From assembly GCA_963666345.1 (NCBI GenBank), contig OY762721.1:2464001-2528000 (forward strand): a DNA stretch of 64,000 nt, given 5' to 3'. Position numbers and translations under genes: made by a program. The stretch is from Desulfatiglandales bacterium (GTDB taxonomy: Bacteria > Desulfobacterota > DSM-4660 > Desulfatiglandales > Desulfatiglandaceae). Under the pieces are notes generated by a model. That model had not been told where the DNA came from. It worked only from the letters and a program-made list of their open reading frames with translations, and did no database searches. Within the stretch, counting starts at the first letter, position 1; each line of letters starts with the position of its first letter. Below, piece after piece: positions 1 through 64,000 of this stretch.

Positions 1-398
1 GGCGCCACCACTGCAGCGGGCGTTCCGAACCCGGAGGCGCCTTCTATGAAGCTTCCGAAGAGAAACGCGATGATAATGGCCTGGATGCGGCGGTCGGGTG
101 AGACCGAAACGAAGTAGCGATTTATGGTGGCCAGGGCCCTGCTTCCCCTCAGGGTATTGAGCAGAAGCACGGCCCCGAATACGATATAGAGAAGAGATGC
201 CGCGATAATGAGCCCCTGCACGGTGGAGGCGGCTACGTTTGCGAACGGAACCTTCCAATACCAGAGAGCAATGGCGGCGGTTACGAAAAAGGCGATCGGC
301 ATGGCCCGTAAAGCGGGCATTCTCATGACGACCAGGGCAATGAAAATAACGATGAGCGGTGCTAACGCGCATAGAGTCAACAGCAATTCACCAGACAT
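1..398 (-). CDS. lctP: L-lactate permease, N-terminal part (runs off window edge; not in ORF track)
   Basis: Manual translation from ATG at 398 (GGAG upstream): [24 protein letters not shown]...[33 protein letters not shown], containing the LctP signature F.EG..GFGTP.A. Confidence 0.9.
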
Positions 399-867
399 AG
401 GTCTAAATCTCCATGTATCGGGAATGCCAGCATATGCCATGCAAACCTCGAATACATCGCACCCAAGCCTGTTATGATCGGGCCCAGCTCCTGAGGCCTG
501 CCCACTGTTATTCCCTGAAAAATTATTCGGTATTTTAATTTTGTCCAGAGCTATCCGGGTATGGCGTAAGCAGGAGAAAAATAGAAGAAGCTATCGAAAT
601 CGAGGGTTTAACGCCAATGCATAAGGATCAAGACCATATCGAACGAAGCTACTATAGGCCTTTGTATTTATTTGTCAACTCAAAAAAAGAATCGTGATTC
701 AATTACCTGTATGGAGGGATGAAAAGGCGGCTAAAGAATGAAATTTTGAATAAATTGGGCCGACAAATCAGAGAATAATCTGCCGGCCGATTCTCCAAAA
801 ACCGATGAGCCTGATAGGCGGGAGATCGGCACGCTAATTTTATCTTGGACACTTTCTCCTGACGGCA

Positions 868-1296
868 TCAGGATATCTCGACCAGTTGGATATCAAAAAT
901 CAGTGTGTGCCCGGCAAGCGGATGGTTTGCATCGAGGGTGACGTTTTGTTCATCAACGGCGCTGATTACGGCATTTATCGGGTTTCCATCCTTTCGCGTC
1001 ATCTGAAGCTGCAAACCGACGGAAGGGGTGATGTTTTCAGGAAATCCACTCTTTTTTATTTCCACCACCAATTCTTCACGCCTTGCCCCGTAGGCATGCT
1101 CAGGTGCGATCGAGATACTTTTGGAATCCCCCTGCTTCATCCCGACTACTCCGGTTTCAAACCCCGGGATCATATCGCCTTCTCCCAGCACGAACATGAG
1201 GGGATCACGGTCTTTTGAAGAGTCAAACACCTCCCCGTTTTCCAGCGTGCCGGTGTAGTGTACTTTTACGGTGTCTCCGTTTTTTGCCTGATCCAT
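868..1296 (-). CDS. FKBP-type peptidyl-prolyl isomerase (SlyD/SlpA-like, no His-rich tail)
   Basis: GDTVKVHYTGTLENGEVFDSS...MIPGFE...PEHAYG...LDANHPLAG motifs. Confidence 0.93.
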   Translation of the reverse strand: MDQAKNGDTVKVHYTGTLENGEVFDSSKDRDPLMFVLGEGDMIPGFETGVVGMKQGDSKSISIAPEHAYGARREELVVEIKKSGFPENITPSVGLQLQMTRKDGNPINAVISAVDEQNVTLDANHPLAGHTLIFDIQLVEIS

Positions 1297-1790
1297 GATG
1301 CCTCCTTTGTTGAATCGGTTTCCATCCGTAAACGGCCCTTTTGCCCAATGTCTGCGGCAATCCGCCGTCTGACGAAAAGAATTATGTGATAGAATTTATT
1401 CGACTGAAGTAAAGCCAGGCATGGGAAGGCACGTTGGGGCCCCGGTGAAAACAGCCTGTTTGGACTCGGATGTGACTCTAGACGAAATATATTTGGAGCA
1501 CCCTTTTATGTCAACAAAGGTTTTTGAGCCGTTCCTATGTCTCATCGTTAAGGCACTTCGGGCTATTATAGTATGTCTGAAATCAGATTCAGAAAAACGG
1601 GTCGTTCTTATTTCCCGGCTAATTGAAAAGCGGTTGACAGGAAAATGCTCTGGACTCTAAAATCATTTATCGCAGATATTCGATTTTAGAGAGGGATAAA
1701 TGGGAGGCGGTTAAGTAAGCCTTGGAATCGGTATTGATGCAATGAGTTCGGTGGTGGCTTTAGGTAAGAAGCGGGACTCAGGCAGGGAAA

Positions 1791-2729
1791 ATGGAAATAG
1801 AAAAATCGCCTAATTCGAAAAAAAATACGCATGATTTCAAGGTAATGTCGGCCCGGGCCGGCAGATCCGTGACACTGGTCGGGGCGCTGGTCAATTGCTT
1901 ATTGATTCTGCTCAAATTGTTGACAGGCGTATTCGGCCAGAGCCAGGCCCTTATAGCGGATGCGGTTCACTCCCTCTCAGACCTTATTACAGACGCAGTC
2001 GTTCTGTTCGGCCTGAAGGCCGGCCGAAAGGCACCTGACGAGGGACATCAATTCGGGCATGCCCGCATTGAGACCCTGGCCTCCGCAGTCGTAGGGCTGG
2101 CTCTTATATTAACGGCTTTATATCTTGGGATTGAGGCTGCCCTGAATATCTACAGAAAGACTGAATACTACCCCACTGGTCTTGCCCTGGTTGGGGCAGG
2201 TGTTTCCATAGCCCTTAAAGAGGTCCTGTATCATTACACGATACATGCCGGACGGCGGATCAAAAGCCGGCTTGTTGTGGCCAACGCGTGGCACCATCGC
2301 TCGGACGCGCTTTCCTCCGTGGCGGTCTTACTGGGTGTGGCGGGGACGCTGATCAACCCTTCCTGGCACATACTCGACTCCTTTGCCGCCCTTTTGGTGT
2401 CGTTTTTCATAGTAAAAGTCGGCGTTGATGTTCTCAGGGGCAGTCTCCGGGAATTTACAGATACCGCCCCTCCGCCGGAAATACTGGATAAGATCAGAGA
2501 CTGCGCCCGGAGTGTGGATGGGGTATTCGATATGCATGATCTCAGGGTCAGGACCTCGGGCGGTCTTTACCAGATGGAAACTCACATAGTAGTCGACGGC
2601 CGGCTGACCGTGGCTGAGGGGCATAGAATCGCAAAGGTGGTGGAGAGCTGCCTGTATGAAGAAATCGATGATCTTGACCGGGTCATAGTCCACGTGGACC
2701 CGGTAAGCGAGGATGAAAACTCCGAATAA
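1791..2729 (+). CDS. Cation diffusion facilitator (FieF-like) transporter
   Basis: SQALIADAVHSLSD, H.FGH.R.E, ANAWHHRSD, C-terminal VHVDP. Confidence 0.93.
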   Translation: MEIEKSPNSKKNTHDFKVMSARAGRSVTLVGALVNCLLILLKLLTGVFGQSQALIADAVHSLSDLITDAVVLFGLKAGRKAPDEGHQFGHARIETLASAVVGLALILTALYLGIEAALNIYRKTEYYPTGLALVGAGVSIALKEVLYHYTIHAGRRIKSRLVVANAWHHRSDALSSVAVLLGVAGTLINPSWHILDSFAALLVSFFIVKVGVDVLRGSLREFTDTAPPPEILDKIRDCARSVDGVFDMHDLRVRTSGGLYQMETHIVVDGRLTVAEGHRIAKVVESCLYEEIDDLDRVIVHVDPVSEDENSE

Positions 2730-2800
2730 AATACCCCGCCGGGGAACAGCGGGGTGTCAATCGATCCATGCCCGGCCTTCAATCATTTTGCCTGCGCAAA

Positions 2801-3201
2801 TTAGGCGGAAATAAGCTTAATAAGGGCCTCTGTACTCTTTTTGGCATCCCCAAAAATCAGGAGTGTCTGTTTTTCCCGGTATAAGGGGTTTTCCACGCCC
2901 GAATATCCCGGATTTTCATCCAGATTGAGTACCAGCACGTGTCTGGCCTGATGGGCCATGAGGATCGGCATGCCTGAGAGGGTGTGCCTTCGGTCTCAAT
3001 GGCCGCCGGGTTGACCACGTCGCATGCGCCGACTATCATTGCCGGATCGGTATCCTTGAACCGCGGGTTGATCTCATCCATCTCGATCAGTTTGTCGTAG
3101 GAGACCTCAGCCTCTGCCGAAAGCACGTTCATGTGGCCGGGCAACCATGCCGTAACCGGGTATGATGATGATACGGTTTGAAGACCTCAGAAGTTCAGCC
3201 G
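2801..3201 (-). pseudogene. Degenerate copy of the pntB 3' end (domain III fragment)
   Basis: DNA is near-identical to 21535-22034 including the stop region; has an ~110 bp internal deletion near 3144 and a 1-nt frameshift near 2980; no start. Confidence 0.92.
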
Positions 3202-3235
3202 TCCGAAAAAACAGAATAGAAAGTATACCTAAGAG

Positions 3236-4432
3236 CTAAACGTTCAAGATCCGGGGCTCAAAGCCTATTTCGGCAAAATTTTGTTTGATTTCGCTTTCAT
3301 ATATGGGGTTCATGACAAGAACAAAATCGGGTCTATAGCGGGTAAGAAAAGTGGGTGGAACAATCCTCTGTCCTGTTCCTGCAATATACATATCCTGCTT
3401 GCGGGGATTAATATCAACCACATACTCGATCTGGTCCCGTACTTTGAGCGTGTTTAATAACGAAACCCCCTTGGATCCTGCTCCCCATATCACCGCCCTT
3501 TGACCTTTATTCGCGATTCGCCCGAGTCTGTCTTGGCATGCCTTAACCCTGCCGGCATATTTTTCCGGAAAAGCCTCTATCTCGCGGGCAATTATATCAG
3601 GGGCCTCCGGCTTGTCCCGGTTAAGATCCGCCCGGCTTTCAGATGGAAATGCCTCAATGGAGAGAAACTGACCTCCAAAGTCCTCGGCGGTTTTGCGGAC
3701 TGAAAAACCGGATTCCAGGAATGCGCGTTTAAGGGAACATCTGCTGAAATATGAGCAGTGTTCATATATGATGTCCCACACGGAGAGATCTTTCAGGATG
3801 AAGAGGCTGTTCGGAACCTCGAAGAATACCTTAATAGAAAGCCTGTTGCCGATTGTTCGACGGATTGTGGCAAGAAAATCCAACGGTTCGTGAATATGTT
3901 CCAGGACCTGTCGGCAGCAAATAAGGTCCGCGTTGTGCCGGGCATATTTTTTCGAATAGAAATCCCGAATAAAAGTGATTTTCTCTGCGGTTTTGTCGAG
4001 GTTCGGCTTCCCTTCGAGGCTCCGGTCAAAACCGGTGCCGCGGTTTGAACCTGATTCGCATAAAAGGGTCAGGAATTCTCCGTTCCCACAGCCTATTTCA
4101 ATAATGTCCTTGTCGCGCAGGTCATAGGTCTCAATCAGTCTGGAAGCCAGGGAAACGGCATATTTTTGAAAACGCGGGGAAAAGTGAAGCGAGTTTTCAT
4201 AATCCCGGGTATATTTCATAAGGGCAGGATCGAATAGAGTATTGAATATGTGCCCGCATTCTCCGCAGAAACCCAGGCGGATATCCCCCCTGGGCGCGTT
4301 AAGGGCCTCATCGCGCGTCGGCCAGAGCAGATTGCAGTGACAGGGCATACGGGATATCTCAATGAAGGCGGTAACATCGGATGAATTGCAGACCGGGCAG
4401 GTGTTTTGAGAATCACGCATGCTGCTTATCAT
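3236..4432 (-). CDS. SAM-dependent NDP-sugar C-methyltransferase family protein (1)
   Basis: N-terminal CPVC and C..C Zn motifs, IIEIGCGNG, VLEH, YEHCSYFS, C-terminal WGAGSKG...VVDINP.KQ; start chosen at MISSM. Confidence 0.85.
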   Translation of the reverse strand: MISSMRDSQNTCPVCNSSDVTAFIEISRMPCHCNLLWPTRDEALNAPRGDIRLGFCGECGHIFNTLFDPALMKYTRDYENSLHFSPRFQKYAVSLASRLIETYDLRDKDIIEIGCGNGEFLTLLCESGSNRGTGFDRSLEGKPNLDKTAEKITFIRDFYSKKYARHNADLICCRQVLEHIHEPLDFLATIRRTIGNRLSIKVFFEVPNSLFILKDLSVWDIIYEHCSYFSRCSLKRAFLESGFSVRKTAEDFGGQFLSIEAFPSESRADLNRDKPEAPDIIAREIEAFPEKYAGRVKACQDRLGRIANKGQRAVIWGAGSKGVSLLNTLKVRDQIEYVVDINPRKQDMYIAGTGQRIVPPTFLTRYRPDFVLVMNPIYESEIKQNFAEIGFEPRILNV

Positions 4433-4463
4433 TTGATTTTTATCCTCTTGACGGCCTTCACGG

Positions 4464-5666
4464 TCAGGCCGTGATGAGTTCAGGGTCCAGACCCATTCCG
4501 ATAAGGTTCTTCCGGATTTCTTCAAGGTAAACCGGGTTCATAACAATAACAAGGTCCGGTTTATATTTCGGCAGGAAGTCAGGCGTCACGATCTTATGCC
4601 CTGTTCCCGCCGTATATGTGCCGTTTTTATGTGGATTAATATCAACCACATATTGAATTTCCTCATGAATATTGAGGGTTGTCAGAAATGCAACGCCCTT
4701 TGATCCACCTCCCCAGATAACCGATCTCTTACCCTGTTTTTTCATTTGCCTCAATTTTAAATTCCAAACATCAATCTTTTTCAAACAGTTTTCTGAGAAA
4801 CACTCCACATCGTGTTTCATTTCCTCCAAATCGTTTTCCAGCACCGGGGCGGGTGTCTTGATTTCTCTGCCCGGCCTGGCCGCGATCATAAGATATTGAT
4901 CATCATAGTTTCTCCAGAGATCAATTATATCGAAACCACATCTTTCAAAAAGGCGGCGCAGAGAAGCCGTGCTGAAGTAGGAACAGTGCTCATAGTAGAT
5001 ATCCCAGAATGCCGCTTCCCTGAGAATACGGACCGCATCGGGAACCTGGAAAAAGACCAGTCCGTCGGGGTGTCCGCCCAGAGGATGTCGCGCTAGCCTG
5101 AGAAAATCGGCCGTGTTCCTGATATGCTCAAGCGTCATCTTGCAGCAGATAAAATCAGCCCTGTACCCGGCATATTTTTCACTGTAAAAGTCTTTTATGA
5201 AAGCGGTTCGCTCCGAGTCTTTGCCGGGACTCCGGCCGTATACGTAGGCGGGATCAAAACCTATGCCACGATTTTTCCCCAGCTCGCAGAGCAGAGTAAG
5301 AAAGTCACCTTTTCCGCAGCCGATTTCAATAATGTCTTTGTCGTGAAGCCCGAAACGTTCAATCAGACGCAGGGCCAGGTTCAGGTGAAAGCTGTTAAAT
5401 GTGGAAGAGAATGCCTGGTTCTCTTCATAACTTGACGAATACTTTTGTGTGCCTGTGTCAAACGCCACGTTGGAGATAAAGCCGCAGCTTCCACAGAATC
5501 CCAGTTTGATATCACCCCTGGCACAGGCTAAGGCAGCTTCTCGTGTATGCAGGAGCATTACACTGTGCACCGGTACGGCCTTTATCTCGTAAAAGACCGA
5601 CATGCCAGGCGAACCGCAGTTGGGGCATGTGTAATTTGTTGAGACTGTCGAAATGATGTCAGCCAT
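4464..5666 (-). CDS. SAM-dependent NDP-sugar C-methyltransferase family protein (2)
   Basis: CPNC/CGSC, IIEIGCGKG, TLEH, YEHCSYFS, WGGGSKG; paralog of the adjacent gene. Confidence 0.85.
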   Translation of the reverse strand: MADIISTVSTNYTCPNCGSPGMSVFYEIKAVPVHSVMLLHTREAALACARGDIKLGFCGSCGFISNVAFDTGTQKYSSSYEENQAFSSTFNSFHLNLALRLIERFGLHDKDIIEIGCGKGDFLTLLCELGKNRGIGFDPAYVYGRSPGKDSERTAFIKDFYSEKYAGYRADFICCKMTLEHIRNTADFLRLARHPLGGHPDGLVFFQVPDAVRILREAAFWDIYYEHCSYFSTASLRRLFERCGFDIIDLWRNYDDQYLMIAARPGREIKTPAPVLENDLEEMKHDVECFSENCLKKIDVWNLKLRQMKKQGKRSVIWGGGSKGVAFLTTLNIHEEIQYVVDINPHKNGTYTAGTGHKIVTPDFLPKYKPDLVIVMNPVYLEEIRKNLIGMGLDPELITA

Positions 5667-5669
5667 ATC

Positions 5670-6809
5670 TTATTCCGGTTTCAAAGGCGATTCTTTTTCT
5701 ATAGGCAAAACGGTCACATTCCCGAAGGTCATATCCACATGGTGAGCTACCAGCAGAAAAGAACCCTGGGCAGGATTGGGATTTCCGGCCAGTTTCCGGA
5801 GCATCCAGCCTTTGGGTTCAGCCTCTGAAACATCTTGCCAGAGCTTAAGCCGGTAAAGATTACCGGTGCGGATTGTCTCAACACGCACTTTGAACCAGTA
5901 GGTCCTTTCCGTGTCAAGCAGAAGATCAATGATCTCAGTGGATGTAGAAGGCGGGCTGGTGATGATACGAAGGCCGTTGTCTCTGTTTCGTCTGAACTTG
6001 TACCAGTTTGATCCTCCGATGGGCTCCCAGCCGCAGTGCGGCTGGGAGCAGGTCACTGGTGAATCGGTATGTCCCAACCAGTGCAGGTTTATACCGAAAC
6101 TGGGACCAATGCTTATGGACGATTCATAAGCGGAGGTATCAACGGCATGAATGACAAAAGGTACTGTAACCTCGTAATCTTCCCAGTTCATATCACCGAT
6201 GGCAATTGCCCGGTCATACCCTACATGTTGCGGATGAGTTCTAATACCATTGCCGTCAGCAATCCAAAGCCCATCCAAGATCTGTATGGCCTCCTGTATG
6301 TTGGCGACATGACTCCATTCAATGCGGTACGGCAGGGGCCGGTAATTTTCCCTGTACTCAATCAGAACTGTGAAAACGGCCTGGTTCCTGATTTTATCAG
6401 TTGCCTTGATAAACACCTCATTCAGCCCGCTTTTTAATTCGTCCTTATCTATTTCGATGTTGAAATCACCGGGGGCAATCAGGCGGCGACGATCAGGGCC
6501 TATTGTGAGGCTGTTTTCCTTTCCGCCGTTGAGGGAAAATTTCAGGTTCTCGATGCCGTCCGGATCCGAGACGTTGCCAAGAATATTTATCCATCGTTGC
6601 GGCACACCCGATCTGCCAAAAACCTGGTGGGACCCGTACCAGATATTTAATACCGGATCAGAATTTTTCAAATGTGATGAAAGATCGGTAACGGGATCGC
6701 CTTTCATCGTGCCCGCGCAGGCTGCTGCCGGGAATAGGAGACGAAACAATATGACAAAAGCCGCAGCCAATATCACATAAATTACTATATGCCTTTTTAG
6801 AAATGCCAT
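5670..6809 (-). CDS. Secreted or membrane-anchored hypothetical protein, beta-rich (Ig-like plus lectin-like inferred)
   Basis: Hydrophobic N-terminus, Trp-rich beta-strand pattern, embedded in the operon. Confidence 0.65.
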   Translation of the reverse strand: MAFLKRHIVIYVILAAAFVILFRLLFPAAACAGTMKGDPVTDLSSHLKNSDPVLNIWYGSHQVFGRSGVPQRWINILGNVSDPDGIENLKFSLNGGKENSLTIGPDRRRLIAPGDFNIEIDKDELKSGLNEVFIKATDKIRNQAVFTVLIEYRENYRPLPYRIEWSHVANIQEAIQILDGLWIADGNGIRTHPQHVGYDRAIAIGDMNWEDYEVTVPFVIHAVDTSAYESSISIGPSFGINLHWLGHTDSPVTCSQPHCGWEPIGGSNWYKFRRNRDNGLRIITSPPSTSTEIIDLLLDTERTYWFKVRVETIRTGNLYRLKLWQDVSEAEPKGWMLRKLAGNPNPAQGSFLLVAHHVDMTFGNVTVLPIEKESPLKPE

Positions 6810-7669
6810 GATTCACCATATCCGAGCGCCTCCAGAAGATCTCCGGTCTTCCGCCTGAAATAGTTCTCAATAGAACTGTCGAAGTAATTTTTCCAGTCTC
6901 CTGATATACCTTTACGGTAGTGGGAGTGTTGATCTTCAACACCCTGTTTGCGTAGCCCTGAATGTTTCTCAAACCTATGCCTGCCGTACAGGGACAGGAG
7001 CTTATCTTCAGGCATCAGAATATTCAGATAATCGAAGAGCTGTTTCAAAAAGGCAAGATTGTCACGGGACAGATCCTCATATCGAAAGATCCTGATTTTT
7101 TCTGTGTCTTTATCAGCATTGATCCATGACCTTTGCGCTTCAAATGATCCCCACTCATCCAGCCTGTCAATCATGTATTTCATGCCCTCATGAAAATTCA
7201 TTTTCTGCAGGTCTTTCCTAAGATCCGGGATAGGGTCTATCGGTACGTGAGAGAATCTCGCGGAGAAATACCAGGAAACAATGATATCGCGCGGGTCCCT
7301 TAAAATGAAGAATGTTTTATATGCCGATGGTTTCGGGATAGTAAGGTAAGCGGAATAGCCGATGTAGAGATGAACTCCGATTGTCCTTGAGGGCAAAGGT
7401 CCGGAAAAAGAGGCGTAATTTAACCCCAACTGAACGTAGGGCAATACATTGAGACCCGTGTATTTGAGTACTGTCGGGTCACTTAATATGGCACGAAGCC
7501 ATTGACTGGCTGTTTTCTGTGTGCAGCAGTGATAGATATTTTCATAGGGTGATTTTCTTAACACCTTGACGCAATTTGATCGAAAGCGTCTGCACATCTC
7601 ATATAGGCGTATTGCCCCTTTGATGCCTCCAAGTTTGCGTCTGAGTCTGATTGCGACAGAGGTAAACAT
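6797..7669 (-). CDS. PAPS-dependent sulfotransferase
   Basis: 5'-PSB QKTASQWL, 3'-PB RDPRDIIVSWY, RYEDL, C-terminal RKGISGDWKNYF. Confidence 0.9.
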   Translation of the reverse strand: MFTSVAIRLRRKLGGIKGAIRLYEMCRRFRSNCVKVLRKSPYENIYHCCTQKTASQWLRAILSDPTVLKYTGLNVLPYVQLGLNYASFSGPLPSRTIGVHLYIGYSAYLTIPKPSAYKTFFILRDPRDIIVSWYFSARFSHVPIDPIPDLRKDLQKMNFHEGMKYMIDRLDEWGSFEAQRSWINADKDTEKIRIFRYEDLSRDNLAFLKQLFDYLNILMPEDKLLSLYGRHRFEKHSGLRKQGVEDQHSHYRKGISGDWKNYFDSSIENYFRRKTGDLLEALGYGESWHF

Positions 7670-7681
7670 ATGAATCCGCTC

Positions 7682-8914
7682 CTAAACAATCCTGGGCTGA
7701 GGGAGAGGTATGATAAATTTTCCACCCTGTTTCCGGTATTCGGATTGCTCCCGCAGGATCTCTTTCTCAAAATTCCAGGCTAGAAGCAAAACGAAGTCGG
7801 GCATCTTATCTTTCAGCCTTGCAGGCGGAAATATGGGCAGATGATTGCCTCCCATGTAAAGGCCGTGCTTGACGGAGTTCAGGTCAACCACATAATCTAT
7901 CATATCCCTGTCAATTCCTATGTAGCTCAACAGGGTGGTTGCCTTGGCTGCGGCCCCGTAAGCCGCTATGCTCCTGCCTTCCTGTTTCAGACCCCGTAAG
8001 AGTTCCATCAGGGAATCGCGTGTATTGCGGACTCGTTCAGCAAAAGCAAAATAATAAGGCATCCTGTCTATCTGTTTGTCTTTTTCGATTTTTTTCAGCA
8101 GGCGGACGGTTTCACTGACATCCTTCCTGTGTCTCACGTAAAGGCGCAATGAACCGCCATGTATGGAGAGCTGTTTTATGTCGTTTAAAAAGAGATGGTG
8201 CCTTTCAAACAGACGGTCCAGCGCGGTAACGGAAAAATAGCAGAGATGCTGATGGTAAATCGTGTCAAATTCGCATTTTTCCATCAGATCAACTACGTAG
8301 GGCACTTCAATTACCGCGATTCCCGTTTTTTTAAGGATATTCCGAATGCCTTCCACAAAGCCGTTAAGATCCGGGACATGGGCCAGGACGTTGTTGGCGA
8401 TGACAATATCCGCGCGATACCCCTTCTCCCGGAGATTTTTAGAAAATTCTTTGTCAAAAAATCTGCAAAAGGTCTTGATTCCCTTTTCCCGTGCCGCCTC
8501 AGAAGGCCCTCCAGCTGGATCAATACCAAGAACGGGTATGCCCCTGTCCGCAAAATTCTTCAGCATATACCCGTCATTGCTGGCTATTTCGATAACCAGG
8601 CTTTCAGTGTTAAGTTTTTCTGACTTGATCAGGTCCTCCGCGTTTTCTTTTGAATGTTGAAGAAGCGTATTAGAGACGGAAGAGAAATAAGGGTATTTTT
8701 CATCAAAGAGAATTTCCGGGGGCACTGTTTCGGTAATCTGTACCAGTGTGCACGCGGGGCAGAAAACCAGATCCAGGGGAGCGGTAAGTTCGGGTTTGTT
8801 TAATTGTTCCGATGTGAGCAGCCGGTCGGCCAGAGGTGTGCGGCCAAAGGAGATGATTGATTTAAGGCCGGTAAGTCCGCATGAGCGGCAGGTTAGGTCG
8901 GATACGATCGGCAT
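7682..8914 (-). CDS. NDP-hexose 3-C-methyltransferase family protein (3)
   Basis: [57 protein letters not shown]; start chosen at MPIVS. Confidence 0.9.
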
Positions 8915-8933
8915 ATATTTTTCAGGGTTACCT

Positions 8934-9980
8934 CTAACTCTTGAGAGGCCTTCCCTGTCCTTTCCAGCGCAGAGTGCTGTCCAGAAGGCCTTCATTCAGA
9001 AGCTTCTTGACATGATCAATGCGCTTGTATCGCGGTCCCTCGAAATCTTCCAGACGAATAGATGTTTTCTTATAAGCTTCGTATAGTTGTCTGGCCCCCC
9101 GGCGGGCGTTCCACCTGGGCTTGAATTCGGGAACGAGCGTTGCGAGTTTGCCGCAATCAACTCTATAGCACCTTTTGTCAGGGCCGGCGTCTCCGGCATA
9201 TTCTATCCGGCAGTCAGGTACGGTTTTTTTCACTATCTCGGCCAGTTCTATGATCTGATAGTTCTCCCCTGTATCACCCACATTAATGGCCTGATTGTGA
9301 ACCGTTTCCCGCCGTGCTTTAAGCACTGCCGCAAAGGCGTTTGATATGTCTTCCACATGCACGATCGGACGCCAGGGAGTGCCGTCGCTTTTCAGGTGCA
9401 CATTGCCGGTGGTAAATGCCCAGGCCACCAGATTGTTGAGCACGAGGTCAAAACGTAAATTCGGTGATACGCCGTAAGCGGTGCCGCTTCTAAGAAAGGT
9501 GGGGCTGAAACGGGAGTCGGCCAGCCTTGATATGTCCTGCTCAACCAGTACCTTTGAGCGGGCATAGGGCGTTACCGGACAAAGATCCGTCTCCTCATTC
9601 AGGAATTCATTCCCGGCCGCTCCATAGTTGCTGCAAGAAGATGAAAAAAGGAACCGCTTGACCCCGACTTTTTTTGCCATCCCGGCCAGGCGGACAGCGG
9701 CATGGTAATTGATTTCATAGGTCAATGTCGGATTCAGATTCCCCAGGGGATCATTTGATAAACCTGCCAGATGTACTACCGCTTCAAATCCCTCCAGATC
9801 AGAGGCCTGGATGTCCCGAATGTCTTTTTTTACGTAAGGGATTTCACGGCCGGGTCTTCCAAAGGTGCATTCCTCAAACAGATTACTGTCCAGGCCCTTT
9901 ACCGTATGGCCCTCTTCTAGAAGGATCGGGACCAGAACTGTTCCTATATAACCTTTGTGGCCGGTTACCAGTATGCGCAT
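8934..9980 (-). CDS. NAD-dependent sugar epimerase/dehydratase (extended SDR)
   Basis: [35 protein letters not shown]; true start at 9980. Confidence 0.9.
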
Positions 9981-9984
9981 GCGG

Positions 9985-10752
9985 TTACTCCCAGGTTTTC
10001 CATGGTGCATTGCCACTTTGCCAGAGTTCTTCCAATAAATACCTGTCGTGGACTGTGTCCATGCATTGCCAGAAACCGGTGTGACGGTATGCCATGAGTT
10101 GTCCTTCTTCGGCCAGCCTTTCCAGCGGCTCTCTCTCCCACTGGGTGTCATCACCACTAATATAGTCAAGCACCAGCGGCTCCAGCACAAAAAAAGCGCC
10201 GTTGATCCAGATATCTTTTAAAAGGGGTTTTTCAGAAAATTTCAGGACTCGATCCCCGTCCAGTTTGACATGGCCGAACCGCTCCGGCGGATGCACCGCG
10301 GTCAGAGTCGCTGCTTTACCGTGAGAACGATGGAAGGCCAGCAGTTCGTTCAGGTTGACATCGGAAAGGCCGTCGCACCAGGTCAGCATAAAGGTCTCGT
10401 TATCCAGATAGGGCTCCAGTCGTTTGATTCGACCGCCGGTCTGGGTTGAGATACCCGTGTCCACCGGTTCGGCACTGCAACCGGGAAGGCTGGTCGCTTG
10501 CGTTTTTTTATCACCGGGCTGTATATCGTCTGAAAGATATGTATCCTTAGAGCAGTAGTCCATATACGTCTTTATCATGCCGCCTTTGTATCCCAGCGCG
10601 ATTACAAAGTCCTTGAAACCGGAATTTGAGTAGTGCTTAAGTATATGCCATATGATGGGCAGCCCTCCGATTTCAACCATGGCCTTGGGCCTATCTTTAG
10701 TCTCTTCGGAGATACGCTTTCCGCGGCCTCCCGCGAGGATGGCTACTTTCAC
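9985..10752 (-). CDS. rfbF: Glucose-1-phosphate cytidylyltransferase
   Basis: AILAGG.G.RISEET..RPK.MVEIG, TQTGGRIKRL, WINGAFFV, GFWQCMDT..D...LEELW..G.APWK. Confidence 0.85.
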   Translation of the reverse strand: MKVAILAGGRGKRISEETKDRPKAMVEIGGLPIIWHILKHYSNSGFKDFVIALGYKGGMIKTYMDYCSKDTYLSDDIQPGDKKTQATSLPGCSAEPVDTGISTQTGGRIKRLEPYLDNETFMLTWCDGLSDVNLNELLAFHRSHGKAATLTAVHPPERFGHVKLDGDRVLKFSEKPLLKDIWINGAFFVLEPLVLDYISGDDTQWEREPLERLAEEGQLMAYRHTGFWQCMDTVHDRYLLEELWQSGNAPWKTWE

Positions 10753-10765
10753 TTTTTTCTCCTAA

Positions 10766-11731
10766 TCACGACCCTTTTATCCCCGGCCCTTTTTCTCCAC
10801 CTGCTAGCCTGAAGAACAGGCTCCAGGATTCCGGTTTGAAAGCTATAACAAGATCCGAGAACAACCTCGCCCAGTTAAAATTGGATCCCACCCAGCGGAC
10901 AAGATGCAGATAGCAGCACCTCCTTTTATAAGGGCTCAGCGGGACACGTTTGACGCATCTTGCATACTCGATCAGAATTTTCCAGTGTGGGAAAACCCTC
11001 TTATCCGGGATATCCGGATCAAACCAGGCGGCACGCAAGTGGTGGGCAGGCATTGCCCTGATGGAGCGCTCAGGGTGATCTCTTGAAAAAAACAGGTAAT
11101 CAGGGATTTCATGAAATTTTCCGATCAGACCCAACTCCGCCCTCAGGACCCTGTCCGAGGCTATGAAGCTTGAAATGAGATGCGTTTTTTCAAGGGCTTT
11201 CGTGCGGATCAGCCCGAAGACCTCAAAGCAGCTCATATCATCTATAACAAGATCCCGGAAACGATCCTGGGGCTTTGGTGAATCCACATGAACCGCGTTT
11301 GCGCGAAGGCTGCCCCGGATTTTTCCGGATTCATCAATAATCCTGCCCCTTGCATAACAAAGGACCACCGAAGGCTCCCGGTTGAGGACGGCAACGCAAT
11401 TTGCCAGGAAATCCGGGGCCATCATATCATCGTGAGCCGCCCACTTAAAGTATTCGCCTGAAGAAAGATGAAAAACGCGGTTGAAGTTTTTTGCCGCGCC
11501 CAGGTTTTTTTTGTTACGAAAGTACTTTATCCGGCGGTCCAGAGCCTGGTAATGCCTGCAGATTTCCCTGGTCCTGTCGGTCGAGGCATTATCGGAAATG
11601 ATCACCTCGAAGTCCGTATATGTCTGGGCAAGGATCGAATCAAGCGCATATTTTATGTACCTTTCGCCATTGAAGACCGGCAGGCCGATACTAACGAACT
11701 GGCTAAGCTTTTTCATCTGGTTCTTCTCCAA
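10766..11731 (-). CDS. GT2 family glycosyltransferase
   Basis: VSIGLPVFNGE, ISDNASTD, YFKWAAHDD. Confidence 0.92.
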   Translation of the reverse strand: MEKNQMKKLSQFVSIGLPVFNGERYIKYALDSILAQTYTDFEVIISDNASTDRTREICRHYQALDRRIKYFRNKKNLGAAKNFNRVFHLSSGEYFKWAAHDDMMAPDFLANCVAVLNREPSVVLCYARGRIIDESGKIRGSLRANAVHVDSPKPQDRFRDLVIDDMSCFEVFGLIRTKALEKTHLISSFIASDRVLRAELGLIGKFHEIPDYLFFSRDHPERSIRAMPAHHLRAAWFDPDIPDKRVFPHWKILIEYARCVKRVPLSPYKRRCCYLHLVRWVGSNFNWARLFSDLVIAFKPESWSLFFRLAGGEKGPGIKGS

Positions 11732-11799
11732 CTTAGTTGTCGAAGAGGGTCCAAGGAGTCAAGGATTCAAGGCCCGCCCTGTCGCGACTCTGTGATAAC

Positions 11800-12240
11800 T
11801 TAACTTATAGGCCAAGCTTCACAATGCTGACAGTTTATTGACGATACAGTAAAATTAATCGGTCTGGGCCAGGGGTTCAAGGGCTTTCTTTCCAGGGATT
11901 TGATCATCGCTTTGAACATTGCCCCGACATCCCCTATTTCCCTTCTTAATCTCTGAAGCCGCTCTTCTTTCAAATAATCCAAGTCAGCTGATATCATGTC
12001 CCGGGTTTCAAATTCACAGTCTGAACCATATGCAATAAAGAAAAATTGCATATACTCTATAGCCATTTTTCTCCCATACCCTTAGGCGGTATCCCTTGAT
12101 ATGAAAACAGCGGATCTTCTGATTCGGGAGGTAAAATAGTATTGCCCATCATTAAAAAGACGTTTCGTTTCTTTATACATATGCAAACAAGGTGTATACG
12201 ATTTTTGCCAAACGTTTAACTACCTATGATCTTTAAGCTT
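11800..12240 (-). pseudogene. Four-helix-bundle protein (23S rRNA IVP/S23-like) pseudogene
   Basis: In-frame upstream translation KLKDHR*LNVWQKSY...TSRIRRSAVFISRDTA*GYGRK..EY..F..IAYGS.CEFET matches the family pattern (L.VWQK...Q.RR.A.S...N.AEG.GR) with two internal stops. Confidence 0.8.
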
Positions 12241-12382
12241 TTCACTCGAACCCGCGGACCCTTGACCCCTCGAAACCTTCATTTAGACCAACTCTTTTGG
12301 AGATGGTCCTTTCATCTTTATTGTTTGCTTTTTAATGTATTTTTTAAAAAGAAATGAGTATACCTGTAAGAGTTTCCCAAAT

Positions 12383-14587
12383 CTATGGTTTTTTCAAAAC
12401 ATTGGGGTTTCTCGACCCTTTGTTTATAAGTCTCAGGACAAACTCAAGGTTCTCAAGGGCCTTTCTGTATCCCGGCCTTATTTTTGCCGCCTCTGAAAAA
12501 TGCGAAATGGCGCCCTTGAAGTCTCTCCGCTGGGCCAGGGCGATCCCGAGCGTATTATGAAATTCCGCGTCTGCCGGTTTCAGCCTCACCGCCTCTTTAA
12601 GATGCCTCACGGCATCATCGATCCTGCCCTGCCTCCTGAAGGTGCTTCCCAGGTTGTAATGAGCCCTCACATAATCGGGTCTGATGCGCAGGGCCTCTGA
12701 GTAATGCCGGATTGCCTCTTTTGCATTCCCCTGCATATCGAGTGCTATTGCGAGGTTGTTGTGGAATTCCGCGTTTAATGGTTCTATTTTTACCGCCTCT
12801 GAAAAATGCGAAATTGCCTCTTTGATCTTTCCCTGCCTTGCCAGGCCAATTCCAAGATCTTTGTGATATTCTGCGTTAACAGGATCGATCTGTACGGCTT
12901 TGAAGAGATGCCGGATGGCCTCCTCCAGTCTTGCCTGGCGTTTCAGGGCATTTCCCAGGTTATTGTGCACTTTCGCAAGTCCTGGTTTTATCCTCAGGGC
13001 CTCTGAGTAATGCCGGGTTGCCTCCTCCGCGTTTCCCTGCATATCGAGTGCTATTGCGAGGTTGTTGTGAAATTCCGCGTCTGCCGGTTTAATATTGAGC
13101 GCTTCCAGGTAATGTCGGACGGCGTCATCGGGCCTTCCAAGTTTTGCAAAGGCGTTTCCCAGGTTGTTATGAGCGTCCTCATTGCCCGGCCTTATGCGAA
13201 TGGTCTCTGAAAAATGATTGGCCGCCTCCTTGAAGTTACCCTTGCGGAGGAGAAAGCTTCCAAGATTGTAGTGCGCGAGCCAGTTGTCGTTTGTTACCTT
13301 AATGGCCCTGCCAAAGAGGCTAAGGCTGTTTTCCCAGTAGCCCGCCTGCACGAATGAGGAAATCGAGAGCCAGATGAGCATCATAGTTGTGGATATGCAG
13401 AGGACGACTGTCCGGTAGCGCAGCCTTGCCAGAAGATCAGGTACCCCCCATGCAATTATGATAAAAAGACCGATGAGCGGGATATAAGTGTACCTGTCGG
13501 CAATAATCTGCGGTCCTATGTTGAACAATCTGATTACCGGGATTAGGGTCACAATGTACCAGAGCCATCCTACTATAAAATAGGGTCTTTTTCGTGCCTG
13601 GAAGATCGCGAGCACCGAGATGAAAATAAACAGCACAGCGGCACCGGCCGCCTGCCAGGAAGGAATCACCTCTGGATATGGATATGTGACGGCCAGTTTA
13701 TAGGGCCAGAACATCTTTCCTATATAACTCAGATAGGATAACGGTACCCTTACGATGTTATCCCACTCGGGCATTATACTTGAAAGCCGCATGGTAAATG
13801 CCTGAACCGAGAGCATGGCTGAAACCGCCAAAATGGCGGACACGCCCAAAAGGATGAATAAGAGAAGCTTTTCCGCGATCAGCCTGGGTAAGGAAAAGCG
13901 CTTAAACCCGGAAGAGGGAAATTTGCTCTTTTCCAGGTCTTTTTTCCCATCCGTACTCCCCTGCCTTACGCGGTTAAGCGGCCAGTAGTCCATCAGGAAA
14001 AAGACAACAGGGAGCGTCACCACCATGGATTTTGACATGATGCCTGCTGCAAAGAAAAAGAGCACAAGGATATACTTTGAAATCGCCGGACGCCGGCAAT
14101 AAAAGGCATAAGTCCACATGGTGAGCATCCAGAAAAGGGCGCTCAGAACATCCTTGCGGCTCGCAACCCAGGCGACCGGTTCCACATGCAGAGGATGAAT
14201 CGCGAACAGGGCCGCAACAACGGCGCTCCGTAAAACTGCTCCTGTCATAAACCTTAGGACGGAAAACAGCAGCAGGACATTCAGCAGGTGGAGAATCAGG
14301 CTGGTCATGTGATGGCAGCCGGGGTTTAATCCGAACAGGGCGCAGTCGGTCATATGGCTTAGCCATGTCAGGGGATGCCAGTGCCCGTCAAGAATAGTGG
14401 TAAAGGCCCAGATAAGGCCTTCGGCGGTCCATCCGGAAGTGACAAAAGGGTTTTCGGTCACGTAGATATTGTCGTCAAAGTTGACGAAATCGTGAGTGCG
14501 AACTTTCCAGAAGACCGCAAGGGTGATAATGACCAAAAAGAGGCTGATAATGATTTCAGAACGGTATTTTTTCATGATCGAGGCCAT
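12383..14587 (-). CDS. TMTC-like GT-C membrane glycosyltransferase with C-terminal TPR array
   Basis: FVNFDD..YV..N, WHPLTWLSH, ALFAIHPLHVEPVAW...RKD, ADRYTYIP, W.NS.SLF, about 11 TM segments, about 8 TPRs. Confidence 0.85.
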   Translation of the reverse strand: MASIMKKYRSEIIISLFLVIITLAVFWKVRTHDFVNFDDNIYVTENPFVTSGWTAEGLIWAFTTILDGHWHPLTWLSHMTDCALFGLNPGCHHMTSLILHLLNVLLLFSVLRFMTGAVLRSAVVAALFAIHPLHVEPVAWVASRKDVLSALFWMLTMWTYAFYCRRPAISKYILVLFFFAAGIMSKSMVVTLPVVFFLMDYWPLNRVRQGSTDGKKDLEKSKFPSSGFKRFSLPRLIAEKLLLFILLGVSAILAVSAMLSVQAFTMRLSSIMPEWDNIVRVPLSYLSYIGKMFWPYKLAVTYPYPEVIPSWQAAGAAVLFIFISVLAIFQARKRPYFIVGWLWYIVTLIPVIRLFNIGPQIIADRYTYIPLIGLFIIIAWGVPDLLARLRYRTVVLCISTTMMLIWLSISSFVQAGYWENSLSLFGRAIKVTNDNWLAHYNLGSFLLRKGNFKEAANHFSETIRIRPGNEDAHNNLGNAFAKLGRPDDAVRHYLEALNIKPADAEFHNNLAIALDMQGNAEEATRHYSEALRIKPGLAKVHNNLGNALKRQARLEEAIRHLFKAVQIDPVNAEYHKDLGIGLARQGKIKEAISHFSEAVKIEPLNAEFHNNLAIALDMQGNAKEAIRHYSEALRIRPDYVRAHYNLGSTFRRQGRIDDAVRHLKEAVRLKPADAEFHNTLGIALAQRRDFKGAISHFSEAAKIRPGYRKALENLEFVLRLINKGSRNPNVLKKP

Positions 14588-14775
14588 TTGATCCGGCTAT
14601 ACGCCAGGGTTTTCTGATGATGCTTTTATTAGAATTATGCCTTATTTTTAAAGGTCTTTCTACCTTGGAGGCGGCACAGCGGTTGTGGGAAAAACGGATG
14701 GTCAAACTTTTCTGCAAATGAAAAGGCAGTGCCGATTGCAGCACCGCCTTTGTCTCTATATGTCTTAATCGCTGT

Positions 14776-16164
14776 CTATGGAGTGCTCTTTTTTATAAAG
14801 GCTGGTAGGAATATCTCCCAGGGAAATTCATCAGCTAAACTATATTTCCACAATTGATTGCCTGTTCCATATTGGGGTGAAAAGAAGAGCGTCCCGTTCA
14901 CATCGGTAAGGTATGAGGGATTACTGCCTTCAGTACCTGGTACTATGTCCTTTACCAATGTGGTTGAGGCCTCATCATATGCGGGGCCTTCACACTGCCA
15001 GAGCTCAGATCCGTTAGTGCCGTCATTTGCTTCGAAGAAAAGTGTGCCGTTTACATCGGTAAGGTAACTGGGATAACTATCTCCGCTGGTGTTTATATCC
15101 TTGACCATAGTGGCATCAGTATAGGGGCTTTCACTTTTCCAGAGTTCATAGCCGTTAGTACCGTCATCTGCTCTGAAGAAGAGTGTCCCGTTTACATCGG
15201 TAAGGTAACTGGGATAACTATTTCCGCTGGTGTTTATATCCTTGACCATAGAGGCATCAGTGTACGGGCTTTCACATTTCCAGAGTTCATAGCCGTTAGT
15301 GCCGTCATTTGCCTCGAAGAAAAGCGTGCCGTTTACATCGGTAAGGGAATTGGGAGAACTATTTCCGCTGGTGTTTATATCCTTGACCATAGAGGCATCA
15401 GTGTACGGGCTTTCACATTTCCAGAGTTCATAGCCGTTAGCGCCGTCATTTGCGTTGAAGAAAAGTGTGCCGTTGACAGCGGTAAGGTAAGTGAGATTAC
15501 TATTTCCGCTTGTGTTTATATCCTTGACCATAGAGGCATCGGTGTACGGGCTTTCACACTTCCAGAGTTCATAGCCGTTAGTGCCGTCATCTGCCTGGAA
15601 GAAGAGGGTGCCGTTTACATCGGTAAGGTTACTGGGATAACTATCTCCGCTGGTGTTTATGTCCTTGACCATAGAGGCATCGGTGTACGGGCTTTCGCAT
15701 TTCCAGAGTTCATAGCCGTTAGTGCCGTTGTCTGAGCTGAAGAGGAGCGTACCGTTTACATCGGCAAGGGAAGTGGGATGACTACTTCCGCTGGTGTTTA
15801 TATCCTTGACCATAGAGGCATCGGTGTACGGGCTTTCGCATTTCCAGAGTTCATAGCCGTTAGTGAAGTCATTTGCGTCGAAGAAAAGCGTGCCGTTGAC
15901 ATCGGTAAGATCGTCGGGAGAACTACTACCGCTTGTGTTTATATCCTTGACCATTACGGTGCCGCTCTCAGTCCCGTTGCTTTTCCACAACTCGTTACCG
16001 TATGAAGTTTCATTGTCGCCTCCGGTAAAGAAAAGGGTCCCGTCAACAGCGGTCAAGTTATAAGGGAATATCTCCTTGACCGGCACAGGTTCAGCCGTAT
16101 AAGCGGTCGCGGCGGATATGACAATAATCAGACCGGTTAAAAGACTTGAAATGGGTATTCGCAT
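14776..16164 (-). CDS. Secreted ELWxxDGT-type repeat (beta-propeller) protein, copy 1
   Basis: Signal peptide; 47-aa/141-bp repeats LT.VNGTLFF.A.DGTNGYELWK.ESPYTDASMVKDINTSG; C-terminal FPWEIFLPAFIKK tail. Confidence 0.9.
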   Translation of the reverse strand: MRIPISSLLTGLIIVISAATAYTAEPVPVKEIFPYNLTAVDGTLFFTGGDNETSYGNELWKSNGTESGTVMVKDINTSGSSSPDDLTDVNGTLFFDANDFTNGYELWKCESPYTDASMVKDINTSGSSHPTSLADVNGTLLFSSDNGTNGYELWKCESPYTDASMVKDINTSGDSYPSNLTDVNGTLFFQADDGTNGYELWKCESPYTDASMVKDINTSGNSNLTYLTAVNGTLFFNANDGANGYELWKCESPYTDASMVKDINTSGNSSPNSLTDVNGTLFFEANDGTNGYELWKCESPYTDASMVKDINTSGNSYPSYLTDVNGTLFFRADDGTNGYELWKSESPYTDATMVKDINTSGDSYPSYLTDVNGTLFFEANDGTNGSELWQCEGPAYDEASTTLVKDIVPGTEGSNPSYLTDVNGTLFFSPQYGTGNQLWKYSLADEFPWEIFLPAFIKKSTP

Positions 16165-16332
16165 TCCCGAGCCTCCTTATCATGATTACAAAGTAGGGTT
16201 CATTCAAACGAGCAGCCCTCAACCCCATTGACGTAAGATTTGAGAATATTATTTGAAAAATTTATCGAAGGGTCAGGCACATTTGGTACTTTCAGCGAAT
16301 AAATCATAAATGAAATGAGCATATTCTGTCAA

Positions 16333-16491
16333 TCAGGAAACAGATCGTCTGTCAGGCGTGTGCTGCTTTTTGAGGTCGACTATCCTGTTATAGAGCCAGC
16401 CGATGAACGCCCCTCCCAGGGTTCCCAAGGCGAAACCGTAGAAAAATCCGATAAAGCTGCCGACAAAGCTGACCCTGTAGCCTATGAAATA
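16333..16491 (-). pseudogene. Duplicated 3' half of the 119-aa membrane protein gene (duplication junction fragment)
   Basis: Nearly identical to 18145-18300; the 5' part of the called ORF is intergenic sequence from the duplicated unit. Confidence 0.85.
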
Positions 16492-16582
16492 GTGGGAAAG
16501 GGGAATGGTCAAACTTTTCTGCAAATGAAAAGGCAGTGCCGATTGCAGCACCGCCTTTGTCTCTATATGCCTTAATCGCTGT

Positions 16583-17974
16583 CTATGGAGTGCTCTTTTT
16601 TATAAAGGCTGGTAGGAATATCTCCCAGGGAAATTCATCAGCTAAACTATATTTCCACAACTTATTGCCTGTTCCATAATTGGGTGAAAAGAAGAGCGTC
16701 CCGTTCACATCGGTAAGGTATGAGGGATTACTGCCTCCAGTACCTGTTACTATGTCCTTTACCAATGTGGTTGAGGCCTCATCATATGCGGGGCCTTCAC
16801 ACTGCCAGAGTTCAGACCCGTTAGTGCCGTCATCTGCCTCAAAACAAAGTGTTCCGTTGACATCGGTAAGGTAGTAGGGATAACTACTGCTGCTTCCGGA
16901 GTAGATATCCTTGACCATAGAGGCATCGGTATAGGGACTTTCACTTTTCCAGAGCTCATAGCCGTTAGTGCCGTCATCTGCTCTGAAGAAGAGGGTGCCG
17001 TTGACATCGGTAAGGTTACTGGGAGAACTATTTCCGCTGGTGTTTATATCCTTGACCATAGAGGCATCAGTGTACGGGCTTTCACATTTCCAGAGTTCAT
17101 AGCCGTTAGCGCCGTCATTTGCGTTGAAGAAAAGTGTGCCGTTGACAGCGTTAAGGTAGCTGGGCGAACTACTGCCGCTGGTGTTTATATCCTTGACCAT
17201 AGAGGCATCGGTGTACGGGCTTTCACTTTTCCAGAGTTCATAGCCGTTAGCGCCGTCATTTGCCTTGAAGAAGAGCGTGCCGTTTACGTTGGTAAAGTAG
17301 TCGGGATAACTATCTCCGCTTGTGTTTATATCCTTGACCATAGAGGCATCGGTATACGGGCTTTCACTTTTCCAGAGTTCATAGCCGTTAGTGCCGTCAT
17401 CTGCTCTGAAGAAAAGGGTGCCGTTGACATCGGTAAGATTGTAGGGATAACTACTCCCGCTGGTGTTTATGTCCTTGACCATAGTAGCATCAGTATAGGG
17501 GCTCACACATTTCCAGAGCTCATCCCCGTTAGTGCCGTCATCTGCCTTGAAGAAGAGCGTCCCGTTTACGTTGGTAAGGTAGTCGGGAGAACTACTCCCG
17601 CTGGTGTTTATGTCCTTGACCATAGTGGCATCAGTATAGGGGCTCACACATTTCCAGAGTTCATAACCGTTAGTGCCGTCATTTGCATGGAAGAAAAGTG
17701 TGCCGTTGACATCGGCAAGGTAGCCGGGATAACTACTCCCGCTGGTGTTTATGTCCTTGACCATTACGGTGCCGCTCTCAGTCCCGTTGCTTTTCCACAG
17801 CTCGTTACCGTATGAAGTTTCATAGTTGCCTCCGGTAAAGAAAAGGGTCCCGTCAACAGCGGTCAAGTCATAAGGGTATATCTCCTTGACCAGCACAGGT
17901 TCAGCCGTATAAGCGGTCGCGGCGGATATGACAATAATCAGACCGGTTAAAAGACTTGAAATGGGTATTCGCAT
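16583..17974 (-). CDS. Secreted ELWxxDGT-type repeat (beta-propeller) protein, copy 2
   Basis: Same architecture as copy 1 with identical signal peptide and C-tail but different repeat loops. Confidence 0.9.
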   Translation of the reverse strand: MRIPISSLLTGLIIVISAATAYTAEPVLVKEIYPYDLTAVDGTLFFTGGNYETSYGNELWKSNGTESGTVMVKDINTSGSSYPGYLADVNGTLFFHANDGTNGYELWKCVSPYTDATMVKDINTSGSSSPDYLTNVNGTLFFKADDGTNGDELWKCVSPYTDATMVKDINTSGSSYPYNLTDVNGTLFFRADDGTNGYELWKSESPYTDASMVKDINTSGDSYPDYFTNVNGTLFFKANDGANGYELWKSESPYTDASMVKDINTSGSSSPSYLNAVNGTLFFNANDGANGYELWKCESPYTDASMVKDINTSGNSSPSNLTDVNGTLFFRADDGTNGYELWKSESPYTDASMVKDIYSGSSSSYPYYLTDVNGTLCFEADDGTNGSELWQCEGPAYDEASTTLVKDIVTGTGGSNPSYLTDVNGTLFFSPNYGTGNKLWKYSLADEFPWEIFLPAFIKKSTP

Positions 17975-18144
17975 TCCCGAGCCTCCTTATCATGATTACA
18001 AGGTAGGGTTCATTCAAAAGAGCAGCCCTCAACCCCATTGACGTAAGATTTGAGAATATTATTTAAAAAAATTTATCGAAGGGGTCAGGCACATTTGGCA
18101 CTTTCAGCGAATAAATCATAAATGAAATGAGCATATTCTGTCAA

Positions 18145-18504
18145 TCAGGAAACAGATCGTCTGTCAGGCGTGTGCTGCTTTTTGAGGTCGACGATCCTGT
18201 TATAGAGCCAGCCGATGAACGCCCCTCCCAGGGTTCCCAAGGCGAAACCGTAGAAAAATCCGATAAAGCTGCCGACAAAGCTGACCCTGTAGCCTATGAA
18301 GTACTGACTAAGCAGTCCCAGATGAGGGCCTACAGGTTCACCCCCCTTGATTACGAGCCAATTTGTGGCCGCAAATATGGCGAATCCGCACAGGAGCCCC
18401 AGAACCAGGCCAAGGGCCTTGGCATTAAACCTTAGAACGCCGCTGAACAGTTTCTCTTCTTCCCGCGCATTTCCATTTTTTTCCATCTTAAGGCCTCCTG
18501 ACAT
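18145..18504 (-). CDS. Small 2-TM membrane protein, homologous to the C-terminal domain of the upstream oxidoreductase
   Basis: ATNWLVIKGGEPVGPHLGLLSQYFIGYRVS vs ATIWLVIKGGDVVGPNLRLLSQYFIGYTVT. Confidence 0.85.
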   Translation of the reverse strand: MSGGLKMEKNGNAREEEKLFSGVLRFNAKALGLVLGLLCGFAIFAATNWLVIKGGEPVGPHLGLLSQYFIGYRVSFVGSFIGFFYGFALGTLGGAFIGWLYNRIVDLKKQHTPDRRSVS

Positions 18505-18515
18505 TGTAAGCCGGT

Positions 18516-20288
18516 CTAGAAATGATCAAAGAAATCTTTAATGGATAAAAGTTCCGCCTTCCTTTTAACCCGATAGATGAAAAAGGCAAGAAACAGGTTC
18601 CTGAGATATGCAAACAGCCAGCCGAACAAGAACCCCCACAGGAACCCGTAGCCGGAGGCGATGAATGCCCCTTTTGCCGTCACTGTGTAGCCTATGAAAT
18701 ACTGGGAAAGAAGCCGTAAATTGGGGCCGACAACGTCACCCCCTTTTATAACCAGCCATATGGTTGCCATAAAAAAAAGCAGCCCTGAGAAAGACCCCGA
18801 AGCAATGGCAAAGGCCGGATTATCTATCCTTGCAAATGTCCTGGCGAGGATTTTTTCGGCTGAACGCGTTTGAGCTTCGGTTTTCTTGCCCTTCTCGACA
18901 TATTCATGATCGTCCGTCACATCCCACAGGTCATGCTTTCCCCCGAAGATGTTTTCCACTGCCAGCATTCCTGTGAGCATGGAGTGGTCCATGTTATTAT
19001 AGCGGTGCATTCCGTTACGGCCGATGGTCTGAAGATTTTTGACGGTTTTAAGAAAGGTTCGAATAATCCGAACCTGTTCATTATACCCTTGGTCATAAAT
19101 CGGATATGCGTTCGGCTGGCGCAGCACAATACCGTCTTCTACCTCTCCGTTATCGGCAAGACCCAGTTTTGTGAGTTCCAGAGATGCGAGTTCAAGTAAC
19201 TGAGAATCTGTCATTGTCCAGGTACTGTCCCCTCTGGAGCAGAAATACTCCATGCCTATGCTTGTCTTATCGGGATCGGGGACCATGGCATCGCTCCAGT
19301 TCTTGAAGTTCTGTATCCGGCCCACTTGCACGTCGGGACTGTGTACGTATATCCACTGGTCAGGAAACATGTCACGCCTGTTTATTATGAGCCCCACGAT
19401 AATGAAGGACCTGTACGTGAGATGGGAACCCGCCTCAAGGACCTCATCCGGGATTGCCGGCTCAAAAAGCCCCGTAAGTTCAGGAAGCGGGATGCTGGAG
19501 ATGAGACTGCCAACCGGCATTTCTACATGCCTTCCGCCGTTCAGAAAGATGACGCTTGTTATAAGGCCGTTTTCATGCCTCAGTTTAACGGCCTTTGAAT
19601 CAAGCCTGATTTCTCCCCCGCCCGCCTGTACAGCCTCCTTAAAACTATCCCACATCATTCCCGACCCATTTCCGGGATACAAGAATTCATCGGTGAGGGA
19701 CCTGTGCCTTTGGCTTCCGAAAAGGGCATTGGACAGGGCTGCTATGAGCGACAGTTTCCTTATGCGCTGTGCGGCCCAGGCGGCATCTATCCTGTCACAG
19801 GGTATGCCCCACACCTTTTCCGTATAAGCCTGAAAAAACATTTTGTGGAGTCGTGAACCGAAGCGGTTGGTGACCCATTGTTCAAAGGTCCTTTCTTCCC
19901 TGCAGGGCCGGACCTGTGCTCTGAAGTAGCTCAAAAGGATAAGGGAACTCTCAATCAATCCCAGGTTCATGAAGGTATTAAGAAAATCAAGCGGGTAATT
20001 GAAAAGGCGGCCGTTGAAATTTATGCGGGAAAGTCTTGGGACCTTTATGAAATTATCGGGGAGGATTTCTTCCCAGAGCCGTTGCACACTGTCAAGCCTT
20101 GTGAAGAAACGGTGGCCGCCGATATCAAAACGATAACCTTTGTATGTCTCTGTCCTGGACAGACCTCCCACTTTGTCTGTTTTCTCCAGCACAAGGGGGC
20201 GGATGCCTCTTACGACCAGTTCATGGGCTGCCGCAAGACCCGCTGGACCGGCGCCGAGGATGACCACAGGTTCCCTTACCATCAGCAA
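18516..20288 (-). CDS. FAD-dependent oxidoreductase (HemY/UDP-galactopyranose mutase-like) fused to a C-terminal membrane domain
   Basis: ILGAGPAGL, VGGLSRT, FDIGGHRFF, YTEKVWG, GRNGMHRYNNMDHSM. Confidence 0.85.
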   Translation of the reverse strand: MLMVREPVVILGAGPAGLAAAHELVVRGIRPLVLEKTDKVGGLSRTETYKGYRFDIGGHRFFTRLDSVQRLWEEILPDNFIKVPRLSRINFNGRLFNYPLDFLNTFMNLGLIESSLILLSYFRAQVRPCREERTFEQWVTNRFGSRLHKMFFQAYTEKVWGIPCDRIDAAWAAQRIRKLSLIAALSNALFGSQRHRSLTDEFLYPGNGSGMMWDSFKEAVQAGGGEIRLDSKAVKLRHENGLITSVIFLNGGRHVEMPVGSLISSIPLPELTGLFEPAIPDEVLEAGSHLTYRSFIIVGLIINRRDMFPDQWIYVHSPDVQVGRIQNFKNWSDAMVPDPDKTSIGMEYFCSRGDSTWTMTDSQLLELASLELTKLGLADNGEVEDGIVLRQPNAYPIYDQGYNEQVRIIRTFLKTVKNLQTIGRNGMHRYNNMDHSMLTGMLAVENIFGGKHDLWDVTDDHEYVEKGKKTEAQTRSAEKILARTFARIDNPAFAIASGSFSGLLFFMATIWLVIKGGDVVGPNLRLLSQYFIGYTVTAKGAFIASGYGFLWGFLFGWLFAYLRNLFLAFFIYRVKRKAELLSIKDFFDHF

Positions 20289-21343
20289 GGCCCCTTCCTT
20301 TCCTTATCGGAATATTTTTTCGTGTCTTTTACCAGGCTTGAAGCTTCTGACCGGTTTCTCTTGAAATAGTGTCTGACAATGGCGGCGGCAAACGCGAGAC
20401 CGCCGTAAAGGTAGTAGAACCAGTGCCACGGTATCGCCTTCAAGGTAAACCACAGCCCGCGTTTTCTGAGGAAAAAGCCGTATAGCGATGAATTGAGCAT
20501 GAGCAGAGAAATGACTAGGGCGCCTGTTGTAAGAAGAAACCCGGGCCACCACACTGTTACTGCTAAGGAAACCATGAGCCCGTATGTCAGCACAACGCCC
20601 GCACGTTCTGAATAGCGAAGATTAAGGTCGCTTTTTGAAAATCGGTCTCTTAGTATCAGTTCCGACCATGGAAGTGCCCTGTCAAGGAAATCCGAGCTTA
20701 ATAATGATTTGGCTCCCCAGTGCTTGAAGTGCTTTACCTGTAAGGATTTAAGGAGCTTGATCCTGTACCCGGCCCTTTTAAGCCGGTAGCCAAGTTCTAT
20801 GTCTTCAATAGATGGCCGCCTGTAGGTCTCATCAAAACCACCCAGCTCCAGAAAAACATCACGGCGGATCGCGCCGCAGGCTCCCCAGAACGTGAAGGCT
20901 TCTTCTAGGCCTTTCTGGTGAACGTGATGATGAAGGAGATTTTTATACTGGGAAAGAAAGTTGGTCTCAGACGGCTCATCATCGTATGATCCGAAAATAG
21001 CGGCTAGGCTATGATCCTCTTGAAACACCCTTAGAATTATTTCAATGGCATCCCGCGGAACGGTCACATCAGCATCGACAAAAAAGAGGATGTCGCTCCC
21101 AGCCGAGCGCGCGCCCAGGTTTCGCGCCTTGGCAGGTCCTCCGGCGACCGATATCCTCAATACCCTGGCTCCGGATTCCTCGGCCGCGCGCCAGGAACCG
21201 TCAGTGTCGCCGTCCGCAACGGCGATGATCTCTTCCGGAGGAGTTTGGAGCGCTTCCAGGCTCGCTAGGCACTTCCGGAAATTTGATCCTCCCCTGTGTA
21301 CCGGTATGATTACTGAAATGGTCGGCTTTCTAGTAAAAGGCAT
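20282..21343 (-). CDS. GT2 family glycosyltransferase with C-terminal TM helices
   Basis: ISVIIPVH, GPAKARNLGA, FFVDAD, GGFDE, IEDIELGYRL, hydrophobic C-terminus. Confidence 0.92.
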   Translation of the reverse strand: MPFTRKPTISVIIPVHRGGSNFRKCLASLEALQTPPEEIIAVADGDTDGSWRAAEESGARVLRISVAGGPAKARNLGARSAGSDILFFVDADVTVPRDAIEIILRVFQEDHSLAAIFGSYDDEPSETNFLSQYKNLLHHHVHQKGLEEAFTFWGACGAIRRDVFLELGGFDETYRRPSIEDIELGYRLKRAGYRIKLLKSLQVKHFKHWGAKSLLSSDFLDRALPWSELILRDRFSKSDLNLRYSERAGVVLTYGLMVSLAVTVWWPGFLLTTGALVISLLMLNSSLYGFFLRKRGLWFTLKAIPWHWFYYLYGGLAFAAAIVRHYFKRNRSEASSLVKDTKKYSDKERKGPC

Positions 21344-21534
21344 AATCCAATAAAATTACTGAACACCGAAAAAGATACTCGTTTTTGCCAATGTGCCGGG
21401 TCGAGTTGCGATTATCTACAAGTTGTTAGACTTTTGCAAACTATAACTTCTTCAGCAATTCAAACAGATATCCTTGGTCATTAGGAACATCTCCACGAGG
21501 GTTCGAGCGAATTGTAGATATCTGTGAGATCCTC

Positions 21535-23490
21535 TTATGCGGAAATAAGCTCAATAAGGGCCTTTGTACTCTTTTTGGCATCCCCCGGAATCAGAAGGGT
21601 CTGTTTTTCCCGGTATAAGGGGTTTTCCACGCCCGAATATCCCGGATTTTCATCCAGATTGAGTACCAGCACGTGTCTGGCCTGATGGGCCATAAGGATC
21701 GGCATGCCTGAGATGGGGGTGCCTTCGGTCTCAATGGCTGCCGGATTGACCACGTCGCATGCGCCGACTATCATTGCCAGATCGGTATCCTTGAACCGCG
21801 GGTTGATCTCATCCATCTCGATCAGTTTGTCGTAGGAGACTTCCGCCTCTGCCAGAAGTACGTTCATGTGCCCCGGCATCCTGCCCGCCACAGGGTGTAT
21901 GGCGAATCTGACCTCTTTTCCCATCTGTTCAAGCATTCGGGCAAGCTGCGCCACGTTGAACTGTGCCCCGGCAAGGGCCATGCCGTAACCGGGTATGATG
22001 ATGATACGGTTTGAAGATTTCAGAAGTTCAGCCGCCCCGGCAAGGGGATCCTTGTTGTCCTCTTCGGGAACCTGCGAGCCGCTTTCGGTTGCAGCGGTTT
22101 CGTCAAATAGCGCCGACAGGATCCGGCCCACCGTATCCTTTGCGTTTCCTAAAAGCATGATTGCCCCGGCCTGACGGTACAGGGGATTTTCCACGCCCGA
22201 ATATCCCGGATTTTCATCCAGATTGAGTACCAGCACATGTCTGGCCTGATGCGCCATGAGGATCGGCATGCCTGAGATGGGGGTGCCTTCGGTCTCAATG
22301 GCCGCCGGGTTGACCACGTCGCATGCGCCGACGATCATTGCCAGATCGGTATCCTTGAACCGCGGGTTGATCTCATCCATCTCGATCAGTTTGTCGTAAG
22401 AGACTTCCGCCTCTGCCAGAAGTACGTTCATGTGGCCGGGCATCCTGCCTGCCACAGGGTGTATGGCGAATGCGACCTCTTTTCCCATCTGTTCAAGCAT
22501 TCGGGCAAGCTGCGCCACGTTGAACTGTGCCCTGGCAAGGGCCATGCCGTAACCGGGTATGATGATCACCGATCGGGCCTGACTTACTGCCCGAACAGCC
22601 GCGGCAAAAGGGTCTTCTTCGGCCGGCGGGATCATGGCCGGTTGCGCTGTGTGCCGGGGTGCTTTCTCCTGTTTCTCCGCTCCTTCAACAGGTTTTGAGT
22701 GAACGGGAATGAATACCCTGATGAGATTTCGGTTCATGGCCCGGCACATGACCAGCGTCAGAATGGAGCCTGAGGCAGCTACGGTCGCGCCGCAGGCGAT
22801 CAGAAGCCTGTTTTGTATAATGATGCCGCAAAGGGCCGCTGCCAGCCCTGCCGTGGCATTTAAAAAAGAAATGAGCACCGGCATATCGGCCCCTCCGATC
22901 CTTATGGAAAAGACAATGCCCAGGAGCATGGAAAAACAGATCAGGAGGATCAGCAGGGAAGATGTACCGCTGAAAGAGGGGATCGCCGCCATTATCCCGA
23001 TCGCGACAATCAAAAGGAGGTTGCCCTGAATGAGTCGGTCGTGTTTCGGCAGGACAGTCGGTGTCTGTTTTAGTTTGTTTGCAAGTTTTCCGCAGGCGAT
23101 CATGCTTCCGCTGAAGGTGGCCGCTCCCACCACAAGACCCATAATCCCTGCCACGGTTCCCACTTCGGAAATCTCCGCAGTGTGGCGGGATAATTCAAGG
23201 AAAGAGACCAGGAAGGCTGCAACACCCCCTGCTCCGTGCTGAAAGGCCACCATGGCGGGGATCTGGATCATGCTGACCCGCATGGCCACAATCCACCCCA
23301 AAGCCGAACCGATTGCCAGGGCGGCTATAACGATCCCCGGGTCCAGGATGTCGTTGCGGTAAAGGACCAGAAACAGGGCGCACAAAAGGGCGAACGCGGC
23401 GGTGAGATTTCCCGCCCGCGCCCCCTTGGGGGCGCGGAACATTCGTATACCGATAATGAGAATGAAGATAACGATCAGATCGATGATCAT
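21535..23490 (-). CDS. pntB: NAD(P) transhydrogenase beta subunit with tandemly duplicated domain III
   Basis: TFSGS..A.GKL, IGGADMPV.IS.LN; two copies of IIPGYGMA...AIHPVAGRMPGHMNVLLAEA...DVVNPAA. Confidence 0.93.
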   Translation of the reverse strand: MIIDLIVIFILIIGIRMFRAPKGARAGNLTAAFALLCALFLVLYRNDILDPGIVIAALAIGSALGWIVAMRVSMIQIPAMVAFQHGAGGVAAFLVSFLELSRHTAEISEVGTVAGIMGLVVGAATFSGSMIACGKLANKLKQTPTVLPKHDRLIQGNLLLIVAIGIMAAIPSFSGTSSLLILLICFSMLLGIVFSIRIGGADMPVLISFLNATAGLAAALCGIIIQNRLLIACGATVAASGSILTLVMCRAMNRNLIRVFIPVHSKPVEGAEKQEKAPRHTAQPAMIPPAEEDPFAAAVRAVSQARSVIIIPGYGMALARAQFNVAQLARMLEQMGKEVAFAIHPVAGRMPGHMNVLLAEAEVSYDKLIEMDEINPRFKDTDLAMIVGACDVVNPAAIETEGTPISGMPILMAHQARHVLVLNLDENPGYSGVENPLYRQAGAIMLLGNAKDTVGRILSALFDETAATESGSQVPEEDNKDPLAGAAELLKSSNRIIIIPGYGMALAGAQFNVAQLARMLEQMGKEVRFAIHPVAGRMPGHMNVLLAEAEVSYDKLIEMDEINPRFKDTDLAMIVGACDVVNPAAIETEGTPISGMPILMAHQARHVLVLNLDENPGYSGVENPLYREKQTLLIPGDAKKSTKALIELISA

Positions 23491-23546
23491 ATTTATCCTT
23501 TCAGGTTGTATCCGGCCTTGACCCGGAGTTTAAAATGAGCCGGATT

Positions 23547-23858
23547 TCAGGCCTCCTTTTTGATCTCAGGGCCTTTGTCCTGTTTTGCTTTAAACAGGCG
23601 CACCATGCGATCCGTGATCACGAAACCCCCTACCAGGTTGAACGCGGCCATAACAAGGGCTACGGCGCCTATGATCTTGTCGCCCGTGGTGGTCACGACC
23701 GAAAAAAGGAGGAGCGCCCCCAGAATGGTCACGGCCGATATGGCGTTGGTCATGGACATGAGAGGGGTGTGCAGCAACGGCGGAACCCTGGAGATAAGGA
23801 GATACCCTATGATAAAGGCGAATAAAAAAACCGAAAGCATTAGAAAAAGATCGATCAT
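23547..23858 (-). CDS. pntAB: NAD(P) transhydrogenase alpha subunit part 2 (membrane)
   Basis: VPPLLHTPLMSMTNAIS, N.VGGF.IT.RM. Confidence 0.93.
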   Translation of the reverse strand: MIDLFLMLSVFLFAFIIGYLLISRVPPLLHTPLMSMTNAISAVTILGALLLFSVVTTTGDKIIGAVALVMAAFNLVGGFVITDRMVRLFKAKQDKGPEIKKEA

Positions 23859-23892
23859 GACGCAATCCTCTTAAATGTTGGAAACATCCTTT

Positions 23893-25053
23893 CTAAATTT
23901 CGCCCATTGCCTTGAGCGCGCCTTCAAACAGGATTTTGCCCTGGTATGTAACGAGAGAGGCCTTGGTGATTTCATCTTCCAGATCCATTGCATCAGGGCC
24001 TTTCTTGAAGAGGTTCTCCACATAATAGTACATGTTGTTGGCATACAGCCAGCTTGCGTGGACCGGCAGCCTGCCGGGTATGTTCTGCATTCCGCATACA
24101 TAGACGCCATGTTTTGTGTATTCATTGCCCGGTTGAGTTATCTCACAGTTTCCGCCCTGGTCGACTGATACGTCGATAATGACGGACCCGGGTTTCATGG
24201 CGGCAACCATCTCATCGGTGATCAGGACCGGGGCAAGTTCTCCCGGTACCAGGGCGCTCAGAATCAGGACGTCCGTTTCAGGCATCAGCGGGGTGAGGGC
24301 GGCTCGTTCCCTGTCAATCCACTCCCGGCTCAAGGCCCTGGCATATCCGCCTTTCCCGTGGGCCAGATCTTCAGGGACATCGAATCCCGGGATTTTGGCA
24401 CCCAGGGTTTCGGCCTGTCTTCGGGCCTCCTCACGAATGTCGACCGCCTTTACCACTCCGCCCAGGCGCTTGCCCGTGGCCAGGGCCTGGAGACCTACGA
24501 CGCCCGCGCCGATCACGAGAAAACCGGCCGGCTTGACCATGCCAATGGCCGTGCCGATCATGGGAATGAACTTGGGAAGGTTGTTGGCCGCGATAATGAC
24601 CGATTTATAACCGGTGAGCGTGCTCATGGAGGTCAGCGCGTCCATCCTCTGGGCCCGGGAGATACGGGGGATTCCGTCCATGGTAAAGGATGTGATGTTC
24701 TTGTCCCTGAGTTTGCGGATGATTTCATGGCTGCCGGGTGCTGCCGGGTGGAGAAAGGTGATAAGAGTTTTCCCCTCCGGGATCATATCCGCCTCATGCC
24801 GGCCTGTTTGTTCATTGAGACAGGGCTGTTTCACCTTAAGGATTATGCCCGCAGTGTTGAAAAGCGTTTCAGGATCCGGCGCTATCTTTGCTCCGGCCTT
24901 CTCGTATGCTTCATCCGTACAATAGATGCCTTCGCCTGCCGTTGATTCAACCACAACGTCAAATCCGAGTGCGACATATTTTTCGACCGTCTCAGGCGTT
25001 GCAGCTACCCTCTTTTCTTTCGGCATTACTTCCTTGGGAATTCCTATAATCAT
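23893..25053 (-). CDS. pntAA: NAD(P) transhydrogenase alpha subunit part 1 (domain I)
   Basis: IGIPKE...EKRVAATP, PRISRAQ.MDAL.SM, GAGVVGLQA, DVSVDQGGNCE. Confidence 0.93.
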   Translation of the reverse strand: MIIGIPKEVMPKEKRVAATPETVEKYVALGFDVVVESTAGEGIYCTDEAYEKAGAKIAPDPETLFNTAGIILKVKQPCLNEQTGRHEADMIPEGKTLITFLHPAAPGSHEIIRKLRDKNITSFTMDGIPRISRAQRMDALTSMSTLTGYKSVIIAANNLPKFIPMIGTAIGMVKPAGFLVIGAGVVGLQALATGKRLGGVVKAVDIREEARRQAETLGAKIPGFDVPEDLAHGKGGYARALSREWIDRERAALTPLMPETDVLILSALVPGELAPVLITDEMVAAMKPGSVIIDVSVDQGGNCEITQPGNEYTKHGVYVCGMQNIPGRLPVHASWLYANNMYYYVENLFKKGPDAMDLEDEITKASLVTYQGKILFEGALKAMGEI

Positions 25054-25123
25054 TTTTTGCCTCCGTTCTATGTTAGAGATAGACTACCCAAGCCCGGAAG
25101 GTCCCGGGTCCGGGAAATAGTTT

Positions 25124-25576
25124 TCAAGGTTGTTCCGGGTAAAGTATCCATTTACCTTTGGCCTTCATCACCATAAAGGAATCGGTGGAACGGATTCCCC
25201 CCACCTGCGGAAGGGCGTCCGCAAGAAAATCATAGAGCCCGGGCATGCCACCCGTTGTCACCACCTCGACCATGATATCGTAGTTACCGGTTACCACGGC
25301 CGCCCAGTGAATCTGGTTCAGTTCGGATATCTGATCGAGCTTTTCATCCAGTTCCTGATGCCTTTCAAGGCATATCCCCACAATGGCAACAGTGAGTTCC
25401 TTGCTTTTAAACGCGTTGACAAGGCCTGCCACGCGCAGGACCCCGGAGCGGAAAAGGGCGTCAAGACGGGCGCGGACAGTGGGCGGGGTAATATCGAGAC
25501 TCTCTGCAATTTTTCCCACGGGCATCCGTCCGTCCCGGGTAAGGAGATTGATCAGACCCTTGTCCAGGGGATCCAT
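25124..25576 (-). CDS. Lrp/AsnC family transcriptional regulator
   Basis: MDPLDKGLINLLTRDGR...IAESL.ITPPTVRARL, VTGNYDI; start chosen at MDPLD. Confidence 0.9.
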   Translation of the reverse strand: MDPLDKGLINLLTRDGRMPVGKIAESLDITPPTVRARLDALFRSGVLRVAGLVNAFKSKELTVAIVGICLERHQELDEKLDQISELNQIHWAAVVTGNYDIMVEVVTTGGMPGLYDFLADALPQVGGIRSTDSFMVMKAKGKWILYPEQP

Positions 25577-25872
25577 CTCTCTTTCTTTCTCTTTCAACGG
25601 CAGCCTCCAAAGCAAAAAATAAGGGTCTATTATTTCTAATAGCATAAATAGCAGTAGAAAAATATTCTGATAAGAAGAATGTAATGTCAAGAAGTTTTTA
25701 TTGCCAGGCCGGAATGATTGTCAACAGGTGAGATAAGTTAATTTAAGCAGGGGTAAGCCGTAGAGGCCTCCTGTTTTGTAATGCCATGTGAATTAAGAAG
25801 CGGTTGCGCCGGTTTGGCGAGCAATAATTCCGCTGCCGGTCAGGGGGGCAAAAACTTGGTGCCTTTTCCAGG

Positions 25873-26025
25873 CTGGTGTTCGTCCATAAATCAGGATTTA
25901 TGGACGAACGCTGTCAGCAATCGGCTGTCAGTAAAACATTCGTAATATCAACTTATCGGCTGCCTGCCGATAGCTGACGACTGAAAGCGGTATCCTGAAG
26001 TGATAAATTTCCGGATGGGTACTGG
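25873..26025. repeat. Palindromic MITE/REP-like intergenic element
   Basis: Perfect 15-bp inverted repeat at 25878-25909, internal GCTGTCAGC/GCTGA-type inverted units, imperfect terminal IRs CTGGTGTTCGTCC and GGATGGGTACTGG. Confidence 0.6.
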
Positions 26026-26064
26026 GCTAATGGAAATGGCCTGCTGTTGAGCTGTATTTAGGGG

Positions 26065-26811
26065 TCAGCGGAATCTGCCGCTAAAGTTCATCCTGTTATG
26101 TTCCCTCTGCTTTCTTACCATCTCTTCCATCTGCCGTATTGTCAGGTTTCCGTTTATTACAAAATATTCACCTATGGATGGCTGAACAAGGCGTTGCTTC
26201 CCAAGGAGCGCCATAAGTTTATAAGGAGTCAGGTAACCCATTCGAATCGCGCATTCCCCGAATTTTTCCCTGTGGCTTCGGCTCATCAGAATTTTATGGA
26301 TATCCTTGCTGGAAAGCATCCCCCATTCAAAGGCTGTTTGGCCGAGAAGGGGCCTTTGTCGTCTCTGCCATATGATTGAATCTATAAAGGCGTTCCAGGA
26401 AATAGCGCCGGAATAGTATAAAAACTGCCCAATCAGAAGTTTTCTTCCCGGGATTTTTCCTGAAAAAAAATGATCCGAGTTCCTTTTGTCCGGTCTTTGT
26501 TTTGAAAAGGTGGTCTTGCGGTTTTTCCTAATAACAGATTCCCTTTTTGGTATTGCCGCCCCCGGGTTGTTTATGACTGAACAGAGTTTTTCATATGCCA
26601 GGTTTACTCTTATAAAATGATCATTTAGTTCGGACCTGTCCGTGCCGATGGCTTCCGCCCTGTCGGGGTGCGTCTCAAGGGCCTTTTTCCGATAAGCGGC
26701 CTTAAGGCCCGAAGGCTGGATGTATTTCAGAAAATCAGGAGAAAAAACTGTTCTGGGGCCGAAAAGGACACCGCACGCATCGAAAAGCTCGGCTGTCGTG
26801 ACTGTCTGCAT
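26065..26811 (-). CDS. J-domain (DnaJ-like) protein with C-terminal repeated LG/FGE helical motifs
   Basis: LKAAYRKKALETHPDR...F..VN.AYEKL; start chosen at MQTVTT. Confidence 0.85.
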   Translation of the reverse strand: MQTVTTAELFDACGVLFGPRTVFSPDFLKYIQPSGLKAAYRKKALETHPDRAEAIGTDRSELNDHFIRVNLAYEKLCSVINNPGAAIPKRESVIRKNRKTTFSKQRPDKRNSDHFFSGKIPGRKLLIGQFLYYSGAISWNAFIDSIIWQRRQRPLLGQTAFEWGMLSSKDIHKILMSRSHREKFGECAIRMGYLTPYKLMALLGKQRLVQPSIGEYFVINGNLTIRQMEEMVRKQREHNRMNFSGRFR

Positions 26812-27297
26812 CGGTTTTCCTTTCATTGAAAAATGCGGTAAGACATCAATATCGGCAAATGATTCCGATTTGCCGTTTTGCTTATAGAGTAAGAACTTGA
26901 GGGTCCGTAAATAGCCTGTTTTGTCCGAAAGGGTTGCCCTTTTGTTATGTCCGTTACAGGCGACAAACGGCTGATGTAAACAATTAGGCAACTTCCGTGA
27001 TTATGGAAGAAGCTCCTATGCTGTTAATCGGAAATGAGTAAAATAACTTTAGACAAAAAAATATTCAGGGCAATAGTTACCCCCCCCCCCAATTATCATA
27101 AACATCATATATACCAAAGGCGTGTTATCCCTGCACCATCAAGAGGAAATGTGCGATCTATATGTACGGCTCAGTCGTCGCTCCTTGCTTGTATCCGACA
27201 CCTCGCCCGTGCCCAGGTTCCCGATCCATTGATTTTCATGTCGATAAAACAAGACGGTGGATTCGAGCTTATCGGATAGGATTGAATATTACATTTG

Positions 27298-27331
27298 AAA
27301 AAAAGGGGGTGCGGTCGAAACCGCAGCCCCC
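27298..27331 (-). terminator. Intrinsic terminator after the MCP gene
   Basis: GGGGG-TGCGG/CCGCA-G-CCCCC stem with A7 on + strand (U-tract on -). Confidence 0.75.
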
Positions 27332-27378
27332 TGTCCTGCTGCTGAAGCAGGCAGTCTAAAACCCCTCGGCCCCTCAAG

Positions 27379-29283
27379 TTAAAAGTCCTTGAAATCTTCG
27401 TCTTCAAGCGGGATGAGCTGCTTAGGATCCGTCTCCACTTTCCGTGCAGTGGCCGGTTCCATAAGCCTCTTTGCCTTTCCGGCACCTGCCCGGCCCTTTT
27501 TTACTCCGGCAGTCCGGTTAACTGCGCGGCCCCTTTTTCCGTCAACAATCGCAACAAGGTCATTGACAAATCCCTTCATCTGCTCGGCCTGGGCGTTCAT
27601 CTCCTCCGAGGCACTGGCAGACTCCTCCGCGTTGGCCGCGTTCTGCTGCACCACCTTGTCCATCTCGGCAACCGCCGTATTGACCTGCCCAATGCCCTGT
27701 GCCTGCTCGTTTGAGGCGGCCGCGATCTCAGCCACCAGCTCACCCACCTTTGCCGTACTCTCGGCCACCTGGCCGAACGCCTCGTTGGTCCTGCCGACAA
27801 GGGTTGTGCCGTCATTTACCTTCTTTACCGTGCCTTCGATAAGTTCCGCCGTGTTTTTGGCCGCATCGGCCGAGCGCATGGCAAGGTTTCTGACCTCTTC
27901 GGCCACAACCGCGAATCCGGCCCCCGCCTCTCCTGCGCGGGCAGCCTCAACTGCGGCGTTCAGGGCCAGGAGGTTTGTCTGAAAGGCGATCTCATCGATC
28001 GTCTTGATGATCTTTGAGGTCTCCTCGCTTGCCTTTGAGATCTCATCCATGGACATGGTAAGCTCCGACATCGACTCATCGGCCTGGGCGACCACCTTGT
28101 TGGCATCCTTCATGAGACCGTCCGCCTGAGCCGCGTTTCCCGCATTCTGCTTGGTCATGGAGGACATCTCCTCAAGGGAGGAGGATGTCTCCTCGATACT
28201 TGCCGCCTGCTCGCTTGCCCCTTCGGCCAGAGACTGGCTTGAAGAGGACACCTGCCCTGAGGCCGCCGCCACCTGGTCCGCACCTTCGTTCAGACCTTCA
28301 ACCGTACGTATTATCGGGTTGGTGATGCTGCGGGCAAAGAACAGGACTCCGAGGATCGTAAAGGCCAGAAAGATAGCGCCGACAAGCAGGATGAAATTTC
28401 GAATGGCGTGGGCTGCGCTTAAAAATTCATCGGAAGGCTGCGTAAGCCCTATGCTCCAATTCGTAAGTTTCGCAGGGGCGTATCCGGCAATTTTCGTTAT
28501 CCCTTCAAAGGCATACGATTCGACTCCGGTTTGCTGGGCCATCATCTTGCCGATAATTCCTTCCATACCTTTCAACTTTGCAAAATTGGTGCTGAGCACG
28601 TGTTTTTCATCGGGATGGGCAATGCATAAACCGGTCTTATCAATCATGAATGCATATCCTGTCTTACCGACTTTTACCGATGTTATCTTGTCTGAAAGAA
28701 AATCCAGTTTCATTATATTTGTCACTGTACCGAGAAACCGGCCATCTTTTGAAAGAATCGGTGCACATACCGGAACAGTCGGTTTTCCTGTTATCCTGGA
28801 TTTTACGGGGGTGGAAACGTTGGCTGTTCCCATTTTTGCCTTGTTGAAATATTCCCGGTTCGCTATGGAAATGCCTTTATACTGCCCGCCGTTTCCATCC
28901 GCAAATACGGTTCCCTTAACATCGGACACCACGATGGATTCATAATCGGTGCCTCGGTGTTTCATGGCTCGAACGAGCATGGAGGTCAGGTCTTCGATCT
29001 CAGGCGCGGTTTCCTGATCACCCCCTTCAGCCACCGTAGCTGAAGCCGCCAGGGTGGCATTTCCCATGGCAAGCTCTTTGGCAAGCTTTACTTCCTCCTG
29101 AAGAACCAGTTGTGTCATATTAGCCAAATCCCTGGCCAGATTAATCGCCTGTTCTTTTGCAAGGGATTCAAGTGCCCTGGATGCCTTAATGTTTGTAAAT
29201 ATCCCTATGACCAGTATAGGGATCAACACGACCAGAATTCCGCCTGTAATAAGTTTGAAGTTGAGAGATCTATTTTTAAACAT
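27379..29283 (-). CDS. Methyl-accepting chemotaxis protein with Cache sensor
   Basis: 2 TM, Cache-like periplasmic region, [40 protein letters not shown]. Confidence 0.96.
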
Positions 29284-29341
29284 TGATACTTCTCCTTATG
29301 AACTGCTTAGGTGTTTTCAGTTTATGCGTGAAAGCGAGTTG

Positions 29342-29854
29342 TCAGGCGGCCTTTTCAAGCTGTTGGATTTCATCAACACTCAGTACCCGATCGATATCGA
29401 GCAGTATCTTTACCCCGCCGTCCATCTTGGCCATGCCCAGGATGTAGTCTGTATTCAGCTTTGTACCGAAGGTGGGAGTGTCTTCGATATCATCCGCCCT
29501 GATGTTCAGCACCTCTGATACCGCATCCACCACTATGCCGATCATGACCACACCCGAGTCTCCCTCAACCTCAACTACTATGATGCAGGTGCGTTCGGTA
29601 TAATCGATTACCTCCATCTTGAATCTCAATCTCAGATCTATCACAGGGATTACCTTGCCCCTGAGGTTGATTACCCCTTTTACGAACCCGGGCGTCCTGG
29701 GTACCGTGGTAATAGGCATCATCCCTATGATCTCCTTGATCTTGAGGATGCCGATGCCGTACTCCTCTTCCGCCATGCTGAAGGTGAGATATTTCCCCTC
29801 TCTGTCTGCCATGGACTTAACGGCCTGATCCATTATTTCTGTTGATTCAGCCAT
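29342..29854 (-). CDS. cheW: Chemotaxis coupling protein CheW
   Basis: YLTF...EEYGI.I..IKEII, GVINLRGKVIPVIDLR, GIVVDAVSEV. Confidence 0.95.
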   Translation of the reverse strand: MAESTEIMDQAVKSMADREGKYLTFSMAEEEYGIGILKIKEIIGMMPITTVPRTPGFVKGVINLRGKVIPVIDLRLRFKMEVIDYTERTCIIVVEVEGDSGVVMIGIVVDAVSEVLNIRADDIEDTPTFGTKLNTDYILGMAKMDGGVKILLDIDRVLSVDEIQQLEKAA

Positions 29855-30393
29855 CTGTTTTAATCCCTCCTCTCAATGTTTGCTCAGCCTATTTAAAAAG
29901 TAGAAAAACGAGGCTTCATGTTTTGGTTTGCTTATGTGAATAAAAAAGGTCCCTCCGGTTGATAATCAGGACTGTTAATTTTATCGGAAATCTGTCAGAT
30001 AACTTTAGTAATATTGATAGAAATTCCGGAGAATTTTTACAGATGACATGTTCAGGCGGACGCATAAGGGGTTGTGCCGGGAAAATCGGGCGGACAAAAA
30101 CAGGTGATGTCGGTTGGTTACAAAAAATATTGAGGGATTTTGAAAAAGGGAAGGGGGGCTGTTTAAATAGATAGAATCTCTGTTCAACCTTTGTTCATGA
30201 ATTATCTTCTCTGAAAGGTCAGGCAAATTTCACCTGATTGCGATCTGACAGGAGTCGTTTTGGCGGTTTATGGTAACCTTGGAACAGTACCGGATGGACC
30301 AACTTTTTGTTGACATGGGCGGACCGTCATAATAGAAATTGTACAAACAGGGCACGAAACCCTATAACACGCATAAAGACATTAAAAATTAAC

Positions 30394-30447
30394 AAAAGCC
30401 ACGAAGGTGATTTTCCATGAACAGGGGATACCTCCGTGGCTTTTTTT
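30394..30447 (+). terminator. Terminator-like hairpin in the 5' leader of the fmdE genes
   Basis: AAAAGCCACGAAGGTG...TACCTCCGTGGC followed by T7; TTGACA at 30310 upstream. Confidence 0.7.
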
Positions 30448-30667
30448 ATTCTCCGAGATGAGGGTTCCGGCTAAACGATCAAAAATAAAACCGGGCATGC
30501 CTGATTTCAGAGTGGCCAAATAATCGGGAATGAAAGCTGAGCAGGTCAACATGGAGCAGTATAAGGCAAGGATGGCGGCCGGAAAGGCGGTTTATGATTT
30601 AAGGCCTGTTTGAATGTAATCCGAATGCGTTCGTGAACGTAGATAACTTATTATACAAGGAGAAACA

Positions 30668-31279
30668 ATGAGCAATAAGACGATAAACAAAGAGCTCATT
30701 GAAAAGACGATCCGTTTTCATGGCCACTGGTGCCCCGGGCTTGCCGTAGGCATCCGTGCTTCGGAGTGGGCCTTGAAGGAAATGGGGAGTGCCCGGGATG
30801 AAGAGATCGTGGCAGTGGTGGAAACCGATATGTGCGCGGTGGATGCGGTGCAGTATCTTACCGGTTGCACTTTCGGCAAGGGCAATTTGATCCATAAGGA
30901 CTATGGCAAGAATGCCTTCACTTTCTACCGGCGGAAGGACGGCAAGGCGGCACGCTTGGTCGCTCGACCGGACATTTACGGGGGGGCCGGGGTAACCCTT
31001 GGCAAACTTCATGGTAAGATGCTGGACAAAGGACTTGATCAGGAAGAGCAGAAACTCTGGCGAGAAACCAGGACCGGCATTTCCAGCCAGGTAATGAAAT
31101 CCGAGCTGATTGACCTTTTTGAGATCAAGGCACCTGTTGACCCTGTTCCGAAAATGGCCCGGATACTGTCTCCCATGGTGTGCGAATCGTGCGGGGAGAC
31201 CGTCATGGAGACCCGCACACGTCATTTCGGAGGGCGGCTTTTGTGCATCCCCTGTTTTGACATCAGGGAAAGACGTTAG
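30668..31279 (+). CDS. FmdE family protein with C-terminal C4 zinc finger
   Basis: FHGHWCPGLAVG, ETDMCAVDAVQ..TGCTFGKGNL, CESCGE...LCIPC. Confidence 0.9.
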   Translation: MSNKTINKELIEKTIRFHGHWCPGLAVGIRASEWALKEMGSARDEEIVAVVETDMCAVDAVQYLTGCTFGKGNLIHKDYGKNAFTFYRRKDGKAARLVARPDIYGGAGVTLGKLHGKMLDKGLDQEEQKLWRETRTGISSQVMKSELIDLFEIKAPVDPVPKMARILSPMVCESCGETVMETRTRHFGGRLLCIPCFDIRERR

Positions 31280-31413
31280 TTTCAGGAATTGATCGACTGT
31301 TTATGCTTAATAAAGTGCTAAAAATGAGGGGCAGGAAGCCGCTTATGACGAAATTTCATCTTGATCGGGCTCTGCATTTTCAGAAGAAAAGAGTATGTCC
31401 ACGAGCTTGAACG

Positions 31414-32493
31414 ATGTTTAGGAGGCTTATCATGCTAAAAATGAAACGAATGTCCATTTTTTTCTTGATCCTCGCACTTTTGATCGCTCCCGCTGCCTGG
31501 GCCGGGGACGATCCGGCCTGGCTTGAAACGGGCCGGAAAACACTCACCCGGGCCATGTCTCAAATTGGTCTTTCCAAAGCCGATCCCAATCTGCTTGTGT
31601 TGACGAACGCAGGCTATGGAAACGTCGCCGGAAAAAGCACCGAAGCCTTTCTCGATATAACCATGCAGGAGACAGGATGCAGCCCGGGGGCCCGTTCTTT
31701 TCTGCCGGTACACACAGGTGTCCGGGAACCGCTTTGGTGCTCGGTTTACCGAAAGGATACTGGCGGGCTGGTTTTCCTCAAGTGGACAGGAAAGGGCTTT
31801 GAATTGCAGATGATTGATGCGTCCCCGGCCAATATCCTGACCCCTGATGGTTGGAAAGAGGCCGGTTCAGGCCTTATCGGCGGGAGGCTTTTTTCCGTGG
31901 CAAGCCTTTGCGTTACCTGCGCGGTGGATCCTCCGTGGGCACTGCTTACGGCTGCCTTATTCCATGATCATTTCTGTCCCGGTGTCAATTCAGGATATAT
32001 GGCCGGGCTGTATGTCCTGGACAAATTGCCGCTAAGGCCAGGTGAAAGATATGTATTTGTTACTTCGCCCGGCAAGTGTGCTGCCGACGCCCTCCAGGTC
32101 ATGTTGAATACCACCGCCGGAAAAGGCTCAGGTTATACAATGGCTATAGGCGGAGGATCACTTGCAGGGTATGAAAAGGACGGGGTTCGACCGCTGATCA
32201 TTGCCATGCGTGTAAACAGTAAGGCTGACACCTGTGACGGCAGAGTGCTCGGTTTCAACTGGAACAAGGCCTATAGAGACACGGGCGTCAAGGCCGATGA
32301 AATGTCACCAAAAGGCGGCCCCGGCAATCCGATATTCTGGATCTCAAGGACGAAGATGTCCCGTGAACTCGCCCGGCTGTCCAAGGGGGAAATGCTTGCC
32401 TATATCAAGGACTTCAGGGCTTTTTCCGGAAATGCGGATTTGGTGGACCGGATAGCGGGCGGTGATCCTTACTCAGTTGTATGGAACCGGTAA
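31414..32493 (+). CDS. Secreted FmdE-family protein
   Basis: Signal peptide ending AWA; LTNAGY; FHDHFCPGVNSG; C.ADALQV.L..T.GK. Confidence 0.75.
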   Translation: MFRRLIMLKMKRMSIFFLILALLIAPAAWAGDDPAWLETGRKTLTRAMSQIGLSKADPNLLVLTNAGYGNVAGKSTEAFLDITMQETGCSPGARSFLPVHTGVREPLWCSVYRKDTGGLVFLKWTGKGFELQMIDASPANILTPDGWKEAGSGLIGGRLFSVASLCVTCAVDPPWALLTAALFHDHFCPGVNSGYMAGLYVLDKLPLRPGERYVFVTSPGKCAADALQVMLNTTAGKGSGYTMAIGGGSLAGYEKDGVRPLIIAMRVNSKADTCDGRVLGFNWNKAYRDTGVKADEMSPKGGPGNPIFWISRTKMSRELARLSKGEMLAYIKDFRAFSGNADLVDRIAGGDPYSVVWNR

Positions 32494-32512
32494 CCTATCG
32501 CATGTAAACAGA

Positions 32513-32543
32513 GCCCGGGGCGAGTTCGGCAAACGCCCCGGGC
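32513..32543. terminator. GC-rich hairpin after the secreted FmdE gene
   Basis: GCCCGGGGCG...CGCCCCGGGC perfect 10-bp stem; weak U-tract. Confidence 0.5.
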
Positions 32544-32568
32544 GTTACAATGGATATAAGAGTTACAG

Positions 32569-32997
32569 ATGAAACGTATTTGCGTGATAGACGGGCACGG
32601 CGGGGGAATCGGAGCTACGATTCTGAAGGCCTTAAAGAAAAGATTCGGTGAAACAGTTGAAATGCTGGCTCTTGGGACAAACGCGCTTGCCACCTCCCAG
32701 ATGCTGAAGGCCGGGGCAAACCGTGGTGCCACAGGGGAAAATCCCGTGATCCGTACCGTTGAGTTCGTAGATCTCATCCTTGGCCCGGTATCCATCACAT
32801 GGCCGAATGCCATGATGGGGGAGGTTACAACACTCATGGCTCAGGCAATTACCTCAAGCCTTGCCCCAAAGGTCCTTATCCCTTTACACAGGGAGAATAT
32901 CTTTCTGGTTGGCACAAGCAGGGAACCTCTGCCCCATCTGGTTGATACACTGCTTTATGACCATGTCGAGGAGATGTTGAAAGATGTACCGACTTGA
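32569..32997 (+). CDS. DUF3842 family protein
   Basis: ICVIDG.GGGIG, ALGTNA.AT..MLKAGANRGATGEN, MMGEVT..MA.A. Confidence 0.85.
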   Translation: MKRICVIDGHGGGIGATILKALKKRFGETVEMLALGTNALATSQMLKAGANRGATGENPVIRTVEFVDLILGPVSITWPNAMMGEVTTLMAQAITSSLAPKVLIPLHRENIFLVGTSREPLPHLVDTLLYDHVEEMLKDVPT

Positions 32998-33070
32998 TCT
33001 GTTTATGCCGTCAAATGGGTTTGGTCCCCTCATGTCTGGATTGAACGGTAAGGATGACCGCTTTTTGTTG

Positions 33071-33973
33071 TTAGGCGATTTCCGGCTCGGAGTGCACCGG
33101 TTCAATCCTCTTCCCACCTTTATCGAGGACCTCCTCCATTGCCCTGGGGATATGTCCTATGACCTCCATAACCTGAGATGCAGGGGTGGGGCGTGCGTAG
33201 TGTCCGGCCAGCCTGTTGATCCCGGCCGCCAGAATCGCAGCCTCCTTTGTCTTTATGCCTGAGGCGATAAGGGCCGAGACAATGCCCGTGAGACTGTCCC
33301 CTGTGCCGCCCATGGCCTCAAGCGCCTCATCTGCGGGACTGTCTATAACGGCATGAACACCCTTGTTTGAGGCAACATGATCCTGCCGTCCCTTTACAAG
33401 AAGATAGCGGGCCGCGTTTTCATGCTCATAGGCACGGCTGATGAGTTCGGGTACCTGATCTTCGTTGTGGAGAATAAAGCCTCGCGTGTAAAAGGGGTGG
33501 GGGGCCTCTTCGTCCGCCAGAAATGCCAGTTCTCCGGCGTCAGGCGTGAACAGTTCATATGCCTTTGACTGCCCGCTCATCTTGGCAGCGTACATGAACC
33601 CGGCGTCGGCTATCAGCAAGGGGGGGTGGCTTATATCCGCCAGGGCAAAAAGGACCTTGTTATGCCAGTCCACATCCGGTTGCAGGTAATGGAAGGTTAC
33701 GAACCTGAGTCCGGACCGTCCTATGCTATGGACCAAATGATCATACAGGAGACGACTGCCACGGCCCAGGCCGGTGTCTCCCACCAGATACCCCATTGGG
33801 GGGGCTAGACCCAGGACCTTACACGCCATGGCAGCTGCGGCCAGCAGGGCCGGTGTGCCCCGGTTCACAGGGACAGTCGTTTCGCCTATATGTATCCGTT
33901 CTTTTTCAAGCCTGACCCTGCCGCTTATAAGCGGGAAGTCCTTGTCAGGCACTGTTCCCACTATGCCGAGCAT
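33071..33973 (-). CDS. Ribokinase-fold YjeF/NAD(P)HX dehydratase-like protein
   Basis: LIADAG, FTPD.GEL..LA, LLVKG..D, MGGTGDSLTG; start chosen at MLGIVG. Confidence 0.8.
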   Translation of the reverse strand: MLGIVGTVPDKDFPLISGRVRLEKERIHIGETTVPVNRGTPALLAAAAMACKVLGLAPPMGYLVGDTGLGRGSRLLYDHLVHSIGRSGLRFVTFHYLQPDVDWHNKVLFALADISHPPLLIADAGFMYAAKMSGQSKAYELFTPDAGELAFLADEEAPHPFYTRGFILHNEDQVPELISRAYEHENAARYLLVKGRQDHVASNKGVHAVIDSPADEALEAMGGTGDSLTGIVSALIASGIKTKEAAILAAGINRLAGHYARPTPASQVMEVIGHIPRAMEEVLDKGGKRIEPVHSEPEIA

Positions 33974-34515
33974 TGTCTTTTCATCTCCTCGTAGGCTAAC
34001 TGAAGCGCGTATCCACATAGCGTGTGGCCGATTTCCCGGGGGCCGGGTGCATCGCTGAGGGATTTTCCGACCATTTCCTGCGCAAGATAGGGGACATCCG
34101 GGCAGCCGCCTCCCGAGACGTTCACGATGATCGAGGTCTCCTTATCAATAGTCAGTTTCATGTTGGCCGCCCGGACCATGAGGAACCGGCCAAAATCCTT
34201 AGTCTGAAAGAGATTTACGGGTCGCAGCAAGGGGCTGCTGACCGGGACCGTTTCCAGGGGCGCGACCTCCTCTTCCCGGAGCCTCCTCAGTATGTTCAGT
34301 TCTTCAATAAGGGGAAACTCGATGACCAGGTCGCAGCCGCTTCGTATCTCCGGCGGCGGCCCCATGACACGGATGTCCCATTCGCCGGCCTTGAGGATGG
34401 TCTCGGCCCTGATTACCTCACTGGTGTTTTCAAACACGAGGATCCCTCGATCAATGTTCAAGGTCTTCGAATCCGTTTCCGATTGATTTCGTTTGAAAAG
34501 TGTTAAGAATCCCAA
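33961..34515 (-). CDS. DUF3343 domain protein with Cys-containing C-terminal extension
   Basis: F..T.EVIRAE..L...V...P.EIRSGC; SGGGCPDVP, TLCGY. Confidence 0.8.
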   Translation of the reverse strand: MGFLTLFKRNQSETDSKTLNIDRGILVFENTSEVIRAETILKAGEWDIRVMGPPPEIRSGCDLVIEFPLIEELNILRRLREEEVAPLETVPVSSPLLRPVNLFQTKDFGRFLMVRAANMKLTIDKETSIIVNVSGGGCPDVPYLAQEMVGKSLSDAPGPREIGHTLCGYALQLAYEEMKRQCSA

Positions 34516-34533
34516 GCTTGATACCTCAGGTCA

Positions 34534-34752
34534 TTAATCCTTTGAAATGGTAATATTATATACTTCACCCTCCGGCCGGACGTCTTTCACCTGCCACCCT
34601 TTGCTCTCGGCCGCGCGGCTAACGTTCTCCCTGGAGGTGACCGTGTCCACCAGAATGGTGATCTCGCCTTTGCCCACAGCCTTGATTTCATCCATGGTCA
34701 TCAATACAGGTTGAGGGCAGGAAAGTCCTCTCGCATCAACTGTTGTGCTCAT
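34534..34752 (-). CDS. TusA/SirA (YedF-like) sulfur/selenium carrier
   Basis: VDARGLSCPQPVL...S.ENVSR. Confidence 0.92.
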   Translation of the reverse strand: MSTTVDARGLSCPQPVLMTMDEIKAVGKGEITILVDTVTSRENVSRAAESKGWQVKDVRPEGEVYNITISKD

Positions 34753-34753
34753 G

Positions 34754-35857
34754 TCAAATCCTCCTTGCGCTACTTTTTCTCATGGTGAAACCGATAAACA
34801 GGCAGACCAAAAGACCAATTATCACGGCTGCAATCCCGTGAGGACCTACGCCTTTCGGCGAACTTGCCAGGCCGAAGTTGTGGGCGAATCCGGCTCCAAC
34901 TATCATGCCAAGGACGAATACCGCCGAATCTCCATCACCCTCTCCGGCTAAGAAAAGCTGCCGTCCCGGACATCCTCCGGCCAGGGTAAAGGCCAATCCC
35001 GCCACAACCATGCCGCCAAAGTTCCATAAGTGCATTGTATGGGCAACCGGTTGTTTGACAAAGCCGGGGTGAAATTGTCCCACGATAAGGTTCGTGACAA
35101 ACGCAAAAACCACTAAGGCGAGGAGTCCCATAAAGAGATGGGCCTGCCGGAACAGGATCAGGTCCCGGAAGGCGCCCATTGTACAGAAACGGCTCCTTTG
35201 GGCCAGAAACCCTATTGCAAGGCCCACGATCAGGGAAATATTTATTGCTGCGTGCATGGCACCCGGTCCCTTGAGACTGTAAAAAAGTATACCGCTTTTT
35301 GCCTGTCCCCGGATCTGGGGATAGATGAGCATGAGAATGAAAAAACCGATCAAGGTCAAGGGAAGCAGCCAGCCTGCAGAGGTATAGGTCGCATGGGTCC
35401 TGCCGAGGTTATATCCGTTTTTTAGAAACCTGGTGCCGATCCAGATCCCGAAGATGAGCCCTGCAAGGCCCAGAATGGCATTTGCGTCTCCGCCTGCAAG
35501 CCTTAACAGCGCACGCCACGGGCATCCCAAAAAGACCAGCGCACCTATCATGGCAAAGGCCCCGAGCACGAACCTTACGATCGGGGCTGACCCGAGCCTG
35601 GGCCTGAATTCCCTGAAAAGGTAGGCTGCAATGAGTGAGCCGAGCACAAAGCCTATGATCTCGGGCCGCATGTACTGAACCACCCCGGCCCTGTGGAGTC
35701 CGAGTGCGCCGGCTATGTCCCTTTCAAAGCAGGCAACGCAGATTCCCATGTTGCCCGGATTGCCCCAGTTTTGAAGCAGGGAGGCAAATACCCCGATAAA
35801 TGCCCCTACCCCTATGATCCCCCATTTTGTCGCGAAGATGTTCTTTAAATGTGTCAT
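34754..35857 (-). CDS. yedE: YedE/YeeE family transporter, putative selenium-metabolism type
   Basis: GNPGNMGICVACFERDIAG, FLGCPWR..LRLAGGD, QRSRFC, GGCPGRQL. Confidence 0.88.
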   Translation of the reverse strand: MTHLKNIFATKWGIIGVGAFIGVFASLLQNWGNPGNMGICVACFERDIAGALGLHRAGVVQYMRPEIIGFVLGSLIAAYLFREFRPRLGSAPIVRFVLGAFAMIGALVFLGCPWRALLRLAGGDANAILGLAGLIFGIWIGTRFLKNGYNLGRTHATYTSAGWLLPLTLIGFFILMLIYPQIRGQAKSGILFYSLKGPGAMHAAINISLIVGLAIGFLAQRSRFCTMGAFRDLILFRQAHLFMGLLALVVFAFVTNLIVGQFHPGFVKQPVAHTMHLWNFGGMVVAGLAFTLAGGCPGRQLFLAGEGDGDSAVFVLGMIVGAGFAHNFGLASSPKGVGPHGIAAVIIGLLVCLFIGFTMRKSSARRI

Positions 35858-36363
35858 GCTGTTTTCCTCCAGGTAGTGTGATAATTCAGAGGCGCGCGGA
35901 TTTAAGAATCCCGCGCCGCCTTTTCATGTTTCAGGATTAAAAATAGTCAGAAGAAGGAATGATGAACTGTTGATTTTTTTTAAGGAAAGTCGATTTTTCA
36001 GCCTCACCCTGGACTACCTAACCCTGGCAGATATTTTTCAATGTGTTCAGGTAAAGCCGAAAAATTGATACATGCGTGAACTCCCGGCGGTAATAATCTT
36101 GACGGCTTCGCAAAGAGGCCGACTGCCCTGCCTTTGGAAATTTCTACCTCGCCGTCTGAAGCTTGGTTCGGGTAGAGGAATACAGGCTGTATGCCGATTT
36201 GTCAAACTGGAAATTCCGATAGCCACTACGCCTTTTTTAGGAATAGCCGATTGTGCTTAAAAGGTTTTCCGTTCGGTTCCGGCTGTATTTTTGAGATGCC
36301 ATCTGGTATTTATGATACTTACTGTCTTGAAGATCGACGGTCCACTTTAAAGGAGAACCATAG

Positions 36364-37251
36364 ATGAAACCTCAACGCTCCAGCCTCTATGTCCCGGGCA
36401 ATAAGGCCGCCTGGATCGAGAAGGCGACGGATTACGGCGCGGACGGCCTTGTACTGGATCTGGAGGATTCCGTACCTGTCAAGGAAAAGGCCCAGGCCCG
36501 CCTCATGGTCAAAGAGGGACTCAGGGCCCTGAAGGAAAAAGGGCAGGAATTCAGCGTACGAATAAACGGGCTTGCCACAGGGTTTGCGCGGGATGATCTG
36601 GAAGCCGTCGTCTGTCCGGAACTTGAAAGTGTCCTTTTGCCCAAGGTTGAGACGGTCGATGACATGAAAGAGCTGGACCTATTGCTGAGCCGGCTGGAAA
36701 GACGCCGCGATATGAAGCCGGGGGCCATAGAGACTCCTCTTGTGCTTGAAACCGCCAGGGCCATGCGCTCTGCCTATGATATATGCGTCGGCTGCCCGCG
36801 GGTGACAGGCGTAACCCTGGCCGCGGGCCCGGGCGGGGACGCCGGCAGATCGGTCGGATATGTCTGGTCAAAAGAGGGAACAGAGACTTTGTATATTCGC
36901 TCAAAGGCGGTGCTTGATGCCAGGGCCGCCGGAATCGACTATCCGCTCATCAGTTCCTGGTGGGATGTAGAGGATCTTGAAGGCCTGAGAAAGGACGCCA
37001 CGCTCAATCGAAGTCTCGGATTCAGGGGCCAGCAGGTCATGCACCCAAGTCACGTTCCGGTGGTAAATGAGGTGTTTACGCCCACTTCCGATGAGCTCTC
37101 TTTCTGCAAGGGGGTCATAGAAGCCGTGAAAGAGGGTGAAAAGGAGGGTAAGGCCGCTGTGAACTATAAGGGAGACATGATCGATTACGCCATGTCGAAG
37201 ACCGCCCGGCAGATGCTTGAATTCGCGCGATCGATCGGGCTAAAGGTTTAA
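36364..37251 (+). CDS. CitE/HpcH family CoA-ester lyase
   Basis: RSSLYVPGN, LDLEDSVP..EK..AR, VRIN, LPKVE, LET, GF.G....HPS.V. Confidence 0.9.
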   Translation: MKPQRSSLYVPGNKAAWIEKATDYGADGLVLDLEDSVPVKEKAQARLMVKEGLRALKEKGQEFSVRINGLATGFARDDLEAVVCPELESVLLPKVETVDDMKELDLLLSRLERRRDMKPGAIETPLVLETARAMRSAYDICVGCPRVTGVTLAAGPGGDAGRSVGYVWSKEGTETLYIRSKAVLDARAAGIDYPLISSWWDVEDLEGLRKDATLNRSLGFRGQQVMHPSHVPVVNEVFTPTSDELSFCKGVIEAVKEGEKEGKAAVNYKGDMIDYAMSKTARQMLEFARSIGLKV

Positions 37252-37267
37252 GCGACGGGTAAAAAAA

Positions 37268-38530
37268 GTGAGTTATACTGAAAAATCTCTGCGTTTGCGG
37301 ATATCGGAATTCCTCGGTCTTCAAAGAAGCACCGTGGGCGTGCTGGCAATGGTTGTGCTTGTCGGAATGGGCGAGAGGATGGCCGAGCGTTTTCTGCCCA
37401 TATATTTGATGGCCCTGGGCGGGGGCGCACTGTCCATAGGGCTTTTAAACGGGCTGGATAACCTCTTATCCGCGCTCTATTCATTCCCCGGCGGGTACCT
37501 GTCGGACAGGCTGGGCACCAAGCGGGCCCTGCTGGTCTTTAATTCGGTCGCAATGACGGGCTTTATCATCGTCATCCTTATACCGGCATGGCAGGCGGTG
37601 ATCGTGGGGGCGATCTTTTTTCTTTCCTGGACCGCCGTGTCTCTTCCAGCCACCATGAGCCTAATAGCGAGAGTCCTGCCGTCGAACAAACGGACCATGG
37701 GAGTATCCATGCATTCCCTGGTAAGAAGGATCCCGATGGCCCTGGGGCCGATCCTCGGCGGCGTATGCATAGGCCTGTGGGGGGAGAAAAACGGGGTCAG
37801 GGCGGCATTTGCGGCAGCCCTTTTCATGGTCCTTCTGGCGACATTACTTCAGCAGATACTCATTGAAGACGATGCGCCGGAATCAAAAGGTGACAACCGG
37901 GCTGCAAAACCTGAAAAAAGCCCGCTCAGGCTTTTTCATATGATGCATCCTTCTCTTAAACGGCTTCTGGTGTCAGACATCCTGGTGAGGTTCTGCGAAC
38001 AGATTCCTTATGCCTTTGTTGTGGTGTGGTGCATGAAGACCATTGATGCTCCTGTGTCCGCAGTGCAGTTCGGGGCCTTGACCGCAGTTGAGATGACTAC
38101 CGCCCTTCTCATCTACATCCCTGTTGCCTATCTGGCGGACAGGGGCACGAAGAAGCCTTTTGTGGTAATCACCTTCTCCTTTTTCACCCTCTTTCCCCTG
38201 GTGCTGCTGTTCTGTGATTCCTTTTTCTGGCTTGTGGGAGCCTTTATACTCAGGGGGTTCAAGGAATTCGGTGAGCCGACCAGGAAGGCCCTTATCATGG
38301 ATCTTGCGCCTCAAGATCGCAAGGCGGCCATGTTCGGCCTCTATTACCTTATGCGGGACGTGGTGGTGTCCTTCGCAGCCTTTGGGGGGGCGTTTCTGTG
38401 GCTGATTTCCCCTTCGGTAAATTTTCTCACCGCGTTTTCGTGCGGGCTTGCAGGAACAGTAGGTTTTGCCTTTTGGGGAAGCGATCTAAATGGCAGGGAT
38501 TCCAGGATGTTGAAGGACACGTTATCGTAA
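37268..38530 (+). CDS. MFS transporter
   Basis: About 12 TM; GGYLSDRLGTKR motif A. Confidence 0.9.
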   Translation: MSYTEKSLRLRISEFLGLQRSTVGVLAMVVLVGMGERMAERFLPIYLMALGGGALSIGLLNGLDNLLSALYSFPGGYLSDRLGTKRALLVFNSVAMTGFIIVILIPAWQAVIVGAIFFLSWTAVSLPATMSLIARVLPSNKRTMGVSMHSLVRRIPMALGPILGGVCIGLWGEKNGVRAAFAAALFMVLLATLLQQILIEDDAPESKGDNRAAKPEKSPLRLFHMMHPSLKRLLVSDILVRFCEQIPYAFVVVWCMKTIDAPVSAVQFGALTAVEMTTALLIYIPVAYLADRGTKKPFVVITFSFFTLFPLVLLFCDSFFWLVGAFILRGFKEFGEPTRKALIMDLAPQDRKAAMFGLYYLMRDVVVSFAAFGGAFLWLISPSVNFLTAFSCGLAGTVGFAFWGSDLNGRDSRMLKDTLS

Positions 38531-38584
38531 GTTAAGGGGCTTAAGCGAATAGCTCTTTTATTAAAGGTCAATGCGCGGGGGGCC

Positions 38585-38842
38585 CTATTCAGGGGGAAGG
38601 TCTTCTTTTTTAAGTGCTTCGGCGATTGCGTAGCCTTTGGGGGTAAGAAACGCGCCTGTTTTGTAATCGTTGAGCCCCACGAGGCCCTCCGCGTAAAGTC
38701 CTCTTACCGTTATAAGGGTTTGGGCCGGAGCCATGGGAAGCGCCCCTGTCAGGTCAAACAGGTCCATGATTTCAGGAGGCCCGCTTGGGTTCCATTTTTT
38801 GACCAAAAGGGCCAGCACCTTTTTTTCCTTTTCGTTTATCAT
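38585..38842 (-). CDS. Small hypothetical winged-helix-like protein
   Basis: L...GLV.......FLTPKGY..AE pattern. Confidence 0.55.
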   Translation of the reverse strand: MINEKEKKVLALLVKKWNPSGPPEIMDLFDLTGALPMAPAQTLITVRGLYAEGLVGLNDYKTGAFLTPKGYAIAEALKKEDLPPE

Positions 38843-39032
38843 CAGATTCTCTCGATATTATTTTTCCTTTTTGCAGCAAAGTCCTCCCAATACCATCTTT
38901 TGCCTGGATGTCAAGGGAATATAAACATCAAGATTATCAATCGCTAGGCTGGATACCCTCGCTTTGGGAGACTGCCTGCTAATTTTTACGCTCTTTTTGT
39001 GTTGACAAAACAGCCAATTTGCAACAAAAATC

Positions 39033-39074
39033 AATGTTGACTTTTCTATATATTTTCTATATTATGTCAACATT
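39033..39074 (+). promoter_or_regulatory. Sigma70-like promoter bracketed by a 9-bp inverted repeat (probable autoregulatory operator)
   Basis: AATGTTGAC-N24-GTCAACATT overlapping TTGACT and an AT-rich -10 region; AGGAG RBS follows. Confidence 0.6.
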
Positions 39075-39095
39075 AATTTTAGGAGAGCGGCTATC

Positions 39096-40301
39096 ATGAT
39101 TAATGAGAGAATAAAGCAAGCAAGGCTTTTGTCAGGCATGACTCAAAGTGAGGTAGTATCTAAGCTTGGAGAGCATGGGATAAAACTAACTAAAGGTGGA
39201 TTGTCTAAATATGAACGGGGAGGAAGTGTCCCATCTACTGGAGTATTGTTAAAATTAGCTAATGTTCTTTCTGTTAAAACGAATTACTTTTTTGAAGATC
39301 CGAGCATTAAAATCCAATGGTTGGCCTATCGTAAACACGTAAGTTTAGGGAAGAAAAGACAAGAACAGATTCAGGCATTTGCTGCTGAAGTACTAAATGG
39401 ACAGCTTTGGCTCCAAGAAAAACTCTACCCAAATGATATTCCTTCTTTTCCTAAACGAGAGAAAGTAAAAACGTTTAACGCTGCGGAAAATACGGCGGCT
39501 AAATTAAGAAATCACTGGAACCTTAGTGATACAGCTATTGAGAGTTTAACCGGAATAATAGAAGACAGGGGCGGGGTTGTTATAAACTATCCATATGATA
39601 ATAAGGATTTCCAGGGTTTTTCAGGGTGGGCAAATAAGAAATATGCTGTTGCTGTAGTCTGTGGTCAATCTCCAGTTGATAGATGTCGTCTTAGCCTGGC
39701 ACATGAACTTGGTCATCTTATGATGGACAATCAGGAAGTGGATCCAAAATATGAAGAAAAATTGACATATAGGTTTGCGGCGGCTTTTATTGTTCCTTCA
39801 TCTGTCGCTTTCCGTGAACTGGGGGAGCATCGAAGGCGCTTGTCTTTTCAAGAATTATCTATGCTTAAACGTAAACATGGTCTAAGCATGCAAGCGTGGA
39901 TTCGAAGGGCTTTTGATTTGGGTATTATTAAAGAGGGGCATTATAGATCTCTTAACATTGAATTAAGATCAAGAGGTTGGCATAAAAAAGAGCCTATAGA
40001 ATATAATGGTGAAGAATTACCAAGCAAATTAAAACAGATGACACTTAGGGCTTTATCAGAGGGTATCATTACGCCTATTAAGGCAGAAGAACTTTGTCCA
40101 GGTTGCAAAAATGATATTCAGCTTCCTGCCGGAGATGAGCCTATGTTATATCGTTCAGCGATAGATGCAATGAATTTACCTAAAAAGGAACGCGAGAGCC
40201 TTTTGGAAGAATCTGCATTGTTAGCCGAGAAGGTATATTCGGAGAATCCAGAGCTTTATAACTTTAGGGCATTAGGCGACGAGGATTGGGTAGATGACTG
40301 A
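39096..40301 (+). CDS. XRE HTH fused to an ImmA/IrrE Zn metallopeptidase, with acidic C-terminal extension
   Basis: ERIKQARLLSGMTQ...LSKYERG...P; R.RLSLAHELGH; FAAAFIVP. Confidence 0.9.
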   Translation: MINERIKQARLLSGMTQSEVVSKLGEHGIKLTKGGLSKYERGGSVPSTGVLLKLANVLSVKTNYFFEDPSIKIQWLAYRKHVSLGKKRQEQIQAFAAEVLNGQLWLQEKLYPNDIPSFPKREKVKTFNAAENTAAKLRNHWNLSDTAIESLTGIIEDRGGVVINYPYDNKDFQGFSGWANKKYAVAVVCGQSPVDRCRLSLAHELGHLMMDNQEVDPKYEEKLTYRFAAAFIVPSSVAFRELGEHRRRLSFQELSMLKRKHGLSMQAWIRRAFDLGIIKEGHYRSLNIELRSRGWHKKEPIEYNGEELPSKLKQMTLRALSEGIITPIKAEELCPGCKNDIQLPAGDEPMLYRSAIDAMNLPKKERESLLEESALLAEKVYSENPELYNFRALGDEDWVDD

Positions 40302-40605
40302 TCCTCCTATTGTCGTCAATAATCCCAAGAAGGGTGAAATCTGGATTGTTCGGTTTGATCCATCAATCGGGGCAGAAATCAGAAAAACAAGACGTGCTGT
40401 TGTGGTGAATGATGATAAGATAGGTAACCTGAGACTCCTTATAGTTGTGCCGGTTACAGGATGGAATGAAGGATATAAAAGTATTGTATGGCAGGTGTAT
40501 TTAGCAAAAAGTAGGCAAAACAATCTTGATAAAAAAAGCTCGGCTGATACATCACAAGTAAAATCAATATCTGTCAATAGGCGTCCAAAATTGACCCACC
40601 CCTGA
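40294..40605 (+). pseudogene. PemK/MazF family toxin, C-terminus probably truncated by an IS end
   Basis: KGEIWIVRFDPSIGAEIRKTR.AVVV..D, VVPVT, L.K.S.AD..QVKSIS; the last residues are encoded by an IS-like terminal repeat. Confidence 0.8.
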
Positions 40606-41046
40606 AAAAATGGTTAAATAGTCGACCCTGACAGGGATATATGTTCTGAGTCGTTTTTATTTTAAAGAATTGAAGTCAATATTTGCAGTCGTAGTATTGC
40701 AAAAAACAGAGACAAATGATCTTGAAGCTGCCTTAGCAGTTTCCTGAAGTTGAATGCCGCTGCGGCCAGCGGAAGTGGACCCCATTGATTGGACAGCCTG
40801 ATGGGTTGAATAAGCTATAGAATGGGTTGGTTTTCATCCTTTTGGTTTAAAATATAGGTGACAATCTTATTCTTCTCTCACCATGTCCCTGCAAATTTTA
40901 CATTATCCCACATGTTTCATGCCACCTGGGTGTTTATAATCCGATAAACAAAAAGACCTAATTTCAGGGCTGAATCTCTTACGTGCCATCCTGACCTCTT
41001 CCCTCTTTCTTCCAGAATCAATTATGACTTTTTACGAATTTATTAT
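40572..41046. mobile_element. Cluster of nested IS remnants (IS21-like end, IS5-like 3' fragment, IS3-like end, further terminal motif)
   Basis: TGTCAATAGGCGTCCAAAATTGACCCACC at 40572; minus-strand LAAAAFNFRKLLR plus CAGGGTCGACTA end at 40619-40770; GAAGTGGACCCCATTGATTGGACA at 40772; GACTTTTTACGAA at 41026; family assignments by recalled resemblance only. Confidence 0.65.
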
Positions 41047-41088
41047 AATTGGCTTGCCAGATAGATTCTCTGGGCCTCTGACTTTGAA

Positions 41089-41517
41089 CTACCATGCCTT
41101 TTCCGACATTATTTTTTTGATCTTTTCCTCAGCTTTTTTTGCTACTAAAATCATTTTCTTAGTGCTAGCCTTATGGATTTTCTCTGTCAGAATTTCTATA
41201 TCGGCAGGTTTTTCCAGAAAATCCGTTGCGCCCAGTTTCATGGCTTCTATTCCCTTTTGTAAAGTGGCATGTCCTGTAAGCAGGATGATCTGCATCTCCG
41301 GCTTTTTCTCTTTGATAAGCTTCAACGCCGCAAGACCGTCTATTCCAGGCATTTTAAGATCCAACAAAATAGCATCAAATGAATAGGATTCCACCATCTT
41401 GAGCGCGTCCTCAGCGGAGGTGCTTGTCTCCACTTCAAGTCCACGATTACGCATACGCTCAGCAAGCGTAGCGAGAAATTCGGTTTCGTCATCAACTAAC
41501 AGCACTTTTTCCATCAT
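41089..41517 (-). CDS. Single-domain response regulator
   Basis: VLLVDDE, LLDLKMPG, LTGHA, FLEKP. Confidence 0.93.
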   Translation of the reverse strand: MMEKVLLVDDETEFLATLAERMRNRGLEVETSTSAEDALKMVESYSFDAILLDLKMPGIDGLAALKLIKEKKPEMQIILLTGHATLQKGIEAMKLGATDFLEKPADIEILTEKIHKASTKKMILVAKKAEEKIKKIMSEKAW

Positions 41518-41608
41518 CGTTTTACCTCCTATCTTTCAATAATTAAATATTGTACACAACCATCACGGAGCCATTCCTGAATCGTCTAATAAAGAAGAAA
41601 GCGCAGGC

Positions 41609-42280
41609 TTAACTGACTCTGTCCAGTTCTCTGGGAAGACAGATAAAAATCCTACCCATTTGCTCCTCCGATAAAAATGATGCCTTCAGGTGGCCTATGA
41701 GCATCCTTTCTTCCCTGCCCGGAAAGTTAGCTTCGGATAAGGAACTTAGGTTTTTCATCCCAGATATTTCAATCCTCCCTCCATTTGCATCTTCATCCAC
41801 ATTTATAAGCAAGGACTTATTGCTGTCTGCACGCGCGGCTGCAAAATCCAGACTCCGCCATAGAAGATTCTCAAGCGAAAAAGGATCCGTTGTTATGGAA
41901 ACGTTTTTGGAGTCTGGAATCATTTCCAGAGTAACACCGCGAAGCAATGAAAAACGCTGAGCCAACGGCAGGACCATTTGGACCAACTCTAGGAGGTCTA
42001 TCGACCTTAGAAGTTCGTCAGAGCTGTGTGAAAAGGCATTCAGCCTTTTTACGATCAGATCAGCTCTGACTGACTGTCTTTGTATTCGTTGAGAGATCTC
42101 TTGGAGTTGTCCGGACTTCAATTCCATTCCTTTTTCGCTCATTAAAATCAAGTCCTCAAGCAGGCCTGCGCTTTCAGCGATTATTGCAAGCGTGTTCTTT
42201 ATCTCATGAGAGATGGAAGCGGTTGCCTTGCCGAAAAACTGAAGATTGCCCTTCCAGAGGTTCCCTTGGTCTTCCGTCAT
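41609..42280 (-). CDS. Sensorless histidine kinase-like protein (HisKA intact, ATPase boxes degenerate)
   Basis: ASISHEIKNTL H-box; no recognisable N, G1 or G2 boxes. Confidence 0.75.
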   Translation of the reverse strand: MTEDQGNLWKGNLQFFGKATASISHEIKNTLAIIAESAGLLEDLILMSEKGMELKSGQLQEISQRIQRQSVRADLIVKRLNAFSHSSDELLRSIDLLELVQMVLPLAQRFSLLRGVTLEMIPDSKNVSITTDPFSLENLLWRSLDFAAARADSNKSLLINVDEDANGGRIEISGMKNLSSLSEANFPGREERMLIGHLKASFLSEEQMGRIFICLPRELDRVS

Positions 42281-42657
42281 TATTCCTCCATGTCACCGGT
42301 TTTGAGCACGTTATGAATTTTTTCGATCAGGGTGTCTATTTTGACCGGCTTCACCAGATAGAAAGCCTCACCTGCCTCAGCTACACCCATTCGAAAATCT
42401 TTCTCTGAACCATGTCCGGTCATAAATATGAACTTCATTTTAGGCTGCAGTTTCTCCATCCTTCTTTTGAGATTCAGCCCGCTTATCCTAGGAATTTTCA
42501 CATCTAGAACCGCTACGTCATATTTCCTTTTTATGACGGCACTCAGGGCATCTTCAGCATCTGTCGCCCAGTCCGCCTCGAATCCTCTCATCTGCAACCT
42601 TTCTGATAAGGTAGAGACCAATTCGTTTTCATCATCCACCAGCAGAATTCTCATCAT
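42280..42657 (-). CDS. Single-domain response regulator
   Basis: MMRILLVDDE, VLDVKIP, MTGHG, YLVKP; start at 42657. Confidence 0.92.
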   Translation of the reverse strand: MMRILLVDDENELVSTLSERLQMRGFEADWATDAEDALSAVIKRKYDVAVLDVKIPRISGLNLKRRMEKLQPKMKFIFMTGHGSEKDFRMGVAEAGEAFYLVKPVKIDTLIEKIHNVLKTGDMEE

Positions 42658-44395
42658 CTTCTCCATTCCGGCTTTCTGTTGCCTGCGGTAAAAAAATTCT
42701 GAATGTTGTGCCCTCTCCAGGGTTACTTTCGACACGGATGTCACCGCCTAATTCACTTACCAGCCCATAAGTGATGGACAAGCCAAGGCCTGTTCCACCC
42801 ATCTGATTTTTGGTTGTGAAAAAGGGCTCAAAGACTCTTTCTATATCACTCTCTGGAATTCCGCATCCATCATCAGAAACACTTAATGAAATCCCCCCTT
42901 CTTTTTCCTTTTCTATGGTCAAATCCAGGTGCCCCCCCTCACTTATTGCAGCGAAGGCATTGTTGATGAGGTTCAACAGAATCTGCTGAAGCTTTCCACG
43001 GTTTGTAATCAATTTCGGTGAGGGTTCAGGGATATTCACAGAAACATTAATAGATCTATGGTCTGCTTCTTTTTCCAGAAAGCTTACGACTTCATTTACA
43101 ACCTCTTTTATATCGACCCATCCAAGTTTTGAATCGGCTCCCATATGACGCGCAAAGCTCAGCAATCTTCCAGTAATTGCGGAACAACGGTCAACAGACC
43201 TCATGATGGAATCGACCTGTCCCATGAGCTTTTTGTCTTCCGCATAGGCTTGCTTGATGATAAAGATGTCCTTAATAAGGCCGGCCTTTTCATTAATGAT
43301 GGCCAAGGGGTTGTTTATCTCATGAGCCACGCCAGCCGCCAGTCGGCCTATGGAAGCCATCTTATTTGAGTATTCCACATGATGCAAAGCTGCCACCCGC
43401 CTTTGGTCAGCTTCGTAGATACGCTCTACGAGGTAGGAATAAACCCAGAGGATAACAATCATAACGCCGACAACACTTATGAAAAGAAACCCAAGGATCT
43501 TAAAACGGACCCTCCACCAACGTTCAAGAAGGGCCTGTTTTCTTTTGCAGATGACAAGGATAAAAGGGGTCTCTTCAAGATAGGCGTAACCTCTTACCCT
43601 GGGTCCAAATTCAGGATCGTTTATCCATGTTACCTGGGTTGCCTTCGAGTATTTCGGAGTGGGAATGGTAACATGATGGAGTGCAGGTCCATAGAAGCGT
43701 GATGGTGTTTGAAGTATCCCATTATGGTTTATGATAAAGGCGTCTCCGTCATCGCCAACGTGCAAATTTACTAGAAGATCATTAAAACGCTCAGTGTCGA
43801 TAGTGGCGCGAATTACATAGAAATCCCCTCCCGGCAACTCATGACGTTCGGCTATAATAAAATGTGGCTCTTTTCGTATACCCAGAAACACATCGCTAAT
43901 ATATATGCCTTTTTCCTTCACTTGCCTGTACCAGTTTTCATCACTGTAGTTTGCACCGCCTAGGGTGTAGGGGCCGGCATAGGCCAGTTGCTCTCCATGG
44001 GAGTCAATAACACCAAGGTCGGTAAAACCGCCGAAGGCCTTTTTTAGATGATCAAGCAGTCCCTCTAACCTTTTCGGATTAATGAGATCTTCAGGATCAT
44101 TATCCTGTACAATGAAGTCCAGTGCCGAGCGTCGTTCAATAAGAAAATATGATACAGTCCTCCTGGCGTTTGATGCGAGGCGGCTTGTCCGGTAGTTGAT
44201 CTCCTCCTTAAAAGCCTTGTGAGATACCTTGTAGTCGATAAAGGTCATCCAAAACAAAGGAAGAAGTGTGACGCCGGCAGTTAGAAACACCGATTGTTTC
44301 CAGATGCGGCGGAAATTGAAAAGATGCTTGTAAGGTCCGGCAGCAACATCGCGGTGATCCCAAAATCTTGGTTTTAAAATGCCTAAAATACCCAT
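42632..44395 (-). CDS. Cache-domain sensor histidine kinase (NtrB-like)
   Basis: 2 TM, AGVAHEINNPL, NLINNA, DDGCGI, FEPFFTTK, GTGLGL. Confidence 0.94.
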   Translation of the reverse strand: MGILGILKPRFWDHRDVAAGPYKHLFNFRRIWKQSVFLTAGVTLLPLFWMTFIDYKVSHKAFKEEINYRTSRLASNARRTVSYFLIERRSALDFIVQDNDPEDLINPKRLEGLLDHLKKAFGGFTDLGVIDSHGEQLAYAGPYTLGGANYSDENWYRQVKEKGIYISDVFLGIRKEPHFIIAERHELPGGDFYVIRATIDTERFNDLLVNLHVGDDGDAFIINHNGILQTPSRFYGPALHHVTIPTPKYSKATQVTWINDPEFGPRVRGYAYLEETPFILVICKRKQALLERWWRVRFKILGFLFISVVGVMIVILWVYSYLVERIYEADQRRVAALHHVEYSNKMASIGRLAAGVAHEINNPLAIINEKAGLIKDIFIIKQAYAEDKKLMGQVDSIMRSVDRCSAITGRLLSFARHMGADSKLGWVDIKEVVNEVVSFLEKEADHRSINVSVNIPEPSPKLITNRGKLQQILLNLINNAFAAISEGGHLDLTIEKEKEGGISLSVSDDGCGIPESDIERVFEPFFTTKNQMGGTGLGLSITYGLVSELGGDIRVESNPGEGTTFRIFLPQATESRNGEDDENSAGG

Positions 44396-44427
44396 GACCT
44401 TTCACTTTTCTCCCAGATTTCAGGCGC

Positions 44428-45651
44428 TCATCCATCCTTTTTTTTTGCCTGAATTTTATCGTTGGCCTTACGAAGAGAGTCACTCAGAAGATCAATGTTT
44501 ACAGGCTTTTGAAGATATGCAAAGGCTCCAAGTTCCATACAAGTCTTTCTATCCGATTCCGTGCCATGACCTGTCAAAATTATCACCTCAATATCGGGTC
44601 GCTCCTTTTTGACTCGTCGAAGGACCTCGATACCGTCGATCCCCGGCATCTTGAGGTCAAGTACCATAACTTCAGGTTCATCTTCATGTATAAGTTCAAG
44701 GGCTGATTCACCGTCATAGGCTACTGCTGATCCCATATCCCTCATGGTGAGACGCTCGGAAAGTGTCTGCACAAATTCCCGTTCATCGTCCACCAGTAGT
44801 ACCTTGGAAGGCACCTTGAAATCATATTTTCTATAAATATCGGCCTGGTAATACCCTTCACCCACCTTGGTGGTTACTGATCTGACGCCTGTAATGGCCG
44901 AGCAGATTGACTTGAGTTCTTCCTCCAGGCGTGATAAAAGGAGGACATGTTTATTTATGGTCAAGGTCAGATTGCCGTCATCGGCTGCTACATCTACATC
45001 ATGCCCTTCACGGTAAAGGGCTTCTTCCACTTTTGATGATAGTTGAAAGTCTTTCACCGCCTTTTTAGATCGAGCCGAGGTCTTGACTACTGTCTTTCCC
45101 AGATTCTCGATGATCAACTCGACGGCCTCCTCAACTGAAAGCCTTTTGGTAGGGATCACTAGGTCGTAAAGAGATGCGTCCCATGGATCCGCTTTGCCAT
45201 ACAACCTTTCAATCCATGCTGAGCATTCATGGTCTGACGATTGGATAAGCTTTTCAGCCTCTTTTTCTCCAAGGCCATTTTGCCTCAAGGCAAGCGATTT
45301 TCTGAACCCTCTCTCGGCAACGATACAGGCACGAAGGACATGACTTATTGACCGAGGTATGAGCATGGCAGAATGCCCATAAACGATCAGTTCGTCATCC
45401 CCGAGCACATCAGAAACGCCCATCTTAAGGCAGGCAATGGAGAGGTCCTTTTCATGCGTAAATTTGTTGAACAAGGATGTCTTTGAAGAAAATGCCTTTG
45501 CAATTTTTGCTTCTTCTATTTCACAAGCCTCAGCAGCTCTATTGACGATATTTTTGTCTGTTACTACTCTGTATCCGGTTTTTTTGGAAATGGCGTCTAC
45601 AACCTGATCAGCTTGGCAGAAGGCGCTGGTAAAAATGCTTATTACGGTCAT
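44428..45651 (-). CDS. Cytidylate-kinase-like domain plus C-terminal receiver protein
   Basis: N-terminal P-loop-kinase-like pattern (ISI.......D.V...I, W...LYG..D......YDLVI); C-terminal VLLVDDE...LDLKMPG...LQKP. Confidence 0.85.
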   Translation of the reverse strand: MTVISIFTSAFCQADQVVDAISKKTGYRVVTDKNIVNRAAEACEIEEAKIAKAFSSKTSLFNKFTHEKDLSIACLKMGVSDVLGDDELIVYGHSAMLIPRSISHVLRACIVAERGFRKSLALRQNGLGEKEAEKLIQSSDHECSAWIERLYGKADPWDASLYDLVIPTKRLSVEEAVELIIENLGKTVVKTSARSKKAVKDFQLSSKVEEALYREGHDVDVAADDGNLTLTINKHVLLLSRLEEELKSICSAITGVRSVTTKVGEGYYQADIYRKYDFKVPSKVLLVDDEREFVQTLSERLTMRDMGSAVAYDGESALELIHEDEPEVMVLDLKMPGIDGIEVLRRVKKERPDIEVIILTGHGTESDRKTCMELGAFAYLQKPVNIDLLSDSLRKANDKIQAKKKDG

Positions 45652-45672
45652 ATGATCTCCTTCCGGGCCTTA

Positions 45673-47805
45673 TTATCCCTCAGCCAATCTGCAAACACTC
45701 AATAGGGGACAGGCACTCTCCGTGCTCTTTTTATGAGATTCCGTGTAATTGGCCTGGATCGCTTTTTCCATGGTGGGATAGATATTATTTTCACCGATTT
45801 TCTCAAGTAGATGTGTGCGAACAAGCACGTGCATAACCGCCTCATTTACCCCGCTTAATGAGATATCTAATCCTGCGCTCCTGACTCTGTCAAAAAGAAG
45901 AGAAAGGGCCTCTTCACCCGATGCATCAATGTCATTGATGCCGTTACATACAATCACTATATGACGCAGATCCCCTCTTTTCATCATGATCTCTGTTATC
46001 TTTTCTTCTAGATAGCTCGTGTTAGCAAAAAACAGCGGCCCGTCGAAGCGAACCAATGCCAGATATTGACACTTCTTCAGTCCGTGAGTATCTGTGCATC
46101 TCAGTCCGTTGTCTTCCGTTCTTGAAAGGGTTACAACTCTCGGCCTCATGCTTTTGTAAAGAAAGACAATGAGGGAAAGCACCACTCCGATCATAATACC
46201 CTTGTCCAGATGGGGCGCAAATATGAGTGTGCATAAAAAGGTAATAATTGAAATAGCACCGTCGTACCATTGAGCCCTCCAGGCATGCAGGAATCCCGTG
46301 ACATTTATTAACCCCATAACCGCCATCATTATGACCGCCGCCAAAACTGCCTGAGGCAGGAAATATAGAAGAGGAGTAAAAAAAAGAAGAACAATCACAA
46401 CCGTTAGACTTGTAAAGACACTTGAGAGCCCGCTGACTGCTCCAGCCTGCAGATTGACCGCTGAACGGGAAAACGACCCGGAGGTGGGATAACTGCGGCC
46501 TATTGCACCTGCCAAGTTGGCGATTCCCTGTCCGATAAGTTCCTGGTTGGGATCCAAACGCTGACCGGTCTTGGAGGCCATAGCTTTTGCTATGGAAATA
46601 GCCTCCATGAATCCAAGCAGAGAAATAATAGCGGCATAGGGGAAGAGCTGTAAGATTGTGCTGATATCGAAGTTGGGAACGCTGAGGCTGGGCAATCCTC
46701 TAGGAATGACACCAACCACTGCGCCTCCCCCAATAAACAAAAGACCGTTTTCATCAAGAGGACAATTATCCAGCTTCAAATGCCAGGCCTTGTGATCATG
46801 CTCCATTCCTGATGGGACATTACCATCACTATAAAACGTTATGCCATCGTCTGTCGTTTTCACACCTCGAAACAGTACGGATCGAAGCGCTTCCCGTTGT
46901 ATGGCTGCTCGCGATTTACTCTTTTCAATGGAAGAGCTCAATAAGTCTAGCTCATAATTGGCGTAAAGCTCGGTGGTCGAATCACCTTCCTTGCGTGCCC
47001 TGTTTGCAACCTCAAAGAATTTGGCTCTTTGCCCGGCAAGATATGGGATCGAATCCGTTGCCTCGTTAAAAAGCTCTATTCTTTTTTGGACAAGTTGATC
47101 CCTAATAGACTCGATCGGTACTTTCACATTGTGTTGAAACCCGGTCGCCCATGAAAGGACAGTGGTAATGATAACTGCAAAAAGCACGTTGGGTATCCTG
47201 GGAGAAATTCGTTTCAGAGAATACATTATTGCAAAGGCAAGCGCAGCCATCCCCAAGGTCGGCCAGTGGGTATAATGCCATGAAGCCTCAATGACACGAA
47301 GAATGGTCTCATAGTGGTGGCTTGCCTTATCAACGTACACCCCGAATATCTTGGACAGCTGGGAGGTAGCGATGATGATAGCGGCGGCATTGGTAAAACC
47401 GTTTACAACAGGATGAGAAAGGAAGTTGACTACAAGACCTAATCGAAGGGCGCCGAGGCTGAACTGAAAAATTCCTACCATAACGGCAAGTAGAATTGCA
47501 TATGATATGTAACCTTGACTTCCAGCGGTTGCCAGCGGTTCAAGTGACGCGGATGTCATAAGTGACACCACGGCAACAGGGCCGGTCGCCAGTTGCCGAC
47601 TGGAACCGAAAAGGGCAGCTACCATAGGTGGCAAAAAGGCCGCATAGAGACCGTAGTAGGCCGGAAGTCCAGCCAGTTGAGCATATGCCATTGATTGAGG
47701 TACAAGTACCAGTGCGACAGTCAGACCTGCAATAGCATCCGCTTTTAAGTCCCTTAAATCATAGTCTTTGAACCACGTGAGAAAGGGAAGTATTTTTGAA
47801 ATCAT
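45673..47805 (-). CDS. SulP/SLC26 anion transporter with STAS domain and large loop insertion
   Basis: DAIAGLTVA...PQSMAYA.LAGLP..YGLY, NQELIGQG..N, GSFSRSA.N, RFDGPLFFAN, DIDASG. Confidence 0.94.
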   Translation of the reverse strand: MISKILPFLTWFKDYDLRDLKADAIAGLTVALVLVPQSMAYAQLAGLPAYYGLYAAFLPPMVAALFGSSRQLATGPVAVVSLMTSASLEPLATAGSQGYISYAILLAVMVGIFQFSLGALRLGLVVNFLSHPVVNGFTNAAAIIIATSQLSKIFGVYVDKASHHYETILRVIEASWHYTHWPTLGMAALAFAIMYSLKRISPRIPNVLFAVIITTVLSWATGFQHNVKVPIESIRDQLVQKRIELFNEATDSIPYLAGQRAKFFEVANRARKEGDSTTELYANYELDLLSSSIEKSKSRAAIQREALRSVLFRGVKTTDDGITFYSDGNVPSGMEHDHKAWHLKLDNCPLDENGLLFIGGGAVVGVIPRGLPSLSVPNFDISTILQLFPYAAIISLLGFMEAISIAKAMASKTGQRLDPNQELIGQGIANLAGAIGRSYPTSGSFSRSAVNLQAGAVSGLSSVFTSLTVVIVLLFFTPLLYFLPQAVLAAVIMMAVMGLINVTGFLHAWRAQWYDGAISIITFLCTLIFAPHLDKGIMIGVVLSLIVFLYKSMRPRVVTLSRTEDNGLRCTDTHGLKKCQYLALVRFDGPLFFANTSYLEEKITEIMMKRGDLRHIVIVCNGINDIDASGEEALSLLFDRVRSAGLDISLSGVNEAVMHVLVRTHLLEKIGENNIYPTMEKAIQANYTESHKKSTESACPLLSVCRLAEG

Positions 47806-48410
47806 TTGCTATCCGTTTTGGGGTTAAAATCAGGTTCAAGAATCCGGCGGCATGCATTTATAAGCTCAACATGCAATGCCGCAGTATTGTAAAGATTGCA
47901 GTTCCTGAATCTTACCAAACCGTCAACCATAGTTAGGATAAGCAAGGCGGACTTACGTGAAGCCATGGAACCGACGCTGCCGTCACGCCGGCCTTTCAGG
48001 ATCGGTTCCTCGAAAAAATCCATCAGGCACTCATATATTTCTTGAAGGTATTGACTGCAGATTGGGTTTACCTGAGCCAGTTGATATAAATATCGGCGTT
48101 CCAGAAGGATAAAGTCGTCCTCCATTTTTCCGGCCAGATAAAGATAAAACGATACCACTTCAAGCATTTGCTCCATTCCATTCACTTTTTGAGCATCGGC
48201 CTTGTATATGGAAAACTCCTCTAGTATCCTCTCTTTGATTTGTTGGAGTATGTTTAAAAGGAGGTCTTCCTTGTTTTTGAAGTGGTAGAAGATTGATCCT
48301 TCGGACACACCGGTCAATTTAGCGATTTCCGAGGTAGAGGTTTCGTGAAAACCCCTGTCTGCAAAAAGCTTTGTAGCCGCTGCTAAAATAGTCTCTTTTC
48401 GGGTCATCAT
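47802..48410 (-). CDS. TetR/AcrR family regulator
   Basis: RKETILAAA.KLF..RGF..TS..EIA...GVSEGSIFYHFKNKEDL. Confidence 0.95.
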   Translation of the reverse strand: MMTRKETILAAATKLFADRGFHETSTSEIAKLTGVSEGSIFYHFKNKEDLLLNILQQIKERILEEFSIYKADAQKVNGMEQMLEVVSFYLYLAGKMEDDFILLERRYLYQLAQVNPICSQYLQEIYECLMDFFEEPILKGRRDGSVGSMASRKSALLILTMVDGLVRFRNCNLYNTAALHVELINACRRILEPDFNPKTDSK

Positions 48411-48429
48411 ATATCTCTGAATAAATAAA

Positions 48430-48475
48430 AGTGAGCGCTCACTCAGTTTATATATATTAAATAGATCTTTGTCAA
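48430..48475 (-). promoter_or_regulatory. Promoter and palindromic TetR-type operator
   Basis: TTGACA (48475-48470), 17-bp spacer, TATAAA; perfect palindrome AGTGAGCGCTCACT at 48430-48443. Confidence 0.75.
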
Positions 48476-48849
48476 GAAATTTTTAGGTAGGACGCGTTAA
48501 CCGCCTAAATTAATATTTATAATCAGAAATTTTCTGATGCAAAATATTGCCTTTGAACAACAGGCATAGCCAGCCCTTAATGTGAAATTGTTATGGATAT
48601 TTTATGCTTTTGCGGCTTTTCAGGCGGATAATACCCCTGGCATTGGGCAAAATTATTTATTTTACTTTATTGACAGTCCATATGGTTTCGGCCATCATTA
48701 TAATGGGTGAAGGCAAATTGAGCGATTCATCTGATTCAACTTATATGATGAGTAATTGGAGGCGCATGTCATCTGTTTACCTGAAATGATTTCAATACAA
48801 CTTGCGGTTGTGACGAAAAGATATCACCCCGGCCTGTAAGTGAAAAAAA

Positions 48850-49536
48850 ATGGGTAAATCAAACAAACAGCAATCATCTATTGGAAGCAGCAGCTTTTTG
48901 GTGCTGGCAGCCGGTGCCTTGATAGCAGCGGTTTTATTTGTGTCCACCTACATGCCCAATAAAGCCAGGGCCGATGATATCGTAACCGTCAGCTTTGAGA
49001 CTGAGGCGTCCTACACCATGGGCCCGGGTGATTCGGAACCCTTGGCCTGCAAACTGGCTTTTTTCCGCGCCTCGCTAGAGGCGGCTCATCAAGCGGCCAA
49101 TCGATTTGCGGAGCAAAGGTTGATCCAGTTCGGAAACAGGGATAAAAGCGAACTGGTCTGCCTGGTGGCCGACAATTTGAGGGCCGAACCAATCTGGGAC
49201 CACTGGAAGAAAGAGGGCGGGGTTTCTACCTATACTGTTCGAATACATGCGGTGGTAAGGTTGTCCGATTTCATTGGGGCGCAGTTGGTAATCCTGGGCT
49301 TCTCGCGAAAGGAAGCCACAGAGAATTACCGTGATGAAATGAGCCCGCCCATACCGGTTCTTTTTAGTCCCGGTCTGGCTCTGGCCAAAGCCTACTGGCT
49401 GATTCGGAATAATGAACTGCGTATTTCGATCATCTACCTGGATCGACTAACGCAACGATATCCAAACTGGAGGGAAGCCTATGAAGGCAAAGCCATGGCC
49501 CTCAGTCTTCAGAACAAGGCCAAGGCCATGCAGTAG
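48850..49536 (+). CDS. Exported hypothetical protein with a single TPR-like C-terminus
   Basis: Hydrophobic N-terminal segment; LAKAY.L.......I..L..L..RYPNW.EAY. Confidence 0.55.
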   Translation: MGKSNKQQSSIGSSSFLVLAAGALIAAVLFVSTYMPNKARADDIVTVSFETEASYTMGPGDSEPLACKLAFFRASLEAAHQAANRFAEQRLIQFGNRDKSELVCLVADNLRAEPIWDHWKKEGGVSTYTVRIHAVVRLSDFIGAQLVILGFSRKEATENYRDEMSPPIPVLFSPGLALAKAYWLIRNNELRISIIYLDRLTQRYPNWREAYEGKAMALSLQNKAKAMQ

Positions 49537-49834
49537 AAAATAAAGCGCGCATGCTCGGTAGCCCGACGGCCTGCTCCCAACTCAAAGGTGTATGACTAAT
49601 CCTTTGTTTACAAGTGTCAGGTTAAAATGGATATTACTGCTGTTTTTGAAGTGAAGGTATCTCCTGGAGATAGCAGATCCGACAAGACCTGTGATAAGAA
49701 AGCGATATATGTTTTGGGAAAGGTTATCGCTAGAGGGGCTTAGAAATCTCAATTCTGCCAAGAGGGCCGTGCATTTTTTTATTGATAGATTTTATCTTTT
49801 TTTGCGATTTTGCTGTACAACAGGTGCACAAAAT

Positions 49835-49869
49835 AAAAAGGGGTGCAAGAATAAATCTTGTACCCCTTT
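49835..49869 (-). terminator. Terminator downstream of the tRNA
   Basis: AAAAAGGGGTGCAAGA...TCTTGTACCCCTTT hairpin. Confidence 0.75.
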
Positions 49870-49877
49870 GATATTCC

Positions 49878-49954
<77 letters not shown>

Positions 49955-50042
49955 ACAATAAGAGATAACATATAACAGACCAATGTATCGGTTGTCAAAT
50001 ATAAATTTGTTCATCATCCAATCAAGCCGGACCGCAATAGTA

Positions 50043-51572
50043 TCATATCCCGGCCGGAAGAAGGATCGAAAACGTGGTACCCTCTCCAGGCCGGCTCGTT
50101 GCCGAGATATCACCATCATGGGCACTTACGATCTTGTAGGATATGGAAAGGCCCAGACCTGATCCTTTTTCCCTTGTAGTGAAAAAGGGCTCGAATATAT
50201 TGAAAAGATTTTCTTCCGATATCCCTATGCCCTCGTCCTTTATCGTGATTTCAACGCCGTTGGGGATCTTTTTACTGGTTATGGCTATTTCCCCCCCACC
50301 TTCCATGGCCTCTATCCCGTTACCTATCACATTCATGAAGACCTGCTTCAGCTTGTCGGGGTCACAATTTATTTCCGGTAGATCCGGGGCCAGATCATGG
50401 GTGAATCCGTACTTGTCCGGGGAGTAAAGCTCTCCCATAATCTTCAATACATCCCTGATTACGTCATTAATGTCCGAAGGCCTTTTTACCAGCCTGTATT
50501 CCTTTGTAAAATCCCCCAGGTTTCTTACCAGCTTTTCAAGCCTGGTTACCTCATCGAGTACCATGTCCAGTTTTCTTATGGCCGATTCATCGCTCAGGCC
50601 CCTTTTTACCTGATGGGAAAACCCCCCTATTATCATAAGGGGATTTTTTATCTCATGCGCCACACTGGCCACTGTCTTTCCGACTGCTGCCAGCCTTTCA
50701 GCCTGAAGGAGTTTCTTCTCCAGCTCCTTCTGCTCTGTCATGTCTCTTATTATGGCGGTAAAGGTGATTCCGTCGGTTGTCTCATTGTGGGAAAGGCCAA
50801 GCTCGATCGGGAACTCCTCACCGTTTTTTCTAAGCGCGGTCAGAGAGATGGTCTCCCCGATGATCCTGGGTTTTTTTGTTTCTAGGAATTTTTTTACATA
50901 TTTGTAATGATCACCATACTGAGGAGGTATCAGTATCCTCAGGTCTTTGTTGAGCACCTCTTTAAGTGTATAGCCGAATATGTACTTGGCCGCGTTATTG
51001 AACAGAATAATCTTGTGAGACTCGTTTACGCTCAGGATCGCGTCGGTGGCGTTGTCGAGGATCGCTCTCAGATTCTTCTCGGAACTCTGGAGCTTGTTTA
51101 TCAGGTTTCTTTGCGCGGTTACGTCTCTGGAGATTTCCACAAAGCAGTCGGGGATCTCCCCGTTTGCCTTGAGGGGATACATGATCCGGATTGTTTCCCT
51201 CTTTTTCCCCGGAGGGCCGTACAGGTGGCTTACTTCCACCCTGCGCCCGTCTTTTTTCGCCTTTTCCAGGGGGCAGACGCAGTCTCCGAAATCGCAGGGC
51301 CCCTTGGAATTGTATGTGACCTCATAACATTTCCTTCCGGTCACATCTTTTTTATCAAGACCGTATTGCTCAAGAAACACCTTGTTGACGTCAAGGATGT
51401 TGAAGTCCTGATCAATAATCATGATCTCTTCATGTATCTCCTTGAAGATGGTATCGAGAAAAAGACTGTTGGTCCGCATCTTCTCGATTTCCCGTTCCTT
51501 TTTTTTAATCGTCTCTTTGAGCCGGGAGACTTCAGCCCGGCTTTCTCTTAACAGTTCTCTTTCCATGGGCAT
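50043..51572 (-). CDS. Cytoplasmic PAS-PAS histidine kinase
   Basis: Two PAS domains, VAHEIKNPL, DEGIGI, FEPFFTT, GSGLGL. Confidence 0.93.
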   Translation of the reverse strand: MPMERELLRESRAEVSRLKETIKKKEREIEKMRTNSLFLDTIFKEIHEEIMIIDQDFNILDVNKVFLEQYGLDKKDVTGRKCYEVTYNSKGPCDFGDCVCPLEKAKKDGRRVEVSHLYGPPGKKRETIRIMYPLKANGEIPDCFVEISRDVTAQRNLINKLQSSEKNLRAILDNATDAILSVNESHKIILFNNAAKYIFGYTLKEVLNKDLRILIPPQYGDHYKYVKKFLETKKPRIIGETISLTALRKNGEEFPIELGLSHNETTDGITFTAIIRDMTEQKELEKKLLQAERLAAVGKTVASVAHEIKNPLMIIGGFSHQVKRGLSDESAIRKLDMVLDEVTRLEKLVRNLGDFTKEYRLVKRPSDINDVIRDVLKIMGELYSPDKYGFTHDLAPDLPEINCDPDKLKQVFMNVIGNGIEAMEGGGEIAITSKKIPNGVEITIKDEGIGISEENLFNIFEPFFTTREKGSGLGLSISYKIVSAHDGDISATSRPGEGTTFSILLPAGI

Positions 51573-52165
51573 CCTCCCACACAGGGACAGTAAAAGACAT
51601 ATTCACGCGCGAGGATATCAAACATCTCTTCCGTCCCGGACCTTATGGTTTTGTACAGGTCTTCAAGGCTGCGGGCCTTCTTGAGGTTGCATCTGTATTC
51701 AGGCTCATTGAAGAATTGAGAGTCAATGGGAAGCAGAATCTGATCCATGGATCCGTACCAGTAGAGATTCAGCTCTTTTTTCATTGAGAAGACCTTCTTG
51801 TACATGCTGCGTAAGATGTCGGTGCGAAGGACCGAATTTACCTGATTGATCATGCAGTCCATAAGTCCTATCAGGTAATAGACCCGCCGCATCTTTTCCT
51901 CGTCATTTCTGTAAAGATAGATCGCACGGATGGAATAGCCAAGGCCCCCCTTAAGGGCAAAATGAGGGGGTATGGACCAGGCCCCTTTTCCCCCGTGTCT
52001 TCGTATCTGCTCTCTGTGCTCCTCGAGCTTTTCCGCCAGGGGGTTCAGAACCTGGATGAAATGAGATGTATCCCAGTCGGATTTCCTGAATTGCCATGGA
52101 ATCGATGAGATAACGTTGCCCTTGATTTCCCGGATCCTTTCCTTGAGATGGATGATTTCGGCCAT
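51548..52165 (-). CDS. Hypothetical protein
   Basis: 205-aa ORF co-oriented between xerD and the kinase, overlapping the latter. Confidence 0.65.
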   Translation of the reverse strand: MAEIIHLKERIREIKGNVISSIPWQFRKSDWDTSHFIQVLNPLAEKLEEHREQIRRHGGKGAWSIPPHFALKGGLGYSIRAIYLYRNDEEKMRRVYYLIGLMDCMINQVNSVLRTDILRSMYKKVFSMKKELNLYWYGSMDQILLPIDSQFFNEPEYRCNLKKARSLEDLYKTIRSGTEEMFDILAREYVFYCPCVGGCPWKENC

Positions 52166-52197
52166 TACAGTTGCCTTTAAAAATTACTGGTTATGCC

Positions 52198-53136
52198 TCA
52201 GGGCCTTGGATGACACTTCTCGTGTAGCTCCTTGAGGCGCGATCTTGTCACATGGGTGTATATCTGGGTAGTGGAGATATCCGTGTGCCCGAGCATTACC
52301 TGCACGGATCTCAGATCCGCGCCAGCCTCAAGCAGGTGGCTCGCAAAGGAGTGTCTTATGCTGTGGGGCGTTATCCTCTTTTTGATAAGTGCCTCTTTCC
52401 CGTAATTTTTGATAAGCTTCCAGAAACCCTGACGTGTCATTGGCCTGCCCCTTGCGGTCAAAAAGATCTGCGAGACCAGACGGTCCTTTAAAAAACCGGG
52501 TCTCGCACCTGATAGATACTCCCTGAGGGCCTCAATCGATTTGTCTCCCATAGGCACCACCCTTTCCTTTGACCCCTTTCCCATGGTTTTAACAAATCCC
52601 GCTTCCAGATTACACTCGGAAAGTTTCAGGTTTATGAGCTCAGAGACCCTCAGACCTGTGGCGTAGAGAAGCTCCAGCATGGCCCTGTCCCTCATCCCCC
52701 TTGGTACGGTTTTGTCAGGCTGTGATAAAAGCCTTTCAACTTCCCTCTGGCTTAACACTCCCGGGAGTTTCTTGGGCAGTTTCGGGGATTCAAGCAGCCT
52801 TGCCGGATTTTTCTTTATCTCCTTTACGGACAACAAAAACCGGAAGAACATCCTGATTACTGAAGCGTTTCTTACGATGCTCCTTGAAGAAAGCCTGTTG
52901 CCCAGATGATTTATGTATTCCGAGATCTCCTCTCCCGTGACGCGGAACGGGGAGGTCTTTTTCCTGCTCAGAAAATCAAAAAATCTGTTCAGATCCCTGC
53001 TGTAGGCCTCAACCGTGTTGCCGGCAAGGCCACGCTCTATCTTGAGATGGTTCAAAAACCGGTCCGCCGTTTCGTTCATCTTCCTGTTCACTGATGCAGC
53101 CCTTTTTGATTCCCCACCTTTATTATGATTAAGCAT
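52198..53136 (-). CDS. xerD: Site-specific tyrosine recombinase XerD
   Basis: ERGLA.NTVEAYSRDL, RDRAMLELLYATGLRVSEL, GKGSKER, MTRQGFWK, HSIRHSFASHLL..GADLRSVQ.MLGH.DISTTQIYTHV...L......HPR. Confidence 0.93.
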   Translation of the reverse strand: MLNHNKGGESKRAASVNRKMNETADRFLNHLKIERGLAGNTVEAYSRDLNRFFDFLSRKKTSPFRVTGEEISEYINHLGNRLSSRSIVRNASVIRMFFRFLLSVKEIKKNPARLLESPKLPKKLPGVLSQREVERLLSQPDKTVPRGMRDRAMLELLYATGLRVSELINLKLSECNLEAGFVKTMGKGSKERVVPMGDKSIEALREYLSGARPGFLKDRLVSQIFLTARGRPMTRQGFWKLIKNYGKEALIKKRITPHSIRHSFASHLLEAGADLRSVQVMLGHTDISTTQIYTHVTRSRLKELHEKCHPRP

Positions 53137-53171
53137 GGTTTCTCCGGTATTGGAATAAAATTCCCTAGAGA

Positions 53172-54296
53172 TCAGAATTCATTGAGATGATCGGTTTTTG
53201 TAATTACCCTGGCCCCGTCCGGCCCTATCACAACCGTTTCTTCCAGCCTTACCCCGCCCGTGCCCGGGATATATATGCCCGGCTCCACCGTTACTACCAT
53301 CCCCTGCTCCAGCGTGACCGGCTTCAGCGGGCTGAGCCTCGGTCCTTCATGCGTCGCAAGCCCCACGCCGTGGCCCAGGCCGTGGCCGAAGTATTTTCCA
53401 TAGCCCGCGGCATCTATGATCTTTCTTGCCACGGTATCCGGATGGCTGCTTTTGACTCCAGGGGCCACATGTTTTAGCGCCTCGAGCTGCGCCTTGCGCA
53501 CGGTGCGGTAAACCTTCTTAATCTCATCGTCCGGTTCTCCCAGAAAGACGGTCCTTGTTATGTCGGAGCAGTATCCGTTAAGCCTTACTCCCACATCGAG
53601 TGTCACCGGTTCGTTTTCTTTGAGCCTTCGCCCTGTCGGTACCGCGTGCGGCATGGCGCTGTTGGGGCCGGAGGCGACAATGGATGGAAAGGCCAGTGAT
53701 TCCGCCCCCGCTTTGCGGGCCATGTCCTCAATCATCCATGCCACTTCCTTTTCAGACAGACCCGGTTCAAGAAGCGAGATGACATCTTCGAGAATTGCGG
53801 AGATCATTTCAGCGGAGGTCTCAAGCGCCTTTATCTCGCTTTCGTCCTTTATCTCCCTCATCTTTTCAACAACACCGGAGAAGGGAAGAAGCGCTATCTC
53901 GGGCGACAGCTCTTTAAGTGCACTGCCGAGTCGCTTGTGCACCTGCCAGGTAAGGTAATCAGGCTCAAATCCGAGCCTTTTTACGCCGGCCCGTTCAAGG
54001 ATCGCGGGCAGTTCCTCTGTGATGCCTTTTTTTATGGTAATTATTTCAAATGCGGGCGCTTCCGCCTGTGCCTGCACCGTATACCTTGAGTCCGTAACAA
54101 GGAAAAGATGCCTTTCATCTATAAGTAATGAGCCGGATGACTCGGTTATCTGGGTGTCTTCCGCCCTGTATCCTGAAAGATAACGCCTGTTTTCAGGCTG
54201 AATAATCCATGCTCCGTCGTTACGTGAATCTTTCAGGTGCCGCCTCAGCGCCTCCAGCCTTTTAAGCTGATGATTTTCTTCCACGTGAGTCTTCAA
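53172..54296 (-). CDS. Xaa-Pro aminopeptidase (M24B)
   Basis: N.RYLSG, TDSRY, AFPSIVASG..SA.PH, GYCSDITRT, HGLGHGVGL..HE.P, TVEPGIY...GGVRLE. Confidence 0.94.
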   Translation of the reverse strand: MKTHVEENHQLKRLEALRRHLKDSRNDGAWIIQPENRRYLSGYRAEDTQITESSGSLLIDERHLFLVTDSRYTVQAQAEAPAFEIITIKKGITEELPAILERAGVKRLGFEPDYLTWQVHKRLGSALKELSPEIALLPFSGVVEKMREIKDESEIKALETSAEMISAILEDVISLLEPGLSEKEVAWMIEDMARKAGAESLAFPSIVASGPNSAMPHAVPTGRRLKENEPVTLDVGVRLNGYCSDITRTVFLGEPDDEIKKVYRTVRKAQLEALKHVAPGVKSSHPDTVARKIIDAAGYGKYFGHGLGHGVGLATHEGPRLSPLKPVTLEQGMVVTVEPGIYIPGTGGVRLEETVVIGPDGARVITKTDHLNEF

Positions 54297-54784
54297 ATCC
54301 TTTCTCCCCCTTAAATCCCGGCCCGGATAATGAGCCCTTTTGCTGGGGTCCTGTTTTTTGATTAAAAAATGCAGTTTACATAATATTACAACTCATCATA
54401 ACAGAGGTAAATGGGCAATGCAATTTCCGGTTACGGCGGTTGACAGAAAAGACACCTCCTGCTACTACTCAATTAGTTAAAGGGGTATCCCTCCTTTTTT
54501 CAGTGTCTTTTGAAGGTCCTGATAATTGCATAGACTTTTTACGGGTCCATAGATTTTGGATCGTCCTCCTTTTATTATTTTAGGATCATTTCCCGATCAG
54601 TTGGTCGCGGACATGACTGAACAAGGAGATTGTCGTTAATTAAGAGGGTGTGAACCAAAAGGATTCAAGGGGTACTTGCACCGTCTTCTCCAACCGGGTT
54701 GGAGAAAAATTATTTTTTAAGATCGCAGGCCGTTGTGCTACAGGGAACGGTTTTGCCCGGTATGAAAGGAAATCCGACTCTCAC

Positions 54785-56758
54785 ATGACGCAAGGTAGAA
54801 TAGTCGAGTACATAGATCAGGGAAAATTCGTATCCTCCATCTGCCTCCAGGATAAGGGCAGCAGGCTTCACCTGCTTACTACCACAAACCGGGAGGTAAA
54901 TCTTTCTCCCAAAAGGGCAATACTGATCTCAGGCAGCGGTATTAATATTGAAAGGCCGAGGGAACAGCTTATAGAACTGTTGAGGCAGACCGAAGAGATA
55001 AGGATCAACCTGAAAAAACATATAAACCCCGAAGAGCTCTGGGAGCTTATAAAAGAGGAAAGCGAGAGCTTTAATCACAGGTATCTGGCGCAACTGGTGT
55101 TTGGAGAAGACATCACGGATGATCACCTTTCAGCCCTGGTTCGCACCCTTTTCGAGGACCACCTCTACTTCAGGATGAAAGACGGCAGGTTTATTCCCAA
55201 CTCCGAAACGACAGTGGAGCAGATTATCCTCCGGAGAAGGGAAGAGGAACAAAAGGCGGAGAGGCTCAAAAAGGGAAGTGAATGGCTCAAGTGTATTCTC
55301 CGGGGAGAAGAGACGCAGGAGCCCTCATGCAGCAGGGAAATAATCGATCTGCTCATTAAGGTCGCGCTTTCCGGCAGTGAAGAACCTGACTACAGGTTCG
55401 CAAAGGAGATGCTTTCAAGGGCCGGGGTGTCCGATACGCGTGAAACAAGAAGTGTCCTTATAAAAATGGGCGTCTGGGAGGAGGATGAGAATCTCGACTT
55501 CCTGCGACTGGGGACTGAGACGTCCTTCACAGACAGGGCACTTGAAGAAGCGGTAAAACTGGCGGAAAGGCCGGTCGATACAGATCGGGAAGACTTAAGA
55601 AAGATAGGGGCCTTTACCATTGACGGGCCCTTTACCAGGGATTTTGACGATGCCGTAAGCCTTGAGATCGAAGAAAATGAGTTCAGGCTCGGAATTCACA
55701 TATCGGATGTCTCATCCCTTATAGAGAAGGGCGGCCTGCTTGAGGCCGGGGCCCGCGCAAGGGGCGCTTCCATATACCTCCCCTGCACACAGGTGCCCAT
55801 GTTTCCTGAAACCCTCTGCCAGGGCAGGTTGAGCCTCATACAGGGAGAAGACAGGGAGGCCCTTTCGCTTATCTGCTGCTTTGATGGAGATCTTAATCTG
55901 GTAAGATACGATTTCAGACCGAGTGTGATAAAGGTTGAAAGACGTCTTACCTATGAGGAGGCAAACGAATTACTGGAGACCGATCTTTCTTTCAAATATA
56001 TGCACATGCTTGCTCAGGCGCTCAGGAAAAAGAGGATGGACATGGACGCCCTTGATCTGTCTCTTCCGGAGCTTCAGGTCAAATTTGAGGAGGACTCCCT
56101 GGCGCTTGAACTGAACGCGCAGGACAGCCCGGCCAGGGTTCTTATAGAAGAATTCATGATCCTTTACAACTGGCTTTGCGCGAGTTTTTGCAGGGACAAG
56201 GGTATCCCCGCCCTCTACAGGTCCCAGGCAAAGCCCGGAGCAAGGCTGTCCGTCGGTGAGGAGGGGTATACCTTTTATGTGTTCAAGCAGCTTCGCAAGC
56301 TGAGCCCCCTGCAGATCGGAGTAAAGCCGTCCGCGCATACCGGCCTTGGCCTGGATCTCTATACCCAGTGCACATCGCCTATCAGAAGATACCTCGATCT
56401 CATAATGCAGAATCAGGTCGTAAACCATCTTACGGGCGGCAACGGCCTGCTCAAGGATAAGGAGCTGGAGGATATAAGACTTCTCATAGAGCCCCTGATG
56501 AGGAATCTGGGGATCCTGAAGAGGAGTCGTATCAGGTACTGGACCTTGAAGTTTCTTTCTCAGAATCGTGGAAGACAATACAGCGCTCTTGTGCTGGATG
56601 AATTGAAGAGCAGGTACCGGATCTTATTGCTCGATTTTCTGCTCGTTGCCGAGATAAAGAGACAGGGCGGGGTTATCCTGAGCCAGGGTGAAGAGATCGC
56701 CGTGAAGGTGAAAAAGGTCGATCCCTGGAGTGATGAGCTTGAACTTTCCTATGCCTGA
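54785..56758 (+). CDS. RNase II/R family (RNB domain) exoribonuclease
   Basis: TIDGPFTRDFDDA, IHISDV, IEEFMIL.N, H.GLGL..YTQ.TSPIRRYLDL; start chosen at MTQGR. Confidence 0.92.
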   Translation: MTQGRIVEYIDQGKFVSSICLQDKGSRLHLLTTTNREVNLSPKRAILISGSGINIERPREQLIELLRQTEEIRINLKKHINPEELWELIKEESESFNHRYLAQLVFGEDITDDHLSALVRTLFEDHLYFRMKDGRFIPNSETTVEQIILRRREEEQKAERLKKGSEWLKCILRGEETQEPSCSREIIDLLIKVALSGSEEPDYRFAKEMLSRAGVSDTRETRSVLIKMGVWEEDENLDFLRLGTETSFTDRALEEAVKLAERPVDTDREDLRKIGAFTIDGPFTRDFDDAVSLEIEENEFRLGIHISDVSSLIEKGGLLEAGARARGASIYLPCTQVPMFPETLCQGRLSLIQGEDREALSLICCFDGDLNLVRYDFRPSVIKVERRLTYEEANELLETDLSFKYMHMLAQALRKKRMDMDALDLSLPELQVKFEEDSLALELNAQDSPARVLIEEFMILYNWLCASFCRDKGIPALYRSQAKPGARLSVGEEGYTFYVFKQLRKLSPLQIGVKPSAHTGLGLDLYTQCTSPIRRYLDLIMQNQVVNHLTGGNGLLKDKELEDIRLLIEPLMRNLGILKRSRIRYWTLKFLSQNRGRQYSALVLDELKSRYRILLLDFLLVAEIKRQGGVILSQGEEIAVKVKKVDPWSDELELSYA

Positions 56759-56819
56759 AGGTTGATAAAATCCCTGAAATGGGCATTTGGAGGCGAGCTC
56801 CGAGCGTTGAATTATCCGC

Positions 56820-57596
56820 CTAGGTATCTATCTTGACCTCGTATCTTTTCTCGAGCATCAGCTTCCCCTGCCTGTCGTATACGAACACCCTTATCGATGT
56901 GGGAACGGTTTCGGGAGAGTCGAAGTAATAGGTTCCCGTCATGGTCCTGAATCGGTTGATCGAGAAGCCCTGACCGCTCTTGAAATCTACCGGGGTCCCT
57001 TCCCTGATTGCCACCTTGGGGCTTGACCAGAGCTGGTGCGGTTCGACCTTTTCGTCTACCGCCACAATATGAACATAACCTGATACGGGGCCTTTTTCCT
57101 GAATCGCATTTACCAGCTTGAAGGCAACCGTTATCTGCGCCCCGTTCCTGGATATGCCGTAATCCCTTATTTCAACATCAGGTACACCCGCAGGCATTGA
57201 ATGTTCAGTCTCGGATTCATCCTCCGGTTTCCGCTCGTTATCCCCGGCGGGTTCCTTTGAAGACCCTTTTTCGGATGTAAGCATGTCCACGTGCCGGTTT
57301 AGAAGGGAGACCCTCTGCCTGGCACGGTAAAGCGCTTTTTCGCCGCTTTTAAGAGAGGCCCTCATTGCCTCTATCCGCAGATCCTGGTATGAGCATTTAC
57401 TGCGAAGATCAAAATATCCGTTTGCCATGAAAAGGGTGACCACGATATATAGCAGCATAAAGAAACCGGCCGAAAAGAGCATGAAGGCGGAGATCTTGAA
57501 TTCCCTTACTCTTCCGAGACGGCTCATTATCATTATGGTAAGCCTTGAACCTGTTTTTCTCGTTTTTGTCCTGGAGGTGTTACCTGGAAACGTCAT
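56820..57596 (-). CDS. Single-pass membrane hypothetical protein with coiled coil and beta-rich C-terminal domain
   Basis: One TM near the N-terminus, helical linker, F.I.RF....G pattern. Confidence 0.65.
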   Translation of the reverse strand: MTFPGNTSRTKTRKTGSRLTIMIMSRLGRVREFKISAFMLFSAGFFMLLYIVVTLFMANGYFDLRSKCSYQDLRIEAMRASLKSGEKALYRARQRVSLLNRHVDMLTSEKGSSKEPAGDNERKPEDESETEHSMPAGVPDVEIRDYGISRNGAQITVAFKLVNAIQEKGPVSGYVHIVAVDEKVEPHQLWSSPKVAIREGTPVDFKSGQGFSINRFRTMTGTYYFDSPETVPTSIRVFVYDRQGKLMLEKRYEVKIDT

Positions 57597-57881
57597 TTGT
57601 TCCCTCCGTTAATCGGCCTTTTCAGATCCCCCGGTCTTTCAAATAAGGATCGATTCGAAGCAGGATGACTTTTTATGCGTGGCAAAAAGATACTCTCAAT
57701 GTATAGTATGCGTCCGCGGAAATCATGGGGGATAATAGTTGTTCTCATTTTTTCTCAATCTGTTGTCTGTCATGTCGGATTCGGCCTGGCAGATGAAATT
57801 AGCATGGGGCCTGTTTTAAGTCAATAAACGGCGGATCTTGTCTTAGCCCCTGATGCGGTTCCGGTAAAATCGAGGTGACAA

Positions 57882-59120
57882 TTGGATAGCACGCGATCAC
57901 ATGAAGGCGGTGTGAAAGGGCATGGAGGGCCGGACGCTTCACCCTTGAAAGACAGGGAGTCTTTTGCCTCGGTTCTGGGCCCCCTTCTTTTTCTTGCAGG
58001 CATCTTTTTCCTGAACTTTCTGGCACGGATAATCCTTGCTCCCCTTATGCCCGCCATCGAGGGGGATCTCAATTTAAGTCATGGTGAGGCGGGCTCCTTT
58101 TTTCTGTTCATATCGGCCGGTTATTTTATCACCCTTATATGTTCGGGTTTTTTCTCCAGGCATATCAGGCACAGTGGGGCCATAACCCTTTCCGCTCTTG
58201 CGGTCGGTGTCGCCTTATGGGGGATATGCCTCTGCAGTTCTTTAACCGCCATAAGGACGGGTCTGTTTGTCCTGGGCATGGCGGCGGGTATCTATCTTCC
58301 CTCGGGAATCGCGGCCATTACCTCCCTTGCCAGTTCAAGACACTGGGGCAAGGCCATAGCCGTGCATGAGCTTGCCCCGAACCTCTCATTTGTGGCTGCC
58401 CCGCTAATATGCGAGGGCCTTTTACTTTTCTTTTCCTGGAGGGGCATACTGTCTGTAATCGGTTTCGCATCGGTTGCGACGGCTATAGCCTTTGCCCTTT
58501 TCGGGAAAGGAGGGGACGGCAGGGGTGAGGCGCCAAGCTTCAGTGCCTTGAAGGTTTTTTTTTCCAAGCCCTCATTCTGGATCATGGTACTGCTTTTCAG
58601 CCTGGGGGTTGCGGGCAGTCTAGGAGTTTACACCATGCTGCCGCTTTACCTTGTAAATGAACAGGGTATAGACCGTAACTGGGCCAACACGCTAATCGCC
58701 GTTTCCAGGCTTTCAGGTCTTGGGGTCGCTTTTTTTTCCGGTTGGGTAACCGACCGTTTGGGACCGAAAAGGACATTGGCATGGGTGTTTTTGCTCACAG
58801 GCGCAACCACCATGCTGCTGGGCGCCACAAAAGGGACGACCGTGCTTTTCTTCATCTTCCTTCAACCCCTTATGGCGGTCTGTTTTTTTCCTCCGGCGTT
58901 TGCGGCCCTCGCCCTCATCGCAACGCCCGATACCAGGAACGTGGTCGTTTCACTGACGGTTCCGATGGGCTTCATGTTGGGAGGCGGAGCGGTTCCCATA
59001 GGGATCGGTCTTGCGGGCGATCTGGGTTCATTTGCCTGGGGAATCGCGGTCCTGGGTGGGCTAATAATCTCAGGTACGGCCCTGTCTCTGTGCCTCAGCT
59101 TTGACAGGCATAAGGAATAA
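57882..59120 (+). CDS. MFS transporter
   Basis: About 12 TM; GWVTDRLGPKR. Confidence 0.9.
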   Translation: MDSTRSHEGGVKGHGGPDASPLKDRESFASVLGPLLFLAGIFFLNFLARIILAPLMPAIEGDLNLSHGEAGSFFLFISAGYFITLICSGFFSRHIRHSGAITLSALAVGVALWGICLCSSLTAIRTGLFVLGMAAGIYLPSGIAAITSLASSRHWGKAIAVHELAPNLSFVAAPLICEGLLLFFSWRGILSVIGFASVATAIAFALFGKGGDGRGEAPSFSALKVFFSKPSFWIMVLLFSLGVAGSLGVYTMLPLYLVNEQGIDRNWANTLIAVSRLSGLGVAFFSGWVTDRLGPKRTLAWVFLLTGATTMLLGATKGTTVLFFIFLQPLMAVCFFPPAFAALALIATPDTRNVVVSLTVPMGFMLGGGAVPIGIGLAGDLGSFAWGIAVLGGLIISGTALSLCLSFDRHKE

Positions 59121-59802
59121 GCGTGTGACCGAAGGTCCACTTTTTGAGAGGACATTCATCGCAGAGAGGTCTTTTTTTGCAGTAATGTTTTCCTGTTTGA
59201 ACTATCAGGGCGTGAAATTCATTGAAAAGGCCCGCTTCCGGGGTAATATTATCCATGAAAAGCGCCTGAAGGTCCTCATAGCCTGCCATCGATTCCGCCA
59301 GTCCGTGGCGCAGCAGTATCCTCCTGGTATAGGCATCGATTACAAAGACGGGGTGTCTTGCCGCGTAAAGCATAATGCTGTCCGCGGTCTCAGGGCCTAT
59401 TCCCTTCACCGAGAGAAGTCCTTTCCTGAGAGCGGCGGTGTCGTCGGAAAATGCCTTTGAAAGCCCCGCGTATCGGGTGTTTATGAACACAACGAGGTTT
59501 TTTAATCGATCAGCCTTGATATTGTAATAACCGGAAGGCCTGATCCTGTCTGCGAGGTCTTCGGTGGTAACCGCGGCAAGGGCCTCAAGAGTGAGCATGC
59601 CTTTTTTCTTTAGATTGCCTATGGCTTTTTCCACGTTTTTCCAGTTGGTATTCTGGGTAAGCACCGCTCCAACGATCACCTCAAAGGGGGTGTCGGCAGG
59701 CCACCATTTTTGAGGGCCGAAATGATCCTGCAGAAGCGAAAACATCTCTTTAAGGCTTGCGCCTGAAGGAATTCCCTTATATTCGGAATCTTTTTTGTTC
59801 AT
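59095..59802 (-). CDS. Endonuclease III-related HhH-GPD glycosylase with 4Fe-4S motif
   Basis: WWPADTPFEV.VGAVLTQNT.W, LLSVKGIGPETADS, VIDAYT.R, C.K.P.C..CPL. Confidence 0.9.
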   Translation of the reverse strand: MNKKDSEYKGIPSGASLKEMFSLLQDHFGPQKWWPADTPFEVIVGAVLTQNTNWKNVEKAIGNLKKKGMLTLEALAAVTTEDLADRIRPSGYYNIKADRLKNLVVFINTRYAGLSKAFSDDTAALRKGLLSVKGIGPETADSIMLYAARHPVFVIDAYTRRILLRHGLAESMAGYEDLQALFMDNITPEAGLFNEFHALIVQTGKHYCKKRPLCDECPLKKWTFGHTLIPYACQS

Positions 59803-60135
59803 CTGTTTTTTTCATGATAAAAATCGTTTGCCATGCTCGGCCTATCGTACATATGCCCGGACATGGCTTTTGGGCGCCTTTTATCAAACGTCTTGCCGGT
59901 TTCCGGGAATTATACCGGACCGATTTGCCTTCAGACCTATTCCTGAATCAGACGGCCGACCGGGCGGATTGCCTTGACAGGGAAGGTAAGATACCTTAAA
60001 TTTAGCGGTTGTGTCAATCGTCCGTGAACCGGGTAGTTATCCGTTTCCGGCAAATTCCCTCCCATCTTCCAATTAATAGAGAAGTGAACGTTTACCTGGA
60101 AATTCATGGGATAACCGGATAGAAGGCAGGATGTC

Positions 60136-62163
60136 ATGCCACCATCGAATAAGCTTACCAAGACCAGAAATATCGGAATAATCGCCCATATTGACGCGGG
60201 CAAGACCACTGTTACCGAGAGGGTCCTTTATTATTCGGGAAGACTTCACAAGATGGGAGAGGTCCATAACGGCGAAGCCACTATGGACTGGATGCTCGAA
60301 GAGAAGGAAAGAGGCATTACAATAACCTCGGCGGTCACTTCCTGTGAATGGCGGGGTCATTCCATAAATATTATCGATACCCCGGGGCATGTTGATTTTA
60401 CCATTGAGGTGGAAAGGTCTCTCAGGGTCCTGGACGGGGCGGTCGGGGTATTCTGCGCGGTAGGAGGAGTAGAGCCTCAGTCTGAGACGGTTTGGCATCA
60501 GGCGGACAGGTACAGGGTCCCTAAGATTGCTTTTATAAATAAGCTGGACAGGATAGGCGCCGATTTTTTCAGGGCCACCGATATGATAAGGGAGAGGCTG
60601 GGCGCGGTTCCGCTTATACTTCAAATCCCCTGGGGAGTTGAAGACAGCTTCATGGGGGTAATCGATCTTTTAAAAATGAAGGCACTTGTATGGGAAGACG
60701 ATGCCCTTGGAGCCGAGCTGCGTGAAGAGGATATACCGGCGGATCTTCTGGATGACGCCGAAGGATATCGGGAGTCCCTGATAGAGACCCTGGCTGATAC
60801 GGATGACATGATAATGGAAAAATTCCTATCCGAGGAAGACATCGATATAGACGAGCTTAAAAAGGCGATCAGGGAGGCCACTGTCGATTTGAAACTGGTG
60901 CCGGTCTTTTGCGGCGCGGCTTTAAGGAACAGAGGAATACAGCCGCTTCTTGACGGGATAGTGGATTTTCTACCGTCGCCTCTTGATGTCCCGCCCATTT
61001 CGGGACGGGTGCCTTCGACGGAAAAAACAGACACTCGTCTTCCAGATGCAAAGGGGCCCTTTGCCGCCCTGGTATTCAAGGTAATGATGGACCAGGGCAG
61101 AAAGACCACATATTTGAGGGTCTATTCAGGTTCTATAAAGGCCGGAGCCACCGTATTCAATCCCGGAAAGGGTGCAAAGGAAAAACTGGCAAGACTCCTG
61201 AAGATGCATTCCAACAAGCGGGAACGAATAGATCACGCCTCTGCGGGTGACATAGTAGCCGCCATGGGACTCAAGATTGCCGGCACCGGAGATACTCTCT
61301 GTGCCGAGGATAATCCGATATTGCTGGAGGCGATACAGTTTACCGAACCGGTAATAAGTATTGCCGTCGAACCCAAGCGGGTCCAGGACAATGACAAGCT
61401 CATGGAGGTGCTGGGGAAGCTGTCTGATGAAGATCCTACCTTCAAATTCAGGGTGGACGAGGAGACCGGGCAGACCCTCGTCTCCGGGATGGGTGAGCTT
61501 CACCTGGAAATAGTAATGGGCAGGATCAAGAGGGAGTATTCGGTCGAGACCAATCAGGGGAGGCCTCAGGTAGTTTACCGGGAGACAATAGGTAAGACGG
61601 CGGAGCATGAAGAACTTTTTCAAAGGGAACTGGCGGGGCAGGAGCATTTCGCGGCCGTTCATTTGAAGGTGTTGCCTCAGAAAAGGGGTTCCGGAAACAG
61701 CTTTGTGAACCAATGCAGCGCGGAACTTACGGAAGAATGCCTTGAGGCAATCAGACAGGGAATAACCGAGGCCTCATCAAGCGGTGTAGTGATGGGGTAT
61801 CCCATGATAGATATCGAAACGGTCCTGACAGGGGTAAAGATAAAGGAAAATTCGGATCCCATGGCCTTTCGAATAGCAGCCATAATGGCCTATAAGAACG
61901 CGTGCAAAGAGGCCGATCCTGTTATGCTGGAACCTATAATGAAAGCGGAGGTGCTGGTGCCCGAGGAGTTTACAGGCGAGGTTATCGGGGATCTGAACAC
62001 AAGGCAGGGCAAGATAGAACAGATTTCCATAAAGGGGCCTGTTCAGGTCCTTTCCGTGAATGTTCCCCTTTCAAAGATGTTCGGTTATTCAACCTCTCTC
62101 AGGTCTCTTTCACAGGGCAGAGGGACCTTCACGATGCAGTTCAGCCACTACGACAAGGCATAA
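60136..62163 (+). CDS. fusA: Elongation factor G, stand-alone paralog
   Basis: [49 protein letters not shown]. Confidence 0.92.
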
Positions 62164-62280
62164 ACGGCAGGCCTGTTATGGATAAGCATAAAAAAAGAGA
62201 TATCCCGGCTTGATTGTCTAATCTGCGGCGATTATGAAGAAAGGGGAGGAAAAATATTTATCTGCAGAAAAACCCCGTTT

Positions 62281-62607
62281 TTAATCCTGCAAGGGTGAAA
62301 GGCTGTATTTCTTGTCAAAGGATACTGCTATCCCCTCGTCATCAATCCTGACTACCGATCCTGAAACCTTGATAAGAACCTTATCCCCCCTCAACTTTTT
62401 CAGTTCATCAAGAGGGAGCACCACGTCGACGTCGACTTCAGTGCCGATCGGAAGGGGCTTGTCCGTCCTGAAAAATGCTCCTCCGGCGCATATGTCGCTG
62501 GTCTCAAGTTCAATGGTTTCTTCGCTCCCCTGTTGTGACGAACGCGTAAGGTAGGCGGGAAGATTTAAGTCAAATCTTTCCATCGTCCTTTTATTTTCTA
62601 CGGACAT
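62281..62607 (-). CDS. PilZ domain protein
   Basis: KRTMERF (RxxxR) and DICAGG (DxSxxG-like). Confidence 0.85.
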   Translation of the reverse strand: MSVENKRTMERFDLNLPAYLTRSSQQGSEETIELETSDICAGGAFFRTDKPLPIGTEVDVDVVLPLDELKKLRGDKVLIKVSGSVVRIDDEGIAVSFDKKYSLSPLQD

Positions 62608-62930
62608 GTCTGTTTTACCTCTTCTATTTTTTTAAAAGGCCGGGCATGAAAATGACTCTTTTTAAAGTAAGTATCGGCTTACTGCTCCTCAACCTTTAAT
62701 CTTGGAAAAGATAGCCTTTAACGAGTACATTAAAGATGCTGAATATTTCCTAGCAGCAATTACGCGACAAGTCAATCCGTATAACCTACTATTTTTTATG
62801 GTTCTCCTCTAAACAGTTTGTAGAAAAGGATTCAAAGATCCAAGGGGCCGATGGTTAGAGGGTCTATCTGTGAAACAGCAATTCTGCCTCCTTTCAGGGG
62901 TAAACGCCCGATCCTTGCTGCCGGAATCCT

Positions 62931-63713
62931 TTACTTGTTAAAAACAGGCTTACGTTTTTCGAGAAATGCGGTGACCCCCTCGCGCCCGTTCGGGTGATCC
63001 GCGCAAAGGGATAATGATTCTCTTTCCTTTTCGATCTGTGTTTCAAGGGAGGTGCTGAATGAGTCGGTGAGGAGCCTTTTAACCGCTGCAAAGGAACTGA
63101 GTGATCCGTCCGTTATCCGTTTCAGGAGCTCAAGTGCCCTGTCAAGGCAATTCCCCTCTTTTGCCACCTCTGTTACCAGACCCCATTCCAGCGCCCTTTC
63201 CGCGTCGATAGGCTGATCAAATGCCGCAATTTCAAGCGCCCTTGCGATTCCCACTATCCTTGGGAGGGTGAATGTCCCTCCACCGTCAATGCTCAGCCCG
63301 TTTGATGTGTATGCCTGTATCATTACGGCGGAAGAGTCCATCACCCTGAAATCACATGCAAGCGCCATGGAGAACCCTCCGCCTGCGGCAAATCCGTTTA
63401 TGGCTGCAAAGACCGGTTTAGGCATCCTTCTGATTTCCAGAACGGCACGGTGATAAATCGCCGCAAGCTTATGAAATGCGGAATAATAGCTGAGCCCGCT
63501 TTCCTCAAGCCATCTGAGATCTCCGCCCGCGCAAAATGCCTTGCCTTTGCCTGTTATAACGACCCCGGTAACCTCGTCGTCACTTGACACGGATGTAAGA
63601 ATGTCCGCCAATGTGCTTACCATTTCACCGCCGAACGCGTTAAATGACTGAGGCCTGTTCAATGTGAGAAGGGCTGTATGGTTTCTTTTTTCAAACAGCA
63701 CGGATTCCGTCAT
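62931..63713 (-). CDS. Enoyl-CoA hydratase/isomerase family protein
   Basis: LTLNRP...NA, AFCAGGDL, PKPV.AAING.AAGGG, REGV.AFLEKRKPVF. Confidence 0.94.
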   Translation of the reverse strand: MTESVLFEKRNHTALLTLNRPQSFNAFGGEMVSTLADILTSVSSDDEVTGVVITGKGKAFCAGGDLRWLEESGLSYYSAFHKLAAIYHRAVLEIRRMPKPVFAAINGFAAGGGFSMALACDFRVMDSSAVMIQAYTSNGLSIDGGGTFTLPRIVGIARALEIAAFDQPIDAERALEWGLVTEVAKEGNCLDRALELLKRITDGSLSSFAAVKRLLTDSFSTSLETQIEKERESLSLCADHPNGREGVTAFLEKRKPVFNK

Positions 63714-64000
63714 TGTCTTCTCTCCCTTTTTACTGTACCGTTCCAGTTTTTATTTTTATCAAGGCATCAAAGCCGGAAATTCTGAAATTTGGAGGTGCCT
63801 TATCCCTCTTGATCAGGATGCTCCATACGTAGATAATTCCGGGATCAGGGCCTGGTAATCAAGGAATTTTGATTTTTACTTCTTCAGTAATTATGTTTAC
63901 ATTTGACTATGATATGTAAATTATATATGCAACCTTGACGGTGTCGTTAAAAATCCGGATGTCCCTTGAATCTAATTGTCAAAATATCTGCCGGGCATTT

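Follow-up and report, generated by a model that had tools for sequence, protein, structure and literature searches.

A second class of transhydrogenase beta subunits in which an Asn-hydrophobic-Asp motif replaces the NADP phosphate clamp of domain III

The window, by which we mean the entire 64-kb stretch of DNA analysed here, carries a transhydrogenase operon in which pntAA, pntAB and pntB are adjacent and lie on one strand, so that dI and the alpha membrane part are encoded together with the beta subunit. The features of the operon and its surroundings are as follows.

21535..23490, minus strand: pntB, 651 aa, dII followed by two tandem domain III copies (dIII); identified from the open reading frame, PF02233 and PDB matches to PntB/NNT
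22705..23490, minus strand: dII, the membrane domain (aa 1 to about 262); contains H85, GGADMP (199-204) and N211
22108..22605, minus strand: dIII copy 1, aa 296-461
22213..22224, minus strand: N423-L424-D425-E426 of dIII copy 1, at the position of E. coli K424-R425-S426-M427
22321..22323, minus strand: C390 of GACD in dIII copy 1, at the E. coli N391 position
22042..22107, minus strand: acidic linker between the dIII copies, 22 residues, aa 462-483, where the copies diverge
21538..22041, minus strand: dIII copy 2, aa 484-651
21649..21660, minus strand: N611-L612-D613-E614 of dIII copy 2, placed by sequence alignments
21757..21759, minus strand: C578 of GACD in dIII copy 2, placed by sequence alignments
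23547..23858, minus strand: pntAB, alpha2, 103 aa with four transmembrane helices (PF12769 at 98.9 bits)
23893..25053, minus strand: pntAA, dI, 386 aa, a canonical NAD(H) domain (PF01262 and PF05222)
25124..25690, minus strand: Lrp/AsnC-type regulator, upstream and on the same strand as the pnt genes (Pfam and NCBIfam)
2800..3213, minus strand: decayed partial copy of the pntB 3' end (dIII copy 2), with 1-base and 98-base deletions

The pntB product matches PF02233 (Pfam PNTB) in two stretches at 731 bits, the cut-off being 31.7, and its two dIII copies differ at 5% of bases. Over a 130-codon core we counted 13 synonymous and 2 non-synonymous differences between them (dN 0.010, dS 0.171, dN/dS about 0.06), and both copies are under purifying selection. 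It could be argued that pntB is decaying or inactive, or that the duplication of dIII is an assembly artefact, and this would draw on the broken partial 3' end 18.7 kb from pntB, on a PntB match in 0 of 40 close relatives, an absence that indicates the operon was probably acquired, and on a frameshifted class member in a metagenome-assembled genome (L030). However, the frame is open over all 651 codons, the dN/dS ratio is that of constrained sequence, a 5% base difference does not fit a collapsed or expanded repeat, and the same architecture and motif are present at 121 loci of other genomes. Moreover, contigs from public runs (X1 record 3 and X2 record 10, from one sample that is possibly the source) span the copy junction without differences; these short contigs end inside the dIII repeat, and it is the copy-copy junction alone that they bridge. 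We consider a pseudogene or an assembly artefact extremely improbable and reject both on the open frame, the selection, the divergence of the copies and the class-wide motif. The genes pntAA-pntAB-pntB are here an intact operon under selection.

Both dIII copies contain GACDVVNPAA and VLVLNLDENPGYSGVENPLY, and HMMER alignment to solved chains is gap-free across the clamp region of each. In these alignments N-L-D-E falls on K-R-S-M of E. coli PntB (9l76_C), on K-R-G-Q of the Thermus thermophilus protein (4o9u_B) and on K-R-S-L of ovine NNT (6qti_A), while the Cys of GACD falls on the Asn of GAND. An earlier note on this DNA had claimed that NLDE stands in place of KRS in both copies, and these alignments bear it out: the 2'-phosphate K-R-S/G motif of PntB is absent from both, with N-L-D instead. 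A published study names the KRS motif (E. coli K424, R425 and S426) as part of the NADPH site (PMC9529548). In E. coli numbering, used from here on for dIII, segment 424-428 has a net charge of +2 or +3 in canonical proteins as against -2 in the window protein, in which position 428 is Asn in both copies. By sequence the top solved relative of the window PntB is E. coli PntAB (9L76, EC 7.1.1.1; E 5e-86), and E. coli Y315, H345, R350, D392, Y431, bH91, bD213 and bN222 are all matched, the five dIII residues being identical in both copies. What differs is that K424/R425/S426 become N/L/D, that N391 becomes C, and that the alpha subunit is split in the window operon. The three-gene PntAA/PntAB/PntB layout is instead common with the transhydrogenases of T. 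thermophilus (4O9U, 4J16) and R. rubrum (dI 1F8G), although that type has K-R-G/S and one dIII where the window protein has N-L-D and two.

We found that the window protein is one of many such proteins. We define the class by N, then L/F/Y, then D at positions 424-426, together with placement on the N-x-D side of the branch that parts it from canonical PntB, and the window protein shows both the motif and the placement. Among 188 unique class dIII, position 424 is N in 188/188, position 425 is L, F or Y and position 426 is D in 99%, whereas K and R at 424/425 occur in 74/74 canonical dIII and in 0/188 of the class. The net charge of segment 424-428 follows the same division, being +2 or +3 in 74/74 canonical dIII and zero or below in 178/188 class members. 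Position 423 is Cys in 82% of the class and Leu in 7%, and in both window copies it is Leu, not the class-typical Cys; position 428 is Lys in 63%, a residue that could reach a phosphate. Positions 319, 401, 404, 440, 446 and 448 of dIII also shift with class. Both classes keep Y315, H345, R350, D392, N395, G430 and N436 with little or no variation; at position 431 the N-x-D class has Tyr in 99% and the canonical class has Tyr or Phe. This pattern of conservation indicates that class dIII has a remodelled adenosine sub-site and keeps its nicotinamide and pyrophosphate contacts, and since the same replacement is fixed across the whole class it is not attributable to chance.

Phylogenetic analysis agrees with this division. 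A FastTree phylogeny of 294 dIII copies contains a single class switch, and in an IQ-TREE phylogeny of 112 PntB, built after taking out the trait columns, one branch parts the two classes (SH-aLRT 96); in trees the window dIII are nested within all-class sets of 12, 21 and 26 rows, and we saw no intermediates or reversions between clamp types among 262 unique dIII. Against the NCBIfam equivalog NF006974 (Re/Si-specific NAD(P)+ transhydrogenase subunit beta) the window protein scores 544.2 bits, below the cut-off of 689. In the genome census, bit scores of PntB matches do not by themselves part the classes cleanly, one N-x-D protein reaching 558 and canonical ones at least 572. The earlier note had proposed asking whether the NLDE/GACD variant forms a conserved clade, and had allowed that the substitutions might be unique to this genome and accompany decay. 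The variant does form a clade, and a genome motif scan recovered it at 121 loci elsewhere, all of them true dIII, with purifying selection at the window locus itself. The GACD part of that description is correct for both window copies but does not extend class-wide: the third position of GAND/GACD is N in 54%, C in 38% and S in 9% of the class, so that Cys is a subclade trait. The window beta subunit thus belongs to a deep and widespread second class of PntB, and the branch without the NADP phosphate clamp is a large and previously undescribed one within the transhydrogenase family; a full-text literature search, with subscription-journal papers on dIII mutagenesis and supplements outside its scope, turned up no description of a class of PntB that lacks the KRS motif.

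The remainder of the machinery is retained. Aligning the window dII to those of E. coli and T. thermophilus, and scoring conservation over 92 class members, we located H85 in FQH at the bH91 position, D202 in GGADMP at the bD213 position and N211 in FLN at the bN222 position. The expectation that the membrane coupling residues are kept therefore held in the window protein and also in the class, where GGADMP is present in 92/92 and N211 in 90/92. The bH91 position is Asn in 84/92 class members, similar to T. thermophilus, whereas the window protein has His. In an alignment with R. rubrum dI (1f8g) that covers residues 2-376, PntAA retains the R-Q-D loop, ribose Asp (D205) and GGYA loop, and D205 and the R-Q-D loop are found in 45/45 class members. 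Canonical dI could be recovered from 4/20 upstream stretches and differs from class dI in many columns, but 4 canonical sequences are too few to make this list of columns informative. These observations bear on whether dIII might instead bind a non-redox adenine nucleotide, such as ADP-ribose or a CoA derivative, making the complex a regulated channel or sensor without hydride transfer. The clustering of changes at the adenosine end would fit such a role, and one study reports that palmitoyl-CoA can bind E. coli dIII via its adenosine 3'-phosphate and pyrophosphate (PMC13635403). However, the nicotinamide surroundings and the hydride-transfer loop of dI are invariant in the class, which would be unexpected if no hydride were transferred, and we regard this role as improbable.

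Among solved chains, an AlphaFold2 model of dIII copy 2 (mean pLDDT 92.3) lies closest to 4j16_C, with 167 residues superposed at an rmsd of 1.8 A (Z 28.8, 49% identity). Beyond dIII itself, the next-nearest solved folds are NAD-binding sirtuins (Z 13-14), and the structural neighbours that follow dIII include sirtuins at Z 12-14 and ETF-alpha at Z 9.0-9.2. Sirtuins and the C-terminal domains of ETF-alpha belong to the same fold superfamily as dIII, with different chemistry; in both an N-x-D/E motif serves the adenosine ribose, and they bind NAD+ or FAD, which have no 2'-phosphate. The sequence V-N-S-D-P follows a beta strand in an ETF-alpha of locus L024 and may be compared with the class N-x-D, although hhalign of class dIII against this protein covered just the N-terminal part (E 0.13) and detected no relationship in the motif region. 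In class dIII the beta strand is followed by an invariant Asn and by the Asp, and a hydrophobic residue takes the place of the adenine-stacking Arg; this is the pattern expected around a free 2',3'-diol and so points to an NAD(H)-type pocket. We infer that dIII may no longer pick its dinucleotide by the 2'-phosphate, and that NADH on dI would pass its hydride to a nicotinamide dinucleotide on dIII with this transfer coupled to ion movement. Judged from sequence, an NAD(H)-type dIII pocket in the class is the reading we tentatively prefer, at slightly less than an even chance. The earlier note had proposed an ion-coupled enzyme whose second substrate is something other than NADP(H), such as NAD(H); the loss of the 2'-phosphate motif and the intact dI and coupling residues support this in part. 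Its difficulty is thermodynamic: if NAD(H) exchanged freely at both dI and dIII there would be no net reaction for the ion gradient to drive, and this makes a novel manner of NADP(H) binding nearly as likely as NAD(H).

In that case the enzyme would still be an NADH/NADP(H) proton-translocating transhydrogenase that recognises the 2'-phosphate by other means, and we take this to be a realistic possibility that falls somewhat short of even. Candidate contacts would be the Asn amide and backbone, a Lys or Arg at 428, a divalent cation bridging Asn and Asp, or a hydrogen bond between the Asp and a protonated phosphate, and the outcome could be an altered affinity, pH dependence or direction, for example gradient-building NADPH oxidation in amino-acid fermenters. 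It is the sole reading with a complete and thermodynamically sensible reaction, and the retention of all catalytic and coupling residues and the frequent Lys at 428 are in its favour. Several of the features described above nonetheless argue against it, namely that K and R are both lost with the Asp fixed, that the segment is neutral or acidic in nearly all members and in the window protein combines its negative charge with Asn at 428 in both copies, that the adenine-side positions 440, 446 and 448 are altered too, and that no intermediates or reversions were seen.

The genomic setting of the class provides evidence on both sides. The N-x-D class is present in many phyla, mostly anaerobic lineages (a census of a second phylum gave a PntB match, of either class, in 155/301 genomes), with cultured carriers among Desulfovibrio, Christensenella and Desulfopila, and the pntAA-pntAB-pntB layout is kept in 56/56 class loci with enough flank. 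It is the only PntB in 16/20 carrier genomes, which favours retained NADP(H) use, but canonical PntB is also found in the other 4/20, and the presence of both enzymes together argues against simple redundancy and against that use. We scanned 148 of the 276 flanking ORFs of the 56 loci, leaving out 126 second or third neighbours and 2 others, and among the scanned neighbours, which are variable, there was no conserved partner gene across the operons. Those that recur have links to amino-acid metabolism (aminotransferases at 8 loci, Lrp/AsnC regulators at 3 and glutamate dehydrogenase at 2), and these too have been counted for NADP(H). At one locus (L086) a GdhA-like glutamate dehydrogenase directly follows pntB, and against solved enzymes it scores 582 and 567 bits with those labelled NADP-specific and 534 for NAD-specific; being nearest to NADP-specific enzymes, it is in keeping with the usual NADH/NADPH function.

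Transhydrogenase serves as a model of the coupling between ion gradients and chemistry via nucleotide binding, and a class that lacks K424/R425 and has a fixed Asp points to either a new mode of NADP(H) binding or a different substrate. The former, if true, would have consequences for affinity, direction and gating, and the latter would mean that bacteria from gut, oral, sediment and digester habitats carry out a reaction new to bioenergetics. Public annotation calls the class genes NAD(P)+ transhydrogenase, a name in which the nucleotide is an assumption. Returning to the preferred NAD(H)-type pocket, we can only speculate on how the missing net reaction might be supplied: the real substrate couple could be other than NAD(H)/NAD(H), or the dIII nucleotide could be retained as a bound hydride carrier serving a third partner. 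In the fuller form of the latter idea, class dIII would bind NAD(H) or a different dinucleotide that has no 2'-phosphate, one to four such domains per beta subunit would act as tethered hydride carriers, much like lipoyl or acyl-carrier domains in tandem, and the ion-coupled complex would hand reducing power from NADH at dI to an acceptor other than NADP+. We think this rather unlikely; if true, it would give a textbook enzyme family a reaction not known from it before, and would do so across many phyla. A full-text search, with subscription-journal papers and supplements outside its scope, found no paper on multiple dIII domains in PntB. Class PntB proteins carry from one to four dIII copies, the window protein having two; 39/59 complete class genes encode a single dIII, and the canonical class has an occasional tandem dIII as well (G350).

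Four genes stand in a row on the minus strand of the window, the last encoding a PntB in which the membrane domain (dII) is followed by two copies of the nucleotide-binding domain III (dIII):

25124-25690, minus strand: Lrp/AsnC-type regulator, first of the four
23893-25053, minus strand: pntAA, 386 aa, Pfam AlaDh_PNT_N and AlaDh_PNT_C
23547-23858, minus strand: pntAB, 103 aa, PNTB_4TM
21535-23490, minus strand: pntB, 651 aa, PNTB at 731 bits in two matched stretches
PntB aa 1 to ~262: dII membrane domain, then a linker
PntB aa 296-461: dIII copy 1
PntB between the two copies: acidic linker of 22 residues
PntB aa 484-651: dIII copy 2

The KRS motif of dIII contacts the 2'-phosphate of NADP(H) specifically, as is established from crystal structures. 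The earlier note had remarked that this motif is missing here, and our alignments bear this out: both dIII copies contain GACDVVNPAA and VLVLNLDENPGYSGVENPLY, and in gap-free regions of HMMER alignments to solved chains N-L-D-E falls on K424-R425-S426-M427 of E. coli PntB (9l76_C), on K-R-G-Q of T. thermophilus (4o9u_B) and on K-R-S-L of ovine NNT (6qti_A), with Cys taking the place of Asn in GAND.

We found that this exchange reaches far beyond the window. When PntB residues 290-651 were searched against 5.8 billion proteins, every one of the best 120 matches had 2 to 4 dIII copies, and their motifs began with N in 435/435 cases, with D two residues on in all but one. One dIII copy, searched exhaustively against 1.84 billion cluster representatives, gave 4060 relatives at E up to 0.001. 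The best 150 of these divide into two discrete types by motif, N-x-D and K-R-S/G; single-dIII proteins of ordinary length (460-516 aa) are among the former. In a pooled set of in-register dIII copies from these searches and from the genome pattern scan described below (188 unique N-type, 74 unique K-R-type; E. coli numbering), position 424 is N in 188/188 versus K in 74/74, position 425 is L, F or Y versus R in 74/74, and position 426 is D in 99% versus S in 80% and G in 19%. Residues 424-428 carry a net charge of +2 or +3 in 74/74 canonical copies, against 0 or less in 178/188 of the N-x-D class; the window PntB has -2. Position 423 is C in 82% of N-type copies (L in the window), and class-dependent differences also occur at positions 319, 401, 404, 427, 440, 446 and 448. 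Position 391 is N in all canonical copies and N, C or S in 54%, 38% and 9% of the N-x-D class, so that GACD is a subclade trait rather than a class-wide one. G314, Y315, G316, H345, R350, G389, D392, N395, G430, G433 and N436 are (nearly) invariant in both classes; at position 431 the N-x-D class has Y in 99%, and canonical copies have Y or F. These data show that the cationic phosphate clamp has been exchanged for an uncharged or acidic N-hydrophobic-D motif, as a fixed trait of a deep class. Specialists regard K424 and R425 as fixed, and the class lacking both is large. Full-text literature searches returned no description of it, nor is it mentioned in the passages available from PMC7614955, PMC13635403, PMC9529548 and PMC5742237.

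Phylogeny agrees with a single separation of the two types. One change between motif states suffices in a FastTree phylogeny of 294 dIII copies, and in an IQ-TREE quick search (LG+G4; dII plus first dIII of 112 PntB thinned to <72% identity), from which the motif columns and position 391 had been taken out, one branch with SH-aLRT 96 splits 88 N-type from 24 K-R-type rows; the split is unrooted, so either motif state may be ancestral. When one genome per species was scanned for N-x-D-x-x-P-G-[YF]-x-G-V-x-N by a degenerate DNA pattern, at least 122 stretches matched; 121/121 loci among the matches listed hold a true dIII by tblastn. By record titles, carriers among these listed matches include sulfate reducers (Desulfobacterales, Desulfovibrio), Bacillota (Oscillospiraceae, Christensenella, Syntrophomonadaceae, Halanaerobiaceae, Dethiobacter), Bacteroidota (Bacteroidales, Porphyromonas), Treponema, Mobiluncus, Planctomycetes, Acidimicrobiia, Thermoleophilia, Gemmatimonadota, Verrucomicrobiota and Anaerolineae. 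The order pntAA-pntAB-pntB is kept in 56/56 N-x-D loci with enough flank. Among 59 complete N-x-D genes, 39 encode one dIII, 10 two, 7 three and 2 four, and one has no anchor match.

Of 401 genomes sampled evenly from the phylum, 33 encode PntB: 27 canonical, 6 N-x-D including the window genome, and none both. Both classes can therefore carry tandem dIII: it occurs in 5/6 of the N-x-D genomes versus 1/27 of the canonical ones, the latter being a K-R-S PntB with two tandem copies in genome G350 (locus L154, G350:C5:11850-14000). Among 20 genomes reached via class loci, the N-x-D protein is the sole PntB in 16 and coexists with a canonical K-R-S/G PntB in 4 (Mobiluncus, a Planctomycetaceae genome, Mariniphaga and a Gemmatimonadota genome). 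The Gemmatimonadota genome is metagenome-assembled; there the canonical pntB (L167) is intact and the N-x-D pntB (L030, ~7900-9400) is broken over three reading frames, which could be a pseudogene or an assembly error. A whole-genome search of the window genome found no PntB besides the operon copy and one broken fragment, and none of 40 relatives, 24 from its family and 16 from its order, gave a PntB match; together with a G+C of 0.51-0.55 over the pnt region (20001-26000) versus 0.47-0.49 just downstream (16001-20000), this fits horizontal acquisition of the operon.

The rest of the window transhydrogenase is canonical. Its dI aligns with that of R. rubrum (1f8g) over residues 2-376 and keeps the R-Q-D loop, the GGYA mobile loop and the Asp (D205) to which the adenosine ribose of NAD(H) binds. 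In 45/45 N-x-D operons D205 recurs together with the loop R, Q and D, and dI is predicted to be NAD(H)-specific across the class. All the membrane residues named in the earlier note are present and aligned: H85 (bH91 position), GGADMP and N211 (bN222). Across the class GGADMP is found in 92/92 and N211 in 90/92; at the bH91 position 84/92 have Asn, like T. thermophilus, and the other 8, among them the window PntB, have His. The AlphaFold2 model of dIII copy 2 (mean pLDDT 92.3) superposes on T. thermophilus dIII (Z 28.8, rmsd 1.8 Å, 167 residues), the next fold neighbours being sirtuins (Z 12-14), thiamine-enzyme middle domains and ETF-alpha (Z 9.0-9.2). The operon encodes an intact complex under selection, of transhydrogenase type and predicted to be ion-coupled. 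The protein is a PntB by Pfam and is expected to work like one; it lacks the KRS motif and scores 544 bits against an NCBI equivalog cut-off of 689, and we therefore do not file it as a demonstrated NAD(P)+ transhydrogenase.

The motif suggests that recognition of the adenosine end is altered. Dinucleotide folds usually select NAD over NADP through an acidic residue at this position, and in sirtuins and ETF-alpha, which share the dIII fold, an N-x-D/E that may correspond to the motif here binds the ribose of a nucleotide without 2'-phosphate. We consider an NAD-type pocket, judged from sequence, to stand slightly below an even chance. It is weakened because dI is probably NAD(H)-specific, and exchangeable NAD(H) on both sites gives no net reaction; a gradient-coupled version would only leak. 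With such a pocket, the dIII nucleotide would stay bound as a carrier and serve an acceptor outside the canonical reaction; no partner gene for this role was found among the neighbours of N-x-D operons. The amino-acid genes among these neighbours give a small push to a possibility we hold to be nearly as likely as the NAD-type pocket, that the enzyme still uses NADP(H) and binds it by a new mode: among 148 flanking ORFs the variable neighbours include aminotransferases (8 loci), Lrp/AsnC regulators (3), glutamate dehydrogenase (2), sigma-54 activators (2) and amino-acid kinases (2). A further small push comes from one locus, L086, where a GdhA-like glutamate dehydrogenase (2916-4238, plus strand) lies on the same strand ~50 bases 3' of pntB, its nearest solved relatives being labelled NADP-specific (582 and 567 bits; NAD-specific 534). 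The phosphate might be bound via a cation on Asn and Asp, through protonation and a hydrogen bond to Asp, or by Lys428 in those members that have it; the window PntB has Asn at 428. The earlier note's proposal of a second substrate other than NADP(H) is partly supported: the clamp is lost, and the substrate change itself is neither established nor refuted; an NAD-type pocket or a new mode of NADP(H) binding would each be new.

The two window dIII copies are 95% identical in DNA across 300 bases at a spacing of 564 bases, and 84% identical in protein across 162 residues, their first and last helices being strongly diverged. In the 294-copy tree they are mutual nearest relatives (92% over 140 columns), followed by two single-dIII proteins, one of an uncultured bacterium (L058) and one of a Planctomycetia genome (L049). 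In 26/44 multi-dIII proteins, a protein's own copies group together to the exclusion of all others, which points to repeated duplication or homogenisation. Over the 130-codon core from PGYG to NPLYR, the window copies differ by 13 synonymous and 2 non-synonymous codons (dN 0.010, dS 0.171); both are therefore maintained by selection. Contigs from public runs span their junction with zero differences; all belong to a single sample, possibly the one from which the genome itself came. The runs that contain the window, X1 and X2, also contain a second contig set ~90-93% identical to parts of pntB over 21988-23600 (14 to 18 differences per 180-219 bases), which suggests that a related strain or a second allele is present in this sample.

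At 2800-3213 on the minus strand, 18.7 kb from the operon and adjoining methyltransferase-like genes, lies a decayed partial duplicate of the pntB 3' end (dIII copy 2, last ~500 bases, ~96% identical), with one single-base deletion and one internal deletion of 98 bases, the latter taking out the HPVAGR region. Just downstream of pntB and adjoining a family-2 glycosyltransferase, a 119-aa membrane ORF (18145-18504, minus strand) copies the C-terminal membrane tail of the adjoining 590-aa FAD amine-oxidase-like protein (18516-20288, minus strand), the common segment being WLVIKGG..VGP.L.LLSQYFIGY. A 463-aa secreted-looking protein (16583-17974, minus strand) is built from about nine repeats, nearly identical and ~45 residues long, with the pattern DGTNG-x-ELWK ... 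VNGTLFF.
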